From: an uncultured Chthonomonadaceae bacterium
GTDB taxonomy: Bacteria > Armatimonadota > Chthonomonadetes > Chthonomonadales > Chthonomonadaceae
Assembly (NCBI GenBank): GCA_963817895.1
Contig: CAWFQB010000014.1
Coordinates: 576,001 to 640,000, forward strand
Direction of reading: 5' to 3'
Length of the DNA stretch: 64,000 nucleotides
In this document: positions 1-64,000 of the stretch, one piece after another
How the letters are laid out: the number at the start of each line of letters is the position of its first letter
Numbering within the stretch: the stretch's first letter is position 1
Notes under the pieces: model-generated
Databases searched by the model: none
The model's input: the letters and a program-made list of their open reading frames with translations, nothing else
What the model was told of the DNA's origin: nothing
Position numbers and translations under genes: made by a program

Positions 1-633
1 GTTCCCGTCTTCGGCCCACTGCCCGGACAGAACGGCTCCTTCGGCAACGGCTACGCGACCGGCTCCTCTTCCAGTTCGGCAGGTTCCATCAGCGGACTGC
101 CCGATTACGGCATTACGGATTTTGTATTGTTTCACTCGCCGCAGCAAAACAACATCGGTTTGTACCACTACACCGGCGACCCGAATACGCAGCAGACGCC
201 GCCCAACTACAGCCGGCCCTTCAATGTCATTCTGCCGGGTTTTTCAGACAATTCTCCTGACGCGGCGAAAACTCTGCAATTCGATATTTACATGTCGCAG
301 CTTGTTACCGATACCACCGACCAAACCGCCAAAAATCAGGAAGCGCAAAACATAGAATGGATCGAGGTCAACATGGTTGCTACCAACGTGACCCCGACCG
401 ATCCGACCTCCAGCGTTATCAAGGAGGTGGATGCTTTCGGCGATACGCTCGGTTCGGGAACCAGCAGCAGTTCCCAAACCTTCCTGACCATTCATCTGAC
501 CGAAAACCGCACCTACAGCAGTACGGATAACGTGTCCAATATTCAGGAACCGATCAACGACGTGTACCCTGTCCGCAATGGCGAACCGTCCCTCGATCTG
601 CAATCGTGGTCTATTCAGGTTATCCCGAATTAA
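1..633 (+). CDS. Hypothetical secreted/lipoprotein, 5'-truncated; paralog of the next gene
   Basis: Frame 1 is open from base 1 (VPVFGPLPGQNGSFGNGYATG...DYGITDFVLF) to TAA at 633; colinear similarity to 978..1670. Confidence 0.8.
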   Translation, partial: VPVFGPLPGQNGSFGNGYATGSSSSSAGSISGLPDYGITDFVLFHSPQQNNIGLYHYTGDPNTQQTPPNYSRPFNVILPGFSDNSPDAAKTLQFDIYMSQLVTDTTDQTAKNQEAQNIEWIEVNMVATNVTPTDPTSSVIKEVDAFGDTLGSGTSSSSQTFLTIHLTENRTYSSTDNVSNIQEPINDVYPVRNGEPSLDLQSWSIQVIPN

Positions 634-654
634 GTTTACGAGCTATCCTTCAAG

Positions 655-698
655 CCCTCACCCCAATTCCTCTCCCAAAAAGTGTGGGAGAGGGGCTT
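655..698. repeat. REP-like palindrome (CCCTCACCCC...CCTCTCCC-loop-GGGAGAGGGG family)
   Basis: Hairpin cctctccca/tgggagagg; related copies at 5171-5220, 41601-41645 and 41739-41787. Confidence 0.7.
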
Positions 699-763
699 AT
701 TTAAGTAGAATCCGAATAGTCACAAATACGATACATCGCGTACCGCAAGAAAATAAAACATCC

Positions 764-1670
764 ATGTTCCCATTGATTCTCACTATAATCTCAAGTTTGC
801 AAAAGCGCAGCTTCCGTACCGCTTTATGTCTGACCGTTCTTGCCCTGCTGCCGCTATCGCTCAGTTGCGCCCGCCTGCCGCCCAACCAACACACGCTTTC
901 GGGGCGGCGTATTCGCGTCAAAATGACATTCGGGGGCGATATGCAGTCCAGCTTCTTCTACTTCTTTCTCATCAACCGTGTTGGGCCGCAGGGGAATCTC
1001 GGTTACATCGGGCGCGCATGGCCCCGTTCCTGTGCTTGAACCTGCTGTCAACGGGGGCTATGGAAACGGATTTGCGACCGGCTCTGTGGGTTCCGGCGTG
1101 GGTACGATCAGCGGTTACAAAGATTACGGCATCACCGATTTTGTCTTGTATCACGCTCCGCAAACCTATAATGTTCTGTCTGTATGCCATTTCAACCCTA
1201 ACCAACCGCCCGATACACAACCTTATCAAACCCTGCCCCACACCGACACTCCGCTGAATGTCACGCTGCCGCAAACGGACACGGCAGACCCCTACGCGGG
1301 GCGCACCCTCTCTTTCGATCTTGATTTGACGCAACTGATTACGGATACAAACGACGCGGCCACCAAAATACAGGAAGCGAAAAATTTGCGCTACATTCAG
1401 GTGAACATCGTCGCCACCGATCTTGTCCCCACAGATCAAACTTCGGTTGCCCCGAAAAGCGTTGACTCGTTCGGCGATACGCGCAATCCAAGCGAACAGG
1501 GCAGTTTTCTCGAAATTGATCTCAATCAGGTACATACCTACCAGAGTTCCGACAGCGGCGGCCAACTATCTCCCGAACCCGCAGGCGACCTGTTTGTCTC
1601 TCCCAACGGCAGCGCCAACAACTCACTGGATTTAATCAGTTGGTCCATTGAGGTGTTGCCAACCGGTTAA
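764..1670 (+). CDS. Hypothetical lipoprotein, one frameshift near 1005
   Basis: ATG 764 gives a signal peptide ending in a lipobox-like LSLSC; similarity to gene 1 continues in the 978..1670 frame (GPVPV...GYGNGFATG...DYGITDFVLY). Confidence 0.7.
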
Positions 1671-1677
1671 AAGCGCC

Positions 1678-4323
1678 TCACAACGCCCGAACCTCGTACC
1701 AGCCCGTCTGATATTTGGGGTCTATGGCGAAGCGCAGGGTTCCGCTTTGCAGGGTACTCTCCACTTCGCGGACGCGCTTGCCCGTTGCGTCCAGCGCGTA
1801 AACGGTGGCTCTGGTGGCTTCCGTGCCGATGAGAATGGTTGCGGCGACGCCCTCCGCCTGCGTCGGGCCGGTTCCCCACTGGTCGCTGACCGAAGTACGG
1901 GCCGCGTTCCAACCCATGCCTTTGTTTTCCACACCGGCAAGCGCGGTTAATAGCATCGAATGAGATTTTTCGAGGGGCTTGCCGTCTATGGCGTTCAGAG
2001 TCAGAGCGGCGAAATTGCGCCCCGCGCTTTTGGCCTGCACTTCCCAACTGCCGACGCGAACCTCCTGCCCGCCCACAAAACCCGCAATCACGCGGGAAGA
2101 CGGGGAATCGGCGCGGAAAAGGGCTTTGTCCGTCCCCTGATCCGTCCAGCGTATCGCGCTTCCCGGCCTGTCCGCATTGGTAAACTCGCCCGCGTCATGT
2201 TCGCCCGCTTTTGTTTTGTGCGGCAGTGAACTGTTCGCGTCAAAGGCAACCGACCAGCGCGTATCCAGACAATCCCAATTCTCCACGCCCGCGATTTGCC
2301 ACGACGCGGCGATACCCGCCCCGTTCTTCGCCATTGCGCTTGCCACGTCGTTTTGCCCGATGTGCAGGCGCAACTCGCGGTGCGCGAACGGCACGTCGAA
2401 TCGGGCGAACAACATCGCCGCAGCCGGTAAAAACGTGGTAATTGCCGGATCGGTATCCGTGTCGAAAAAGCCATTGATCTGATTTCGGTCCCAGTTGCCG
2501 TTTTCGCTGTGGTAATCGAACAGGTAAAAGCCGTCCCAATCCTGCACGGCAGCGAACGCGGCCAGCATGGGCAGGGTTTCCACGCGGTAATCGTTCGGGG
2601 CGGGATGGTGGTACTCGCTGACAGTGTACGGCTTGCCCGCGATCCGGTAACGCGCCAGTTCGGGGAGTGTGCCAAGCGTTGTCGAGCGCGTCATGGGCGT
2701 ATTAGCAATATTCCAGTTCTTCATGTCCCACGCCTGACCGGGAAAATTTGGATGTTCCCAGTAGGCGTGGTTGTCGGCAAAATCGGACGTTGACTCGCGC
2801 AATGCCCCACCCATGCCGCCGTAACTGTCCTGCGAACCCGTCACATTCGCCTTCGCGCCCAACTCGTTCTTCACGTAATCGCGCATAGTGGTCATATACG
2901 CGCGTTCCGTGTCTATCAGGAATCCAATCCAATCCTGCCCTTCGGGTGTGCTTCGAGGCCGACTGAGCGGAATATTCCCCGCTTCCAGACTGACGCCTTC
3001 AGGAAAAGCATGTATGGCTCCCGCGTTCAGTCTCATTTCCGCAAGGTCAATTGTTCCCAGCGCATCCCCTAAAACGAGGGTCAGGCGATTTTTATTTTTG
3101 ACAGCCCGCGACGCCACAAAATTCAGTTCATAGCGTTTCCATTCGGGCGTGAGATTGATGTATTCGTCCAATCCGACGTGATGGTAATCGTCCTGATTGA
3201 CGCTCGCGTATACCGGCAACACGCGGGGCTTGTCCGAACGCGCCCAGAACGAAACGGTGTACGGTTCGCCCTCGACAAGATCAATTCCGGCCTGATGAAA
3301 CTGCAAATGCCAGTTCTGCGTTCCCAATTTCGTGATTGTCAGCCGCGCCACGCGCCCTTTCACGCCCGAAGGCGGCTCCGCGTCGTTGGGAAGGGTGAGT
3401 TTCGCTTCGGCAGGCGGCGTATTCATCTCCACATTCCAGTGGATTGCGCCCTCCTCGAATATCGGATTTTGCAGGATGTTGGGGCCGAATGGTTTGTCCT
3501 GCGCCCCCCACGCCCGCTTCAAACCCGGCGTATCCGCGTACTTGCGCTTCAGCCAGCCGTTCCACAATCCCATGAGTTCCGTTTTGTAGTGAGGCGGAAG
3601 GGTGTTCAGTTTGTTGTTCCACGCTTCGCCAAGCAGCGTGTTCTCGTTGTTGATCTCGACAACGGCGACTGAAGGCTCTTCCACATAGCGCGTTTTAGTA
3701 AAGGGATTCTGGTGCGTGAGCAGGTCGCGGGCATAATTCTTTTGCAGTTCGATCATGCGCGGCTCGAAAAAGTCTACTGCTTTGTCGAAATTTCCTAATC
3801 CTTCCGTTTCCACAAAGCCGTCCGCCTTGCCAAATTCGCGGGCGACATGCAGGTTGATATTGACATAAACGCCGTTCAGTTTCAGTTGATAAACAAAGTA
3901 GTCCAGCTTCGCCAGAGACTCCTGACTCAGATGCTGCTTGTCGGGAAACGAGCGGTCAAAGATATTCGGCTGCGCCCAATCCGCGTCCGCATGGTGCAGC
4001 CGAACAATATTGACGCCCAATTTGTGCAGCCGCGCCGCCACTTTTTCTGCCGTTGTTTTGTCGGGAAAGCAGCCGCCTGCCGCGATGTTGACGCCAATAA
4101 ACCGGACGCGCCGCCCTTTCTCATCATAAAAATGCCCGTTCCGCGCCGTGACAAAGCCGTTCCCGCCCGCAGGCGTCGGGTTCAGGTTTGCCACGCTCGT
4201 AATCGTCGCCGTCGCGTCATCCCACGGCAGCGCCCACGCGAACCTACCTACATCTTCGGCTTTCACGGATGCCGTGAAAGCCAAAAGCGCGGCACAACCA
4301 AGTATATTTTGCCAAATCTTCAT
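1678..4323 (-). CDS. Secreted clan GH-A-type glycoside hydrolase with an inserted CBM4_9-like module
   Basis: Signal peptide MKIWQNIL; motifs RFIGVN, NIVRLHH, EINNEN (acid/base) and YTVSEY (nucleophile); CBM4-like segment NWHLQFHQ...YTVSFWARS. Confidence 0.8.
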   Translation of the reverse strand: MKIWQNILGCAALLAFTASVKAEDVGRFAWALPWDDATATITSVANLNPTPAGGNGFVTARNGHFYDEKGRRVRFIGVNIAAGGCFPDKTTAEKVAARLHKLGVNIVRLHHADADWAQPNIFDRSFPDKQHLSQESLAKLDYFVYQLKLNGVYVNINLHVAREFGKADGFVETEGLGNFDKAVDFFEPRMIELQKNYARDLLTHQNPFTKTRYVEEPSVAVVEINNENTLLGEAWNNKLNTLPPHYKTELMGLWNGWLKRKYADTPGLKRAWGAQDKPFGPNILQNPIFEEGAIHWNVEMNTPPAEAKLTLPNDAEPPSGVKGRVARLTITKLGTQNWHLQFHQAGIDLVEGEPYTVSFWARSDKPRVLPVYASVNQDDYHHVGLDEYINLTPEWKRYELNFVASRAVKNKNRLTLVLGDALGTIDLAEMRLNAGAIHAFPEGVSLEAGNIPLSRPRSTPEGQDWIGFLIDTERAYMTTMRDYVKNELGAKANVTGSQDSYGGMGGALRESTSDFADNHAYWEHPNFPGQAWDMKNWNIANTPMTRSTTLGTLPELARYRIAGKPYTVSEYHHPAPNDYRVETLPMLAAFAAVQDWDGFYLFDYHSENGNWDRNQINGFFDTDTDPAITTFLPAAAMLFARFDVPFAHRELRLHIGQNDVASAMAKNGAGIAASWQIAGVENWDCLDTRWSVAFDANSSLPHKTKAGEHDAGEFTNADRPGSAIRWTDQGTDKALFRADSPSSRVIAGFVGGQEVRVGSWEVQAKSAGRNFAALTLNAIDGKPLEKSHSMLLTALAGVENKGMGWNAARTSVSDQWGTGPTQAEGVAATILIGTEATRATVYALDATGKRVREVESTLQSGTLRFAIDPKYQTGWYEVRAL

Positions 4324-4337
4324 AATGATCGTTCTAA

Positions 4338-5112
4338 TTACTTCGCGGTCCAGCCGCCATCTAACGTAAGTGTCGTACCCGTCATAAAGTCGGAAGCGGG
4401 CGAACAGAGGAAGACCACAGCGGGGCCAAGCTCTTCGGGCCGTCCCCACCGTCCGAGCGGAATGTTGGCGAGGAACGCCTTATACGCTTCCGGGTCGTTC
4501 ATCAGGACGCGGTTCATGGGCGTCTCGAACGGGCCGGGACACAGGCAGTTGACGGTTACGCCTTTGGGCGCGCCCTCCTGCGCCAGTGTCCGTGTCAGGC
4601 CAAGCAACGCGCTTTTCGCAGTCGCATACGCGGCTCGTCCCGGCAGGGATACGAACGACATAATGGAACCGAGCATCACAATGCGCCCCCAACCGCGTTC
4701 CATCATGCCGGGCATGAACGCCTGCGAACACAAAAACGATCCCTTCACGCTAATGTCTATAACCGCGTCCCAATCGTCTTCGGTCAGGTCGGACGTACCC
4801 TTGCGGATGTTGATGCCCGCGTTGTTGATAAGAATGTCCACCTTGCCGCCGTTCTGAGTTAATTCCGCCAGCAGACCGTCCACGGATTGCTTGTCAATGA
4901 CGTCGGCTTTGTAGGCTCCGAATTTGCGTTCCGGCAGGGCGCGGGACAATTCCGCGATAGCCTCTTGACCCTCTTCCAGATTGCGGCTGCAAATGTTGAC
5001 ATCCGCTCCCGCTTCGGCAAGGGCGCCGCGCCATCGCCAGTCCCAAACCTTTGCTGCCGCCCGTAATCAGCGCAGTCTTTCCTTCCAATCGAAACGCATC
5101 CATTACGCTCAT
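4338..5112 (-). CDS. SDR family oxidoreductase, frameshifted near 4950-5030
   Basis: TGGSKGLG in the 4894..5145 frame; NNAG and YATAK in the 4338..4949 frame. Confidence 0.8.
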
Positions 5113-5170
5113 ATCAACCCTTCCTCTTTGACTTTGATACACCAATCAAGTCAAACTTCTAATCGCTCTA

Positions 5171-5220
5171 GCTCCCCTTCTCCCAGGCTTTTTTGGGAGA
5201 AGGGGTTGGGGGTTGAGGGC
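5171..5220. repeat. REP-like palindrome, opposite orientation to the 655 copy
   Basis: ccccttctccca...tgggagaagggg ttgggggttgaggg. Confidence 0.65.
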
Positions 5221-7660
5221 TACTCTGCTCCCCGCCCCTTCTTTAAGAAATCAACGAACACGCTTATGGCGGCGCGTCCGTCCACGTGGGCCACCAACGT
5301 TTTGCCATCCGGCGATACTGCCGCATATTCGGGCAAAGCCGTCGTTTCCATCAGCTTCTGTTCCAATTGCTGGTTGGCGATGTTTTCCGCATCGCCTCGA
5401 TCCGTGTACAATTTCACGTACACATAGTTGGTCAATTCAGCGAGAACGTCGGGCGCAATCAGGTCAGATTGTTCCATCTGGCGGCAGTTCACGCAGCTAT
5501 ATCCCGTAAAGTCAATGAAAATCGGCCTGTTCTGCTGTGTCGCCAGTTTTACTGCTTCGTCAAGGTTCGTCAGTGGATTTCCCGCCGTTCCAGAATGGCC
5601 GCCTGCGAGGCGGACGGTCCCGACGCGCTGTTTTTCGCAAGCCCTGATTTAAGAAATTCCACATACTCCGGCACGTTTCGAGTCAGCCCATCTGAACGCG
5701 CCAACAGCGTTTTGCCGTCCGAGGATACCGCCGCATATTCGGGCAGAGCCGTCGTCTGCATCAGTTTCTGTTCCAAATCCTGATTGGCTTTGTATTCCGC
5801 GTCTGGCCTGTCCGTGTACAATTCCACGTACACATAGTTCTCCAATTGAGCCAAAACTTCGGGCGCGATCAGGGTGCTTTTCTCCATCAGGCGGCAGTTC
5901 ACGCAATTGAAACCCGTAAAGTCAATGAAGATAGGCTTGTTCTGTTGCGTCGCAAGTTTGATAGCCTCCTCGAAGTTCTTCAGTGGTTTCTTCGGCGTAC
6001 CAATGTCCGTGACTATCGCCGCTCCCCCTCCGGGCGCATTCCCCGGTTGATGTACCGGCTGTTTCACTTCCGGCTTGTTTTTGTAGGGATAGGGAGCCGG
6101 CGGCACAAATGCATCCAGATCGCCTAGCGAACGTCCCTCAATCGCGCTCAAGACATAAAACGCAGCCGACAAGCGTCAGCAGTCCTATCACGCGCCGCGC
6201 AATGCCGACTTTTACTTTGTCGTCATGCGGCAGGCGCAGCCAGCCAAGCAGGTAACAGCCTGATATAGCAGCAATACCCGCCCATATCGCCAGAAACACG
6301 GGCTTGGTCAGCAGGCCCGTTCCCCATGTCAAATCCGCGCTGGAAAAGAACTTCAGCGCGGCGGCCAGTTCCAGAAAGCCCATGAACGCCTTGACCGTCA
6401 CCAGCCACGCGCCGGATTTGGGCAAGATTCGACATGGCCTGCGGGAACAGGGCGAGCAGGAAGAACGGGAAGCGCAAACGCCGTGCTGAACGCCAGCATC
6501 CCGACAAAAGGATAGAAATAATGCCCATGCGCCGCATCCAGCAGCACGGTTCCCACGAACGGACTGGTGCAGGTGAATGAGGTCAGGCTGAACGTCAGGC
6601 CCATCAGCAGGGGCGCAATCAATCCGCCTTTTTTCTGGCCGCTTTGCGTACTGTTGAGCAGCCACGAGGGCAGTAAAATCTCAAACGCGCCCATCAGGTT
6701 CGCCGCCAACACCACAAACAAAACGCCAAGCCCTATGTTGACCCAGGGATTGGCGGCAAAATTTTGAATTCCGGTTGCGCCGAACAGCAGCGGTCATCAG
6801 CAATCCTAATCCGGTAAACGTGCCGATGATTCCCAAACAATAAACTAATGCGCCCTGTACGTCCCGATACGCCCCCATTGTCCTTACGCTTGGTGAAAAA
6901 ACTGACCGTAATCGGAATCATGGGAAATACGCATGGCGTCAGCAGGGAGATAAACCCGGCGGCAATCGCCACCAATAAAAACGGGAGCAAACCCTGTGTT
7001 TGAGGGCGCTCCCGGTTGCCGGTTGCTGCGCTTGCAGTCCGGGCAGGGGGCGCGTCGGGCGGCCCTCCTGCCAGAATAAACTTTCCCACATCGGCGTTGA
7101 CCACGCGGGGCGCTTTCGGAATGGAAGCGAGTCGGCAGTTTCGTAACAGGTTTTTTGCGATTGGCGCGCGGCGTTCCCGCCGCCACGCTGAACGTGACTG
7201 GAACCTCCATTGTCGCGGGCGGCAGGCATTGCTTCTCGTTGCAAATCTGGTACTGCACTTTCAGCGTCGCCGTCTGGCTGCCTTTGGTTCCCGGCTTCAC
7301 GGTTACGGGAACCGCGAACGTGGCCGAATTGCTGTACTCTTCCAGCGTCACTTTGAGCGTGGGTTCGGGAACCTTCTTAAACGCGCCGCCTACCGGCTTA
7401 CCCTCCGTCGCCAGCGCGGCGAAGTCAGGTCTATTTTCAGCGCGACGCCGCCGTTCGGGTCCTGCGTGAGCGAGTACATGTGATACCCGGCGGGGATTTT
7501 CGCATTCAAGACGATTTGCGCGCCTTCTCCGGCGCGGGCATCGGCGGGAGCAAATCGGGCGGTAAACGCCACTTTTTGCGCCTGCGCCATCAGAGGCAGC
7601 ATCAAAACGCTCATCATCAGGCCGGACAAAACAATCCGAAGGGTTCGCAGGTATGTTCAC
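5220..7660 (-). CDS. dsbD: DsbD-like protein-disulfide reductase (N-terminal Ig domain, TM domain, two thioredoxin domains), multiple frameshifts
   Basis: Motifs YQICNEKQCLPP, LLTPCVFPMIP, SFTCTSPFVG and two DFTGxxCVNC motifs spread over several frames. Confidence 0.75.
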
Positions 7661-7903
7661 GTCGAATACCTCACCGCGCAGCCGTAAGCCGCGCTTTCAA
7701 AGCGTTTCCATCAGCATATTCTGCCTCGGCAATTTCCTAAATTAGGCGAAAAGTCATCATTGGAAAATTAATTTCCTGACACCATTTAGAGCGGTCAATC
7801 CGCATAATTCAACCGCGTATTTGAACGCAGGAAACGTCCGGCAAGTTTTGTTCGAACAGTAGAGCAGATTTCACGCATTGTAGAACAGGAGAGAACATAC
7901 CGA

Positions 7904-8647
7904 ATGAACGCCGTGCCGGAACGGCGGAACGAAAATGGACAGGCCAAACAACTGGAACACGCGATGGCGGAACTGCGCGTTGTGCTGGAAACCACCAACC
8001 GCGCCCGCGAGGACGCGCTGCGCCTGTCCCGCGAAGTGATCCAATACTCGTCGCGGGCTATCCGCGCTATCCATCGGGGCGAGACGCAGACGGCGCGTTC
8101 CCTTGTGGAGGAGGCGCGAACCCGCGTTTTTGCCGTCCGCGCCTCGCTGCAAAGCCATCCCGAATTGTTTTACGCGGGCTACGTCCACGATTCGCAGAAA
8201 GAGTACGTGGAGGCCGAAGCCATGCTCGCGATTGTGGGCGGACTGCCCCTTCCCCTGCCTGCCGCCTTACAGGTAGAACCTGCCGCCTATCTGAACGGAA
8301 TGGCGGAAGCGGCCAGTGAAAGCCGCCGGCATGTTCTGGATCGGTTGCGATTGGGCGATATGGAACAGGCCGAGCGGGTCCTGAAAATAATGGACGACAT
8401 CTATTACGAACTCGTGACATTCGATTTTCCCGACGCGATTACAGGCGGGCTGCGGCGCACAACAGATGCGGTTCGCGGGGTGTTGGAACGAACCCGCGCC
8501 GACCTGACCATGACGCAATCGCAGCGGCGTTTGGAAACAGCCTTAAATCGCGCTTTGCAGCAGGCTCCCTCCGCTCTTCAATCCGAATTTTCGAGTGTGG
8601 CCCTGAATACGCTGCCGCCTTCAGATGTTCCCACAATGGAGGACTGA
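7904..8647 (+). CDS. Translin/TRAX-family protein
   Basis: RE..LRLSREVI..S..AI..IH, QKEYVEA and YLNGMAEAASE.RR motifs; SD AGGAGA upstream. Confidence 0.75.
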   Translation: MNAVPERRNENGQAKQLEHAMAELRVVLETTNRAREDALRLSREVIQYSSRAIRAIHRGETQTARSLVEEARTRVFAVRASLQSHPELFYAGYVHDSQKEYVEAEAMLAIVGGLPLPLPAALQVEPAAYLNGMAEAASESRRHVLDRLRLGDMEQAERVLKIMDDIYYELVTFDFPDAITGGLRRTTDAVRGVLERTRADLTMTQSQRRLETALNRALQQAPSALQSEFSSVALNTLPPSDVPTMED

Positions 8648-8794
8648 CATGCTTTGTACAACCATTTACGTACCTGTTTCTGCCCCATCGGAAAGATTAA
8701 CTCCTATATTTGTTGCTAAATTGCGGGAACATCGGGAACATAATCGCGCCTCGCGCCGTCAACTCAAATGTGATCTCCTTTCTGTATCAATGAT

Positions 8795-8855
8795 GGCAAA
8801 ACCGCTGTCGCCACCAGCTTACTGGTGAATTGCGCTGACAGCGGTTTTTTTTGCC
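8795..8855 (+). terminator. Long hairpin with T8 tail
   Basis: aaaaccgctgtc...gacagcggtttttttt. Confidence 0.6.
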
Positions 8856-8933
8856 TGTATTCGCGTCCACCCGTTGGAACAACTGACCGCAAACAATGCG
8901 TAAGGTAGGGAAAGGCTTATCATTCCTACTTCT

Positions 8934-9794
8934 ATGAAGGTGTGTTTTGTGGAGAACATTTCCGTGTCCGGCAAGCAAAACCAATTCGCTCCAACCGCGC
9001 TTGTGAAGCCCCCTGAGCGCGTTCAGGATGTTCTTCGTAACAAAAACGATTCCCCTCTGCCAAATTCCATTCCAGAGTCGCAGTCCCCTGCTCTAGTGAC
9101 AACTGGCGTTTTGAGCGTCCTGATGCCCATTTACAACGAATGCGCCACTCTGCCCGGACTGCTGGAACGTATTCAAGCGGTTCCCGTCGCCAAAGAGATT
9201 ATTCTGGTAGACGACGCTTCTACGGATGGGACCCGCGAACTGCTGCAAACACGAATTGACGGCATCCTGCCGGGTGTGCGCGTGTTCTACCACGACCGCA
9301 ATCAGGGCAAGGGCGCGGCCATTCGGACGGCCATTCCCCACGCGACAGGTGAATTCTGCATCATTCAGGACGGCGATTGGGAGTACGATCCGCAGGATTA
9401 TGCGGCTATCTTGCAGGCGTTTCAGGAACCGGGCGTAGACGCGGTCTACGGTTCGCGCTTTCTGCATGGCTGGCCCGCCATGCGCCTGCCCAACCGCATG
9501 GTGAACATACTGCTGGCGTGGATGGTGCGCTTCTTTTTCCATACTCCCATGACCGATGAAGCCACCTGTTACAAGGCTTTTCGCGCGTCCGTATTGAAGT
9601 CGCTTCCCCTTACCTGCCGCCGTTTCGAGTTCTGCCCGGAAGTGACCGCTAAAGCCATACGCCGGGGCCATCGCATTGTGGAAGTTCCTATTCATTACGA
9701 AGCCCGCAGCATGGACGAGGGCAAAAAAATTCGCTGGACGGACGGCCCTGCCGCCATCTGGACGCTGCTCAAATTCCGCTTCGTCCGCTTTTAA
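8934..9794 (+). CDS. Glycosyltransferase family 2 (DPM1-like); start uncertain
   Basis: Motifs LSVLMPIYNE, VDDASTDGT, NQGKGAA, QDGDWEYDP. Confidence 0.9.
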   Translation: MKVCFVENISVSGKQNQFAPTALVKPPERVQDVLRNKNDSPLPNSIPESQSPALVTTGVLSVLMPIYNECATLPGLLERIQAVPVAKEIILVDDASTDGTRELLQTRIDGILPGVRVFYHDRNQGKGAAIRTAIPHATGEFCIIQDGDWEYDPQDYAAILQAFQEPGVDAVYGSRFLHGWPAMRLPNRMVNILLAWMVRFFFHTPMTDEATCYKAFRASVLKSLPLTCRRFEFCPEVTAKAIRRGHRIVEVPIHYEARSMDEGKKIRWTDGPAAIWTLLKFRFVRF

Positions 9795-9968
9795 GCGCAA
9801 CAGTCCTCTTACGCTGTTTCGCGCCTGCCCTGATTTCCCCGAATAATTCCGGTTTTTGCCTGCGCGCGTCTCCTAACACCTTCATATCTTCCCGATTTCC
9901 GACAACAATGACAATGCGCTTTCGCGCTACACCATCAAGTTTGTCGCCATCGCATGGGAGATATGGAC

Positions 9969-10634
9969 ATGAACCCATCTATTCGATACCGCTTATCACT
10001 GCTGCTGATATTGTTTGCCATGACTTGCCTGATGCTGCATGGCCGAACCGACCCGGCAGCCAATATAAAAATCGCGCCGAAACCTGTCAGGAAAATCGCT
10101 GTCAAACCCGCCGCGAAGCCTGCCGCCGCGCCCACCCCAAAAGAAAATCCCCCGCCCGCAAAAACGCAGGAGGGGGAAGAAACAACGCCCGCCAAATACG
10201 ACCCGCATGACCCCGATGAAGCGCAGTACGAGGTTGACGAGAAAGACCCGACGGGCGACCACTATACATCGGTCATTATAGACGTTTCCGACTTTCATGT
10301 GACGCGCAGCATGTCACCCAAAATCTGCCGCGAGGATGGAACCAAAGTCTGGCCGACCCTTGCCTACATTGACCCGGAGTTCGTGTTGAGCTACGGCATT
10401 GTGGTTTATGCCCGCTCGATGGAGGACGCCAGAGCGCACAAGCGCGTGGGCAAAAACCCGCTCATCATTCGCGCGCTCCGGCACGGCGAAAGCGCCGATG
10501 ATCCCGTTCTCAGCGCAGCGGACGTGGATACCATTCTTGCCGCCAACAAGCGCAACAAATGCCTCGACAAGTTCAAGGTGATTTTCCTTCTGGACAAACC
10601 GGCCTCCGCCCCGATGGAGGTTGCCGTTCATTAG
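9969..10634 (+). CDS. Hypothetical exported protein
   Basis: Hydrophobic N-terminus, Pro/Ala/Lys linker, globular C-terminal domain (YTSVIID...GKNPLII). Confidence 0.7.
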   Translation: MNPSIRYRLSLLLILFAMTCLMLHGRTDPAANIKIAPKPVRKIAVKPAAKPAAAPTPKENPPPAKTQEGEETTPAKYDPHDPDEAQYEVDEKDPTGDHYTSVIIDVSDFHVTRSMSPKICREDGTKVWPTLAYIDPEFVLSYGIVVYARSMEDARAHKRVGKNPLIIRALRHGESADDPVLSAADVDTILAANKRNKCLDKFKVIFLLDKPASAPMEVAVH

Positions 10635-10660
10635 AAGGGTTGAGGGCTATCAAATTGCTT

Positions 10661-10972
10661 TTAATGCCCCATGCTGGAAGGGGTTCCGCCGCCGCTGGAG
10701 GGATAGGAACCGGCTTCGGTGGGAACCGCGCCGGCGCGATGCGCTCCGTTCGGCCCGCCCATGCCGCCGGGACGATTCGCGCCGCCCGTAGTGGGAACGG
10801 CATCCCCGGCGGTGCGGTTGCCGGGATGGGAGGCCATGATTTTCGCCATCTCCTGCGCCGATGATGTCGAGGACTTCTGCGGAACCAGAACCTTGTAACC
10901 GATAAAGGCGGCCACTGCCACCACAGCCGCGATGATGCCGATGAAAATGCCCGGAGAAACTTTCTCTTTCAT
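10661..10972 (-). CDS. Small single-TM hypothetical protein
   Basis: MKEKVSPGIFIGIIAAVVAVAAFIGYK; start overlaps the upstream gene stop; SD GAGGAG. Confidence 0.7.
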   Translation of the reverse strand: MKEKVSPGIFIGIIAAVVAVAAFIGYKVLVPQKSSTSSAQEMAKIMASHPGNRTAGDAVPTTGGANRPGGMGGPNGAHRAGAVPTEAGSYPSSGGGTPSSMGH

Positions 10973-12798
10973 TTTCCACTCTCCTCGTTGTGTGAAACGC
11001 GAGGGTCTTCGCGAATGTCGCGCCCCTCTGTGATGAGATACTGCCGATCCGCTTTCAGCCCCTGCGCCCGATCTACCGCGCCGCTCGGCCAGCGAATCTC
11101 TACCGTGTCTGCCCGCTCCTGTAAGCCAAGCCCGAACGTCAATTGCCGCTGCGACTCGGACAGGAAGCTGCCGCCGCTGTGAACCATTTGTGTTTGCGTC
11201 ACGCCCCCGGCGGTTACGCGCGCCAATGCGCCGATGCCGTCCCGGTTGGAACGAACGCCCTCCATGCGCAGGCGAATCCAGTGGTTGTGGTTGCTCCTGT
11301 CGTTTCGGTACAGGCGAAATTTCCCGCCGTTGTCCACCAGCGCCACATCCAGATCGCCGTCGTTGTCTATGTCGCCACACGCCGCGCCCCGTCCCACCAG
11401 TTTGTCGGTCAGCCCCGCGCTTGCCCCGACCTCCTTGAACTTGCCGTTGCGCTGATTGTGAAACAGCAACGGGCGCTCCCGAAACGTCAGCATGGATTCA
11501 TACGTGCTGATAATATCGTCCACATGCCCGTTTGCTGTCAGCGCGTCCTGCCAGCCGTCCAGATCGTAATCAAAGAAGAACAGGCCGAATGTGAGATACG
11601 ACAAACTCGGCGCGGCCACCCCCGCCGTATGCGCGTTATCGGTAAACAGGGGCGAGTCGCCCGACGCGGGATCGCTTTCCAGCAGGGACAGGCTTTCATT
11701 GGCGAAATTGCCGATGAGCAGGGCGAACCGGCCATCGTTGCGCCAGTCCGCCGTGTCAATGCCCATTCCCGCCTTCAAATGCCCGCTCTCGCCCGTCGCG
11801 ATTCCGCTCATCGCGCCCTGTTCCACAAACCGCTTGCCTTTGTCGTTGATAAACAGGTAATTGGCCCACGTATCGTTAGTGACAACCAAATCCGGCCAGC
11901 CGTCCCCGTTGAAATCGGCGACGACAACCCCGAATGCCTTGCCCAGCGCGCCGCTCCGCAGTCCCATTTCCCTGCTCACGTCCCGAAAATGCCCGTTCCC
12001 CTCGTTATGGTACAGCGTACAGTAACTGCCCTCGAAAGTTCCGGGCGGGCAATATCCGCGCAGGCCGTTATGCCCGCACCAGGGATTGAGTTTGGGCGAC
12101 CATTTCACGTACTGCGTGACAAACAGATCGAGTTTGCCGTCCCTGTCGTAGTCCAGCCACGCCGCGCTCGCGCTCCACTTCCATTTCAGTTCCATATCCG
12201 GCATGGGAACGCCCTGTACGCCCGCTTTTGCCGTCACATCCTGAAAGATCGGCCCCTTGCGGTTCGGATCGCCTAATGTGTTGCGCAGCAGGTGGTTCGG
12301 GCCAATGGCGGTGAGATAAATATCCTCGTAGCCGTCGTTGTCGAAATCGCCGACCGCCACGCCCATGCCATAAATTTCAATGTCAAGCCCCGCTTCTTTC
12401 GTTACATCCGTAAAGGTTCCGTTGCGGTTGTTGTGGTACAGATGTGGCGTACTGCGCGGCCCTTTATCTCCCGGCCAGTTGCAGCTGTTGACGATGAGAA
12501 TATCCTGCCAGCCGTCGTTATCATAATCCAGAAACGCCACGCCCGCCCCAACGGTTTCCGGCATGTTCTTGCGGCCTTTCGCGCCGTTGTTGTGCGTGAA
12601 ATTAATGCCCGCCTGCCGGGAAATCTCGACAAAGGACACGCCCGCGTCCTGCTCCGCTGCAATCGGCGCGGTCTGCTTTTGGATCGCGTTTCGCGGATGC
12701 CCGCACCCGCACAAACTCAAGAGCAGCGCAATTGCCGGCCACAGGGCGTATCCAGCCCCGGCTTGAAAATGCCTCACTCCGGTTCCTCTCATTGCCAT
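10969..12798 (-). CDS. CRTAC1-family FG-GAP repeat / ASPIC-UnbV lipoprotein
   Basis: Repeated D(Y/F)DNDGxxD motifs; C-terminal GIGA..V..GG...FGLG...IRWPSG. Confidence 0.9.
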   Translation of the reverse strand: MAMRGTGVRHFQAGAGYALWPAIALLLSLCGCGHPRNAIQKQTAPIAAEQDAGVSFVEISRQAGINFTHNNGAKGRKNMPETVGAGVAFLDYDNDGWQDILIVNSCNWPGDKGPRSTPHLYHNNRNGTFTDVTKEAGLDIEIYGMGVAVGDFDNDGYEDIYLTAIGPNHLLRNTLGDPNRKGPIFQDVTAKAGVQGVPMPDMELKWKWSASAAWLDYDRDGKLDLFVTQYVKWSPKLNPWCGHNGLRGYCPPGTFEGSYCTLYHNEGNGHFRDVSREMGLRSGALGKAFGVVVADFNGDGWPDLVVTNDTWANYLFINDKGKRFVEQGAMSGIATGESGHLKAGMGIDTADWRNDGRFALLIGNFANESLSLLESDPASGDSPLFTDNAHTAGVAAPSLSYLTFGLFFFDYDLDGWQDALTANGHVDDIISTYESMLTFRERPLLFHNQRNGKFKEVGASAGLTDKLVGRGAACGDIDNDGDLDVALVDNGGKFRLYRNDRSNHNHWIRLRMEGVRSNRDGIGALARVTAGGVTQTQMVHSGGSFLSESQRQLTFGLGLQERADTVEIRWPSGAVDRAQGLKADRQYLITEGRDIREDPRVSHNEESGK

Positions 12799-12802
12799 GC
12801 CG

Positions 12803-14773
12803 CTACTGATTTCCGGCAGCCTGTAGCGCGGTTTCCAGATGCCGCATTTTAGCCTGAAGCGCGCCATCGCCGGGGCGTAGCGTTTGCGCAAGGCGATAGT
12901 AGGTTATCGCGCCCGAATAGTCGCCCGCCTGCTCCATAAATTGCCCTACAGCGATCTGCGCTGCCGGGTCTTTGCGGGCGGCGCGTGAGCGCGTGAGCAG
13001 CGTCTGCCGTTTCAAATCGTAATCCACATACTTGCGATACAGGGCGAACATCTGCTCGCTCCCCGCCTTATCTCCCAGATGCGCGTACACCCGTCCTAAT
13101 TCCTGATAAGTCGCGCCGTCACCCGGCAACAGGTCGAGCGCGTGTTCCAGATTACGAGCCGCCCGCGTCCAATCCTCTTTCGCGCGCATACGCCACGCCA
13201 AGCTGCTGATATGCGACAACCTCTTTGGGGCTGAGACGACTGAGTTGCGTATACTCCGCAATCGCCCGCTGAATGCGGTCGCCCTCGCCCCGCCGCTGCA
13301 TATACAGATTGCCTATTTCTAGATGATATAGGGGGTTTTTGGGGTCAAGGCGCGCGCACTGCTGCAATTGCGTTTCGGCTAAATCGCGCTGTCCGTTTTG
13401 CCGCGCCAGTTGCGCCAGTTGAAAAATGATATGCGCGGGATCGGCGGGATGTTTGTTTAACGCGCTCTGTAACATGCGCTTCTGATCGTCCTGTCGCTCC
13501 GCATAGCCATACGCCGCAGCCATCGTGAGGTCGGCATCGGCGGTATTCATGGCTGTCAACTGCCGCATCACGGCCAGATAGTCGTTCATCCGGTTCATGT
13601 CCCGGTATATGGAGGCTTGCAGCGTCAGTCCGCGATTGCGCCAGCCGGGTTTCACGCTCACCAAACGCGCCGCAATGAGCGCCGCGTCGTATTTTTTGTT
13701 CAGGTGGGCTCAATATGCCGCGCCAGTAGGCTGCTTCGGTTTTCATGCCTGCCTGTTCGCATACCTGCGCTGTCAGGCTAATCACGCCGGAATTTGTGCT
13801 TTGCAGCAGAGCGAGTTTTTGCAGCGCGATGGCCTCGTTCGCGTAGTCTTTCCGGTCTGCATAAACCTTGACCAACTGCTCGTAGGCGTCTATGGCTTTG
13901 GGGTCGCGTCTGGCCGTTTCGCGCCACTGTTTTTCCGCTTCCCCCTCCTGTTGATTCTGAGCCAGCGCGACACCGTATTGATACCGCAGAGCCGCCACTT
14001 CAGGCGCGAGTTGTACGGCTTTTGCCAGATATTGCAGCGCCTGCCGCCCATTATGCCGCGCCAGCAGCAGCTTGCCCACAATGGAGTAGCCATCCGGTTT
14101 TTCAGGGGCCAGTTTGAATTAAATGTTTCGCCAGTTGCAGCGCGGTGTTTTCGTCGCCCGCTTGCAGGCAGTTGAACATCAGCGATTCTACCGCATCCCT
14201 GTTTTGGGGCAAAGCGTCCGTCAGCAGGGCGGGATGCCGGTTGACAAACGCGCGCAGGACGTCCTGAGCCGCTGCCGGATTGCCGTCCGCCTGCTCCAGT
14301 TGCGCCAGCGTCGCCGCCGCTTCCAGACTGTCGGGCAGCAGGCGAACCGCGCTTTGCAGCTCCTTACGCGCCTCGCTGTAGTGGGCGAGATAGGTCAGGG
14401 AACGCCCCATCACAAGCGCGATGTCCCGTTCCCCGGCTCCCAGCGCGCGGGCAATGGTCAATTGGCGGATAGCGTCCGTGTAGTAGCCCGCTTCCGCATC
14501 CAGTTTGCCCAATGCCACATAAGCCGCGACATCGGCAGGGTCGGATTGAATACGCTCCGCATAGTAGCGCATGGTGGCGCGCGCGTCCTGTGAGGCTGGA
14601 GGAGGCGGTTTGCTTGCAAGATAGCGCCAACTCAGAGGGAAGCAGCAGAAGCAGGGACAGCAGCAGGCCGAACAGGGCGAAAAAACGCGCCCAACTCGCC
14701 TGCGCTTACGCGGCTGCCTGTCCCTGTCCTGCACAATTGGAGGTGGCATCTTGGGGGTATGAGAGTGACTCAT
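12803..14773 (-). CDS. Tetratricopeptide repeat protein, about 3-4 frameshifts
   Basis: TPR helices continue across ORFs 14102..14773, 13345..14079, 13152..13664 and 12803..13261. Confidence 0.7.
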
Positions 14774-14804
14774 TTCGGTTAAAACGGCCTATGGCCCGAA
14801 CAGC

Positions 14805-15650
14805 CTAATTCCAGCCGCCCGCGTAAGCGCCACGGACGCCAATTTCGCCGAAAATGTCCTTCGGGCCATTCCAGTCGGCCTTACGGTCATGACTGAGCCA
14901 GTACTGGCTTAACTTAATGGCTTTGGCGTGTCCATCGTGGAAGACTACATTACACAGTCCCTGATGCCGCGCGACCGCCATGCGGTAGGCGTCATGGTTC
15001 TGGCTCTCCTGCCAGTTGGCGCGGTCTTCATTGAAGAAGTACGCGCCTACCGCAACGGAATTATAAGCGGTTTTGTAGCCGTCGGGGTTTTTATCATAAA
15101 TGGCGTAGCCGTTGCTGCGCCCGCCCCAACTGTCGCCCTGTTTGGTATCATAAATCGTGCCGGCGTCTGCGAACTGCACATGGTTGGCCGGTTCCGCGAC
15201 TGACGCCAACTTGACCGTATCCGCATCCCAGCTCGACATCATATCATTCGTGGCGATGGAACCCAGGTCGCGCAGGTTTTCCTGGTCGTTGGTCCAGTCC
15301 GGGCCATTGTCCAGCGCGTCCGGGCAGACCGTGATCTGGCGATTCTTCAAATACGGCTGAATGAAGTACGGCCAGAAGCGTCGCCAGTCGCGATGATTTG
15401 TGCCATCGGCGGCGAGTCCCACTTCCTCATCGGTAAGACTGACATGCTCGTTCATTACGCGCTCATCGTAATCCTGGCTGTACATTTGCGAACCCGTGCC
15501 GACCTGTTTCAGGTTGGAGATGCAGGAGATGGCGCGGGCGCGGGCGCGGGCCTGCGCGAAAACGGGGAAGAGGATCGCGGCTAAAATGGCGATAATAGCG
15601 ATAACCACAAGCAGTTCGATCAGCGTAAACGCTCTTCTGGAATTCATCAT
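14805..15650 (-). CDS. Prepilin-type N-terminal cleavage / DUF1559 / H-X9-DG protein
   Basis: [51 protein letters not shown]. Confidence 0.9.
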
Positions 15651-15720
15651 AGCTCCTTTTGTTCCTCGCGACATTGGGGAACACGTTTTGTCAAACGACG
15701 CTTTGTATAAGCATCTGCTT

Positions 15721-15733
15721 GCAAAACGATTGC
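15721..15733. promoter_or_regulatory. Possible LacI-family operator
   Basis: GCAAAACGATTGC, resembling the LacI/PurR AAnCGnTT core, downstream of the promoter. Confidence 0.35.
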
Positions 15734-15775
15734 TGATGCAATCACAACAGCATTCATTTCTGGAAGGACAGTATG

Positions 15776-15804
15776 ATTATAGGTTCTGAAGTAAATTTTG
15801 TCAA
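15776..15804 (-). promoter_or_regulatory. Consensus sigma70 promoter
   Basis: TTGACA-17 nt-TATAAT on the minus strand. Confidence 0.8.
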
Positions 15805-15994
15805 TAGGCGAATGGACGCAAAGGCTATCTTTCACATTTATATTTTACGTCTGCCGCGTTATAGTTTTAAAATTATGGATAATCGCTTTAATATGTATAA
15901 CTTTCTGCTTACGGGGAAGCGCCGACTATCAGTACAGCCGGTTCATGTGGCCTTTAATCTCGAACAGGCAACATGATTGAGGTACACTCTGGAT

Positions 15995-17004
15995 ATGCTT
16001 AAACATAGTCCTGCCAACCTGTTTTCTCGCCGCGCCCTTCTGCTGTTTCGTGGCGCACGCGCCGTTCCGCCTTTATATTCACATTAGCCGGATTGCTCTG
16101 GAACGGGTACGCGCAGCCTGTTTATGCGCAGTCAGTACGGTTACGGGCAGTGGGCGACATCATGCTGGCGCGGGACGTGGAAAACTGTATGGCGCGAAAG
16201 GGACGCGGTTATCCCTTTGCCGCGATGCGTCCTTTGCTGCGCAACGCGGACATTTCTTTCGGCAATCTGGAGTGCTGCGCGTCCACGCGGGGCGCGCCTA
16301 TTCCCAAACAGTTTAATTTCCGCGCCCGCCCCGCCGATGTCCGGGTACTGGCGGAAAACGGCTTCACCATCGTATCGCTTGCCAACAACCATGCGTGGGA
16401 TTATGGCCGTGACGCGCTTTGGGATACGGTTGCCTGCGTTCGCAAAACGGGTGTCAAGACCGTTGGCGCGGGCGCGAACCGGATGGAAGCGCATCAGTTG
16501 GTTGTCGTCCAGAAAAAAGGATTGCGCATCGGGTTTCTGGCCTATCTCGGCCTGATACCCGCCCTTGTCCCCGAGTCGGACACGCAGCCGACCCTGAGCA
16601 TGGCAAGCGCGGAGGCGATTACGCGGGAAGTGCAAGCGGCGCGGAGTCAGGTGGATGTGCTGCTCGTTTCGCTGCACGCGGGGCAGGAGGGCGCAGTCGG
16701 CCCAACGCCACGCCAGCAGAGTTTTGCGCAGGCGGCTATTGACGCGGGCGCGGACATGGTTATCGGGCATCATCCGCACGTTCGTCAGCCGCTCGTGATG
16801 TACAAAGGCAAGCCAATCTGTTACAGCCTGGGCAACTTCGTTTTTTCTACAGCCGGACGGGGCAGCGGCGCGATGGTGGAAGCGACGTTGGGGCGCGGGC
16901 ATAAGGTGCAGGCGCGTCTGCTTCCGCTCATTTTGAACGGCGCGCAACCCTGTCTTCCTCATTCCCTTCCTCCCGACAAACGCCGCGCCCGAACCCATAA
17001 ATAA
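15995..17004 (+). CDS. CapA / PGA_cap family metallophosphoesterase; probable frameshift before 16093
   Basis: Motifs AVGDIML, GNLEC, LANNHAWDYG, SLHAG, GHHPHV, YSLGNF. Confidence 0.85.
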
Positions 17005-17169
17005 GCCTTTCCCAATAGGCCGGGTACAGAGAACGTACCCGTCTGAGTGGCCTACGGCCAGGCGTCCTTCGGACGCAAATGCAATCGCCTGTTGGGATAG
17101 GCTCTAAGCCTGTTTCTGTCTTCTTCCCTAACGCCTTCGGGTGTTCTCGACAGGTTTTTCAAAAGAACC

Positions 17170-17198
17170 TTGACAATTCGGCAGCGGTATGGCATACT
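17170..17198 (+). promoter_or_regulatory. sigma70 promoter of the tRNA
   Basis: TTGACA-17 nt-CATACT with extended TG. Confidence 0.75.
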
Positions 17199-17209
17199 AA
17201 TCCTGTTGA

Positions 17210-17283
<74 letters not shown>

Positions 17284-17314
17284 TCTTGTTTCCGGTAGGT
17301 TACACATTCGAGAT

Positions 17315-17360
17315 AGGGATTTGTCGAATATTCGTATTTGACAAATCCCTTTTTCTTTTT
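17315..17360 (+). terminator. Intrinsic terminator after the tRNA
   Basis: agggatttgtc...gacaaatccct followed by ttttcttttt. Confidence 0.75.
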
Positions 17361-17424
17361 CAATGATATTCTATGGTCCCGCTCATTTCGAACCTACCGC
17401 TGCAAGGCTAACTTTTCCAGCGGC

Positions 17425-20325
17425 CTAAAAAACATGTGTCAAGGCATAGGAGATAGCTTTTTCTAAAGATAGCGCCTGCCCTTCTGTCCACATGGCGTTC
17501 AAAGCCTGTTCATCGAAAATGGAATGTAAGTGTTCGACACGTTGTTCATAATCTTTCCTCTCAAGCGCGGGCAAAGGAATGTTTAGTACAATGCGTTGCG
17601 CTTCAACTGAACCAAGCAGAATGGCCGCATACCGAGCAATCTCCACAACTGGTTCAGATTGCTGTAATAATTGTGTTTTGTCCAGAGCGAGATATGCCAA
17701 CACTTCCAGGAGGCCGACACAATCGGGCTTCCACTCCAACTCTTGCGAAAGAAGCAAGTTTTCGTGGTAGAAGGTTTGCGCTTGAGAAAAGTCTCTCTCC
17801 AAACAGGCGACATCTCCCAGGATACGCAGGCAGGTTGCGACTACATGCTGATCCCCAATGCGCTTCACAATCGCTAAACTTTCCTCTGCCAGGAAGCGCG
17901 CCTCCTCGTACTCTCTTTCTGCTTTCGCAATAATCGCCAGCCCGCACAAAGGATATGACCGATACCAGTCGTCGTGTAATTCCTGGGCAATCTTCAGACT
18001 CTGCTGCAACATTTGACGCGCGCGGGCAAGCTCACCCAGATGGTAGAGAGTATTACCCAGATTTGTATAGGCTGTCGCTATTCCTCGCTGATTTCCCAAT
18101 GTTTTTTGAAGAGCCAGGCTTTCTTCAGTCAAGGACTGAGCCGCGGCATAATCGCCCTGATTTTGCATCAGGATGCCCAGATTGCCCAAAATCGCGGCGA
18201 TGCCACTCTGATCGCCTACCTCTCGCCTTAACGCCAGGCTCTCTTCCAGCAGCTCTCGAGCAGTTATCGTGTCGTCCTGTCGCAGGGCAATGATGCCTAA
18301 CTTATCCAGCGCCGCTGCTATATTGCGCTTATCATCTAGCTGCCGAAATATTCGCAGAGACTTCTCCAGGAATGTACGGGCGTCAGGTATGTCACCTTGA
18401 TCAACCGCCAGTCGCCCGATATGAAAGCAAACGGTAGCCTGAACTTTGCTCTCGCCCCCGGTTGGACTGCCAGCGAGCGAGCGTTCCAAGAACTCTCGTC
18501 CTTCTCGAAGATAGCCTCCGAGATACCAGAATTTCCCCAATGCAGACGCCATTGACAACGCATCAGGCATTTGCTTTGCAAGAGCGTATACAAGACCCGC
18601 GCGCAGGTTTTCGTGTTCGGTTTCCAGCCTCTCAAAAGAGGACTGTTCCGCGCTGCCAGAGAGATGTTGAGAAATTTCTTCCACCAGACGCAGATAATAG
18701 ATATGGTGTCGTTGCCCCACTACATCCGCTTCACCTCGCTCCTCTAGACGATCATGGGCATACTGGCGAATGGTTTCCAGCAGTCTGTAGCGTGTCTCGC
18801 CCTCCTTTTGACTGGTTCCAAGCAGGCTTTTGTCGTGAAGGTTGGTAAGCAGATCAAGCATTTCCCATGCTTCCACATCTTCTCCCACGCATATCTCTTC
18901 CGCCGCTTCCAAAATCCAACCGCCGGCAAACACGGATAAGCGACTGAGGAGTTGTTTCTCCGCTTCAGACAGCAGATCATACGACCAGTCAATCAGGGCG
19001 CGGAGGGTCTGTTGTCGGGGCAGCGCCGTTCTGCTGCCTCCGGTGAGCAAGCGGAAGCAGTTGTCCAGCTTGTTGTTGATCTCTTGTACGCTGAGAGAAC
19101 GCGCCCGCGCCGCCGCCAATTCAATCGCCAGGGGGATACCATCCAGGCGCTGGCACAGTTGCGCAAGCGCGGGAGCATTCTGATTTGTCACGGAGAAACT
19201 CGGCTGTATACTGATGGCCCGCTCGATAAACAGACGGACGGCCTCGAATTGGGTAAGGTCTTCCAGAGTGGGAAAGGACTTAGGATCGGGCAATTTAAGC
19301 GAGGGAACGTGATAGACAGTCTCACCGGAAATATTCAAACGCTCCCGGCTACTTGCTAAAATATGTACATGAGGACATAAACGCAGCAAGCTGTCCACAA
19401 TCCGCGCGCAGGCATCTATCAGATGTTCGCAGTTGTCTAAAATCAACAGGAGAGAACGCGCTTTCAAGTACTCACTCAAGGTTTGGGTTAAGGAGCGTCC
19501 GACTTCTTCCTTAACACCGAACAGCACAGCGATCTGTTGCGCGACAAGAGAAGGGTCGGCCAGGGAAGCCAACTCCACAAACCAGACGCCATCTGGATAC
19601 TGATCCAACAAATCGGCTCCCACCTGTAAGGAAAGACGTGTCTTGCCGGTACCTCCTGGGCCGAGAAGAGTAACGAACGAATGGGAAGTGGTGAGGCGCT
19701 TGACCTCCTCCATATCTGGTTCGCGTCCGATGAAACTGGTGAGTTGCAGGGGGAGATTGTTGGGCAGATTATTCAGGGATCGTAGAAGCGGGAACTCGGA
19801 AGGCAGGTTCGGGTGACAGACCTGGTGAACCTGTTCGGCACGGTTGAGGTCTTTAAGGCGGTGTAAGCCGAGCGGGCGGGTTTCTACGCGATCTGGCAGG
19901 TGATCCCGCACCAACTCATATGTTGCTTGAGAAAGCAATGTCTGCCCACCATACGCCAGGGCTTGTAGACGGGCGACGCGATTGAGAGTCGGTCCGAAGT
20001 AGTCCCCATCGCGTTCCTCGGCCTCTCCAGTATGTAAGCCCATGCGAACGCGCAAACCACCGATCCCGTCCCATTCCTCGTTACCCAGCAACAGATGGGA
20101 GGCAAGAGCGGCATTCAGAGCGTCAGGAGCCGTTGGAAACGCCGCACAGAAGGCATCGCCAACCGTCTTGAACACATAGCCGTTATTGTCCTCAATAGCT
20201 TTTTGCAGCAGAGCATCATGGCGGGCGAGCGCAACCCGCATGACTTCCGGGTACTGCTCCCAAAGTTTCGTACTGCCTTCAATATCCGTAAACAAGAACG
20301 TTACAGTTCCGCCCGGGTGCGGCAT
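17425..20325 (-). CDS. Class III adenylate/guanylate cyclase + STAND ATPase + TPR protein
   Basis: FLFTDIEGST, KTVGDAF, Walker A GPGGTGKT, LILDNCEH, LDGIPLAIELAA, C-terminal TPRs. Confidence 0.9.
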   Translation of the reverse strand: MPHPGGTVTFLFTDIEGSTKLWEQYPEVMRVALARHDALLQKAIEDNNGYVFKTVGDAFCAAFPTAPDALNAALASHLLLGNEEWDGIGGLRVRMGLHTGEAEERDGDYFGPTLNRVARLQALAYGGQTLLSQATYELVRDHLPDRVETRPLGLHRLKDLNRAEQVHQVCHPNLPSEFPLLRSLNNLPNNLPLQLTSFIGREPDMEEVKRLTTSHSFVTLLGPGGTGKTRLSLQVGADLLDQYPDGVWFVELASLADPSLVAQQIAVLFGVKEEVGRSLTQTLSEYLKARSLLLILDNCEHLIDACARIVDSLLRLCPHVHILASSRERLNISGETVYHVPSLKLPDPKSFPTLEDLTQFEAVRLFIERAISIQPSFSVTNQNAPALAQLCQRLDGIPLAIELAAARARSLSVQEINNKLDNCFRLLTGGSRTALPRQQTLRALIDWSYDLLSEAEKQLLSRLSVFAGGWILEAAEEICVGEDVEAWEMLDLLTNLHDKSLLGTSQKEGETRYRLLETIRQYAHDRLEERGEADVVGQRHHIYYLRLVEEISQHLSGSAEQSSFERLETEHENLRAGLVYALAKQMPDALSMASALGKFWYLGGYLREGREFLERSLAGSPTGGESKVQATVCFHIGRLAVDQGDIPDARTFLEKSLRIFRQLDDKRNIAAALDKLGIIALRQDDTITARELLEESLALRREVGDQSGIAAILGNLGILMQNQGDYAAAQSLTEESLALQKTLGNQRGIATAYTNLGNTLYHLGELARARQMLQQSLKIAQELHDDWYRSYPLCGLAIIAKAEREYEEARFLAEESLAIVKRIGDQHVVATCLRILGDVACLERDFSQAQTFYHENLLLSQELEWKPDCVGLLEVLAYLALDKTQLLQQSEPVVEIARYAAILLGSVEAQRIVLNIPLPALERKDYEQRVEHLHSIFDEQALNAMWTEGQALSLEKAISYALTHVF

Positions 20326-20565
20326 GACGCGCCTCCATGTTGTCTCGTGTAGCTTCTGCTGAAGTCGTAACGTGAAAGACTGCTCTAGCCAAAACAATCG
20401 AATTTCACTTTATCTTTTAACATGAATTGCCGCATTCTGTCAAACTCAAGCTGATATGCCCCCGAAAATTCTGGCTCCTCGGAGTGTTAGTCTCCAGCGC
20501 GGAAACGACAAAGGCACTTCAAGAACCCTCATTTGTGTAACTTGTGGAGAGAACCGCTCCCACGT

Positions 20566-20599
20566 AAAAGCCGTTCGGTCACTATGACCGAACGGCTTT
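20566..20599 (-). terminator. Terminator downstream of the VOC gene
   Basis: aaaagccgttcggtc-actat-gaccgaacggcttt. Confidence 0.65.
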
Positions 20600-21057
20600 A
20601 ATATGTCAACCGCTAATTTTCTCGATGGACTCACGCGGATTGCGTCACTGGCCGGCCGGTGGTTCCCATAGTTCTACCTTGTTTCCATCCGGGTCTATCA
20701 CCCAGGCGAACTTCCCGTACTCTGACTCATCAATCTTATCAAGCACAGCGCAGCCTTCAGACTTCAGCGCTATGACCAGCGCGTGAAGATCGTCAACGCG
20801 ATAGTTGATCATAAACGTCGCGGCGCTCGGCGCAAAGTGGTTGCCGGTGGCGTCATTGACACTCCAAATGGTACTGCCGACTGTGGGCTTGCCTTCAGAG
20901 TCCGCCCATTCAAATGCGGTTCCGCCCCATTCCTGCGCGTCGATTCCCAGATGATCTCTGTACCAGGCTCTCAGCGAAACGGGATCACGGAATGTGTCAA
21001 GGATTTTGAGACAAAAAGCGAAAGTATTTTATGTAGCGAGCAGTCATTCCTCGCCAC

Positions 21058-22141
21058 TCAACCGGCAACCGGTGCTGTGCCTTCGCCAACGGGCAACGCA
21101 GGCGCATTGATCCAGACGACGTCGGGTAACTGCCCCGCCTGCGGACGCTCTCGAAAGCGTTGCGGATGCGCGGCATAGGCGTTATCTAACGTGACTTGCC
21201 GCTGCGCCAATACCTGCGTTGCTTCGCCGAAATGCACCTGTTCGGGCGTAAGCAACACCAAGCCGGTATGGTGGTGGCACGTATTGTACCCGACAAAGTA
21301 GTCCTGGCAGAACGTCTGCGCGTCTTCCTGGCTGCTAAAGCGCTCCGGGAAGTAGGCGCTGTACTTCATCGTTTTGAACCCGGCTTCCGAGTACGGGTTG
21401 TCGTTGCTGACACGCGGGCGGCTGTGCGAACGGGTCACCTGCAACGAAAGTAAGAGCTGCGCTACCGACTGGCTTTTCATCGGCCCGCCGCGATCCGCAT
21501 GGAGGGTGAGTTGGTTAGGCGCGATGTTGTATTTACGACAGGTTTCTTGCAGCAGCTTGTGCGCCAGGTATTGACACTCCCGGTCTGCGAGCATCCAGCC
21601 GACCACATAACGACTGTAGATGTCCATAACCACATATAAGTAATAGAAGCGACCCCGAATGGGCGTCTTCAAGTAGGTGATGTCCCATGTCCACACCTGA
21701 TTAGGGCCGGTTGCCTTAAGTTCAGGTTTGCTATACGCCGGATGCCTGCGAACCCGCCGACGCTCACAGATGGCTTGGTGTTCGTGCAGCAGGCGATACA
21801 TCGTGCGATAGGAAGCGTGATACACGCCTTCTTGCAGCAATTGCGCATACACCTGCCGGGGCGAAGCGTCTACAAAGCGTTCCGACAAGAGTAGATTGAG
21901 CAACAGGGCGCGTTCCTCTTCCGACAAGCGGCGAGGAGAACCCCGTTGTGCTTTGGGAACAAGGACGCCTTCTTGGATTGTGCCCGTACCAGCGTGTTGC
22001 TCCCGGTAGAAGCGGGCGCGGCTCAGTTGCACCGCATCACAGGCGCGGCCAATCCCGGTCGTTGCGCCCGCTTCGGCAACCAGGCTTATTCGGGCGGCGT
22101 TTCTTCCAGTGTCAGGTCGAGCAAGGCCGCTACTTTTTTTT
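21058..22141 (-). CDS. IS3 OrfB (DDE integrase core), reached by -1 frameshift
   Basis: WTWDITY, HADRG and DNPYSE motifs; frame open back to the A8G slippery site at 22133-22141. Confidence 0.88.
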
Positions 22142-22532
22142 GGAGTTCCAGCAGAACGCGCAGTTTCTGGTTCTCGGTTTCCAGAGCGGCCATCCTGCGG
22201 GCATCGCGTTGGCGGGCGGCTTCTTTGTCTTTGCGCTGCTTCTGCGCCTGGGCAGAGTTCTTCTCGCCCAACTGACCCGCCTCGCGCAGTTTGCGGAAGT
22301 TGGCAAGCGTGGAGGAGTACAGCCCTTCGCGGCGAAGCAGCGCCCCCAACTCTCCCGGCTTGACGCAGGCGTCGGCTTCTTTAAGGATGCGCAGCTTGTA
22401 CGCAGCGGTAAAGCGGCGGCGCGTGGGGCGCGTTTGCACCTGCGCCTCCGGGCGCAGCGCGGGGGAGGGCGCGCTGTGGTGTCCATTGTTGGTGAGGCGA
22501 GTGGTTGGGCTGTCTGTCAACGGCGTATTCAT
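22086..22532 (-). CDS. IS3 OrfA (HTH)
   Basis: RRRFTAAYKLRIL.EAD...GALLRREGLYSS. Confidence 0.88.
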   Translation of the reverse strand: MNTPLTDSPTTRLTNNGHHSAPSPALRPEAQVQTRPTRRRFTAAYKLRILKEADACVKPGELGALLRREGLYSSTLANFRKLREAGQLGEKNSAQAQKQRKDKEAARQRDARRMAALETENQKLRVLLELQKKVAALLDLTLEETPPE

Positions 22533-22930
22533 CTGAGAAATCCATTCTCCGCCCTGGCGATCTACACTATTTCGTGTACGGGATTTTGTCTCAACCTATT
22601 GTGGCACACAGGGTCAGGCGAATTGAAGAAAATTCCGCCGATGCCAGTGACTCTCTTCATATCTGTCTCCTATTCGTGGGTACGAATACCCATCCCTTTC
22701 GCCCCGAAACCTGCGCAGAAGGGAGATGTTATGGCCGCAGGCTCTCCACTTTCATTTCGAGCCTGAAGAACAGAAACCATACAGCGCCAACAGCCTTGAA
22801 CAGGCTGTTAGTGGTTCCTCTCTCCCTACTCTATTTCCCAACGGCGAAGCGGAAAAGGCAGGCGAAATTTTTTACATTCTTTTTTCATTTTAAGCAGCGG
22901 CAGTCAGACACAAGCGCGCCTGGGGAATTG

Positions 22931-23425
22931 TCACCGCAACTTCGTTTCCCAGTACCAATCCACGTAATCGGTATCTACGGTTTCTCCACCCAACTGGTCT
23001 ACAAGCAATGCGATCTGTCCCCGATGGTAGAAAGCGTGACCGAACAACTGAACGACCTGCGCTTCGACCGGCAGGCGAAAACGCTCCTCGCCCCCTTCGG
23101 TAAACTCGAAGTCTTGCGCAATTCGGTCTTCATCAAGGCGCGCGAGATAGTCTGTCCACCGGCTTTCAAGGGCGTCGAAACGGGGCCGTAGCGTGGCAAG
23201 GTCACACCGCTTATCCCACCAGGCGGCGTAGACATTGCCCTCGCCATCCATGCGCTCCAGCCAGTTTTCGCGGCAGGCCGCCAGATGATCGGCGAGCGTC
23301 ACGGCTTGCTGAAAACGGGCATCGCTACGGTTCGCTTCGGGAATTGATTCGAGCATGGCGAACATCTTGTGATTGGCGTCTTTTTCGTGTTCGTACATCA
23401 ACCGATAACGTTCGAGCAGAGACAT
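22931..23425 (-). CDS. DinB family protein
   Basis: His triad pattern DHL...HAFYHRGQI; SD GGAGGAG. Confidence 0.85.
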   Translation of the reverse strand: MSLLERYRLMYEHEKDANHKMFAMLESIPEANRSDARFQQAVTLADHLAACRENWLERMDGEGNVYAAWWDKRCDLATLRPRFDALESRWTDYLARLDEDRIAQDFEFTEGGEERFRLPVEAQVVQLFGHAFYHRGQIALLVDQLGGETVDTDYVDWYWETKLR

Positions 23426-23667
23426 GGGAAACTCCTCCGATTTTGGAACCCTGCAACGCGATAGCAGGGGTTTCGCTTCTATGGTTTTATTATAGCGCGT
23501 CCTATTAAGTAAAAAGGCAGAATTCGTATTATATCTTTTAATCCTCTATCTTGTGCTACTATAGTTTGTGCTACTATCCTACGCGCATAGCCGGAGCGCA
23601 ATACCCCGCGCCATATGTTCCGGTTATACTTCACACTGCGCAGTTTCAAAATCAGGAGGACGCAAGA

Positions 23668-23985
23668 ATGAAACACCTGTTCGTGACTCTGCTCACGGCC
23701 TCGATCATCGGGTTAGGCAGCCTGAACGTCAGTCCGGCGGCAGCTCAAGACAAAATGGCCCCCGGCAAAATGGCTCCGGGCAAAATGGCTCCCGCCAAAA
23801 AGGATAACCGGGCTTCCAACGTTTACGTATGTAAAGCCTGCAAAACCTACTACCCGTCCGCTTCCGCGAAAACGATGAGCTACAAAGACGCGATGGGCCA
23901 CAAACTGGCACACATGGACAAGGCTCCCGTCGGCTACAAGGATGGCAGCAAGATGAAAATGGATAAAATGCCCGGCAAAATGTAG
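23668..23985 (+). CDS. Small secreted Met/Lys-rich protein with CxxC
   Basis: SD AGGAGG, signal peptide, KMAPG-type repeats, YVCKAC. Confidence 0.75.
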   Translation: MKHLFVTLLTASIIGLGSLNVSPAAAQDKMAPGKMAPGKMAPAKKDNRASNVYVCKACKTYYPSASAKTMSYKDAMGHKLAHMDKAPVGYKDGSKMKMDKMPGKM

Positions 23986-24355
23986 CGCCAGCAAAGCAGC
24001 GGCACACTTCTGAGACTTCTGGGCATCGCTGCTACATTGCAGAACGGCGTGACAGAGTAAAGTCTGCGCAACGCCGTTCTGCAAACCGCGGGACGCAGGC
24101 AGGCAACATCTCTTGCGCCGCTCTGCCCTGCGCTGCGCAATACCAGACGTGTTCCGGCCTGCGCTGTACCCTGTGTGAGTTCGCAATGAAACGCCGCTCA
24201 CCGATGAACGCGTGGTCGTCAATCCTATTCAGAATTGGATACCTGATGAAAACACCTTTTGGGACGATAGCAGAAATCGTACAGCGACAGGCGTATCAGG
24301 AAGTCATTCTGTTCGACAAACATCAAATTCGGAGGGGAAAATAATCCAGAATTAC

Positions 24356-25503
24356 ATGGATCAGATACTTGCCGACCCCGCCTTCACCGGCGCTGTCGGC
24401 ACGATTGATGCTGAAGTCTGTGTTGCTTTTGACCGGGCGCGTCTGCGCTGTACCTATAATGAAAAGGACTGGCTGAAAGCGCAGGTACAGCAGGCCGGCG
24501 GCAGCCTGACATTTCTGACCGACCTGAAGCAGTGGCAGTTAAGAGGGATAAGGCCGGATGAACTTCCCGAAGCCCTTCAGCGTTTTGTCGTATATCGTGG
24601 CTGCGCGTACGCTTTCGTCTGGTATCGGAGTGACAGCCCCGCGTTACGAAGTTTCCTTGATCGGCTTAATAGAGGCTTCAAAATTTATCCCATAGTTTAT
24701 GATGCCGCCCGGCACGAGTTCCTGATTACGCAACAACCCCACCACCCCGGCCACTTTACAGAACCCGATTCTCTCCTCCATCCCGTTCTTCAAACGCTTA
24801 CTCCTGACCCGATGCGGACTATGACCGTCACGGAAGACGTTCGGGCCATGCAGCGTCAGAACGCGGCCTATCACGGCTTTCTTGTAAACGAGTACGGCAA
24901 AAATCTGTTTGAACAGGTTGTGCTTCCCCGGATTTTGATAAACTTCGGCGTGGGCGCCTGCTTTTTCCCGTGGATGTAGACCGTATTTTTTACTCCCTGA
25001 CCGCAGGGGAATACGAGTTCTGGGCCTTCGAGATTAAACACAAATACCCGAATGTACCCGCCTACGGCCAGCCAGCCTATTTTGGCCTGAACCTCGGAGA
25101 ACAGGCCGTGCTGGAACGGCTTCTGGCCTGCGACATCAAAATCATGCACACCATCCTGGTAAAACCGGTATGGGATGATACGGTATCCACGATGTCCATG
25201 TATACCAACAACAAACTGCGCGACGCGGCCCTGTTGATTTACCGTATTTTCGATGCTCCCTACATGGATACACTGCGCTCCCGGCCGGTTCTGCAATCTG
25301 GAGGCAAGACGACGGTGACCGGCAGAGGCAAACTCTCCTACCGCGCTCTTCCCGTCAACGAGTTTTATGAGATTGGGCCATTCTCTGCGCCTCAGAGTGA
25401 AACGGCTTCGGCGCTGGCTCACATTCTGCGGACTTCTGCGGCAACAGGCGAAATCGGCGTCACAACCCGGAGGCTGCATAGCCTGCGACAGCAAAATTTC
25501 TGA
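24356..25503 (+). CDS. Putative PD-(D/E)xK nuclease-like protein, one frameshift near 24965; start uncertain
   Basis: Two ORFs overlap at a T/C homopolymer; DVD...FWAFEIKHKYP. Confidence 0.55.
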
Positions 25504-25639
25504 CGCGCCTGTCCCTGAATCGGCGCAGTGTGATGCCCTGTCTGTTTATCTATCCTGCCATTGCCCGATTCATGCAGGAACCGGCGCGTTTGTGGCGAAC
25601 TACACAACGGATTATCAACCTTTTTCAATGGAGCATGGC

Positions 25640-26578
25640 ATGAAAACACGGGCGATTGGGGCGTTGCAGGCGACGGTAGTAGGCGTGGGCTGCAATAACT
25701 TCGGCGGGCGATTGGATGCGGACGCGACGGCGCAAGTGGTACATGCCGCGCTGGATGCTGGCATTAACTTTTTCGATACCGCCGACATTTACGGCGGCAC
25801 GAAAAGCGAGGAGTTTTTGGGGCAGGCGTTGGGCAGCAGGCGCGACGACATCCTGATTGCCACAAAATTCGGCATTAAACTGGATGAGGCCCGATTGGGC
25901 GGCGCGGCTCCCGGTTATATAGAAACGGCGGTTGAGGACAGCCTGCGCCGGTTGGGAACGGATCGCATTGACCTGTACCAACTGCACACGCCGGACAAAA
26001 ATGTTCCCATTGCCGACACGCTGGCCGCGCTCGACAAAGCGGTACAGGCGGGCAAAGTTCGCGAAATCGGCTGTTCCAATTTCACCGCCGAACAACTGCG
26101 CGAAGCCGAAGCCGCCGCCAAAACCGGGGCGCGTTTCGTCAGTGTCCAGAACCACTACAGCCTGCTGCATCGAGAACCGGAACAGGATGGCGTACTGACC
26201 GAGTGCGAACATCTCAATCTCGCCATGCTCCCCTACTTTCCCCTTGCCAACGGCCTGCTGACGGGCAAATTTCGCAAGGGCCAGCCCCGTCCCGAAGGAA
26301 CCCGTCTTTCCGGCGCGAATGGCGATAAATGGCTGACCGACCAGAACCTCGACCTTGCCGAGAGCCTGCTTGCGTTTGCCGAATCGCGCGGCCATTCGCT
26401 GCTGGAACTGGCGTTCGCGTGGCTTCTGGCGCAGCCAACCGTTGCATCCGTGATTGCGGGCGCGACCAAAGTAGAACAAATCCATGCCAACGCTGCCGCC
26501 GCCGACTGGCAATTGAGCCATGAGGAACTCACACAAATCAATCGGATTCTCACTGTCTTGGACAAGGTTGCCGTATGA
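25640..26578 (+). CDS. Aldo/keto reductase
   Basis: GVGCNNFG, FDTADIYG, IATKFG, IDLYQLH, PLANGLLTGK. Confidence 0.93.
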   Translation: MKTRAIGALQATVVGVGCNNFGGRLDADATAQVVHAALDAGINFFDTADIYGGTKSEEFLGQALGSRRDDILIATKFGIKLDEARLGGAAPGYIETAVEDSLRRLGTDRIDLYQLHTPDKNVPIADTLAALDKAVQAGKVREIGCSNFTAEQLREAEAAAKTGARFVSVQNHYSLLHREPEQDGVLTECEHLNLAMLPYFPLANGLLTGKFRKGQPRPEGTRLSGANGDKWLTDQNLDLAESLLAFAESRGHSLLELAFAWLLAQPTVASVIAGATKVEQIHANAAAADWQLSHEELTQINRILTVLDKVAV

Positions 26579-29103
26579 AATTTTCTTTGCTCTGTTTTGT
26601 CTTGTTGTCGCTTTGCCTGCGGCCTGCCTTTTCGCAGGGTACGCAGGCGGATTATGACCGCGCCAATCATCTTGACCGCTTGTTTGGGGGCAAGGTGTCG
26701 CGCGGGGCCGTTCGTCCCAACTGGCAGGAGGGCGGCAATCGTTTTTGGTATCGCAATGATCTGGCGGATGGCAAGCGCGAGTATATCCTCGTTGATCCTG
26801 CCGCGCCCTCGAAAAAGCCCGCGTTTGACCATGTTCGCATGGCTCGCGCGCTTTCCGAAACGTTGGGCAAACCTGTTGCGGCGGAACGTTTGCCCCTTGA
26901 CAGCCTTGCCTTTGCGCCCGACAACAAGACTCTGCGCGTTCAGGTACAGGGCAAAACCTACGCCTGCGACCTGCAAACCTACGCCCTGCGTCTGGAACCG
27001 AAAGCGATTGTTCAGGCGAATGGGCTTGCGCCGGATGCGGGGCCGCGCAGTTCGCTGCGAACGGGCGACGAAACCACGCTCACCTTCCAGAACGATCTCA
27101 AAGAGAGCATCGCGCTTTTCTGGCTGGATACGGAGGGGCAGCGCAAGCCGTATGGAACCCTCAAACCGGGCGAACGGCGCGATCTGCACACGTATGCCGG
27201 ACATGTCTGGCTTGTCGTTGACAGCGGCGGCAAACCCCTTTCCAAATGGGTCGCGCAGGACACGGCGGATGTTGCTGTTATCAACGGCGTCGCGCTTGCC
27301 ACTGCCCCGCGCCCGCGCCGTCAACGTAATCGCAGTGATGGCTCCACCTCCCCGGATGGCAAATGGCGCGTTGTCCTGCATGACAGCAATGTGTTTCTGG
27401 CAGACGCGCAGAGTGGACAGGAGACGCGGCTGACACAGGATGGAACGCCCGATGACCGCTACAATGAAGGGCCATACTGGTCGCCCGACTCGTCTCATTT
27501 TGTGGTGATGAAGACCATTCCCGCGCAGGAACATAAAGTGTATCTGGTTGAGTCTTCGCCCAAAGATCAGGAACAGCCTAAAGTTCATATCAATGACTAT
27601 TTGAAACCCGGTGACCGTATCGCGCATCCCCGCCCGCATCTGTTCGACGTAAACGCCAAACGCGACATTCCTCTTTCCGACACGCTGTTTCCCAACCCGT
27701 GGGAAATTAACGACCTGCAATGGGAACCGGATTCTCATCGTTTCACGTTTCTGTACAATCAGCGCGGGCATCAGATCATGCGGCTTGTAGGCGTGGATGT
27801 TCCCTCCGACGCGACAAAATCCGGGGACATAAAAGCGGTCATTGATGAGCAGGCGAAAACGTTCATTGACTGGACGAACAAGGTGTATCTGCATCGCCTG
27901 CCTCCCACGCATGAAGCCGTCTGGATGTCGGAACGGGACGGCTGGAACCATCTGTATCTGTACGATACGGCATTGGGAACGGTCAAAAACCAGATTACGA
28001 AGGGCAATTGGGTTGTGAGGGGCGTGGATCGGGTTGATGACGCGAAACGGCAGATATGGTTCCGGGCGGGTGGAATCGCGCCGGGGCAAGACCCCTATTA
28101 CATCCACTATTGCCGGGTCAATTTCGATGGAACCGGGCTTGTGGATTTAACGCCCGGGGACGGTACGCACACCCTTGCCGCTTCACCCGATGGCGCGACT
28201 TTTGTGGATACGTATTCTCGCGTGGACATGCCACCCGTTTCGGAGTTGCGGCGAATGAGCGACGGGAGCAAGGTTTTGGATTTGGAAAAGGCGGATGCTT
28301 CGGCACTAACGGCTGCCGGCTGGAAAGCGCCGGGACGCTTTGTTTCCAAAGGGCGCGACGGCGTGACCGACATTTACGGCGTGATTGTCCGCCCGACAAA
28401 CTTCAACTCCAACCGCAAATACCCGGTTGTGGAAAACATCTACGCGGGGCCGCAGGGTTCGTTCGCGCCGAAAGCGTTCGCGCCCAACAACGGTTTGCAG
28501 GCGATGGCGGAACTGGGCTTCATCGTAGTCCAAATGGACGGCATGGGAACCAACAACCGCTCCAAAGCCTTCCATGACGTGTGCTGGCAAAACCTTGCGG
28601 ACGCGGGCTTCCCGGATCGCATCCGCTGGATACGGGCGGCAGGGGCGAAATATCCCTACATGGATTTGAACCGCGTGGGCATTTACGGCACATCGGCGGG
28701 CGGGCAGAACGCTTTGGGCGGATTATTGCTGCACGGGGATTTCTATAAGGCGGGCGTGGCGGACTGCGGCTGCCATGACAATCGCATGGATAAAATCTGG
28801 TGGAACGAGCAGTGGATGGGCTGGCCGGTCGGCCCGCAATACGCCGCGAACTCGAATGTCACCCTCGCGCCGAAACTGACGGGCAAACTGCTGCTCATGG
28901 TGGGCGAAATGGACACGAACGTAGACCCCGCCAGCACGATGCAGGTCGTGAACGCGCTCATCAAAGCCGACAAAGATTTCGAGTTGCTCGTCATGCCGGG
29001 ACAGGGACACGGCGTGGTCGGCTCTCCCTACGGCAAACGGCGATTGCAGGATTTTCTCGTCCGCAGCCTGCTCAACGTGGAACCCCGCGCTGTAGTTCAA
29101 TAA
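26575..29103 (+). CDS. Secreted S9B dipeptidyl-peptidase-IV-like protein with an inserted VHL beta-domain
   Basis: GTSAGG nucleophile, DTNVD, GQGH; SERDGWNHLYLYD; VHL-like insert at about 27061-27285. Confidence 0.9.
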   Translation: MKFSLLCFVLLSLCLRPAFSQGTQADYDRANHLDRLFGGKVSRGAVRPNWQEGGNRFWYRNDLADGKREYILVDPAAPSKKPAFDHVRMARALSETLGKPVAAERLPLDSLAFAPDNKTLRVQVQGKTYACDLQTYALRLEPKAIVQANGLAPDAGPRSSLRTGDETTLTFQNDLKESIALFWLDTEGQRKPYGTLKPGERRDLHTYAGHVWLVVDSGGKPLSKWVAQDTADVAVINGVALATAPRPRRQRNRSDGSTSPDGKWRVVLHDSNVFLADAQSGQETRLTQDGTPDDRYNEGPYWSPDSSHFVVMKTIPAQEHKVYLVESSPKDQEQPKVHINDYLKPGDRIAHPRPHLFDVNAKRDIPLSDTLFPNPWEINDLQWEPDSHRFTFLYNQRGHQIMRLVGVDVPSDATKSGDIKAVIDEQAKTFIDWTNKVYLHRLPPTHEAVWMSERDGWNHLYLYDTALGTVKNQITKGNWVVRGVDRVDDAKRQIWFRAGGIAPGQDPYYIHYCRVNFDGTGLVDLTPGDGTHTLAASPDGATFVDTYSRVDMPPVSELRRMSDGSKVLDLEKADASALTAAGWKAPGRFVSKGRDGVTDIYGVIVRPTNFNSNRKYPVVENIYAGPQGSFAPKAFAPNNGLQAMAELGFIVVQMDGMGTNNRSKAFHDVCWQNLADAGFPDRIRWIRAAGAKYPYMDLNRVGIYGTSAGGQNALGGLLLHGDFYKAGVADCGCHDNRMDKIWWNEQWMGWPVGPQYAANSNVTLAPKLTGKLLLMVGEMDTNVDPASTMQVVNALIKADKDFELLVMPGQGHGVVGSPYGKRRLQDFLVRSLLNVEPRAVVQ

Positions 29104-29144
29104 CGCCGGTTCGAGAAAAAGGTATCTAAACGGCAGGTTCACCC

Positions 29145-32100
29145 CTATTCCGCAATCTCCTCCGTCTCGGCCTCTTCGACAGGAGGCGCGCTGCCCAGAA
29201 CGCGGGCGCGGTCAGCAGGATCGGCAATGCCGTACAGGTCGAGTACGCGCCGATCTATCATCGCGTCCGTGTCGGCAATGGCGTTCAGGCGGGTTGTGAT
29301 GGTTGCCGTAACCTGCGCTTCGCGCGCGAACAGACGGTGCAGGGCGTCCGCGTCGGCAGGCAGCAGGGCGGTGTCGCTGATCTCGTCCCACGAACGCGCC
29401 TGCCACTGCGGACGCGCCAGATAGTTGAGGAGGTAGCGCCGAACGTCCGCGCTGTCCACGTCCAGCCATAGTTGATTGGCGCGGAGGACAACCGTATTCG
29501 GAAATTTGTTCGGCGTGAACACCCGCCCGATTTGCGCGGACACATCGCAGGCTTCGGGGATACGCAGCAGGTTCATAGCGCGGGCGTCGAACAGGGACAC
29601 GACGGGAAAGTTTTTGTCCTGTGTCTGCAACTCGCGCAGCAGCGTGTCGTAGGGAGTCTGAATATCGGGCGTCCCATCGCGCCGCGTTCGGATAACATAG
29701 CCCTGTTCGCGCAACACATTCAGCGCGGCGTGATGCGCCAGAAGTTCGTCTACATGCGCGACAAGTTCACCCTGCGTCGCGGCGTCTGCGGGATAGATAG
29801 GTAATTGCCGGAAGTACGCAGGGGTGACATGGACGTTTTCATATTGACGCGCATACCAGTAGTTCAGCAGAGATGAATTGAACAGCGCCAGTATATACTT
29901 GAGGTCGTATGCCGGGTCTGAAGCGATTATATTGTTGAAATTCTTACGGTGGTAGAACTTTTGTTCGTCATAAGTTGCTACGAGACGCCGGTATAGCGAA
30001 CGGTCACGCATGTCTTGCGTGATAAGTTTAGGGGTGTCGAAAAAGCGTTGTTCTCGCGCGCGGCACAGCCAATTGCCATACTTGATATAAGGATGCGCCT
30101 TTCCCCAACGCTGTTCGTAGCGTCCAATAAACGCAGTCGTGTCTAGTAAAGGCTTCCATTGTGGTTCGTTAGAAGGCACTTCCCGTTGTAGTTTGATGTA
30201 GCTATTTGCTTTCCCCTCGTCTGCTGTTGTATACGGGTCAATTCCTGCACTGCTTTCCGTAATCTCGCCAAGACGAAGAATCTTCGTTGCAGTTCCGCCA
30301 GTAACAGGTACGCGACAGGCTTCTTCAACCTGTTTCAGCAGGTCATTCCAGCGAACTTTGATTTCGTGGCCTGTGGAGTCTATCCAATCAGCCTGCTTAT
30401 GCGCAAAGGTTTCCTTCCAATCTCGCGCTATGAGTTTGTCCAGTTTGTCCCGCACACCCATGCTGTAAACTTGTGTGTCTTGTGTTCGCCGCCGTGTGCC
30501 ATCACTATCTGAAGTCAGGAACAGCAACGCGCAATTAACGACCGCATCGCTCCAGATACCCTGCGGCAAATTGACAATCTGCTCAATACGGCCCGCCGTC
30601 AACAGCCGTTCACGTAATGCCTGCGTGTTGGTTCCCATCAGGTACGTATCCGGCGTAATGAAACCTAACCGCCCATTCTGGCCGAGCAGTCGCAAACCGA
30701 GCGCAAAGAAGAACACATACGTATCCGGCTGCCCGCCGAACACATCCCCGTACCACTCGCGCAGATTTATTTTGTACGAGTCGGTTAGGCCCGCGCCGTA
30801 GGGAGGATTTGCCACCACCCACGCGAAACCGGGCGCGTACTTGTCCTGCCGCGCCTTGATGCTGTCTACCACATCCAATTCTTCCGCCATCAGGGTATTG
30901 GCGCGGGCGTAGCGCAGAATGTTGGTGGACGGGGCCAGCGCGTCCACATTGTAGATATGGAACCGCTGCAAGCGCGGCGGCGTTTTGCCGTCAATCGCCA
31001 GTTTCACCAGATCAAGCACCTGTATGAGCAGGTTCACTTCCGCCAGATAACACGCGAACGGGTTCAGGTCGAAACCGTACAGATTCTCGCGCACGCTGTT
31101 GAGCAGGCTGCGCGGATTCATCGCCCCGCCCGCTTTGTACGCCGCCACCAGTCGCCGCGCCGCCTCGACAAGAAACGTGCCGCTGCCGCAGGCCGGGTCT
31201 ATGAGCCGCTTGTTCTGCCCGATGATGTCCGGTCCCGTTTGGTAGCCCGCCTCGTCCAGAATGTAGCGCACAATCGCGGGCGGCGTGTAGTATTGCCCCT
31301 TCTGTTTCTTTTCCGGGCGTTCCACATACGTGTTGTAGATCGTGCCGATGAGGTCGCTGTCCACGTCCGCGAAGTTGAAGCGGCTCAACTGATGCAGGAC
31401 GCGAATGAAGCGCAGGCGGTCGAGCGTGTACCAGTTGAACAGTTCGCGCCCCGTGAAAAAGTGGGCGTAAATGTTCTGCGCGTTCTGGTACGCCAGATCG
31501 AGGAGGGTGTTGTACGGGTTGCCCTCCACAAAGTCGAAGCGCGGATCAATATACTTTTGCCAGCCGCTCAAGCCGCCGTCCGAGAGAAAGCGATTGGGGA
31601 GGATGCCCTTGTCTTCGCAGACGCGAATGAGAAGCAGGCGGATAAACACGATGTACGTCGCCTGAAGCGCGAACTCATCCCGCCGCTGCGCCTCCTGCAT
31701 CCCGCCGAGCATAGTTTCCTGCACAACGGAAGTCCACAGCGCGTAGTTCTCATAGGTTTCGATGCTTTTGCGGTTGTCGTGCCGCAAAATGGCTTTTCTC
31801 TGATGCCATGCAAAGACAGTATTTCCGAACAGTGTCAGCGCGTCGCCCAATCCCTGTAGGCCGTTATCCCATTTCGACCACGCCTTGCCTGCCTTTTTAT
31901 CCCCGCCGAATTTGCGGGCGCGGGCCATATTGAGCGTTTCCAGAACCTTTGTTAGCAAAGCTCCCGTGTTGAGAAAGGCGAATGGGTCCCGTTCCAGTTC
32001 GCGCATGTCTTCGGCGAGCGTCTGGATTTCGTCCGTTTCCAGCCCCACGAGCGGCGCAAGCGGCGTCAGCAGTTCCATGACGCGAACGCGCTGTCGTTCC

Positions 32101-32912
32101 AGAATATCGCGCCCCCTTTCCGCATCCTCATCCTGCAAACGGTCGCGCCTGTCCTCGTATTCCGCATACGCTTGCAGGTGTCCATCCAGTATCCCCCGCG
32201 CTTCCGCCTGCAAGTCTTGCAGCAGGGTTCGCACCGCGCCCACGAGCATCTCCTGATTGGCCTCATGCCCGCCGAGCGGATACGCCTGCCGCTCCCACGC
32301 CTCCAAATCCATTGCCAGATCGCGTTCGATCTGCTTCCAATCCGCAAACGTTTCACGCCGAAACCGATCCCACAGCAGTTTCAATCCGCGTACCGTATCG
32401 GGCGCAAGGCCGTTCGCGCCCTCCTGCGCCCACTCGGTCAGCGCAAGGGCAACGTCCAAATCCAGAGCGCAGACGGGTTTGAGCGGATCATCGAACTGCC
32501 ATACCATCAGCCGCCTGCCGTTCGTCAGCCAGCCCGCGCGCAATCCCAATCCGCGCAGATACCCGGACAATTGGGCTAAATGGCTTTCCGGGTCATTCGG
32601 ATCAAGCGTCAATTCCAGTCCCGTGCTTTTGTCTTCTATCACGAAACAGGGGCCGAAATCCGGCACCTGCGGCGCGAAGTCCGGGCGTCCGTTCTTGTTG
32701 TTCTGGTTGTACACCTGCTCACCCGGCGCAAAGCCGAGTAAACTCAGCAGCGGGCCGACAATGGCATTATCCACAACAGACGCTTCATCGCCACCGCGTT
32801 TGGGCGCGGGGCGTTGCAGGTAGCGCAGGAAATCACTCCCCTTGAACTGCGGCTGCATAAAGAGCGCGAAAAAGCCTGCCTGAAATTCGTCAAATGTGGA
32901 CATGAGGGACAC
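29145..32912 (-). CDS. Type IIG restriction-modification enzyme (nuclease + N6-adenine MTase + TRD)
   Basis: RPDF...IEDK nuclease motif, LTNG, GQYYTP, DPACGSGTF, NPPY, TaqI_C-like LALFNSSLLNYWY..FRQLPI. Confidence 0.88.
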   Translation of the reverse strand: MSLMSTFDEFQAGFFALFMQPQFKGSDFLRYLQRPAPKRGGDEASVVDNAIVGPLLSLLGFAPGEQVYNQNNKNGRPDFAPQVPDFGPCFVIEDKSTGLELTLDPNDPESHLAQLSGYLRGLGLRAGWLTNGRRLMVWQFDDPLKPVCALDLDVALALTEWAQEGANGLAPDTVRGLKLLWDRFRRETFADWKQIERDLAMDLEAWERQAYPLGGHEANQEMLVGAVRTLLQDLQAEARGILDGHLQAYAEYEDRRDRLQDEDAERGRDILERQRVRVMELLTPLAPLVGLETDEIQTLAEDMRELERDPFAFLNTGALLTKVLETLNMARARKFGGDKKAGKAWSKWDNGLQGLGDALTLFGNTVFAWHQRKAILRHDNRKSIETYENYALWTSVVQETMLGGMQEAQRRDEFALQATYIVFIRLLLIRVCEDKGILPNRFLSDGGLSGWQKYIDPRFDFVEGNPYNTLLDLAYQNAQNIYAHFFTGRELFNWYTLDRLRFIRVLHQLSRFNFADVDSDLIGTIYNTYVERPEKKQKGQYYTPPAIVRYILDEAGYQTGPDIIGQNKRLIDPACGSGTFLVEAARRLVAAYKAGGAMNPRSLLNSVRENLYGFDLNPFACYLAEVNLLIQVLDLVKLAIDGKTPPRLQRFHIYNVDALAPSTNILRYARANTLMAEELDVVDSIKARQDKYAPGFAWVVANPPYGAGLTDSYKINLREWYGDVFGGQPDTYVFFFALGLRLLGQNGRLGFITPDTYLMGTNTQALRERLLTAGRIEQIVNLPQGIWSDAVVNCALLFLTSDSDGTRRRTQDTQVYSMGVRDKLDKLIARDWKETFAHKQADWIDSTGHEIKVRWNDLLKQVEEACRVPVTGGTATKILRLGEITESSAGIDPYTTADEGKANSYIKLQREVPSNEPQWKPLLDTTAFIGRYEQRWGKAHPYIKYGNWLCRAREQRFFDTPKLITQDMRDRSLYRRLVATYDEQKFYHRKNFNNIIASDPAYDLKYILALFNSSLLNYWYARQYENVHVTPAYFRQLPIYPADAATQGELVAHVDELLAHHAALNVLREQGYVIRTRRDGTPDIQTPYDTLLRELQTQDKNFPVVSLFDARAMNLLRIPEACDVSAQIGRVFTPNKFPNTVVLRANQLWLDVDSADVRRYLLNYLARPQWQARSWDEISDTALLPADADALHRLFAREAQVTATITTRLNAIADTDAMIDRRVLDLYGIADPADRARVLGSAPPVEEAETEEIAE

Positions 32913-33038
32913 CTTACCGCGCCGGGGATGTTTGACAGCGCAGGACTATTATATTCAGGCGTCTACGTTTTGTCAATACGCATTCAATAGGCGGTGGGGC
33001 AGGTTGCGGGTACAATACAGGTGGAGGAACCAATTGCC

Positions 33039-33830
33039 ATGAAAGCGCGACGATGGTTACTGATGCTGACGCTGATTTTCGCAGCAGTCGGGGCGTGTGG
33101 ACTGTGGGTATGGCAGGCAAAGCGGCAGTACGCGCTCAATCGCCAACTCATTGCCGCTCTAGTTCACAACGACAGCAAACAGGCGCTTACCCTCGTCAAT
33201 ATGGGAGCCGACCCGAACACGCGCTACGCCCCGCCGCCTTCTCCTACTTTGAAACTGCTGCTCAACCAACTGCTGCTGCACCGTTCCTCTGTACCTGCCG
33301 ATGACAGTTCTACGGCATTCATGTTCGTTTGTAGCGCGGCATGGTACGGAGCAGGCAACCACATCAGGATTAGTTTCAACTCGCCGGAAGACATACCTCT
33401 GGTTCGAGCTATGCTTATACATGGCGCGGACTGTAAGGCAACCGCCTCACAACAAAACTGGTCTGCTCTGCATTGCGCCGTTTGGAAGGGCCGCCCGCAG
33501 ACGGTTCAACTGCTGCTGGAACACGGCGCGAACATTAACCAACAGGATATTTTGGGCATGACGCCGCTGATGCAATCTGTGATGCCCAATCGTGGGGATA
33601 TGACGCGCCTGCTGTTAGATCATGGCGCAAGTGTCTCTATTGAGACGCGCAGTGGGGATAGCGCTTTACATATGGCCGTATGGTATGAAATTGACAAGAG
33701 CATCATTCGTCAGCTTCTAGCGCATGGAGCCAACCCAAACCTTGCAGACAAAAAGGGAGAAACTCCCCTCCTGCTTGCGCAAAAGCAAAGCCATTCTGAC
33801 ATTGTGAAATTGCTGTGGCGAAAACGGTAG
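33039..33830 (+). CDS. Membrane-anchored ankyrin repeat protein
   Basis: N-terminal TM; SALH/TPL...LLEHGANIN repeats. Confidence 0.88.
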   Translation: MKARRWLLMLTLIFAAVGACGLWVWQAKRQYALNRQLIAALVHNDSKQALTLVNMGADPNTRYAPPPSPTLKLLLNQLLLHRSSVPADDSSTAFMFVCSAAWYGAGNHIRISFNSPEDIPLVRAMLIHGADCKATASQQNWSALHCAVWKGRPQTVQLLLEHGANINQQDILGMTPLMQSVMPNRGDMTRLLLDHGASVSIETRSGDSALHMAVWYEIDKSIIRQLLAHGANPNLADKKGETPLLLAQKQSHSDIVKLLWRKR

Positions 33831-33832
33831 CC

Positions 33833-34034
33833 TCTACCCTCATCCGGCCTCCGGCCACCTTCTCCCTGCAAGGGAGAAGGCTAAACTGCTCATCTGGCGC
33901 GTTGGTTATGGGGTTGTTTCAGGCGTAGAATTTTCTTCTTTATACGCTTGCTTATTCCCTGTTGAACCGCCCATTGAACAATTTAGCCTTCTCCCTTGCA
34001 GGGAGAAGGTGGCCGGAGGCCGGATGAGGGTAGA
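33833..34034. repeat. REP doublet / MITE-like element with about 53-bp terminal inverted repeats
   Basis: 33833-33885 is the reverse complement of 33982-34034; each arm holds a ccttctccc/gggagaagg hairpin. Confidence 0.8.
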
Positions 34035-34159
34035 AACCCCCAACTATTTCCCCAAAAACGCCCTGAACATACTTCTAAAAACGCCGCCCAATGTTAATAT
34101 AACGTTGCTTGCCTAAACCGAATACCGTCCCCACTAACAAGGGAGGGAGGTGCAAAAAG

Positions 34160-34186
34160 ATGCCGATTTACATCCGCCCGCCCTGA
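34160..34186 (+). CDS. Candidate 8-aa micro-ORF MPIYIRPP
   Basis: Strong SD GGGAGGGAGGTG 7 nt before the ATG, in an intergenic region. Confidence 0.3.
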   Translation: MPIYIRPP

Positions 34187-34240
34187 CGCGCCCGAGGTCA
34201 CGACGCCTCTTCTTAAAAACTAGACACAACGAGACCGAGT

Positions 34241-34287
34241 GCTGAAAGCGCTGCATTGCCACTATTTCGACAACGTCTCTACATATT
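34241..34287 (-). repeat. Dispersed 47-bp GTAG-REP-like repeat, copy 1
   Basis: 44/47 identical to the reverse complement of 61833-61879. Confidence 0.8.
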
Positions 34288-34295
34288 TCTCTCCC

Positions 34296-37200
34296 TCACC
34301 TATCGAATTCCAGCAGCCAGTGGTCAGGGAATGCGCCATCATAGACGATCTGCCCGTCCGTTTCACCTCGGCGCAGGTTGGTTTTGCGCAGCAGGCTTTT
34401 GGCTGTGCCGGGAATGACGATGTGGGCGATATGCTTCCCGAAACACGTATGTTGACCGGCCCCGAAGTGGATGTAATCCGCGTAGGGACGACCGGCATTG
34501 AAAGCATCGGGATCGGGGAACTTGTCTTCATCGAACATGGCTGAGGTGGTGCCGACAATAACCAGCGTACCCTTGTGAATCAGGCGTTCGCGGGTTGTTC
34601 CCTGTGCCACAACCGTATCCTGTTCGCAGTGCCGCAGCAGGAACGGATTTTGCGGGTTGAAGCGCAGCGCCTCGAACACATACGCGGCGACAGTCGCGTC
34701 GTCATCGGCAAGCGCGGCCTGATGCGCGAGGGCAAGGGCGTCCGGGCGATCCAGCAGTTGATCCAACGCCTGCGTAATGGCTTTGGAATTGGTGTCTACC
34801 GTGCCGACAATCGTGCCGCCCAGTATCCGGCGAATGGTATCATCGTCCACGCTGCCGGGCTGTTCGTTTTCCATTTTCAGCAGGCGGCTGAGAAAATCGT
34901 CATGGCGTTCAGGGTTGGCGAGGACATCGGTTTTGAGCGACGCGATGCGCGCGTTCAGATAGGCGTTCAAGTCTGCCGCATCGGCAACCGCCTGTTCGCG
35001 CATCCCCGTATCGTTGCCCAGATTCAGGAAAATATCGCGGAAGATAGAGCGCATCCAGCGCATCTGCGTGGCCTCGTCCGGCCCCGGCATTCCAAAGTAG
35101 CCGGCGACAAGGCGCGACGGCACAACGCGGGAAAGCTGTCCCACCGCGTCTATGCGCCCTTCCGAAGCCACCGTTGCCACCAATGTATCCGCCGTTTGCG
35201 CCACAAACTTTTGTATGTACGCGAGATCATCCGCGTGAACGGTCTGGTGCATCAGTTCACATTCCCGATGGTACTGCGGCGTATCCCCCATACCCAGCAC
35301 AAAGTCGCCGGTTTCGCGCTCCATTTTCGCGGCATAGATTTCCGTGACCGAAAACGAGGCTTCATTGTTCAGCACTTCCAGCACATCGGCGTATTTGGAC
35401 ACGACCGCGAGGCCGGGAACCACCATAATGGGGTCGTGTTCGCGCAGGTGCTTGAACAGGGCGCGTAGAGGTATCGGGCGCGCGAGCATACCCTCCAGTT
35501 TTTTGGTGAATACTTCCTTCAAATTAACCAGTTCGTGATGCAGAGTCTGCTCTTCGGCAAGCGCGTCCTGCCATAAATGGTGCAATATGCCGCCCATCAT
35601 TCCTCCTGTTGTTATCGTTGGTCCGGCAGTCTGCCCGACGGCTGCTGCCGGTTCCGTTATGGTCGCCTGAATTGGCGCAGTTGCCTGACTTGGCGCGGCC
35701 GCCTGCGTCATCACAGGTGTCGCGTTTGCCGTAGGCGTTTCATCCATTGCCGACTTTTGGTTTGCCGCAGGCGTTGCGTTTGCCGCAGATGTTTGATTTA
35801 TTACCGATGTTTGAGTTGTTACCGGCGTCTGGTTTGCCGCTCCGGGCAGGGCTGTTTCGGCTAGAAATCGGAGGGCGCGGACACCCGGCATAAAGAAATA
35901 GCCGCCGCCCCGCACCCGCACGAAGCGGGGAATATCGTTGAGTTTCATGCGAACGGGCTGCGCGGGGATGCTCAATCGGCCTTTGCCGTCGTCGTTGTCG
36001 CCGATGAGCGGGTCCTTTTCATCGTACAGGCCGCCGAATTTCGTGCTGTTGAGCCACGTCTGCTGCACGAACTCGAACTGCCGCTGAATGTCGGCGTTCA
36101 AACAGATAAAGCACAGCCCCGGTTCCACGCCGGTCGGATTCCACGTTTCGCCCGGTTTGCGCTTGTCTTCAAAGTGCCGCCCGCGCCGCACAATCCTATG
36201 TCGGTTGGAAAGCACATTGGAACGGGCGGGATTGGGCAGCAGCGAGTCGCGGGGGTTGGCGCGGCGAATATGCGCCCCAATCGGGCAGGCCAATCCCTCG
36301 GCGTCCGTCGTCATAAAATGAAAATCGTTGGTATCGCGCAGGTCGGGCTTGTTGTCCTGAGTTGGGGAGAGCGTGAGCGGAGCGCCGCTCGGCCAGCGCC
36401 CGACAATTTTAGCGGCAATCCAGTTGGTCGTGTCCTGCGTATCGTCCAGTCCCAACTGCGCGGCTTGCCCCTTGACGTAGTTCCAGAAGCCGTCCACGTT
36501 CTGCCCCAACTTGCGGTAAATCAGGTACGTGCCGTTCCTGCCGAAATCCTTTGTGTTGGCGCTTCCACTCGTCGGCGCGGGCAGAAGGGCATTGGTGTCG
36601 GCGGAAGCGGGAACGGTTGGCGAAGTGGGAATCATGTCGTAGCCGTTGCGATAGCCGAACACAAACTCGCCCGCGTTGACCGGCGTATCACCGGGCGTAC
36701 ATTTGCCCGGACTGCCCGAAATGAACGGCTGCGAAATGCCGTCTTCAAAACCGAACGGCTCCTTGTTGCTGATACGCCCCGTATCCTGCTCATACACGAT
36801 TTTCAGCCCGCCGGTTTCTATCGCGGGCAGCAGGCGATTGCGAACCTCTGTCAGAACCTCATCCCCCTCCGCGTACAGCATCAGCAGCAGGTGAAACGGA
36901 GGGTTGTTCGGCCCGCCCATGTCCCATTTGTCGGGCGCGCTGTCGCCCGTATCGCCCAGGACGCGGGGCCGTTCGCCGCTTGCCATGCCCTCCTGAAACT
37001 CGCGGGCGAACATCGCCAGCGATTCGGGGGGAAGACCAAGCAGGCGCAGTCCCTCATACGTGAACGCGATATTGAAGCCGAAGGTGGGTTTGGGTTCGCC
37101 GCTCGGGCGGTACGCCGATGTGGTAATGAACGGCAACAACTGCTTCAATCCCGCCCGCGCCTGTTCGGGCGACCCGATTTGCAGGAACATGAACAGGGAA

Positions 37201-37307
37201 CAGGTGAGATGCCCGTATCCGCTCGTTACCAATCCCTGTATGTCGGGCAGTTCTTCCCGGCGCAGCTGCGTGTCGCTCGCGCTGTTTTCTAAAGTTTCTT
37301 GAGCCAT
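34296..37307 (-). CDS. DyP-type peroxidase fused to cytochrome P450
   Basis: DyP: FGFEDGISQP, GAHIRRANPRD, HRIVRRG; Ala/Thr linker; P450: GTVDT, EALR, HFGAGQHTCFG. Confidence 0.88.
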   Translation of the reverse strand: MAQETLENSASDTQLRREELPDIQGLVTSGYGHLTCSLFMFLQIGSPEQARAGLKQLLPFITTSAYRPSGEPKPTFGFNIAFTYEGLRLLGLPPESLAMFAREFQEGMASGERPRVLGDTGDSAPDKWDMGGPNNPPFHLLLMLYAEGDEVLTEVRNRLLPAIETGGLKIVYEQDTGRISNKEPFGFEDGISQPFISGSPGKCTPGDTPVNAGEFVFGYRNGYDMIPTSPTVPASADTNALLPAPTSGSANTKDFGRNGTYLIYRKLGQNVDGFWNYVKGQAAQLGLDDTQDTTNWIAAKIVGRWPSGAPLTLSPTQDNKPDLRDTNDFHFMTTDAEGLACPIGAHIRRANPRDSLLPNPARSNVLSNRHRIVRRGRHFEDKRKPGETWNPTGVEPGLCFICLNADIQRQFEFVQQTWLNSTKFGGLYDEKDPLIGDNDDGKGRLSIPAQPVRMKLNDIPRFVRVRGGGYFFMPGVRALRFLAETALPGAANQTPVTTQTSVINQTSAANATPAANQKSAMDETPTANATPVMTQAAAPSQATAPIQATITEPAAAVGQTAGPTITTGGMMGGILHHLWQDALAEEQTLHHELVNLKEVFTKKLEGMLARPIPLRALFKHLREHDPIMVVPGLAVVSKYADVLEVLNNEASFSVTEIYAAKMERETGDFVLGMGDTPQYHRECELMHQTVHADDLAYIQKFVAQTADTLVATVASEGRIDAVGQLSRVVPSRLVAGYFGMPGPDEATQMRWMRSIFRDIFLNLGNDTGMREQAVADAADLNAYLNARIASLKTDVLANPERHDDFLSRLLKMENEQPGSVDDDTIRRILGGTIVGTVDTNSKAITQALDQLLDRPDALALAHQAALADDDATVAAYVFEALRFNPQNPFLLRHCEQDTVVAQGTTRERLIHKGTLVIVGTTSAMFDEDKFPDPDAFNAGRPYADYIHFGAGQHTCFGKHIAHIVIPGTAKSLLRKTNLRRGETDGQIVYDGAFPDHWLLEFDR

Positions 37308-38548
37308 TCCGTAATCTCCGCCTCACCGGGGTTGCCGTTCAGCGTTTCGCTGATTTGTACCGACTCGGTGATGTTGCGCACGGTTGCGTTGGGATACGCG
37401 CTGTACCAGATCGCCGCATACTCGTTGCCGCGCCGGCTCCACGCTTTGAAGTCCTCGATGTGCTGCGCGCCGCCGAAAAACAGAAAGCGCGTGGTGGGGA
37501 AGTTGTCCGTGTTGCTCCACACCGAGGTCAGGCCGTAATTGGCTTTGTCCACAAAGTCGCCTAAATAACTGGCCCAACTGCCGTCATAGTTGCTGAAGAA
37601 CAGCAGGCGTTTATCATCGTCAATCAGCAGCCAGCGGGCAAAGTGAATGGTCGGGATGCCGCCCAGTTGCCCCGTGATAAACACGGTCTTCGCCAGCAGA
37701 TTGATGATCCAGAGGACGCCTTTGAGCGTGTTCAGCCTGAATTTACCGGGCTTGATGTTGGTCAGCGTGGTAAGGTGGTTTTGTACCCAGATGTCTTCCT
37801 TGCCGAACAAGCGCGGGTCTACTCCCAACAGGGGTGGTCCGGGCGTGGTATCGTCATGGTGTTCGTACCGGCGCAACGTGGGGACATACCACAGCAGAAA
37901 CAGGAGCAGGGCGGGCAGCAGCAGGATGCCTATGACAACCGCCAGCGCCATATTCAGGTGTGAACGCTTTACAAGGCTGCTGTACGAGTCGGAAGTTTGA
38001 AAGGCCGGAACAACCGGATTTTTGCCCAGATACGCACGAACCCGCTCGAATATCTGTTTGGGTGTCTGGCCGCGCAGGGTTTTGGCGGACTGTTCCGCGT
38101 CCAGACAGGCTTCGATGCCTGCCCGCGTGGCGAGAGCGCTTTTGATGACGGGAAGCGATTGCCCGTAGCAGCCGATGTAGAACGCGGCGTCCGCCACCCG
38201 GTTCGCCAGCAGATATTGCTTCAGTCGCGCCGGCGCGCCGTCCGTTCCAACCGCAAAGCCCTCGCAATGGGCGTAAATCTGCCGCAGTCCTTCGGGCGCA
38301 AGAGTGACAAACTCCTCCAGATGCGCGTCTATTGTGCCGTCGAAATTGGTTTCCCACACGAGGCAGGGCGCGAAATTCGTGTCCCGCTTCAGCACCACCC
38401 AACAGGTGAAGTGCAGCGTTTGAAATTTGGGGAACGGAATCAGGGAGTTGCCCTGAATATCCCCGCCGATGCTGTCCAGCAATGTTTCCAGCGCGTCCAC
38501 TTCGCCTGCTTTGATGCGCGTGACCACACTGAGCGCGTTTTGCGCCAT
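37289..38548 (-). CDS. DyP-associated hypothetical protein with two related domains and a central TM segment
   Basis: TLHFTCW...VWETNFDG and TIHFARW...LFFSNYDG repeats; SD AGGAGG; stop overlaps the DyP start. Confidence 0.8.
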   Translation of the reverse strand: MAQNALSVVTRIKAGEVDALETLLDSIGGDIQGNSLIPFPKFQTLHFTCWVVLKRDTNFAPCLVWETNFDGTIDAHLEEFVTLAPEGLRQIYAHCEGFAVGTDGAPARLKQYLLANRVADAAFYIGCYGQSLPVIKSALATRAGIEACLDAEQSAKTLRGQTPKQIFERVRAYLGKNPVVPAFQTSDSYSSLVKRSHLNMALAVVIGILLLPALLLFLLWYVPTLRRYEHHDDTTPGPPLLGVDPRLFGKEDIWVQNHLTTLTNIKPGKFRLNTLKGVLWIINLLAKTVFITGQLGGIPTIHFARWLLIDDDKRLLFFSNYDGSWASYLGDFVDKANYGLTSVWSNTDNFPTTRFLFFGGAQHIEDFKAWSRRGNEYAAIWYSAYPNATVRNITESVQISETLNGNPGEAEITEWLKKL

Positions 38549-38713
38549 AATGTCCTCCTGACGCGATGCAAAAAGCCAACGCTCCATACAACGTTTCGGT
38601 CTAACTCTTTCGTAGCATATTGTTCTGTAAAGAATACCTGTATTCCTTTGTCCTGTATGTAACTTTCGTAACATTTTCGCCGTTAATTGCGCCACTTGTA
38701 TCCAAACTGCCGT

Positions 38714-38743
38714 TTGACTTTGCGTGTCGCTTCGGCCTATAAT
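38714..38743 (+). promoter_or_regulatory. sigma70 promoter of the peptidase-Hyp operon
   Basis: TTGACT-18 nt-TATAAT. Confidence 0.55.
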
Positions 38744-38870
38744 AGTGTATCTACTTCTGTGCCGCCTTCAGGAACAGCCCGTCATGCCCTGTCACCCATT
38801 TCGTCAACTAAGTAGACCGAGGGCTAAAGTTCGTAGATTCTACATCTCGAAAAACTACGAACTTAGTCCG

Positions 38871-39638
38871 ATGCCCGCCTTAGTCATTCTGCTTTTCCTT
38901 TTTATTTTGCTTCCGCCTGCAAAGGCGTATGTGCCGACTTCCGCGTACAAGCCCCGGCAGATGGAAGGGTTTACCGTTCTGGTCAATCCTGAACTGGAAA
39001 CCCATGCGGAGGAGGCGAAAGCGGCGTTTCAGGAACTGACGGCGCAGTTGAAGGCTATCAATGGCGTTGTGCCGGATAAGCCGCTGAACGCCCTGCACAA
39101 AGTAAAAATCTGGCTGGAATGGGAGAACCGCAAGGATGGGGCGGCGGAGTTTCACCCCTCCGCGCAATGGCTGCGGGAACACGGCTACAATCCCGACAAA
39201 GCGGGTTGCGTGGAGATTTCCAATGCGGCCCACTTCGTACAATGGTCCCATAACGAACAGCCCTGGATGCTGCTGCACGAGATGGCGCATAGCTATCGCT
39301 TTCTGACGCTCGGCGATAAATTTACGGGCGTACAGGAGGCGTATGCGCAGGCGATGCGCGACAAACTCTATGATTCGGTCGCGTATGTTCACGGAACCGA
39401 CAGGCGCAAAGCCTACGCCGCCACCAACGCGGAAGAGTATTTCGCGGAGTTGTCGGAAGCCTACTTCGGCAAAAACGATTTTTACCCGTTTGTCCGCGAG
39501 GAGTTGGAGCGGCACGATCCCACAGGTTACAAACTCATGGTTCAGGTTTCGGGCAAGCCGAAATCTTCGTCCCGAATTGAAGATGTACCCGTACCTGTTT
39601 TCAATAACAACGAACAAAAGAGCAAACCACACTTATGA
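38871..39638 (+). CDS. Secreted zincin metallopeptidase
   Basis: Signal peptide; LLHEMAH; YAATNAEEYFAE. Confidence 0.85.
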   Translation: MPALVILLFLFILLPPAKAYVPTSAYKPRQMEGFTVLVNPELETHAEEAKAAFQELTAQLKAINGVVPDKPLNALHKVKIWLEWENRKDGAAEFHPSAQWLREHGYNPDKAGCVEISNAAHFVQWSHNEQPWMLLHEMAHSYRFLTLGDKFTGVQEAYAQAMRDKLYDSVAYVHGTDRRKAYAATNAEEYFAELSEAYFGKNDFYPFVREELERHDPTGYKLMVQVSGKPKSSSRIEDVPVPVFNNNEQKSKPHL

Positions 39639-40537
39639 CTCAACCGACACCATGGAAAGGCGTATTTCCCGCCGCCACAACCCAATTGAAAGCCGACCAA
39701 TCCCTTGATCTGGACGCCACAGCGCGGCATCTGGAAATTCTCATTCAGTCCGGCGTTCACGGCATTGTGATGTGCGGTTCACTCGGCGAGAACCAGACGC
39801 TTTTGCCGGAAGAGAAGCGCGACGTGATGCGAATGGCGATTTCCGCAGTGGATAAGCGCGTTCCCGTTCTGAGCGGCGTGGCCGAAAATTCTACATCTGC
39901 CGCCTGCGCTTACGTCAAAGACATGGAGAGGATGGGCGCGGATGGCGTGATGGTACTGCCCGCAATGGTGTACAAAGCGGATGCGCGGGAAACCGCCGCC
40001 CACTTCCGCGCCGTCGCCGCTTCCACATCCCTGCCCATTATTGTCTACAACAATCCTATCGGCTATCACGTAGACGTGACGCCCGCGATGTTCGCGGAAC
40101 TGGCGGAAGTGGAAAACCTTGTCGCCATTAAAGAATCGTCCGCCGACACAACCCGCATTACTGAATTGTTCAACACGGTCGGGGATCGTTACGCGATTTT
40201 CGGCGGCGTGGACACGCTTGCGTTGGAATGTACGATGCTTGGCGCGGTCGGCTGGATTGCGGGAGTGGGGCTGGCATTCCCCCGCGAAAACGCCCGTTTG
40301 TGGGAGTTGATGATGGCCGGGGAATGGGAACAGGCGCGAACCTTATGGCGCTGGTTCCTGCCCCTGATGACGCTCGACATCGGCCCCCATTTCGTGCAGA
40401 AGATCAAACTGGCCTTGCAGGAGGTTGGCATGGGGCAGGAGTGGGTACGCGCCCCTCGTCTGCCGCTTGCGGGCGCGGAGCGCGAATCGGTGTTGAAACT
40501 TATTCGGGCTGGTATTGAGACACGGCCTTTGTCTTGA
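39635..40537 (+). CDS. DHDPS-family protein, probable 1-pyrroline-4-hydroxy-2-carboxylate deaminase
   Basis: WKGVFPA, GSLGE, YNNP, AIKESS; operon context. Confidence 0.85.
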   Translation: MTQPTPWKGVFPAATTQLKADQSLDLDATARHLEILIQSGVHGIVMCGSLGENQTLLPEEKRDVMRMAISAVDKRVPVLSGVAENSTSAACAYVKDMERMGADGVMVLPAMVYKADARETAAHFRAVAASTSLPIIVYNNPIGYHVDVTPAMFAELAEVENLVAIKESSADTTRITELFNTVGDRYAIFGGVDTLALECTMLGAVGWIAGVGLAFPRENARLWELMMAGEWEQARTLWRWFLPLMTLDIGPHFVQKIKLALQEVGMGQEWVRAPRLPLAGAERESVLKLIRAGIETRPLS

Positions 40538-40660
40538 ACCCGGATTTTCAGGATTAACGGATTTCAGGATTTCAGGGCGCAAGATTACCGATTTCACGAT
40601 TAATGGGCAGTGAGCCATCCTGTTCATCCAGTAATCCTGAAAATCCGGGTTCAAGACAAA
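40528..40660. repeat. Palindromic element with about 9-mer internal repeats
   Basis: tttgtcttgaacccggattttcaggatta ... taatcctgaaaatccgggttcaagacaaa. Confidence 0.8.
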
Positions 40661-40670
40661 AATACCCTTT

Positions 40671-41675
40671 ATGAACAGAGTCACTGTAATAGATTCACAT
40701 ACGGGCGGGGAGCCGACGCGGGTTGTTGTCAATGGTGCGCCGGAGTTGGGCAACGGCAGCGTTGCGGAACAGTTGCGCATGTTTCAAACGCGGTTTGACC
40801 ACTTCCGCGCCGCCGTTGTCAATGAGCCGCGCGGTTCCGATGTGCTGGTGGGCGCGTTGCTCGTCGAGTCTCAGGAACCGGATTGCGTGACGGGCGTGAT
40901 TTTCTTCAACAACGTCGGCTATTTGGGCATGTGTGGACATGGAACCATTGGCCTTGTGGTTACGCTGGCACATTTGGGGCGAATTTCTCCCGGCAAACAC
41001 CGCATTGAAACCCCGGTTGGCATTGTCACGGCGACGTTGCACGAGGCAGGCGACGTTTCGGTTCAGAATGTGCCTGCGTATCGTCATGCAAAGGGCGTGA
41101 GCGCGTCGGTTGAAGGTATAGGAACCCTGCGCGGCGATGTGGCGTGGGGCGGCAACTGGTTTTTTCTGGTCGAGGAACACGGACAGGAATTAAACCTGCG
41201 CAATGTCGAAGCCCTGACGGATTATACATGGCGGATACGGCAGGCGCTATCCACTCAGGGCATTACAGGACGGGATGGGCAGGAGATTGACCATATCGAA
41301 CTGTTCGCGCCCTCCGAAACTCCCAACGTTCACAGCCGCAACTTCGTGCTGTGTCCCGGCAAGGCTTATGATCGCTCGCCCTGCGGAACCGGCACAAGCG
41401 CGAAACTGGCCTGTTTGTATGCGGACGGCAAACTACGCGCCGGTGAAATCTGGCGGCAGGAGAGCATCGTCGGCAGCCTTTTCGAGGGCAGTATCCACGA
41501 GGAAAACGGTTCGCTCATCCCGACCATTCGCGGTTCCGCCTACGTCAACGCGGAAGCAACCCTGATTTTCAACCCTGACGATCCTTTCTGTTGGGGGATT
41601 GCCCTCACCCCCGCCCCTCTCCCAAAAAAGCCTGAGAGAGGGGAGACTGATATACTGGAAAATGGGGCTGAATAG
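40671..41675 (+). CDS. 4-hydroxyproline 2-epimerase (proline racemase family)
   Basis: [26 protein letters not shown] (Cys/Cys pair). Confidence 0.92.
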
Positions 41676-41787
41676 TTGCCTGTTTTATTCTTGCCTCGGA
41701 AACTGCAAAAGCAGAAAACATAACTTCATCAAAAATAAAGCCCCCTCTCCCAAGCTTTTTGGGGAGAGGGGGTTGGGGGTGAGGGCT
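41601..41787. repeat. Inverted REP doublet
   Basis: gccctcacccc...gagagagggg at 41601-41645 and an inverted copy at 41739-41787. Confidence 0.7.
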
Positions 41788-43070
41788 TGAATATTTGCAT
41801 TGTTGGCGGCGGCGTTATTGGACTGTTTACGGCGTATTATGCCATGCGGGAGGGACATCGCGTCACCATTCTGGAGCGGGGCGCGCCGGACCATGACGCC
41901 TGCTCGCTTGGCAACGCGGGCATGATCGTGCCGTCGCACTTTGTGCCGCTTGCCGCGCCGGGTATGGTGTCGCTCGGCCTGCGCATGATGCTCAATCCCA
42001 AAAGCCCGTTCACCATTCGCCCCCGCCTTGACCGCGATCTGGCGCGTTGGAGTTTGGCGTTTGCCCGCGCATCCACCCACGCCCACGTCGCCCGTTCCGC
42101 CCCCCTGCTGCTCGAACTCAATCTTGCCAGCCGCGCGTGTTACGAGGAACTGGCCGCGCTGTGGGGCAATGCCTTTGAACTGACGCGAAACGGCCTGCTG
42201 ATGCTGTGCAAATCCGCGCAAACGCTGGACGCGGAAGCGCATCTGGCGGAACGAGCGCGGGAACTGGGACTTGCCGCCGAGGTTCTCAACCGGGAACAAA
42301 CGGCGCAGCGTGATCCCGGCTTGCGCATGGACGTTGCCGGTTCGGTCTATTTTGCGCAGGATTGTCACCTGTCGCCGGGAAAATTGCTGGCGAGATTGAC
42401 GCAGGAGTTGCAGCAAAACGGCGCGTGTTTCGCGTGGTCAACCGAAGTGACCGGCTGGCGCACTGAGGGCAATCGCATTGACGCCGCGCAAACCAATCAG
42501 GGCGATGTGACGGCAGACGAATTCGTGATTGCGGGCGGGTCGTGGTCGCCCTGGATTGTACGCGGGCTGAATATACGGCTGCCGCTACAGGCGGGCAAAG
42601 GGTACAGCATTACCCTGCCCCACCCCAAACAGCAGCCCAATCTTTGCTCCATTTTAACGGAAGCCCGCGTCGCCGTGACGCCGATGGGCGATACCCTGCG
42701 CTTCGGCGGCACGATGGAGGTGTCGGGCTTGTTGGATACGCGCGTCAATGCCAATCGCGTACAGGGCATTTTGCAGGCCATTCCCAACTACTTTCCCGAC
42801 TTCACGCCCGCTGATTTCCACGATTTGCCCGTGTGGAGCGGCCTGCGCCCCTGTTCGCCCGACGGCCTTCCCTACATCGGACGCTTCCCGCGCTACCAGA
42901 ATCTCAGCGCGGCAACGGGACACGCCATGATGGGCATCAGCCTCGCGCCAATAACAGGTAAACTAATGGCAGCCATCCTTTCCAATGCGCCGACTCCGAT
43001 TGCGGTTGGAGCACTGTCACCGGAAAGATACGAGATAGGAGATAGGAGATACGAGAAGATGCACAGATAG
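41787..43070 (+). CDS. FAD-dependent D-amino acid dehydrogenase, probable D-hydroxyproline dehydrogenase
   Basis: GGGVIG, SLGNAG, GKGYS, WSGLRPCSPDGLP, TGHAMMG. Confidence 0.88.
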   Translation: MNICIVGGGVIGLFTAYYAMREGHRVTILERGAPDHDACSLGNAGMIVPSHFVPLAAPGMVSLGLRMMLNPKSPFTIRPRLDRDLARWSLAFARASTHAHVARSAPLLLELNLASRACYEELAALWGNAFELTRNGLLMLCKSAQTLDAEAHLAERARELGLAAEVLNREQTAQRDPGLRMDVAGSVYFAQDCHLSPGKLLARLTQELQQNGACFAWSTEVTGWRTEGNRIDAAQTNQGDVTADEFVIAGGSWSPWIVRGLNIRLPLQAGKGYSITLPHPKQQPNLCSILTEARVAVTPMGDTLRFGGTMEVSGLLDTRVNANRVQGILQAIPNYFPDFTPADFHDLPVWSGLRPCSPDGLPYIGRFPRYQNLSAATGHAMMGISLAPITGKLMAAILSNAPTPIAVGALSPERYEIGDRRYEKMHR

Positions 43071-43125
43071 AGTGGCGTATTTGCCAGACAAGTATTCCTC
43101 GTATCTCCTATCTCCTATCTCGTAT
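43026..43125. repeat. Palindromic heptamer-repeat element (GAGATA[C/G])n
   Basis: Tandem units followed by their reverse complement. Confidence 0.8.
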
Positions 43126-43145
43126 TTTTCCTCAAGGACAAAATC

Positions 43146-43976
43146 ATGCACCTTTACCGCACCACGCGCGGCGTTTTAGCGCAGGTGGACGACACTATTT
43201 ATTCACTGGGCGATGTGGCCTGGGATGTGGTATTCAACAGCGACAACTTGAGGGATACGGTTCAGCGGCTTGTGGATGATTCGGCAGGCATGGAGGACGC
43301 GCTGAAACCGGAGGAACTGCTGCCTCCCATACACGGGCAGGAGGTATGGGCGGCGGGCGTGACGTACTATCGCAGCCGCGACGCCCGCATGGAGGAATCT
43401 AAAACGGCGGGCGGCGAGGATTTTTACGCCCGCGTGTACGAGGCCGAACGCCCCGAACTGTTCTTCAAAGCGCCACCCTATCGGGTTGTCGGGAGTGGGC
43501 AGAACGTTCGCATCCGCCGCGACTCGCAATGGAACGTGCCGGAACCGGAACTAACCCTTGCCATCAACGCAAAGGGTGAAATCGTGGGTTACACCGTCGG
43601 CAACGACATGAGTTCCCGCGACATTGAGGGCGAAAATCCGCTGTATCTGCCACAGGCCAAAGTGTACGACGGAGCCTGCGCCCTCGGCCCCGGTATTCTG
43701 GTTACGAACGAACCGCAGTCCCCGGAAACCGCCATACGCCTTTCCATTCAGCGCAGCGGCCAGCCCGCCTTTGAAAGTGAAACCACTCTGGCGCAACTTA
43801 AGCGGACACCGCAGGAACTTGTCGAATATCTTTACCGCGAAACCAGTTTCCCGAACGGCTGTTTCCTGCTGACGGGTACGGGAATTGTGCCGCCGTCCAC
43901 CTTCACGCTGCAATCCGGCGACGAGATTACCATTGCCATTGACGGCATCGGTATATTGGTCAATACAGTATCCTGA
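43146..43976 (+). CDS. FAH-family protein, 2-keto-3-deoxy-pentonate dehydratase-like
   Basis: [43 protein letters not shown]. Confidence 0.88.
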
Positions 43977-44013
43977 GTTCGCATATCAGAGAGCCAACGA
44001 GACATAACGTAAA

Positions 44014-44499
44014 ATGAAACATAGCCGTCACGATCTTCTTAAAGCGCGATTCGCCTTAGCGCGACGCGATCTCAACTCAATCATGGTCCGCCTCACGCCT
44101 GATCTTCTGGATTGGGCGCCGGCAACAGGGATGCGAACCATATCGTGGCAACTCGTTGAAATTGTGGGAACAGAGATACAACTGATTTCGCTTTTGAAAG
44201 CCGACCAAAACATCTCTGACCCTGCTGCGCGGGAGATCATTGGCGATTGTGGGAGCCTGGACAATCTACGCCACGCTTTGATTGATTTCCGTCAACAAAC
44301 GCTTGACTATCTGGATTTGCTGTCAGAAACCGATTTAGCCGAGGAAATTAGCTTTGACGGCGGATGGTTTGCCTCGCTCATGTTACCCACAGTTCCACGC
44401 GCGGAAGTCTTCCTGAACATTGCCGACCATGAATGGTATCACGTCGGGCAACTCACCTCCTATATGTGGACACGCGGCGACAATCCCTATCAATGGTAG
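44014..44499 (+). CDS. DinB family protein
   Basis: WAP..GMRTI; DHEWYHVGQL. Confidence 0.8.
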   Translation: MKHSRHDLLKARFALARRDLNSIMVRLTPDLLDWAPATGMRTISWQLVEIVGTEIQLISLLKADQNISDPAAREIIGDCGSLDNLRHALIDFRQQTLDYLDLLSETDLAEEISFDGGWFASLMLPTVPRAEVFLNIADHEWYHVGQLTSYMWTRGDNPYQW

Positions 44500-44532
44500 C
44501 GCGACCTTTTACATCATCAGAAAGAACTTTTC

Positions 44533-46128
44533 ATGGAACTACACGGACAGAATTTTATCGGCAACGCCGTTTCCGCAGAGGAGACGGACAAGATAACAGC
44601 TACTAATGCCGCGACAGGCGAAGCGCTTGAACCCGGTTTTCATGTCGCCAATGACGCGGAAGTGGATCGCGCCGTCAGGCTGGCAAGTGACGCCTTTCCT
44701 GTTTATCGCGGATTGACGGCGGAACAGCGTGCCAGTTTTTTGGAGCGGATTGCGGACGAGATTGTCGCGCTTGGCGATGAATTGCTGGAGCGGGCAAATC
44801 AGGAAACCGCGTTGCCCCTTGCGCGTCTGACTGGAGAACGCGGGCGTACAGTGGGGCAGTTGAAACTGTTCGCTGCTGTAGTGCGCGAAGGGTCGTGGGT
44901 GGATGCGCGTATTGACCGGGCGCAGCCGGACCGCCAGCCACTGCCCAAACCCGATTTACGCCGCATGTTGATTCCGCTTGGGCCGGTCGGCGTGTTCGGC
45001 GCGAGCAATTTCCCATTCGCGTTTTCGGTTGCGGGCGGCGATACGGCTTCTGCGCTGGCGGCGGGCTGCCCGGTTGTCGTGAAAGCACATCCCGCGCACC
45101 CCGGCACATCGGAACTGACCGCGCAGGCCGTTCTTCGGGCGGCAGCCGCAACCGGAATGCCTGAAGGCGTGTTTTCCCTGCTGCACGGCCTGAAAGACAC
45201 GGGCATGGCGCTGGTGAAGCATCCCCTCTTGCAAGCCGTCGGCTTTACGGGTTCGCTCGGCGCGGGACGCGCCCTGTTCGATGCCGCTAATCAGCGCGAA
45301 CGCCCCATTCCCGTGTACGCGGAAATGGGCAGCGTAAATCCGGTTTTTGTTCTTCCCGGCGCACTGAAGGAGCGGGGGGAAAAGATCGCGGAGGGGTTGG
45401 CGGCATCCGTGACAATGGGCGTGGGGCAATTCTGCACCAATCCGGGTCTGGTCATCAGCCTGCAAAACGACGACATACAGGGATTTGTCACGAAAGCGGC
45501 GGAAAAGATCGGGCAGACCGCGCCGGGAAACATGCTGTATCCCGCCATCTGCAACGCTTACGGGCAGGGGATTGCGCGGTTACAATCCACACAGGGCGTT
45601 CGGCAGGAGCATGAAATTACCACACAGGCCAATGCGTCACTCGGACAGGCCAACGCCGCGATTTTCTCTACTCAGGCCGAAACGTTCCTCCACAATCCCG
45701 AACTGGCGCATGAGGTTTTCGGACCGTCCACCCTGCTCGTGATGTGCAAAACCCCGGACGAAATGGCAGCCGTAGCGCAGGGATTGGAAGGCCAGCTAAC
45801 CGCAACCATTCACGGCACCCCCGACGACCTGCGCGAGTACCACAAACTCATTTCCATTCTGGAAACCAAAGTAGGGCGTTTGCTCTTCAACGGCTTTCCG
45901 ACCGGCGTGGAAGTCTGCCCCTCCATGCAGCACGGCGGCCCATACCCCGCCACAACCGACAGCCGTACTACCAGCGTCGGCACAGCCGCCATCTTCCGCT
46001 TTGCCCGCCCCGTTTGCTACCAGGATTTCCCCTCCGAAGTCCTGCCCCCCGAACTGCAAGACGCCAACCCGCGCAATCTCTGGCGACTTGTGGATAATTC
46101 GATGAGCAAAGAGCGTCTTGAACCATGA
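44533..46128 (+). CDS. alpha-ketoglutarate semialdehyde dehydrogenase (NADP+)
   Basis: GASNFP..FS.AGGDTASALAAGCP, EMGSVNP, GQFCTNPG, HGGPYPAT. Confidence 0.92.
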   Translation: MELHGQNFIGNAVSAEETDKITATNAATGEALEPGFHVANDAEVDRAVRLASDAFPVYRGLTAEQRASFLERIADEIVALGDELLERANQETALPLARLTGERGRTVGQLKLFAAVVREGSWVDARIDRAQPDRQPLPKPDLRRMLIPLGPVGVFGASNFPFAFSVAGGDTASALAAGCPVVVKAHPAHPGTSELTAQAVLRAAAATGMPEGVFSLLHGLKDTGMALVKHPLLQAVGFTGSLGAGRALFDAANQRERPIPVYAEMGSVNPVFVLPGALKERGEKIAEGLAASVTMGVGQFCTNPGLVISLQNDDIQGFVTKAAEKIGQTAPGNMLYPAICNAYGQGIARLQSTQGVRQEHEITTQANASLGQANAAIFSTQAETFLHNPELAHEVFGPSTLLVMCKTPDEMAAVAQGLEGQLTATIHGTPDDLREYHKLISILETKVGRLLFNGFPTGVEVCPSMQHGGPYPATTDSRTTSVGTAAIFRFARPVCYQDFPSEVLPPELQDANPRNLWRLVDNSMSKERLEP

Positions 46129-46261
46129 TCAGGCATGATTACGATGATTACCATGATGATGCACAGGTGGAAGAACGATTTGTCTCATCTGGAAAGGTTA
46201 TGATAACGCGCCTCCTCAATCATGTTAATCATCGTAATCATGCCTGATCATGGTTCAAGAC
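46115..46261. repeat. Palindromic element with about 9-mer internal repeats, same termini as the 40528 element
   Basis: gtcttgaaccatgatcaggcatgattacgatgatta ... taatcatcgtaatcatgcctgatcatggttcaagac. Confidence 0.8.
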
Positions 46262-46312
46262 AAAAAATTAGTACAGGCCGCTAACAATCTCTTGTTAGCG
46301 GCCTGTACTAAT
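46262..46312 (-). terminator. tmRNA terminator
   Basis: Long perfect stem attagtacaggccgctaacaa / ttgttagcggcctgtactaat plus U-tract on the minus strand. Confidence 0.8.
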
Positions 46313-46320
46313 CGTATCTA

Positions 46321-46672
46321 TGGAGGTGGCGAGACTCGAACTCGCGTTCCCAGCGTTGCGCCCCTAGCGTCTACAAGCATAGTCTCTGATTGTGTTTCGC
46401 GTCCGTCTGTCACAGGGACCAGGCTAACGGATCGCTAGATTGCGAAGTGATTCCCGCTCAGACGGCAAACAGGCCTGAGTGTCGGTAAGCCGGCATAGGT
46501 TATGCCCGGATCACGCTCGGCTGGCAGGAGCATGGCGGACATCGCAGCACTTAGGCCGCGAGCGCGTACTGATTAGTGTTCGCGTTTATGGTTTTGCCGC
46601 TTTTTACGAGGCCAGCGGCGCCTCGGCTCGCAACTAGAAACACTATCCACCAGGTCGATTCCAATCACCCCC
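46321..46672 (-). ncRNA. ssrA: tmRNA; tag peptide (A)ANTNQYALAA
   Basis: 5' GGGGGTG...TCGAC; 3' GTTCGAG...CACCTCCA with G3-U pair; tag ORF at 46583-46551 preceded by ATAAAC. Confidence 0.95.
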
Positions 46673-46683
46673 GGATATAATTT

Positions 46684-46712
46684 ATTATACGGCAGGAAGA
46701 GGAAAAAAGCAA
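46684..46712 (-). promoter_or_regulatory. ssrA promoter
   Basis: TTGCTT-17 nt-TATAAT just upstream of the mature 5' end. Confidence 0.7.
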
Positions 46713-46718
46713 GAGGCG

Positions 46719-46783
46719 GAATATAGGAATATAGAATATAGGAAGAGGGTAGTTTCCTTCCTATACTCCATATTCCTATATTC
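46719..46783. repeat. Palindromic octamer-repeat element (AATATAGG)n
   Basis: gaatataggaatatagaatatagg ... cctatactccatattcctatattc. Confidence 0.7.
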
Positions 46784-46784
46784 T

Positions 46785-47321
46785 TTACTTCCTTCTTGGT
46801 GAAATGACAATACGCCGGTGCGGTTCGTCGCCTTCGCTGTAGGTTTCTATATCCGGGTCATCTACCAGAGCGGAATGGATGATGCGGCGTTCGTGAGCGG
46901 GCAGGGGTTCCATTTCCGCTTCTTCGTTGCGCTCTTTTACTTCGCGGGCATACTCCTGCGCAATGCCGCGCAGGGTATCGGCGCGGCGTTCGCGGTAATT
47001 GTCTGCATCCAGCATCAGGCGCACGTCACCGCTGACGCGCCGAGATAGGATCATATTGACGAGCATTTGCAGAGCATCGAGAGATTGCCCCATGCGTCCC
47101 CACGTCCCGGCAACATCGCTCCCCACCAGCGTAACGTGCATATACGCGCCCTGAACGGCCTGCACAACCGGGCGCGTGTCCTGCCCGATAGCCGCGCAAA
47201 TCTCCTGCATTAGCGCCAGCGCCGTCTGCTGATCCGGTCGGAGCGTGGCCGGGTCAATACCGGTTTGAGACGCGCTCTCTTCCGTATCGGACGTACTGTC
47301 TGCGGCTTGCAAGTCGGTCAT
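46785..47321 (-). CDS. jag: Jag/KhpB RNA-binding protein (KH + R3H)
   Basis: GQSLDALQ, D..NYRERR, ERRIIH, YSEGDEPHRRIVI; synteny with yidC. Confidence 0.9.
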   Translation of the reverse strand: MTDLQAADSTSDTEESASQTGIDPATLRPDQQTALALMQEICAAIGQDTRPVVQAVQGAYMHVTLVGSDVAGTWGRMGQSLDALQMLVNMILSRRVSGDVRLMLDADNYRERRADTLRGIAQEYAREVKERNEEAEMEPLPAHERRIIHSALVDDPDIETYSEGDEPHRRIVISPRRK

Positions 47322-47335
47322 GTCAGTCTCCTTGA

Positions 47336-47415
47336 GTAGATACAAGATACGAGATACGAGATAGGAGATAGGAGAAGCATTGCCTCATATCTTGTATCTC
47401 GTATCTCGTATCTAC
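47336..47415. repeat. Palindromic heptamer-repeat element (GAGATA[C/G])n
   Basis: Same unit as 43026-43125. Confidence 0.8.
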
Positions 47416-47418
47416 CTC

Positions 47419-48744
47419 CTACCGCCGTGTTTTCCGCTTTGGGCGCGGGGGGTTATTTTTGGACGCGGGGGCTGCGCTGCCATTGCGCGAACCGTTCGCG
47501 TCGTCCTTTTTGGTTTCCACAAACGTGACATCGTGAACGCCGGGTGACGCTTTGGGCGTGTATTTATTTGTGGGCGGCATTGGTTCGGGCGGGTTGTTGA
47601 GCGCGTTCAACTTGTTGGGCTTGTACATGTACTTGTACTGCTGCCAGGTGGAGATGATGTTCTGCACCAGATAGTACAGCAGGAAGGCCGACGCCCATTT
47701 TGTCACCATAAACCAGTAGATCATCATGCCCGTCATCATAATGGACATGGATTTCTGCTGCTGCGCCATCTGTGGGTCGGGCGAGGGCGCGAGTTTCATG
47801 GAGATGTACATGCTGGCCGCGTACAAAATCAGGATCGGCATATCCAGATGCGCCAGATCGGGAGCGATTCCCAAACGGTGGCCGATAGCCGAATTCGCGA
47901 CAGCCGGATTGATCCACAGGAAATGCCCGTGCTGAAAGTGGATCTCATACGCCCGTATCAGCGCGAACATCAGGAAAAAGACCGGCATCTGAATCAGGGA
48001 CGGCAGGCACGAGGCGAACGGGCTGACGCCGTGTTCCTTGTACGCCGCCATCGTCTTCATCTGCAATTCCTGCGGATTGTCCTTGTATTCGGCCTGAATT
48101 TTCTTGATAATCGGCTGAACGCGCTGCATCTCGCGCCCGCTCTTATAGGTTTTGAGCAGGAGGGGGAAGGTAATCACCTTGATAAAAATGGCGATGAGGA
48201 CAAGCGCGAACCAGTAGCTGAATGCAGGCGCGGAGCCGGTCATTTTTACAAGGCCGTCTACAACCTTGTAGTAGGTGCTGTGGGAGTTGTACTCGTCCAA
48301 GCTGCTTTCAATCTGTTGCAGCAAATTTTGACCGCGCTCGTTGGGCATACGCGCTATTTGCGCGGCTTTCGTGGTCGGGTAGCTCTGTTCCAGTTGCTTG
48401 ACCGCCGCGCGCGCCGCTGTATCGCCTTCAATGTACAATTCGCGAAGCTGCTGCGCGTTCGTGGTGGCCTTCTGCGCGGGCAGCACATAGCGATCCGGGT
48501 CGGAAGCCAGTTGGGTGGCTCGCAGGAGCGCGGTTGCCGACGTTTCGTTGTCCTTGCCGTCGAACTCGTTGCGCGTAGCCATGTACGTTTCGACTGCCTG
48601 TTTAGGACTGGTGGCTTCCAGTTGTCGGGCATGTTCCAGCGTAAGCGGCGCAACGCCCTGCGGCCCCTGCCCGCATCCACCAAGCATCAGGCCCAACACT
48701 ACCAGCATTATGCTCAACAGCGAATTTCGCGCGGATAATTTCAA
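47419..48744 (-). CDS. yidC: Membrane protein insertase YidC
   Basis: MQRVQP..KKIQ..YKD, YKEHGVSPFASCLPSLIQMPVF, FLWI; synteny. Confidence 0.9.
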   Translation of the reverse strand: MKLSARNSLLSIMLVVLGLMLGGCGQGPQGVAPLTLEHARQLEATSPKQAVETYMATRNEFDGKDNETSATALLRATQLASDPDRYVLPAQKATTNAQQLRELYIEGDTAARAAVKQLEQSYPTTKAAQIARMPNERGQNLLQQIESSLDEYNSHSTYYKVVDGLVKMTGSAPAFSYWFALVLIAIFIKVITFPLLLKTYKSGREMQRVQPIIKKIQAEYKDNPQELQMKTMAAYKEHGVSPFASCLPSLIQMPVFFLMFALIRAYEIHFQHGHFLWINPAVANSAIGHRLGIAPDLAHLDMPILILYAASMYISMKLAPSPDPQMAQQQKSMSIMMTGMMIYWFMVTKWASAFLLYYLVQNIISTWQQYKYMYKPNKLNALNNPPEPMPPTNKYTPKASPGVHDVTFVETKKDDANGSRNGSAAPASKNNPPRPKRKTRR

Positions 48745-48776
48745 GAGTTTTTCCTCAGCATCGTCACAAGCACTAA

Positions 48777-48865
48777 AGGTGTCAGGTATCAGGTGTCAGG
48801 TATCAGGTGTTGGGAAAGCCTGCCGTACTTGCGCATTGCCCTGACACCTGATACCTGACACCTAC
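48777..48865. repeat. Palindromic heptamer-repeat element (CAGGT[A/G]T)n
   Basis: aggtgtcaggtatcaggtgtc ... gacacctgatacctgacacct. Confidence 0.8.
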
Positions 48866-48868
48866 GTT

Positions 48869-49105
48869 TTATGGAATCGGATCATAGCCGCCGGAACTTA
48901 ATGGGTTGCAGCGCAGTATACGGCGTATTCCCAATGCCACGCCCGCGAACAAGCCGTGTTTTAGCACGCACTGCGCGGCATACTCCGAACACGTCGGATG
49001 AAAGCGGCACACGGCAGGACGCATCGGAGCCGTTGACTGATAGGCCCGTATGCACAGCACGACCAATCGGCGCGGCCATTCTCCCAATTGCTTAACTGGA
49101 TTCAC
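48869..49105 (-). CDS. yidD: Membrane protein insertion efficiency factor YidD
   Basis: CRFHPTCSEY...RILRCNP..GGYDP. Confidence 0.93.
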   Translation of the reverse strand: MNPVKQLGEWPRRLVVLCIRAYQSTAPMRPAVCRFHPTCSEYAAQCVLKHGLFAGVALGIRRILRCNPLSSGGYDPIP

Positions 49106-49478
49106 GTTCCCGTTTCGCCTCGTTCAGCGCGCCGCTCCGCTGTAGCAGTACGCGAACCCCCTCCTGAATTTCGAGCCAGGTGGCTGTTTTCAGGCGTCCG
49201 CGTCCCACAAAGACCAGATCAACCGCGCCGGGTTTCAGTTCATCGAGTATCAGGCGCATGGCTTCGCGCAATCGTCGCTTGATACGATTACGAACCACCG
49301 CGTTCCCCTGCTTCTTGCTTACCACAAATCCCACGCGCCTGCCAGGAATCTGCGCGGCCTCTTCCCCCGTCCGCCGCATCACGTACAGCACGGCAAGCGG
49401 ATGGACGTACTCGCGCCCGCGCTTGTACACGCGCCGAAAGTCCTGATTTCGCTGCAAACGTTGGTTGGCGGGCAGCAT
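49092..49478 (-). CDS. rnpA: RNase P protein component
   Basis: RVGFVVSKKQGNAVVRNRIKRRLRE. Confidence 0.95.
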   Translation of the reverse strand: MLPANQRLQRNQDFRRVYKRGREYVHPLAVLYVMRRTGEEAAQIPGRRVGFVVSKKQGNAVVRNRIKRRLREAMRLILDELKPGAVDLVFVGRGRLKTATWLEIQEGVRVLLQRSGALNEAKRERESS

Positions 49479-49481
49479 GGG

Positions 49482-49602
49482 AGTAGGTTGTTAGGTTGTT
49501 AGGTTGTTAGTTGTTAGGTTTTCAGTCAGTTAAGTTCGCTATACTTGATATGCCAACTCCTCAACCTAATAACCTAACAACTAACAACCTAACAACCTAC
49601 TC
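49482..49602. repeat. Palindromic octamer-repeat element (TAGGTTGT)n
   Basis: gtaggttgttaggttgttagg ... cctaacaactaacaacctaacaacctac. Confidence 0.8.
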
Positions 49603-49757
49603 TTCTTGTCCTTACGGACGCAAGGCGCGAACGGTTTCCCTTTCGCGCCTTGACGTAATATTAGGTAGAGGGTTTGCGGAAATATGCGCGATAGCGCGAA
49701 GGCAGTGGCCTCAATCAAAGATTTGGCTCAACGATTTGAAGGCAGCAGAAGACGGCT

Positions 49758-49892
49758 CTACTTGATCAGTTCGTGACGGCCTTTGAAGCGGCGGCGGCGC
49801 AGAGTGTTGCGGCCATCCAGCGTCTGCATTTTCTTGCGGAAGCCATGCACCTTTTTGTGACGACGATTATGGGGCTGAAAAGTACGTTTCAT
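49758..49892 (-). CDS. rpmH: 50S ribosomal protein L34
   Basis: [44 protein letters not shown] (44 aa, below the ORF-track cutoff). Confidence 0.95.
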
Positions 49893-49987
49893 AGATTGGA
49901 AAACTCCTCGACAAAGCATTTACACGGAAACTGCGTTTAGTATAGCACAATCCGCGCCGTTTAGGGAACCTTGTTGGCGAAATCTCT

Positions 49988-50413
49988 TCAGCCTGTTTTC
50001 GGATGGCAGGTACGACAGGCGCGACAAAGCCTGTGATTAATCTGATGTGAAAAGGCGATTGTCAGACCGCCCGCCACCACAAGGCACGTTCCCCATGCTT
50101 CCGCGCCCCGCGCTTCAATGCCATGCCCCCCGGCGAGCAGGGCCAGCCCGACCGCCAGAAAAGCCAGCGCGTTTCCCCGCCGATGCCTGCGGTAGCCGAA
50201 GCAGAGACTGCTCACGCCGAGCAGCGCGGACAGGGCAAGCAGCCCCCACTCCACCGGTTCGCTTGCCAGAAAACTCAGACCTATCAGCGGCAGCAGGGTG
50301 AGAATAAACGGCATTACAGCGCAGTGAACGGCGCACAGGAACGAGGCTGCCGCGCCTGCCGTGTCGAGATCGAAGCGCTGTCGCCAACGCAGAATATGTG
50401 TGTACGTGTTCAC
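49988..50413 (-). CDS. MerC-domain membrane protein
   Basis: D..G...SFLCAVHC..P, four TM segments, GYRRH, C-terminal H..N..LCRACRTCH. Confidence 0.85.
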   Translation of the reverse strand: MNTYTHILRWRQRFDLDTAGAAASFLCAVHCAVMPFILTLLPLIGLSFLASEPVEWGLLALSALLGVSSLCFGYRRHRRGNALAFLAVGLALLAGGHGIEARGAEAWGTCLVVAGGLTIAFSHQINHRLCRACRTCHPKTG

Positions 50414-50415
50414 GG

Positions 50416-51210
50416 CTAATGAATGTCCCAGTAATTGTCGTCAGGCGATTTGTACGTCGCGGCGAAGGGTAGTGTTTTGACGTGACCATCCACGAACGAG
50501 TAGGGAGCCTGATTCGCGTAGCGTTTCGTATCCAGCAGCGGCTCCCAATCGAGACAGTAAGAGTCGTTGGGAAACAGGGAACAGGGCGGAAAAATTCTGC
50601 CGTTGCTCCACCAGTAGGGACTCGCCTTGTCCGCTTTCTCATACGGGTCTACTCCAAAATCAAAGAATTCCGAAATCCAGAAGGGGTCACCGGCAGGCGG
50701 CGCAGGCACAGGCAGCGGCGCGGTTCCCGTCACGACATCCCAATTGCTGGCGCGCAGGGTGCTGTAGATCGTTTCCGCCGGTTTGTCAATGGCTATTTCG
50801 CTCGTGTTGTTGCACGTCAGCAGGCCGTTATTCACAAACGAACCCCACATATAGGGCATATTCTTTGACGGGTCGGAGGGGTCCCACCAGACGCTCTGCT
50901 TGTTGGCGGTTCCACGCCCCATTTTAATGTACGGATCGAGCGCCTGTTGATAGAAGTGAACGGCGTACCAGCTCACCACTTCCCAATCGCCATTGCCGTC
51001 GCTGGACTGGATACGCGGAAAGTAGCCGTCGTAGTCGTCGCTGTACATCCGGTTGGCAAGAGTGATCTGCTTCATGTTGGAAATGCAGATCGCCTTGCGG
51101 GCTGCGGAACGCGCCTGCGAAAAGACGGGGAACAAAATCGCCGCTAATATCGCAATTATAGCGATTACTATAAGCAATTCAATCAGGGTGAAACCGCGTT
51201 TTGCTTGCAT
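50416..51210 (-). CDS. Prepilin-type N-terminal cleavage / DUF1559-type protein
   Basis: [54 protein letters not shown]. Confidence 0.9.
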
Positions 51211-51245
51211 TGTATGACTCCTTATTTGTGACATGTTCCATCTAT

Positions 51246-51542
51246 TCATCGTCTTCTTCCTTTCACGCGCCGGGAGAGCGCAGGACGCAAACGGCGACGG
51301 GGCAAACGCGGCGGGATAAAGTGAGATCGCGCGTTTTTTGGCGGATGCAGGCACACATACAGCACGAAAATCAGCGTGGCAACAAAGCACCCCAACCCCC
51401 AATAAATTTGTTCGGGAGAGGGCCTGTCATCGTCGCCATGCGCGCGGGCGGCAGGCATTGCGGCCAGCATACACACCACGATGTAGCACCACTGGTAAAA
51501 AGCCGTTCGTATCCATTTGCGCCCGGTTGCCACGCTGTCCAC
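51246..51542 (-). CDS. Small membrane protein
   Basis: SD AAGGGAG + GTG; signal-like segment ending ARA-HGDD and one TM segment. Confidence 0.55.
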
Positions 51543-51610
51543 AGAACTCCCTTTCCGTATTATGTAAATAATGAATCAGGCAGATACCCGGTCGAGTCGC
51601 TGATTGCGTA

Positions 51611-51713
51611 TGGACGGCTGCGGCAAGACGTGCTATAATGCCGTTGGTCAACGGTTGTGGCCTTGCCGCAATCGCCCGGTGGACGGCTGCTGCGAACAGT
51701 CGTCCACGTTTTG
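51611..51713 (+). ncRNA. Candidate antisense sRNA unit, copy 1 (promoter + two hairpins + terminator)
   Basis: TGGACG-17-TATAAT; hairpins; gtggacggctg-ctgcgaa-cagtcgtccac-gttttg. Confidence 0.5.
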
Positions 51714-51910
51714 CTTTCAGCGGACCTGGGTTGCGCCTGTTGATAACAAAGCGGCGTGGCACATGAAATTGCGCTTTAAGCAGGCGAAACAGCCCGCACA
51801 CCGGCGAAGTCAGCAATCTGACAGACGGGATTTACATTCAGCGATCTAAGATTAAGGTTGTGAAAATAGCGTGAGGTGAAGAACGATTGGGGTACGGGGC
51901 GGGTAAAAAC

Positions 51911-51990
51911 GCGTTGGTCAACGGTTGAAGCCCTGCCGCAATCATCCGGCACAAGTTTGCTGCGAACAAATCTCTGCCCCTCTTGTAGTT
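51911..51990 (+). ncRNA. Candidate antisense sRNA unit, copy 2 (degenerate)
   Basis: Shares cgttggtcaacggttg, tgccgcaatc and tgctgcgaaca with copy 1; different terminal stem. Confidence 0.4.
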
Positions 51991-52096
51991 TCCGGTGTTG
52001 TATTTACTCTGGAATTCGCCTGCTCTTTCTGAACAGCGCTGCATAGATACGTCTATTGATACCGCCTGTTGCCTGATGCACAGGATCGTTGAATGA

Positions 52097-53131
52097 CTAC
52101 TCCACCAGAAACTCGAACTTGAACCGCTGCACGCTGCTTATGGGTTCGCCGTTTTTCAGGGCGGGCTTCCACTTCCACTTTTTCAGGGCGCTCAGAACGC
52201 GGCTGTCAATCTCCTGATTGCCCGACGAAGTGCGCAGAGTGACGTTGGCGTTGCCGTCCGCATCCACTTCTACGGCTACGCGCACGAACGACTTGAAATC
52301 TCCGTGCTTGAGTTCGTCAGGAATGTCGGGTTTTACCTGATCCTGCGGCTCGGCTTCCTTTGTCGGGCCGCGCTTTTTAGGCTTTGGCTCCGGCGCAGGG
52401 TCGGGGTTCGGGTCCGGTTTCGGCTGTGGTTCCGGGGCGGGAACATCCTTTTTGTCGCTGCCGGAGGGCTGCGGTTTCGGGTCCGGTTTGGGGTCAGGCT
52501 TTGGGTCCGGTTTGGGAACCGGCTGCGGAACCGGGGTTTTCACAACCACATCCGGGTTGGTTTTGGCGTTGCCCGCGCCCTGCTGATTGGTCGGCTTGCC
52601 CACATCCGCGTTGCCGCCCGGCAGTACGACATGCTCATCGGGTTTGGGCGCGGTTTTGTTGTCTGGCGCGGTGAGAACGCGATTATGCGAAGTCTCCGGT
52701 GTCGGTACGGGATTGCTTTTTGCAGGTTTGGGTGGCTCCGGCGGGCGGGGCGTGTCCCGACGCGCGATTTGCGGACGCTCCCGATGCGGCGCCGGCGCGA
52801 CGATATGCGGGCGTTCGCGAGGAACGACAGGAACCGGCCGGGGCTTCAGCATCTCCTTGTGTACCTGAACGATTTTCTTCGCGATCTGCTCTTTCTTGAT
52901 GATCTTTTCCACCCGTTTGCCATTCGGCTGAATTACGACGCGCGTAATTTCGACGGGTTTTGGATCGTGAAAATGCGCCGGATGCACCGCCACAGCTGCC
53001 GCCCCGCTCCACAGCAGCAGGTTTAGCAGCAGGGATACGCCCACGCTGATGCTCAACCGCTTGTCCAGAGGGTCGTTCAGAAGCGTACTTTGCCCCTCAG
53101 ACAGTTCTTTCAAGCCGGGTTGTGTACTCAT
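52097..53131 (-). CDS. tonB: TonB family energy transducer
   Basis: N-terminal TM, Pro-Lys-Asp-rich linker, C-terminal SSGN.EID...KKWKWKPA. Confidence 0.85.
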   Translation of the reverse strand: MSTQPGLKELSEGQSTLLNDPLDKRLSISVGVSLLLNLLLWSGAAAVAVHPAHFHDPKPVEITRVVIQPNGKRVEKIIKKEQIAKKIVQVHKEMLKPRPVPVVPRERPHIVAPAPHRERPQIARRDTPRPPEPPKPAKSNPVPTPETSHNRVLTAPDNKTAPKPDEHVVLPGGNADVGKPTNQQGAGNAKTNPDVVVKTPVPQPVPKPDPKPDPKPDPKPQPSGSDKKDVPAPEPQPKPDPNPDPAPEPKPKKRGPTKEAEPQDQVKPDIPDELKHGDFKSFVRVAVEVDADGNANVTLRTSSGNQEIDSRVLSALKKWKWKPALKNGEPISSVQRFKFEFLVE

Positions 53132-53146
53132 CGCGAACTCTCCTTG

Positions 53147-53572
53147 TTATTTCCCCTGCTCCGGCGCGGTGGCAATGGCGAACTTTGTAATGCCGACGCT
53201 CCGCGATTCATCAATGCACTTCACGACAATGCCGTGCGGCACGGTCAGGTCGGCGTTGATGACAACCGAAGCGTTCGCCAAATCCACGTTCGGGCCGCCC
53301 GCTTTTTGTACCAGAAGCGTTCCCAGATCGGCCAGCGCAACCGGCTCCTTGTTGACAAAAACCTGCTGGTCTTTGTCAACCGTAATCGTCAGGTCGCTTG
53401 CCGGCTGTTTGGGCGCGGTAGATGCGCGGGGCAGATTGACGGGCAGGCCATTCAATCGCACAAGCGCCAGCGACGACAGCATGAAGAACACGAGCAGAAA
53501 GAACATCGTGTCAATCATGGGAATAATCTCGATTCGGGTGCGTTTAAGCTCGCGGCGTCGTTTGAATTCCAC
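53147..53572 (-). CDS. exbD: Biopolymer transporter ExbD
   Basis: IIPMIDTMFFLLVFFM, VNLPRA, VVINAD..VPHG. Confidence 0.93.
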   Translation of the reverse strand: MEFKRRRELKRTRIEIIPMIDTMFFLLVFFMLSSLALVRLNGLPVNLPRASTAPKQPASDLTITVDKDQQVFVNKEPVALADLGTLLVQKAGGPNVDLANASVVINADLTVPHGIVVKCIDESRSVGITKFAIATAPEQGK

Positions 53573-54251
53573 GAATAGCTCCCTCCTCGAAATTCATTCC
53601 CGCTTCCGTATGGTTCTGCTGCGCCCGCTCCTGATGATGCCGCTCGGTCAGCGCGTTGATAAGCTTCGTCGCGGCTTGCTCGGTTTCGGATGTAATCGTT
53701 CGCAGGCGCGCGGCAAAATAGTTGTACGCGACAAAGCAGATTACGGCGACGAGAATACCCGTCGCGGTCGCGTACAAGGCTTCGCCCACGCCCGCCAGAA
53801 CCGCGTCGCTGTTGTTGTGGTTGGCCTGACTGGCAATCGCGCTGAACGTGCCGATCATGCCGACAATGGTTCCCAACAGTCCCAACAGCGGCGAAATGGT
53901 GGTTGTCGTATCCAGCACGGGCAGCATCCGCTCCAATCGGATAAAGTAGTCCTGTCCCGCCTCCTCCACGAGCCGCTCCACTTCCCGCGTCGGCTGATTG
54001 CGGTGCTGCAAAACAACCGTCAGACACGCGGCAACCGGCCCACTCCGCGCCTGACACGCCTTTAATGCCGCCTCATACTGCCCGCCCCGGCACTGCTTGA
54101 GAACTTCCCCGAGCAGTCCGGGCGCGATATTGCCGAACTGCCGGTACGCCAATCCCCGCTCCACAATGACCACAATCGCCACAATGGACAGCAGCAGCAA
54201 GGGGTACATCACAAATCCGCCCGCCCGTATAAAATGTAGGATGCTTGACAT
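53544..54251 (-). CDS. exbB: ExbB/TolQ/MotA proton channel
   Basis: SPLLGLLGTIVGMI; GVGEALYATATG. Confidence 0.93.
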   Translation of the reverse strand: MSSILHFIRAGGFVMYPLLLLSIVAIVVIVERGLAYRQFGNIAPGLLGEVLKQCRGGQYEAALKACQARSGPVAACLTVVLQHRNQPTREVERLVEEAGQDYFIRLERMLPVLDTTTTISPLLGLLGTIVGMIGTFSAIASQANHNNSDAVLAGVGEALYATATGILVAVICFVAYNYFAARLRTITSETEQAATKLINALTERHHQERAQQNHTEAGMNFEEGAIRGIQTTPRA

Positions 54252-54264
54252 GAGTAGTACCTGA

Positions 54265-54386
54265 GTAGACAGTAGACGGTAGACGGTAGACGGTAGAAAC
54301 CCATTGCGCCTCACCCATTATCTATGTTGAAACGGAGAGTAGAAGCGCAGGTTCCTACCGTCTACCGTCTACCGTCTACTATCTAC
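54265..54386. repeat. Palindromic heptamer-repeat element (GTAGACG)n
   Basis: gtagacagtagacggtagacgg ... ccgtctaccgtctaccgtctactatctac. Confidence 0.8.
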
Positions 54387-54393
54387 CTCCTTT

Positions 54394-57034
54394 TCAGAAA
54401 TTCCCCGACAGCGACAGCAGAACGCGCCTTCCCTGCTGGAAGCGGGTGCCGCTGAAGCCGGAGTTGAAGTTGATAACCGTACGGTCGTCGAGCAGGTTTT
54501 CAATGGCAAGCGTCAGGCCGCCCCGCCCGCCTGCCCCGCCGCCGAAGAGTCGGGGGCCGGTGGAAAGCGACAGGTTCAGTTCCGTGCGCGGCTGCCGCTG
54601 GCCGTTGAACAGGGTTGCCGTGCTTTTGGGATTGGCGCTGACGATCACGCTGGACGCCACTCCACTGCCGTGATAGAGATTGAGGCCGGCGTTCGCGCCG
54701 GATTTCAGCGTATACGCCAGTCCCGCGCTGATGGTGTTCAGTTGGTCGTGGTCGTTGAAGGTGGGAGCCTGTCGCCCCGTGTTGTCCAGACCGTTGGGCT
54801 TGGCGATAGCATAGGCGTAGGACACGTAGGAACTCAGGCCGACGTTGTTGCGGGGCGTGAGGTTATAGGAGAATTCCGCGCCATGCACCGCTCCCCGCTC
54901 GAAGTTGACCGAAGAGTACACGCCGATCTGCGAACCGGGAATCAGCAGGCCAGTATCAATCTGGTTGGAAATGTCCTTGTAATAGTAGGCGACTTTCACG
55001 GTCTGCCCTGTCCCAATCTGCCGCTCCACGCTGGCCTCGTACTGGTTGAGCGTTTCAGGGCGGATGGGCTGCGCCGATGATTGCGCCCTGCGCCAGTGGC
55101 GGCTGAATGAACAGGCGGTTGAAGGAGAGGCGGCCTACGGTTTTGGGCGTGAGCAGATAGGCGAGATTGATGCGGGGCGACAGGTGTACCTGATCAATGG
55201 AGGGCTGCCCCAGATTCTGCTTCTGCTGATACCAGTCCACGCGGAAACCATAGTTGAGCGTGGTTCGGGCAGTGGCAAGCCACGTATCCTGCAAATATCC
55301 TGCCGCATAAAAACCGGTACGATGCACGTTGACAACGGGCGATGTACCCGATGTGGGCGTATAAACCGGATTGCCGTTGACATCCATTGCCATCCCCGAC
55401 GTTCCCTGCGGAGCCAGATTGGGCGTGAAGACGGCAAGCGCGTTCAGCGCCAGTTGGCTGCCTGGAGTGATCTGGTACGACTCGTCGCCCTCCTGATTGT
55501 CGTAGAGCAGGCCGCCCTTGTAGGTGTGCTTGGGACGCGCGGCGGTGATGCTGCCCTGTATCTGCGCGTGGTGGTAGTTGCGAATGATGGTCGGATTGAA
55601 TTCCAGCGAACTGTCAACCGGCAATCCGAAGTCGGCGGCAAGGGGATTGATGTTCAGCGAACCGTTGTTGTTCTTGATATCCTGCCCTGAATGGACAAGC
55701 CCGAAGGAGAGCAGGCCGGTCGTGGTATCGCTGAATGAGTGGCGGACGCTAATCAGGCCGAAGTCATTAGTGTCGCGCTGGTTGATGTCCTGCCCCAACT
55801 GCTGCTGTGAGCCGAGCTGCAAAGGAGCCGCGCCAAGCGCGTTGCCGTTGAAGTTGGGATCGTTGGGATTGGTGATAACGTCCGGGCGCGTTCCATCCGC
55901 GTTCCGCGCTCCAAACAGGCCGTATCCCTGCCCGACGGGTTGAAACGCGCTCGGCAGGCCCGCCCGGTTAGCAATTTGGGTATACGCGGGCGCGGTGTTG
56001 AGCGTGAGGGAAACCTGATCGCGCGCCCCGGCCTGATAGGTGATGTTGCCGAATCCGCTGAGTTGCGAACCCGTATTGTGCGCTTCCTGATTGTCGGGTT
56101 GGGGCGGTTCCAGCGCGTTTGTGGTACGCCGCGCGTTGAGGTTGAAGAAGTAGCCGATGGAACGCGCCTGCCGCCCGTTCGCGTCCGGCGCGCCGATGGG
56201 TTTGCCCAACTGCCCGCCGAAAGTGAACGCGCCATAGAAGGTGGAATACTGGCCGCCCTGAAATTCCGCGCTTGCAAAGGGCATGATCGGGCCGGAGCGC
56301 AGATTCAGGTTGAGAATGGCGGCGGTTTCCCCTCCGTATTCGGGCGCGAAGCCGCCCGTCTGAATGTCGAGGTTCTGAATTACATCCGGCACAAGGATTT
56401 GACCGGCGCGGCCCTGAAGCGCGTCCGGCAATTCAAAGCCGTTGAGGAAAATGGCGGTTGCCGAGTGTTCGCCGCGCGGATGATACTGGTTTACCGAGTC
56501 CTGCGCGAAACCGGGAACCGTGCGCGTGACTTTACCCAAATCCTGCGGGTTGCCCGCTGTGGCGGGAAATGTCTTCACAAATTTCTGGTCGCGGCGGGTT
56601 TCGTTTGTGGTGTTGCGCTTGTCGGTCGTCTCTTTGCCCGACGTGATCTTGATAACCTTTTCCGGCCCGACAGGTTCGAGCAATACTTCCACATCGGTCA
56701 CGCGATCCGTAATGACCGTCTTGACCTGCTTATCCGGCTGGTAGTTTTCCGCAGTGGTGGTGATTTGCCAGTCGCGGTTGTCGAGTTCGGGGCTTGTGGC
56801 ATTGCCCTTCGGGTCCGAGGTCAGCGTAATGTCGGGGCGTACCCCGGCGGTGTCATGCAGAACGATTTTCGCGCCCGCAATGGGTTTTTCGTTCTTGTCG
56901 TTGGCGTCCTTGACAGTGAAACGCAGGCGTCCGACAACGTCGGCGCAGGCGCGTCCGGCGGCCATCAGGCTGAAGAAAACAGCCATGACGACCAGGCCGG
57001 ACAGACGCAGGATCGGTTTGTACCGATCTCTCAT
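54394..57034 (-). CDS. TonB-dependent receptor, one frameshift near 55060
   Basis: Signal peptide, N-terminal Ig-like domain, plug (HPRGEH, GGFAPEYG), barrel ending ENLLD...GRRVLLSLSGNF. Confidence 0.85.
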
Positions 57035-57076
57035 GAGAATGTCCTCCCTTATTCAAAATAAATGAACAGTAACGGG

Positions 57077-57178
57077 TGGACGAAAGGGCGAGGACGTGCT
57101 ACAATCACGGTTGGAACCGGACGTGATTCGTCACGCTCGCCCGGCGCGTAGGTGTTACCAGCACCTATGCGCCTTTTT
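57077..57178 (+). ncRNA. Candidate antisense sRNA unit, copy 3
   Basis: TGGACG-17-TACAAT; two small hairpins, TCGCCCGG linker, ggcgcgtaggtg-ttaccag-cacctatgcgcc-ttttt. Confidence 0.55.
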
Positions 57179-57614
57179 GTCGTCTGCCGGGGGCAACCTG
57201 CCAGATATGGCGTAAACAATCCGGTGTCAACGGATCGTCAACAGCCTGCCACTGGCAAGTTACGATGAGCGCGGCAACGTCAGCAAAACCATTGCGGCAG
57301 GCGTAATGAAACGTCAGATAGCCGCAAAACAGGTGTCGCAAAACGCCACCGCAAGGCATTTGTCGCAGTAAAGATGCTCTCGCGAAGCAACTGCAGGCCG
57401 CGAAGACAGGACATAACAAGTTATGTCCCTACGTTACCACAGCCGCGAGATTTATCTCACGGACTTTCGATAGTCTCTTATGCGATAAAATCAGGCAAGA
57501 ATCAAGCAGCCAAAAGCCTGTAAACAGGCGTCAGGACGCTTAACCCAAGACATTAAATTGTAAAATGTAAGTAGTGAAACAGCGAACATGCGCGGGGAAG
57601 CGCATTTTGAGGAA

Positions 57615-58145
57615 TCAAACAGTGGGCGGGCCACGCGAGGAAGTGGCAATCGCCCGCGAACGAAGGCAACGCGGCAGGGTGGTGACGACACGCGGCAGGG
57701 TGATAGGTTCCGTCTGAAACAGCGTGAATGGCTGCAAGGCGGCGGAAACCTGCATAGCCTGCCATTCGCAAGCCATACAATGCGCCGAGTGCGTTTTGCC
57801 GGCTTTCACAATCACGGACTTATGTGTCGCGCGATTTTTGGAAGCAGGCTTCTGCACGGCCTTATGCAGGTCGGGGTTCAACGCGGAGGCAGACTGCGCC
57901 ATCCTGTGGGGCTGCAAATTAGCTTCTGAAATCGTGAGGACGGAAAAACCGGTTTCTACCTCTTCGTTGCCGATATGCGTATGCTGAGAGGGCAGGAAAA
58001 CGCTGAGCATAAGGTAGCACAGGCCAAGCAGCAGCGTCCACACGCGCATGGACCGCTGACAGCGAAACGAGCGGCGTAAAGAACGTTGAAGCGAGCGCTC
58101 AAATGGACCGACCATTGGTTTTCCTCCTTTCTCCGGCATTTGCAA
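57615..58145 (-). CDS. DUF2946/CruR-like upstream protein (CxxC + RGPP); start uncertain
   Basis: TM segment, HTH, HCMACEW, C-terminal SRGPPTV; lies upstream of a TBDT. Confidence 0.7.
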   Translation of the reverse strand: MQMPEKGGKPMVGPFERSLQRSLRRSFRCQRSMRVWTLLLGLCYLMLSVFLPSQHTHIGNEEVETGFSVLTISEANLQPHRMAQSASALNPDLHKAVQKPASKNRATHKSVIVKAGKTHSAHCMACEWQAMQVSAALQPFTLFQTEPITLPRVVTTLPRCLRSRAIATSSRGPPTV

Positions 58146-58157
58146 CTAGTCTTTCGA

Positions 58158-58184
58158 TTATAGCACAGTTTACGCCCATTGCAA
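58158..58184 (-). promoter_or_regulatory. Promoter of the TonB locus
   Basis: TTGCAA-16 nt-TATAAT with extended TG on the minus strand. Confidence 0.6.
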
Positions 58185-58614
58185 CCGCAAACGTAAAATT
58201 TTCTGCGCCCGCTTTCTTCCCGCAAAATTCAAGCGCAAACTTTTTTGACAAAAGGTGTCACGCTGCAATCCCCGCCGCGTTTTCTTACCCTGTGCGAAGG
58301 AGCAGGGTTGGGAAGAACATTTCGACAGCCGACGCGGTTCAGCGTAGATAATCGGCAGTCCCATTCGCGTTCTCCCGGCCCGTGCAGCGCAGCCGCGCTT
58401 TCACCCTTTCCACTTTACATAGCGCAAGACCTTCAAACCAGATTTTGCGAATTCGGGATCAAGGGCCGGCCTGTTTTGGAGAAACCGGAACGGCCTGCCC
58501 TCCCTTACCTACGTGCCGTTCGCCGGCAGTGACGACGGGGGCGCTGACGTTACTGACGGGAACACACGACGCGGGCAGTCCGAGGCGGAACGGACTGCCC
58601 GCAATTTGTTTATT

Positions 58615-58745
58615 GTTCACCACCAAGACGCCAAGAACACCAAGGGGAGGCTAAAGAAAACTACAAAGCAGCACAACTCGCAAAGCTGTTTACTTCTCCT
58701 CTTCTTCTTGTCTTTCCTGGTGTTCTTGGCGTCTTGGTGGTGAAC
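58615..58745. repeat. Palindromic element with 9-mer repeats (CACCAAGAA-like)
   Basis: gttcaccaccaagacgccaagaacacca ... tggtgttcttggcgtcttggtggtgaac. Confidence 0.8.
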
Positions 58746-59761
58746 TACTCTGTGCCTGTTTTCAGCAACACCGCCGGGTCTTCCCATTCGCCGATGCGCC
58801 GGAATTTCTCGTAGCGGGTGTGCTGTAGTTCGTCGGGGGAGAGTTTGCTCAACAGGGTCAGATTGCGGCTGATGCCCTGTTTGAGCGTGGCGGCCATTTC
58901 GGGCAGATTGCGGTGCGCGCCGCCCAGTGGTTCGGCAATGATTTCGTCTATGATACCGAATTCTAAGGCGTGGCGGGCGGTCAGCTTCAGGGCGTCGGCG
59001 GCTTCGGGAGCGCGGGCGCGGTCGTTCCACAAAATGGCCGCGCAGGATTCGGGCGGAATGACGGAATATACGGCGTGTTCCAGCATTAAAATGCGGTCGC
59101 CAACGGCAATACCCAACGCGCCGCCGCTGCCGCCCTCGCCGATAACCGCCACCACAATCGGGATACGCAGGCCAACCATTTCGCGCAGATTGACGGCAAT
59201 CGTCGCGCTGATCCCCTCTTCTTCCGCCAGCAAGTTCGCTTCCGCAGCGGGCGTATCCACGAATACGATTAAGGGCTTGTTAAACTTGTCGGCCAGTTTC
59301 ATCAGGCGCAGGGCTTTACGGAACCCGGCGGGACGCGCGCTGCCGAAGTTGCGCAGTTGCCGCTCTTTCAGGTCGCGCGCCTTCTGGTGTCCCAGAACGA
59401 CAACGGACTCGTTATGGAAACGCGCAAATCCGCCCACCACTGCGGGGTCATCGGCGTTCACGCGGTCGCCGTGCAATTCGGTAAAATCCTCAAAAAGCAG
59501 GTTGATATAATCTAAAGTATAGGGGCGTTGTGGGTGACGCGCCATCTGCACTTCATTCCACGGCGTCAGGCTGGAAAAGATATGCCGCATGGCCTGCTCC
59601 CGGCGGGTTTCCAATTTGGCAATCTCCGCGTCAATATCAATGCCCCGCGATTCGGCATCCGCCCGCGCCCCGGCTTCGGTCGCGAATCGCTTCAGTTCGA
59701 CGATCTTTTCATCTAAATCGGCTATCGGTTTTTCAAAATCAAAGGGGCTGTTAAGCGACAA
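58745..59761 (-). CDS. accA: Acetyl-CoA carboxylase carboxyltransferase alpha
   Basis: [42 protein letters not shown]. Confidence 0.95.
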
Positions 59762-60604
59762 GAGGAGCCTCCTCCGCAAAGAACGTCAACAGACGGCCCA
59801 GCGTTGCCCGCAATTCCCTGCGTGGCACGACCTGGTCAATCTGCCCGCTGCGGAACTGGAATTCGGATGTTTGAAAATCGTCCGGCAGTTTCGCGCCCAC
59901 ATCCTGATTGCCCACGCGCCGTCCGGCAAATCCAATCAACGCGCCCGGTTCGGCTAAAATCACGTCGCCAAGCGAGGCGTAGGAGGCGTACACGCCCGCC
60001 ATTGTGGGGTCGGTCAGCACGACAATATACGGCACGGCAGCGCGATCCAGACGGGCCACGCCCGCGCTTGTTTTCGCCATCTGCATCAGGGAGAAAATCC
60101 CCTCCTGCATCCGCGCGCCGCCGCCGTTGGCCGTGACCATTACAACGGGCAGGCGTTCGCGCGCCCGGATTCCATCAGGCGCATAATTTTTTCGCCTACC
60201 ACACTGCCCATCGAGCCGCCCATAAACGCGAAGTCCGCCACGCCAAGCATACAGGAATTTTCTTCTATACGCGCTTGTCCCGTTAAGATTGCATCGGTCA
60301 GGCCGGTTTTGGCGCGCGCCCGTCCAATTTTATCGGCATAATCGGGAAAGCCGAGCGGGTCTAAGGACTTCAATTCGCTGTTCATCTCCACGAAACTATC
60401 AGGATCAACCAGCATCTCCAGCCGCTCTTTCGCCGTCAGTTTGTGATGATACTCGCACTTGGCGCATACCATCAGGTTGCGCTGCACGTCCTTGGTAAAC
60501 GAGATGTCGTTACACCGGTCGCACTTGGTCCACAGACCTTCGGGAACATCGGCGGGCGCGCTGCCGTTGCGCTTGTGCCGGTTAAACCAACTTCCACGAG
60601 CCAT
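59751..60604 (-). CDS. accD: Acetyl-CoA carboxylase carboxyltransferase beta, frameshift near 60160
   Basis: GLWTKC..C zinc finger, [13 protein letters not shown], then GGARMQEG in the next frame. Confidence 0.92.
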
Positions 60605-60696
60605 AACTATTAAGCCCTCAACTTCTTTATGCAGGATTATTCAGACGCAATGCAGAATCTTGGGCCACTCTCAATAAACCAAAGGAAACGAACCCT

Positions 60697-61761
60697 ATGA
60701 GTTTGCCCGAATGGCGCAAGGAAATTGACCGCATTGACGCGGAAGTGCTGGAACTGCTGAACCGCCGCGCGCAACTGGCGCAGCAAATCGGACACGCCAA
60801 AGCCAACACGCGCTCCCATTATTTTACCCCGGAACGCGAACATATCGTATTCAATCGGCTGTCCGCGCTGAATAAAGGGCCATTGGAGTCCAATTCGGTG
60901 CGCGCCATCTACAAAGAGGTCATTTCCGCGTGCCGCGCATTGGAAAAACCGCTGATGGTCGCGTTTCTCGGCCCGGAGGGAACGTTCAGCCATCTGGCAA
61001 GTCTGGCAAAGTTCGGCACGTCGTCGCAGTTTTCGCCCGAAGCCACGATTTCAGACGTGTTCGCGCAGGTAGAGCGCAGCGCGTGCGACTATGGCATCGT
61101 GCCGGTAGAGAACTCATGGGCGGGCGTGGTTCCCGAAACGCTGGACACGTTTATGAATTCCAACCTGCGCGTCGTCTCGGAAGTATACCAGCCCATCCAT
61201 CATAATCTGCTGACGAAATGCGAGGATTTGGCGCAGGTGAAACGCCTGTACTCCCATTTCCAGCCGCTCGCGCAGTGCCGCCAATGGCTGCGCAGCCATC
61301 TGGGGCATGTGGAGGAGGTTGAAGCGTCCAGCACATCCAAAGCGGCGGAACTGGCCTCGCACGACCCGGAAAGCGCGGCGATTGCAACCCTGCTGGCGGC
61401 GGAAAAATACGACATGCCCGTGTTGTGCGAGCATATCGAAGACAATCCGAGCAACCGAACCCGCTTTCTCGTCCTGGGTTACAACGAGCCTGAGCCAACG
61501 GGGAAAGATAAAACCTCTTTAATGTTCGCGGTTCCCAACCGGGCGGGCGAACTGGTACACGCGCTGAACGCCTTTGAAAAGTATGATGTGAACCTGACCA
61601 TGATCGAATCGCGCCCCAGCAAAACTGCCGCATGGCAGTACGTGTTTTACGTGGATGCACAGGGACACACCAAAGACGTGGCGGTTACAAAAGCCATCAC
61701 CCTGCTGAAAGAACACGTTTTGTTCGTTCGCGTCCTCGGTTCCTACCCGGAGTCGAGTTAG
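60697..61761 (+). CDS. pheA: Chorismate mutase / prephenate dehydratase
   Basis: RKEIDRID, FLGPEGTFS, PVENS, NRTRF, IESRP. Confidence 0.95.
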   Translation: MSLPEWRKEIDRIDAEVLELLNRRAQLAQQIGHAKANTRSHYFTPEREHIVFNRLSALNKGPLESNSVRAIYKEVISACRALEKPLMVAFLGPEGTFSHLASLAKFGTSSQFSPEATISDVFAQVERSACDYGIVPVENSWAGVVPETLDTFMNSNLRVVSEVYQPIHHNLLTKCEDLAQVKRLYSHFQPLAQCRQWLRSHLGHVEEVEASSTSKAAELASHDPESAAIATLLAAEKYDMPVLCEHIEDNPSNRTRFLVLGYNEPEPTGKDKTSLMFAVPNRAGELVHALNAFEKYDVNLTMIESRPSKTAAWQYVFYVDAQGHTKDVAVTKAITLLKEHVLFVRVLGSYPESS

Positions 61762-61832
61762 CGCTTTGCAGGCGGGGCGAACGTCTCTGTGACGCATGAA
61801 TACCGAAAAGGCCGTATGCTGAAAAAGAGAAG

Positions 61833-61879
61833 AATATGTAGAGGCGTTGTCGAAATATTGGCAATGCAGCGCTTCCAGC
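61833..61879 (+). repeat. Dispersed 47-bp GTAG-REP-like repeat, copy 2
   Basis: Matches 34241-34287; followed by ccggatgagggtagaaac, which is shared with 34020-34037. Confidence 0.8.
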
Positions 61880-61980
61880 CATCCGGGCTTCGCCCGGATG
61901 AGGGTAGAAACTCCTACGTGGCGCAACACTATCGAAATGAATTCTCCTGCACAGACGAAATTAGCAGAGGAGGAAAACAG

Positions 61981-62259
61981 ATGCCAGCGCGTACTCAATA
62001 CCAGCAAGACAAACTACATATTGAGCAGGAAACAAATGCTGAAATAGCCTTCGGGATTCTCCTGGAACAAGCGGGCGTGGATTTTGACGCCTTTATGCAG
62101 GAGTGGAGTATCAGCCACAATCAGTTCAACTGCATCAGCCACTACCTGTACGGGCTGGCGGAGGAACTTCCCGAACTGCCACCCGCGCTTGCCGTGCTGC
62201 TGTTAGTGGCAGGCCGCAGAATCCTGTTATGGTCTGATTTCACTCGTCTTTGCGTTTGA
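61981..62259 (+). CDS. Small hypothetical protein
   Basis: SD GAGGAGG + ATG; 92 aa. Confidence 0.5.
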   Translation: MPARTQYQQDKLHIEQETNAEIAFGILLEQAGVDFDAFMQEWSISHNQFNCISHYLYGLAEELPELPPALAVLLLVAGRRILLWSDFTRLCV

Positions 62260-62734
62260 GCAATTCGCGTACTTGCTCGGCCAGCGGATGCGCCGGGTCA
62301 TCAAAAGCCGAACGCGCTGTTTTGCTGCTGCCGTTTGCCAGGAGGAGGCTGACCGTAGGAATGTCTCTTTTGTCCACCGCGATATGCAGCGGCGTAATCC
62401 CATGTACCCAGGTTTTATTTACCTGTGCGCCGTGTTTTAGGAGCAGGCGAACCAGAGCCGTAGAGCGGTTTTCCACTGCAATCAGCAGGGGAAACCTCCC
62501 ATCGCCATCCATCGCGTTAGGGTCGGCTCCTTTTTCCAGCAAAGTCAGAACGGATTTACTGTCCTTTTTAGGAATCGCATGAATCAGCGCGCTGTTCAGC
62601 GCCTGTTGCTTTTTGGCGTCAGGCTTCTGCTGCGCTGTGCCGGACTTTGAAACCAGGAGGGCGCTCCCTGCCAATCCCGCGCCAAGCATCCAGAATATAA
62701 ACACCTTTCGCGTCATTGCCTGCTCCTTTGGCAT
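62240..62734 (-). CDS. Exported ankyrin repeat protein
   Basis: LLEKGADPN, FPLLIAV, TPLHIAV. Confidence 0.85.
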   Translation of the reverse strand: MPKEQAMTRKVFIFWMLGAGLAGSALLVSKSGTAQQKPDAKKQQALNSALIHAIPKKDSKSVLTLLEKGADPNAMDGDGRFPLLIAVENRSTALVRLLLKHGAQVNKTWVHGITPLHIAVDKRDIPTVSLLLANGSSKTARSAFDDPAHPLAEQVRELLKRKDE

Positions 62735-62877
62735 GGTTACTTATCATAAAGAATAACCGCGCAGTTGGCGACCTTATGCCGCATATAGCCACTTCGCGTT
62801 ATAAGCGAGTTCAGGAGAAAAGACGAACATTCCGAGAGGAAAGTTACAGCGGAGTATCCGGCATGAAGGGAGAACGC

Positions 62878-63048
62878 ATGAACACGATGAGCCAGCGCAA
62901 ATTGACCTCCCTTGAAAAGCGCGGGGGCGGGTTGGAGGCGGTAAAAGCCATCGCAAAGCAGAAGGGGGTTCACCTGCTGCTGCTGGAGGACGATAAGGGC
63001 AACGAGTTGGTGGCGGCAAGCGTGAAACCCTTTACCATGATTTGTTGA
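62878..63048 (+). CDS. Small hypothetical protein
   Basis: SD AAGGGAG; 56 aa ...KGVHLLLLEDDKGNELVAAS. Confidence 0.55.
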   Translation: MNTMSQRKLTSLEKRGGGLEAVKAIAKQKGVHLLLLEDDKGNELVAASVKPFTMIC

Positions 63049-63225
63049 ACGCCTTTGGATGTCAATCTGGCAGGATGCTGTACCCGCGCATACGTATAGT
63101 TATACGCGAATATATATTGGATAGCCTATGTATTTTCCGCGTAATTATGCCGATACTCTCTATTCAGCTCTTATAACATTTTCAGTGATATGTCGCTGTT
63201 GAAGCGTATGAAAAGGAGAGAATCA

Positions 63226-64000
63226 ATGCGGGGCGAACCAGGTATTCATAAGGCAGATGCGGAAGTCGCTTACTCGCTGGCGGAGGTGTTGTCTTCCCTG
63301 AGCCACGCGCTGGACTTGACGAGCGGCCATGCGGTGGGACACGCGCAGCGTACATGTCTGATCGGAATGCGAATTGCCCGCGAAATCGGACTGGCCAGCG
63401 AACGGCAGCACTCCCTGTACCATGCAATGCTGATGAAGGATGCCGGATGTTCCAGCAACGCCGCGCGCATGTATGAGATATTCGGCGCAGACGATCTCGC
63501 GCTCAAACAACAGGCCCGCATCACGGACTGGTCTAATCTGGTGGAAGCGACCAAGTACGCGGCTGCCAACGTTCTGCCGCACGGCCCCCTGCTCGAACGC
63601 GCCCGCCGTATTCTGCAAATCGCCGTCAATCCCGCCGGCACGACAGCCGCGTTTTCCCATTCCCGGTGTGACCGGGGCGCGCAAATCGCGCTGGCTATCG
63701 GACTGGGACAAGACGCCGCGCAATGCATCCGGCAGTTGGAAGAGCATTGGGACGGGCGCGGCGCTCCGCTGCATTTGAAGGGCGACGCCATTTCCCTGCT
63801 CGGCAGAATCGCCACCCTTGCGCAGACGCTGGAAGTTTTCGCCAACACCTTCGACGTGCCGACCGCATACGAGATGCTGCACAAGCGCAGCGGCAAATGG
63901 TTTGATCCCGAACTTGTACGCGCCGCCGATACTTTCGCGCAGGACGCTTTTTTCTGGCAGGCCGTACAAACCGATACCCGCCACGCTCTGCTCACCATGG
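63226..64000 (+). CDS. HD-GYP-type phosphohydrolase, 3'-truncated
   Basis: LSHALDLTSG...HAQRTC, LMKDAGCSSNA, EHWDGRG, RSGKWFDP; open to the window end. Confidence 0.85.
   Translation, partial: MRGEPGIHKADAEVAYSLAEVLSSLSHALDLTSGHAVGHAQRTCLIGMRIAREIGLASERQHSLYHAMLMKDAGCSSNAARMYEIFGADDLALKQQARITDWSNLVEATKYAAANVLPHGPLLERARRILQIAVNPAGTTAAFSHSRCDRGAQIALAIGLGQDAAQCIRQLEEHWDGRGAPLHLKGDAISLLGRIATLAQTLEVFANTFDVPTAYEMLHKRSGKWFDPELVRAADTFAQDAFFWQAVQTDTRHALLTM

Follow-up and report, generated by a model that had tools for sequence, protein, structure and literature searches.

Bacterial proteins that carry a DyP-type peroxidase and a cytochrome P450 in one chain have been catalogued as DyP subclass V4, an uncharacterised group with the order P450, transmembrane regions and DyP, and the authors of that catalogue already raised the analogy with psi-factor oxygenases (Ppo) (Yoshida and Sugano 2022, PMC9719856). 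For most bacterial DyPs the natural substrate has yet to be settled; one of these enzymes, DrDyP of Deinococcus radiodurans, was inactive at neutral pH when purified alone, and its authors speculate on partner proteins (PMC10820274). Two further bacterial systems are close to the subject. The oleate dioxygenase and diol synthase of Pseudomonas aeruginosa, PA2077/PA2078 (FadCcp), are RoxA-like (PMC4496055), and Nostoc punctiforme, as described in PMC13049297, has a 10S-dioxygenase paired with a catalase-related hydroperoxide lyase.

The window analysed here, a stretch of 64,000 nucleotides from an uncultured Chthonomonadaceae bacterium, contains a gene for a DyP-P450 fusion. The initial annotation knew of no characterised fusion of this kind. 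That much stands, in that a non-exhaustive literature search found neither a characterised fusion nor the cassette (PMC13234801 mentions neither P450 nor a fusion), but the combination is already catalogued as V4 (PMC9719856).

The fusion gene and the overlapping upstream gene

Table 1. Features of the locus, in positions of the window.
Feature	Position	Strand	Remarks
UP, 419-aa unnamed protein	37289..38548 (38548->37289)	minus	overlaps fusion start by 19 nt
DyP-P450 fusion ORF	37307->34296	minus	1003 aa, no internal stop
DyP peroxidase domain, residues 1-487, class V/C-D type	35847..37307	minus	sequence matches, catalytic residues
Ala/Thr/Gln/Pro-rich linker, residues about 488-569 (82 aa)	35601..35846	minus	predicted disordered; length varies among relatives
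AGGAGG then ATG ATG (M570, M571), at linker end	35595..35607	minus	short spacings of 1 and 4 nt
Cytochrome P450 domain, residues 570-1003	34296..35600	minus	Pfam and motifs

The single ORF with a complete DyP, a linker and a complete P450 that had been described initially is intact, with its motifs present, and the plus strand of 34296..37307 is interrupted by stops; the linker, first put at about 85 aa, comes to about 82 aa (Table 1). By its motifs and its kinship to solved DyPs, the N-terminal part is a DyP-type peroxidase. It matches PDB 8RE3 (E=4e-59 over residues 39-484, phmmer) and 7ANV (E=1e-36, PDB sequence search), and stays below the curated thresholds of Pfam DyP_N (25.8 against 27.5) and TIGR01413 (84 against 100.5). 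The 8RE3 chain is the D. radiodurans DyP, identical in sequence to the DyP of locus L086. The catalytic set consists of D189 (GFEDG), H346 (AHIRR) and R374, the Arg of RIVRRG that is kept in all aligned rows (R375 varies in triple fusions), and every aligned row keeps the full set. Other conserved residues are W128, W305, W418, Y219, Y470 and C341.

The C-terminal part matches Pfam p450 (PF00067; E=1.8e-21, 76.9 bits against a cut-off of 22.8) and has the signature residues E879-x-x-R882 and C955, together with F669xL (F669-V-L671), F756xxxF760, the I-helix segment G835-T-V-D-T839-N and H953-T-C955. The AF2 model of the fusion contains two folded domains, with pLDDT<50 for residues 490-597 and a pTM of 0.54. 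Stand-alone P450 relatives begin at the same place as M570/M571, where the AGGAGG-ATG ATG may be a relic, or possibly an internal start, of a P450 gene.

The gene for UP was overlooked in the initial reading of the window. By sequence, UP has no match in Pfam, NCBIfam or the PDB and no solved relative, and in the Atlas it falls in clusters of "hypothetical protein" only. Its AF2 model (pLDDT 93.8) is a barrel of the dimeric alpha+beta (ABM-like) type, built in tandem and carrying a single hydrophobic helix (~201-219), and superimposes on WhiE-ORFI (9lmn) with Z 15.7 and rmsd 4.2 over 226 aligned residues (Foldseek E=5e-6); none of the structural matches exceeds 12% identity. The modelled UP thus consists of two ferredoxin-like halves that form an ABM, or dimeric alpha+beta, barrel, an assignment of fold only. 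Each half carries a His-Phe motif (H46 kept in 98%, H302 in 99%), and His, Asn, Asp, Tyr and Trp are invariant in both. An identification of UP with Deinococcus DR_A0146 proved wrong: that gene, of the catalase family, lies behind DyP, and the homologue of UP is in front.

UP is predicted to bind the DyP of the fusion. The modelled complex scores 0.83, against 0.00 for the best of three controls, with at least 94% agreement of contacts between runs and partner pLDDT of at least 87. For such scores, 116 of 157 solved pairs reached the mark, as did 2 of 215 mismatched ones; these counts hold only roughly for UP-DyP.

The cassette across bacterial genomes

UP, DyP and P450 form a three-part cassette across many bacterial phyla. 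Of 80 GTDB loci, 79 have a DyP after UP and the remaining one stops at a contig end; a P450 is present in 42 of the 80. Fused forms include DyP-P450, P450-UP-DyP, UP-DyP and P450-UP, the last without DyP in the chain (P0284, G012). The 46 aligned P450-UP-DyP triple fusions belong to the same DyP and P450 families as the fusion in the window. In a FastTree of 94 DyP domains, without the V4 reference set, the nearest rows are DyP-P450 fusions, and the triple fusions cluster apart (2 changes). Both trees were made with FastTree on subsamples, one on 164 of 281 P450 domains and one on 91 of 117 DyP domains together with 3 further ones; long branches were flagged in them.

In loci that lack the P450, a catalase-related domain may be fused in its place (P0068, P0069, P0071, P0081, P0087) or a catalase-related gene may be adjacent (D. 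radiodurans, Rhodococcus, Agrobacterium); the catalase-like partner has no PDB match. Patatin-like domains are found fused to or beside DyP, and in L209 genes for oleate hydratase, 3-hydroxyacyl-CoA dehydrogenase and acyl-CoA thioesterase are divergent from catalase-UP-DyP. No lipid genes are among the window's own neighbours. One neighbour-gene scan covered genes above about 90-120 aa.

Partners and motifs of the P450 family

An even sample of 401 genomes was drawn from the phylum to which G251, a record titled Gammaproteobacteria, belongs; 14 of them have a P450 of the fusion type, and UP and DyP lie beside it in 11 of these and a di-heme enzyme in 3. A metagenome sample aimed at another branch, with 80 of 254 kept, yielded 61 family loci in 39 clusters at 80%. 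The neighbour is a di-heme enzyme in 18 clusters, COX-like in 7, DyP/UP in 4 and none of these in 10, one of which (L129) reads lipase-P450-lipoxygenase. Six di-heme partners were run against NF040606; all of them pass, and they are RoxA-like. YRWH is present in nine of nine long COX-like partners, and in P0357 a COX-like domain (E=1.5e-54 to COX-1) is fused to the same P450 family, which is the Ppo architecture.

These partners appear to exclude each other. A COX-like or di-heme gene was found in none of 100 UP+DyP loci (with an HMM set lacking LOX), and UP or DyP in none of 56 loci with P450 and a COX-like or di-heme gene. These are raw counts over related loci with short flanks of 1-8 kb, and they therefore overstate independence. 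Genome-wide, NF040606, PF03098 and PF00305 gave nothing over cut-off in 16 of 19 cassette genomes, and the other three do carry dioxygenase-type genes elsewhere. A RoxA-like di-heme enzyme is absent from the window locus and was not found in the host genome (81% complete); searches of that genome for lipoxygenase and An_peroxidase gave no match; the controls were silent as well, and the searches were then repeated with genomes that do give matches.

Across the P450 family (n=281), F-x-L in the B'-C loop (SRS1a; 88/93%) and FxxxF in helix F (SRS2; 67/98%) are common, and the Gly usual three positions before the I-helix Thr is nearly absent (2%). HxC is general in bacterial P450s. The F-x-L, FxxxF and Gly pattern of the family matches Table 3 of PMC13049297. 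In the fusion P450 the acid-alcohol pair D838-T839 is retained, as would suit an ordinary monooxygenase; across the family, the acid position is D/E in 58% and Pro in 36%, and the alcohol position is Thr in 81% (n=281). The NQxQ of LDS/EAS, with its axial Asn (SRS4), is absent from the fusion P450. Its residue at that spacing is T839, and a Thr is likewise found in 8R/9R-AOS (PMC13049297). The nearest solved relatives are ordinary bacterial P450s, with no member of the CYP74 clan or CYP152 among the best 60 PDB matches of the family profile, and a search with the P450 profile returned no fungal Ppo/LDS, only 44 bacterial-type fusions. A kinship with fungal DOX-CYP domains is suggested by motifs only. 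The initial annotation saw no ferredoxin nearby, and indeed the window's contig has no ferredoxin-like motif; the same patterns match 12 places elsewhere in the genome.

A possible route to oxylipins

The best overall explanation, on which our judgement is nearly evenly divided, is that the cassette forms a reductase-independent pathway oxidising unsaturated fatty acids to oxylipins. UP would bind DyP, and the pair would supply a fatty-acid hydroperoxide, perhaps by way of a protein radical generated at the heme, as COX-type enzymes do; the P450 tethered to DyP would convert this hydroperoxide, by rearrangement or cleavage, into an oxylipin without a reductase. A lipid substrate is fairly probable, and so is the use of a hydroperoxide by the P450; the assignment of the hydroperoxide-forming step to UP-DyP is distinctly more tentative. 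The oxylipin reading is based on the conserved linkage, the dioxygenase-type partners of the P450 family, the exclusivity, the catalase-related domains in place of the P450, the lipid genes, the P450 motifs, the scarcity of ferredoxin motifs near the family loci and the modelled UP-DyP contact. Against it stand D838-T839, the lack of NQxQ, the ordinary P450 relatives, the 12 ferredoxin-like motifs and the non-lipid neighbours in the window. DyP chemistry as known consumes peroxide (PMC9719856), and no report of a DyP dioxygenase was found in the literature searched. The Ppo/oxylipin analogy drawn initially gains support from gene context and P450 motifs, and the aromatic (or dye) oxidation suggested beside it gets none from gene context.

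In a bolder form that we consider doubtful, UP and DyP would make up a membrane-associated heterodimer, a fatty-acid dioxygenase of a fourth kind, so far undescribed, next to the lipoxygenases, COX-type and di-heme enzymes. It would feed a large bacterial family of hydroperoxide-rearranging P450s or catalase-like lyases. If this is true, work on many class V bacterial DyPs, DrDyP included, would have missed both the partner subunit and the real substrate. The cassette offers DyPs a partner protein and a candidate substrate class, and a widespread, uncharacterised bacterial P450 family beside fatty-acid dioxygenase-type genes would extend bacterial oxylipin biosynthesis to at least eight phyla among the loci.

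An unlikely alternative, the one that survives best, is disposal of hydroperoxides that come from autoxidation or other organisms, with no dioxygenase step in the cassette; the P450 or catalase-like partner would rearrange them, and DyP with UP would reduce them or use them as oxidant. Peroxide consumption by DyPs agrees with this, the same lipid context fits it, and so do GST-P450 fusions, caleosin near three loci and katG/Fur near the Granulicella locus. Disposal leaves unexplained, however, why UP+DyP alternates with dioxygenase-type genes beside the same P450 family, and why substrate-releasing lipases are fused.

Somewhat less likely again is conventional chemistry on a non-lipid substrate, in which an O2/ferredoxin- or H2O2-driven P450 would work beside one-electron oxidation of aromatics or terpenoids by DyP. 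The retained D838-T839, the normal P450s among PDB neighbours and the ferredoxin-like genes elsewhere in the genome would all suit such a scheme, and ABA4-like and Lcp/mpaB-like neighbours in 3 loci hint at isoprenoids. Yet only 1 of 125 family loci has a ferredoxin motif within 4 kb, the partners that recur are lipases and oxygenases of the fatty-acid type, and no aromatic-catabolism genes recur among the neighbours scanned.

It is more improbable still that UP itself catalyses the missing step, as a cofactor-free oxygenase, a cyclase, an epoxide hydrolase or through a His-ligated heme/metal site, with DyP only activating UP or removing peroxide. Cofactor-independent oxygenases and cyclases are among the proteins with an ABM-type fold (from titles of the structural matches), and the invariant residues of both UP halves and the P450-UP fusions that lack DyP also speak for this proposal. 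Against it, identity to those matches is low (at most 12%) and a shared fold shows no function, the DyP catalytic set is complete in all rows, and UP practically never occurs without DyP.

Origin of the fusion

The fused gene is real and not a sequencing or assembly error, since 54 fused relatives were found and contigs of other runs have in-frame junction lengths. Among fused proteins, P0002 (983 aa, 91%) and P0003 (971 aa, 75%) come from separate contigs and have shorter linkers. Continuity of the junction had been proposed as a check, and three contigs from two of four runs compared bridge it; their net differences in length (-57, -57 and -72 bases) are each divisible by 3, a comparison of lengths that leaves room for stops in between. 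An assembly artefact of two adjacent genes is therefore highly improbable, even though a start signal survives in the linker and a stop and a shift of frame interrupt the junction in L001, the nearest relative in GTDB, for L001 is also frameshifted inside DyP and its gene split is thus unreliable.

Most likely, the fusion came about when the DyP stop was read through into an adjoining P450 gene, and it only tethers the enzymes. DyP and P450 are separate genes in 40 of 42 three-gene GTDB loci, so fusion is optional; it forms and splits repeatedly, and is less surprising taken alone. The "self-contained" cascade of the initial annotation is unsupported, because in nearly every locus DyP relies on a UP that has a gene of its own.

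Comparison with known systems

V4 proteins likewise hold DyP and P450 in one chain, of the same families as the 46 triple fusions. They differ in placing the P450 first, whereas the window gene runs DyP-P450 and has the middle part, UP, as a separate gene; the "transmembrane regions" in the middle of V4 are, as we show here, the UP barrel domain. The reversed order, the UP domain and the dioxygenase substitution were not found in print in a non-exhaustive search, and the supplements of PMC9719856 may list such an order.

The fungal Ppo/LDS/AOS/EAS enzymes share with the fusion a two-heme architecture, a C-terminal P450, the FxL/FxxxF/HxC motifs and the absence of a reductase (PMC13049297), and the same P450 family is also fused to a COX-like domain (P0357). 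Unlike them, the window protein begins with a DyP and not a peroxidase-cyclooxygenase (no PF03098 match, no YRWH), lacks NQxQ and has a third protein, UP. RoxA-like di-heme enzymes with the HNGSVP signature of PA2077/PA2078 adjoin the P450 family in many loci, but not at the window locus.

The Nostoc pair, as described in PMC13049297, is similarly a bacterial gene pair that makes and converts a hydroperoxide, and in several loci the place of the P450 beside UP+DyP is taken by catalase-related genes; the first enzyme differs, and the catalase-like partners are likened to the Nostoc lyase by arrangement. DrDyP (DR_A0145; PDB 8RE2/8RE3) is unfused and has a GxxDM motif. It is also the closest solved DyP to that of the window, and its gene lies between that of a half-length UP homologue, in front, and one of the catalase family.

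The DyP-P450 gene and its origin

The DyP-P450 fusion is a real gene. As the initial annotation had it, one open reading frame, intact and free of stops over 1003 aa, carries the catalytic motifs of both domains, and contiguity across the DyP/P450 junction holds, being spanned by three contigs, drawn from two of four runs, with length changes in frame. DyP covers residues ~15-487 (PDB 8RE3, E=4e-59; catalytic residues D189, H346 and R374) and the P450 residues 570-1003 (PF00067, E=1.8e-21; ExxR and C955 present). In the AF2 model both domains are folded, residues 490-597 are disordered, and relative orientation is unfixed (pTM 0.54).

Among the best 120 of 184 homologues (551-1756 aa), 34 are DyP-P450 (query and three partial proteins included), 46 join P450, the unnamed upstream gene (UP) and DyP in that order, 29 are UP-DyP, and 11 have DyP without P450 and UP; all fetched proteins together include 54 DyP-P450 fusions with a long DyP match. 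Because the linker ends in AGGAGG-A-ATG-ATG, the point at which stand-alone P450 relatives begin, and several other DyP-P450 fusions keep Met or Val at this start position, the fusion likely arose by read-through of an operon junction. Fusion of the P450 is recurrent and optional, since a FastTree phylogeny (164 of 281 domains; 97 rows labelled fused or separate) requires at least 13 changes between these states.

Features in the window and in related loci
Location	Strand	Feature
34296..37307	-	DyP-P450 fusion
37289..38548	-	UP, 419 aa, immediately upstream of the fusion
17425-20397	-	Cyclase-AAA-TPR STAND protein
21058-22032	-	rve-type transposase
24212-25503	+	pair of ORFs (255 and 177 aa) that overlap each other; no Pfam match
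29145-32912	-	Eco57I/TaqI-like restriction-modification fusion, 1255 aa
39635-46128	+	DHDPS family, proline racemase family, DAO-type oxidoreductase, FAA hydrolase, DinB, aldehyde dehydrogenase; appears hydroxyproline-catabolism-like and unrelated to the cassette
G000:C2:364271-365875 (L098:8272-9876)		lone second DyP of the window's genome; no UP or P450 within ~8 kb
L001:7245-7682		ABA4-like membrane gene beside or inside a cassette
L008:7661-8146		ABA4-like membrane gene beside or inside a cassette
L034:10809-11750		Lcp/mpaB-type oxygenase behind a cassette
L155:2467-4800		P450 with extension
L158:5722-8073		P450 with extension

A conserved UP-DyP unit

UP has 1646 homologues among 8000 candidates scored, and the matches listed are all unnamed. 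In its model (pLDDT 93.8) two ferredoxin-like halves form an ABM-type barrel, with WhiE-ORFI the nearest structure (Z 15.7, rmsd 4.2 over 226); a near-invariant His-Phe is found in both halves, and helix 201-219 is strongly hydrophobic. The UP-DyP complex model scored 0.83, versus 0.00 for the best of three controls, with contact agreement of at least 94% and partner pLDDT of at least 87; of the pairs with a solved structure 116 of 157 attain the mark for this score, and of mismatched pairs 2 of 215, rates that apply only roughly to UP-DyP. The modeling thus supports the prediction that UP binds DyP.

UP relatives are encoded on 316 GTDB stretches, 80 of which were kept. DyP lies directly behind UP in 79 of these 80 loci, and 42 also contain the same P450 family, fused in 2. 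By their record titles, the loci come from Armatimonadota, Acidobacteriota, Myxococcota, Bacteroidota, Actinomycetota, Planctomycetota, Gemmatimonadota and Pseudomonadota, those closest to the window's being from Chthonomonadaceae. The distribution of the cassette is patchy: within the window's phylum, 5 of 251 genomes carry the P450, each of them together with UP and DyP. Kinase-AAA STAND genes lie directly upstream of UP in seven Myxococcota and Bacteroidota loci (L034, L040, L046, L047, L054, L065, L077), and in L035, L051, L052 and L059, all four from Bacteroidota, the gene behind the cassette encodes a ~200-aa membrane protein without Pfam match.

UP and DyP also occur with other partners. 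DyP is fused to patatin-like membrane domains in 13 proteins (blastp), to an alpha/beta hydrolase in one, and to a catalase-related domain in five. In D. radiodurans, Rhodococcus and Agrobacterium, UP+DyP has a catalase-family gene as neighbor, and the Agrobacterium locus adjoins genes for oleate hydratase and fatty-acyl metabolism; a Granulicella locus has neither P450 nor catalase partner, with Fur and katG nearby. In three of the fused catalase-related domains (P0068, P0069, P0071) the presumed distal His is replaced, since RAGNTKT stands where adjacent catalase-family genes have RDAHAK or RDAHPK. Two kinds of hydroperoxide-converting partners of fatty-acid dioxygenases are known, P450s and catalase-related proteins (PMC13049297).

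Alternating partners of the P450

Among 1.84 billion representatives searched, 532 match the P450 family at E<=1e-30; the partner domains seen in 37 long matches scanned are GST, DyP, COX-like peroxidase (both orders), SnoaL and phosphotriesterase. P0357 joins a COX-like domain to the same P450 family in one chain; with P0320, from metagenome or NCBI records, it represents both orders of a Ppo-like architecture. GST-P450 fusions recur (P0245, P0257, P0259, P0302, P0389 and others, including DyP-P450-GST and GST-P450-UP), and some P450s are fused to a further ~300-500 aa without Pfam match (L155, L158, L170, L172).

Plasmids of R. etli and S. medicae place a YRWH-bearing peroxidase next to the P450, and one of M. 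radiotolerans places a di-heme enzyme and a patatin-like gene near it. Among 401 genomes of the phylum of a record titled Gammaproteobacteria, 14 carry the P450, 11 with adjacent UP+DyP and 3 with an adjacent di-heme enzyme. Metagenomes scanned for the COX-linked branch gave 39 clusters, whose P450 neighbors are di-heme (18), COX-like (7), DyP/UP (4) or none of these (10, many on short contigs; one is lipase-P450-lipoxygenase and one has a patatin). No COX-like or di-heme gene accompanied UP+DyP in 100 loci, and neither UP nor DyP accompanied P450+COX/di-heme in 56; these counts are indicative only, because the loci are related and the flanks short. Lipoxygenase, An_peroxidase and NF040606 searches found no gene over cut-off in 16 of 19 cassette genomes, and three di-heme control genomes were positive.

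Proposed reaction and alternatives

The most likely route is lipid oxidation: a lipase or the membrane would provide an unsaturated fatty acid, UP-DyP would convert it to a hydroperoxide, and the P450 would rearrange this without electrons. The window's genome has one fatty-acid desaturase match. We infer hydroperoxide use by the P450 because its partners fall in three independent enzyme classes, and hydroperoxide formation by UP-DyP, contrary to known DyP chemistry, only because UP-DyP substitutes in the slot of those partners. That UP-DyP is a new dioxygenase class is conceivable, with the balance against it.

Retained in the P450 family (281 domains) are F-x-L (B'-C loop) and FxxxF (helix F), motifs also tabulated for fungal LDS and AOS. 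The Gly three positions ahead of the I-helix Thr has been lost, and Pro replaces the I-helix acid in 36%. A ferredoxin motif lies within 4 kb of the P450-family gene in 1 of 125 loci, and the reported absence of ferredoxin near the fusion stands, with patterns matching 12 places in the genome, none on the window's contig. The cassette might instead serve hydroperoxide disposal, or UP might be the true catalyst. Conventional aromatic or terpenoid oxidation is a further alternative: the window's P450 retains D838-T839 and could therefore still perform ordinary monooxygenase chemistry.

Comparison with known systems

The literature searched yielded no characterized DyP-P450 fusion, description of UP, or UP+DyP/dioxygenase substitution pattern. 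For the literature searched, the claim that no such fusion is known to be characterized stands, but one-chain P450/DyP proteins are already catalogued: Yoshida and Sugano (2022, PMC9719856) list subclass V4 (P450-transmembrane-DyP) as unexplored and raise the psi-factor oxygenase analogy. The cassette is a real, conserved system that adds a further form to a catalogued kind. The window's fusion differs from V4 in domain order. The proposed likeness to Ppo survives in part: the first domain differs, but by analogy the fusion likely works like Ppo.
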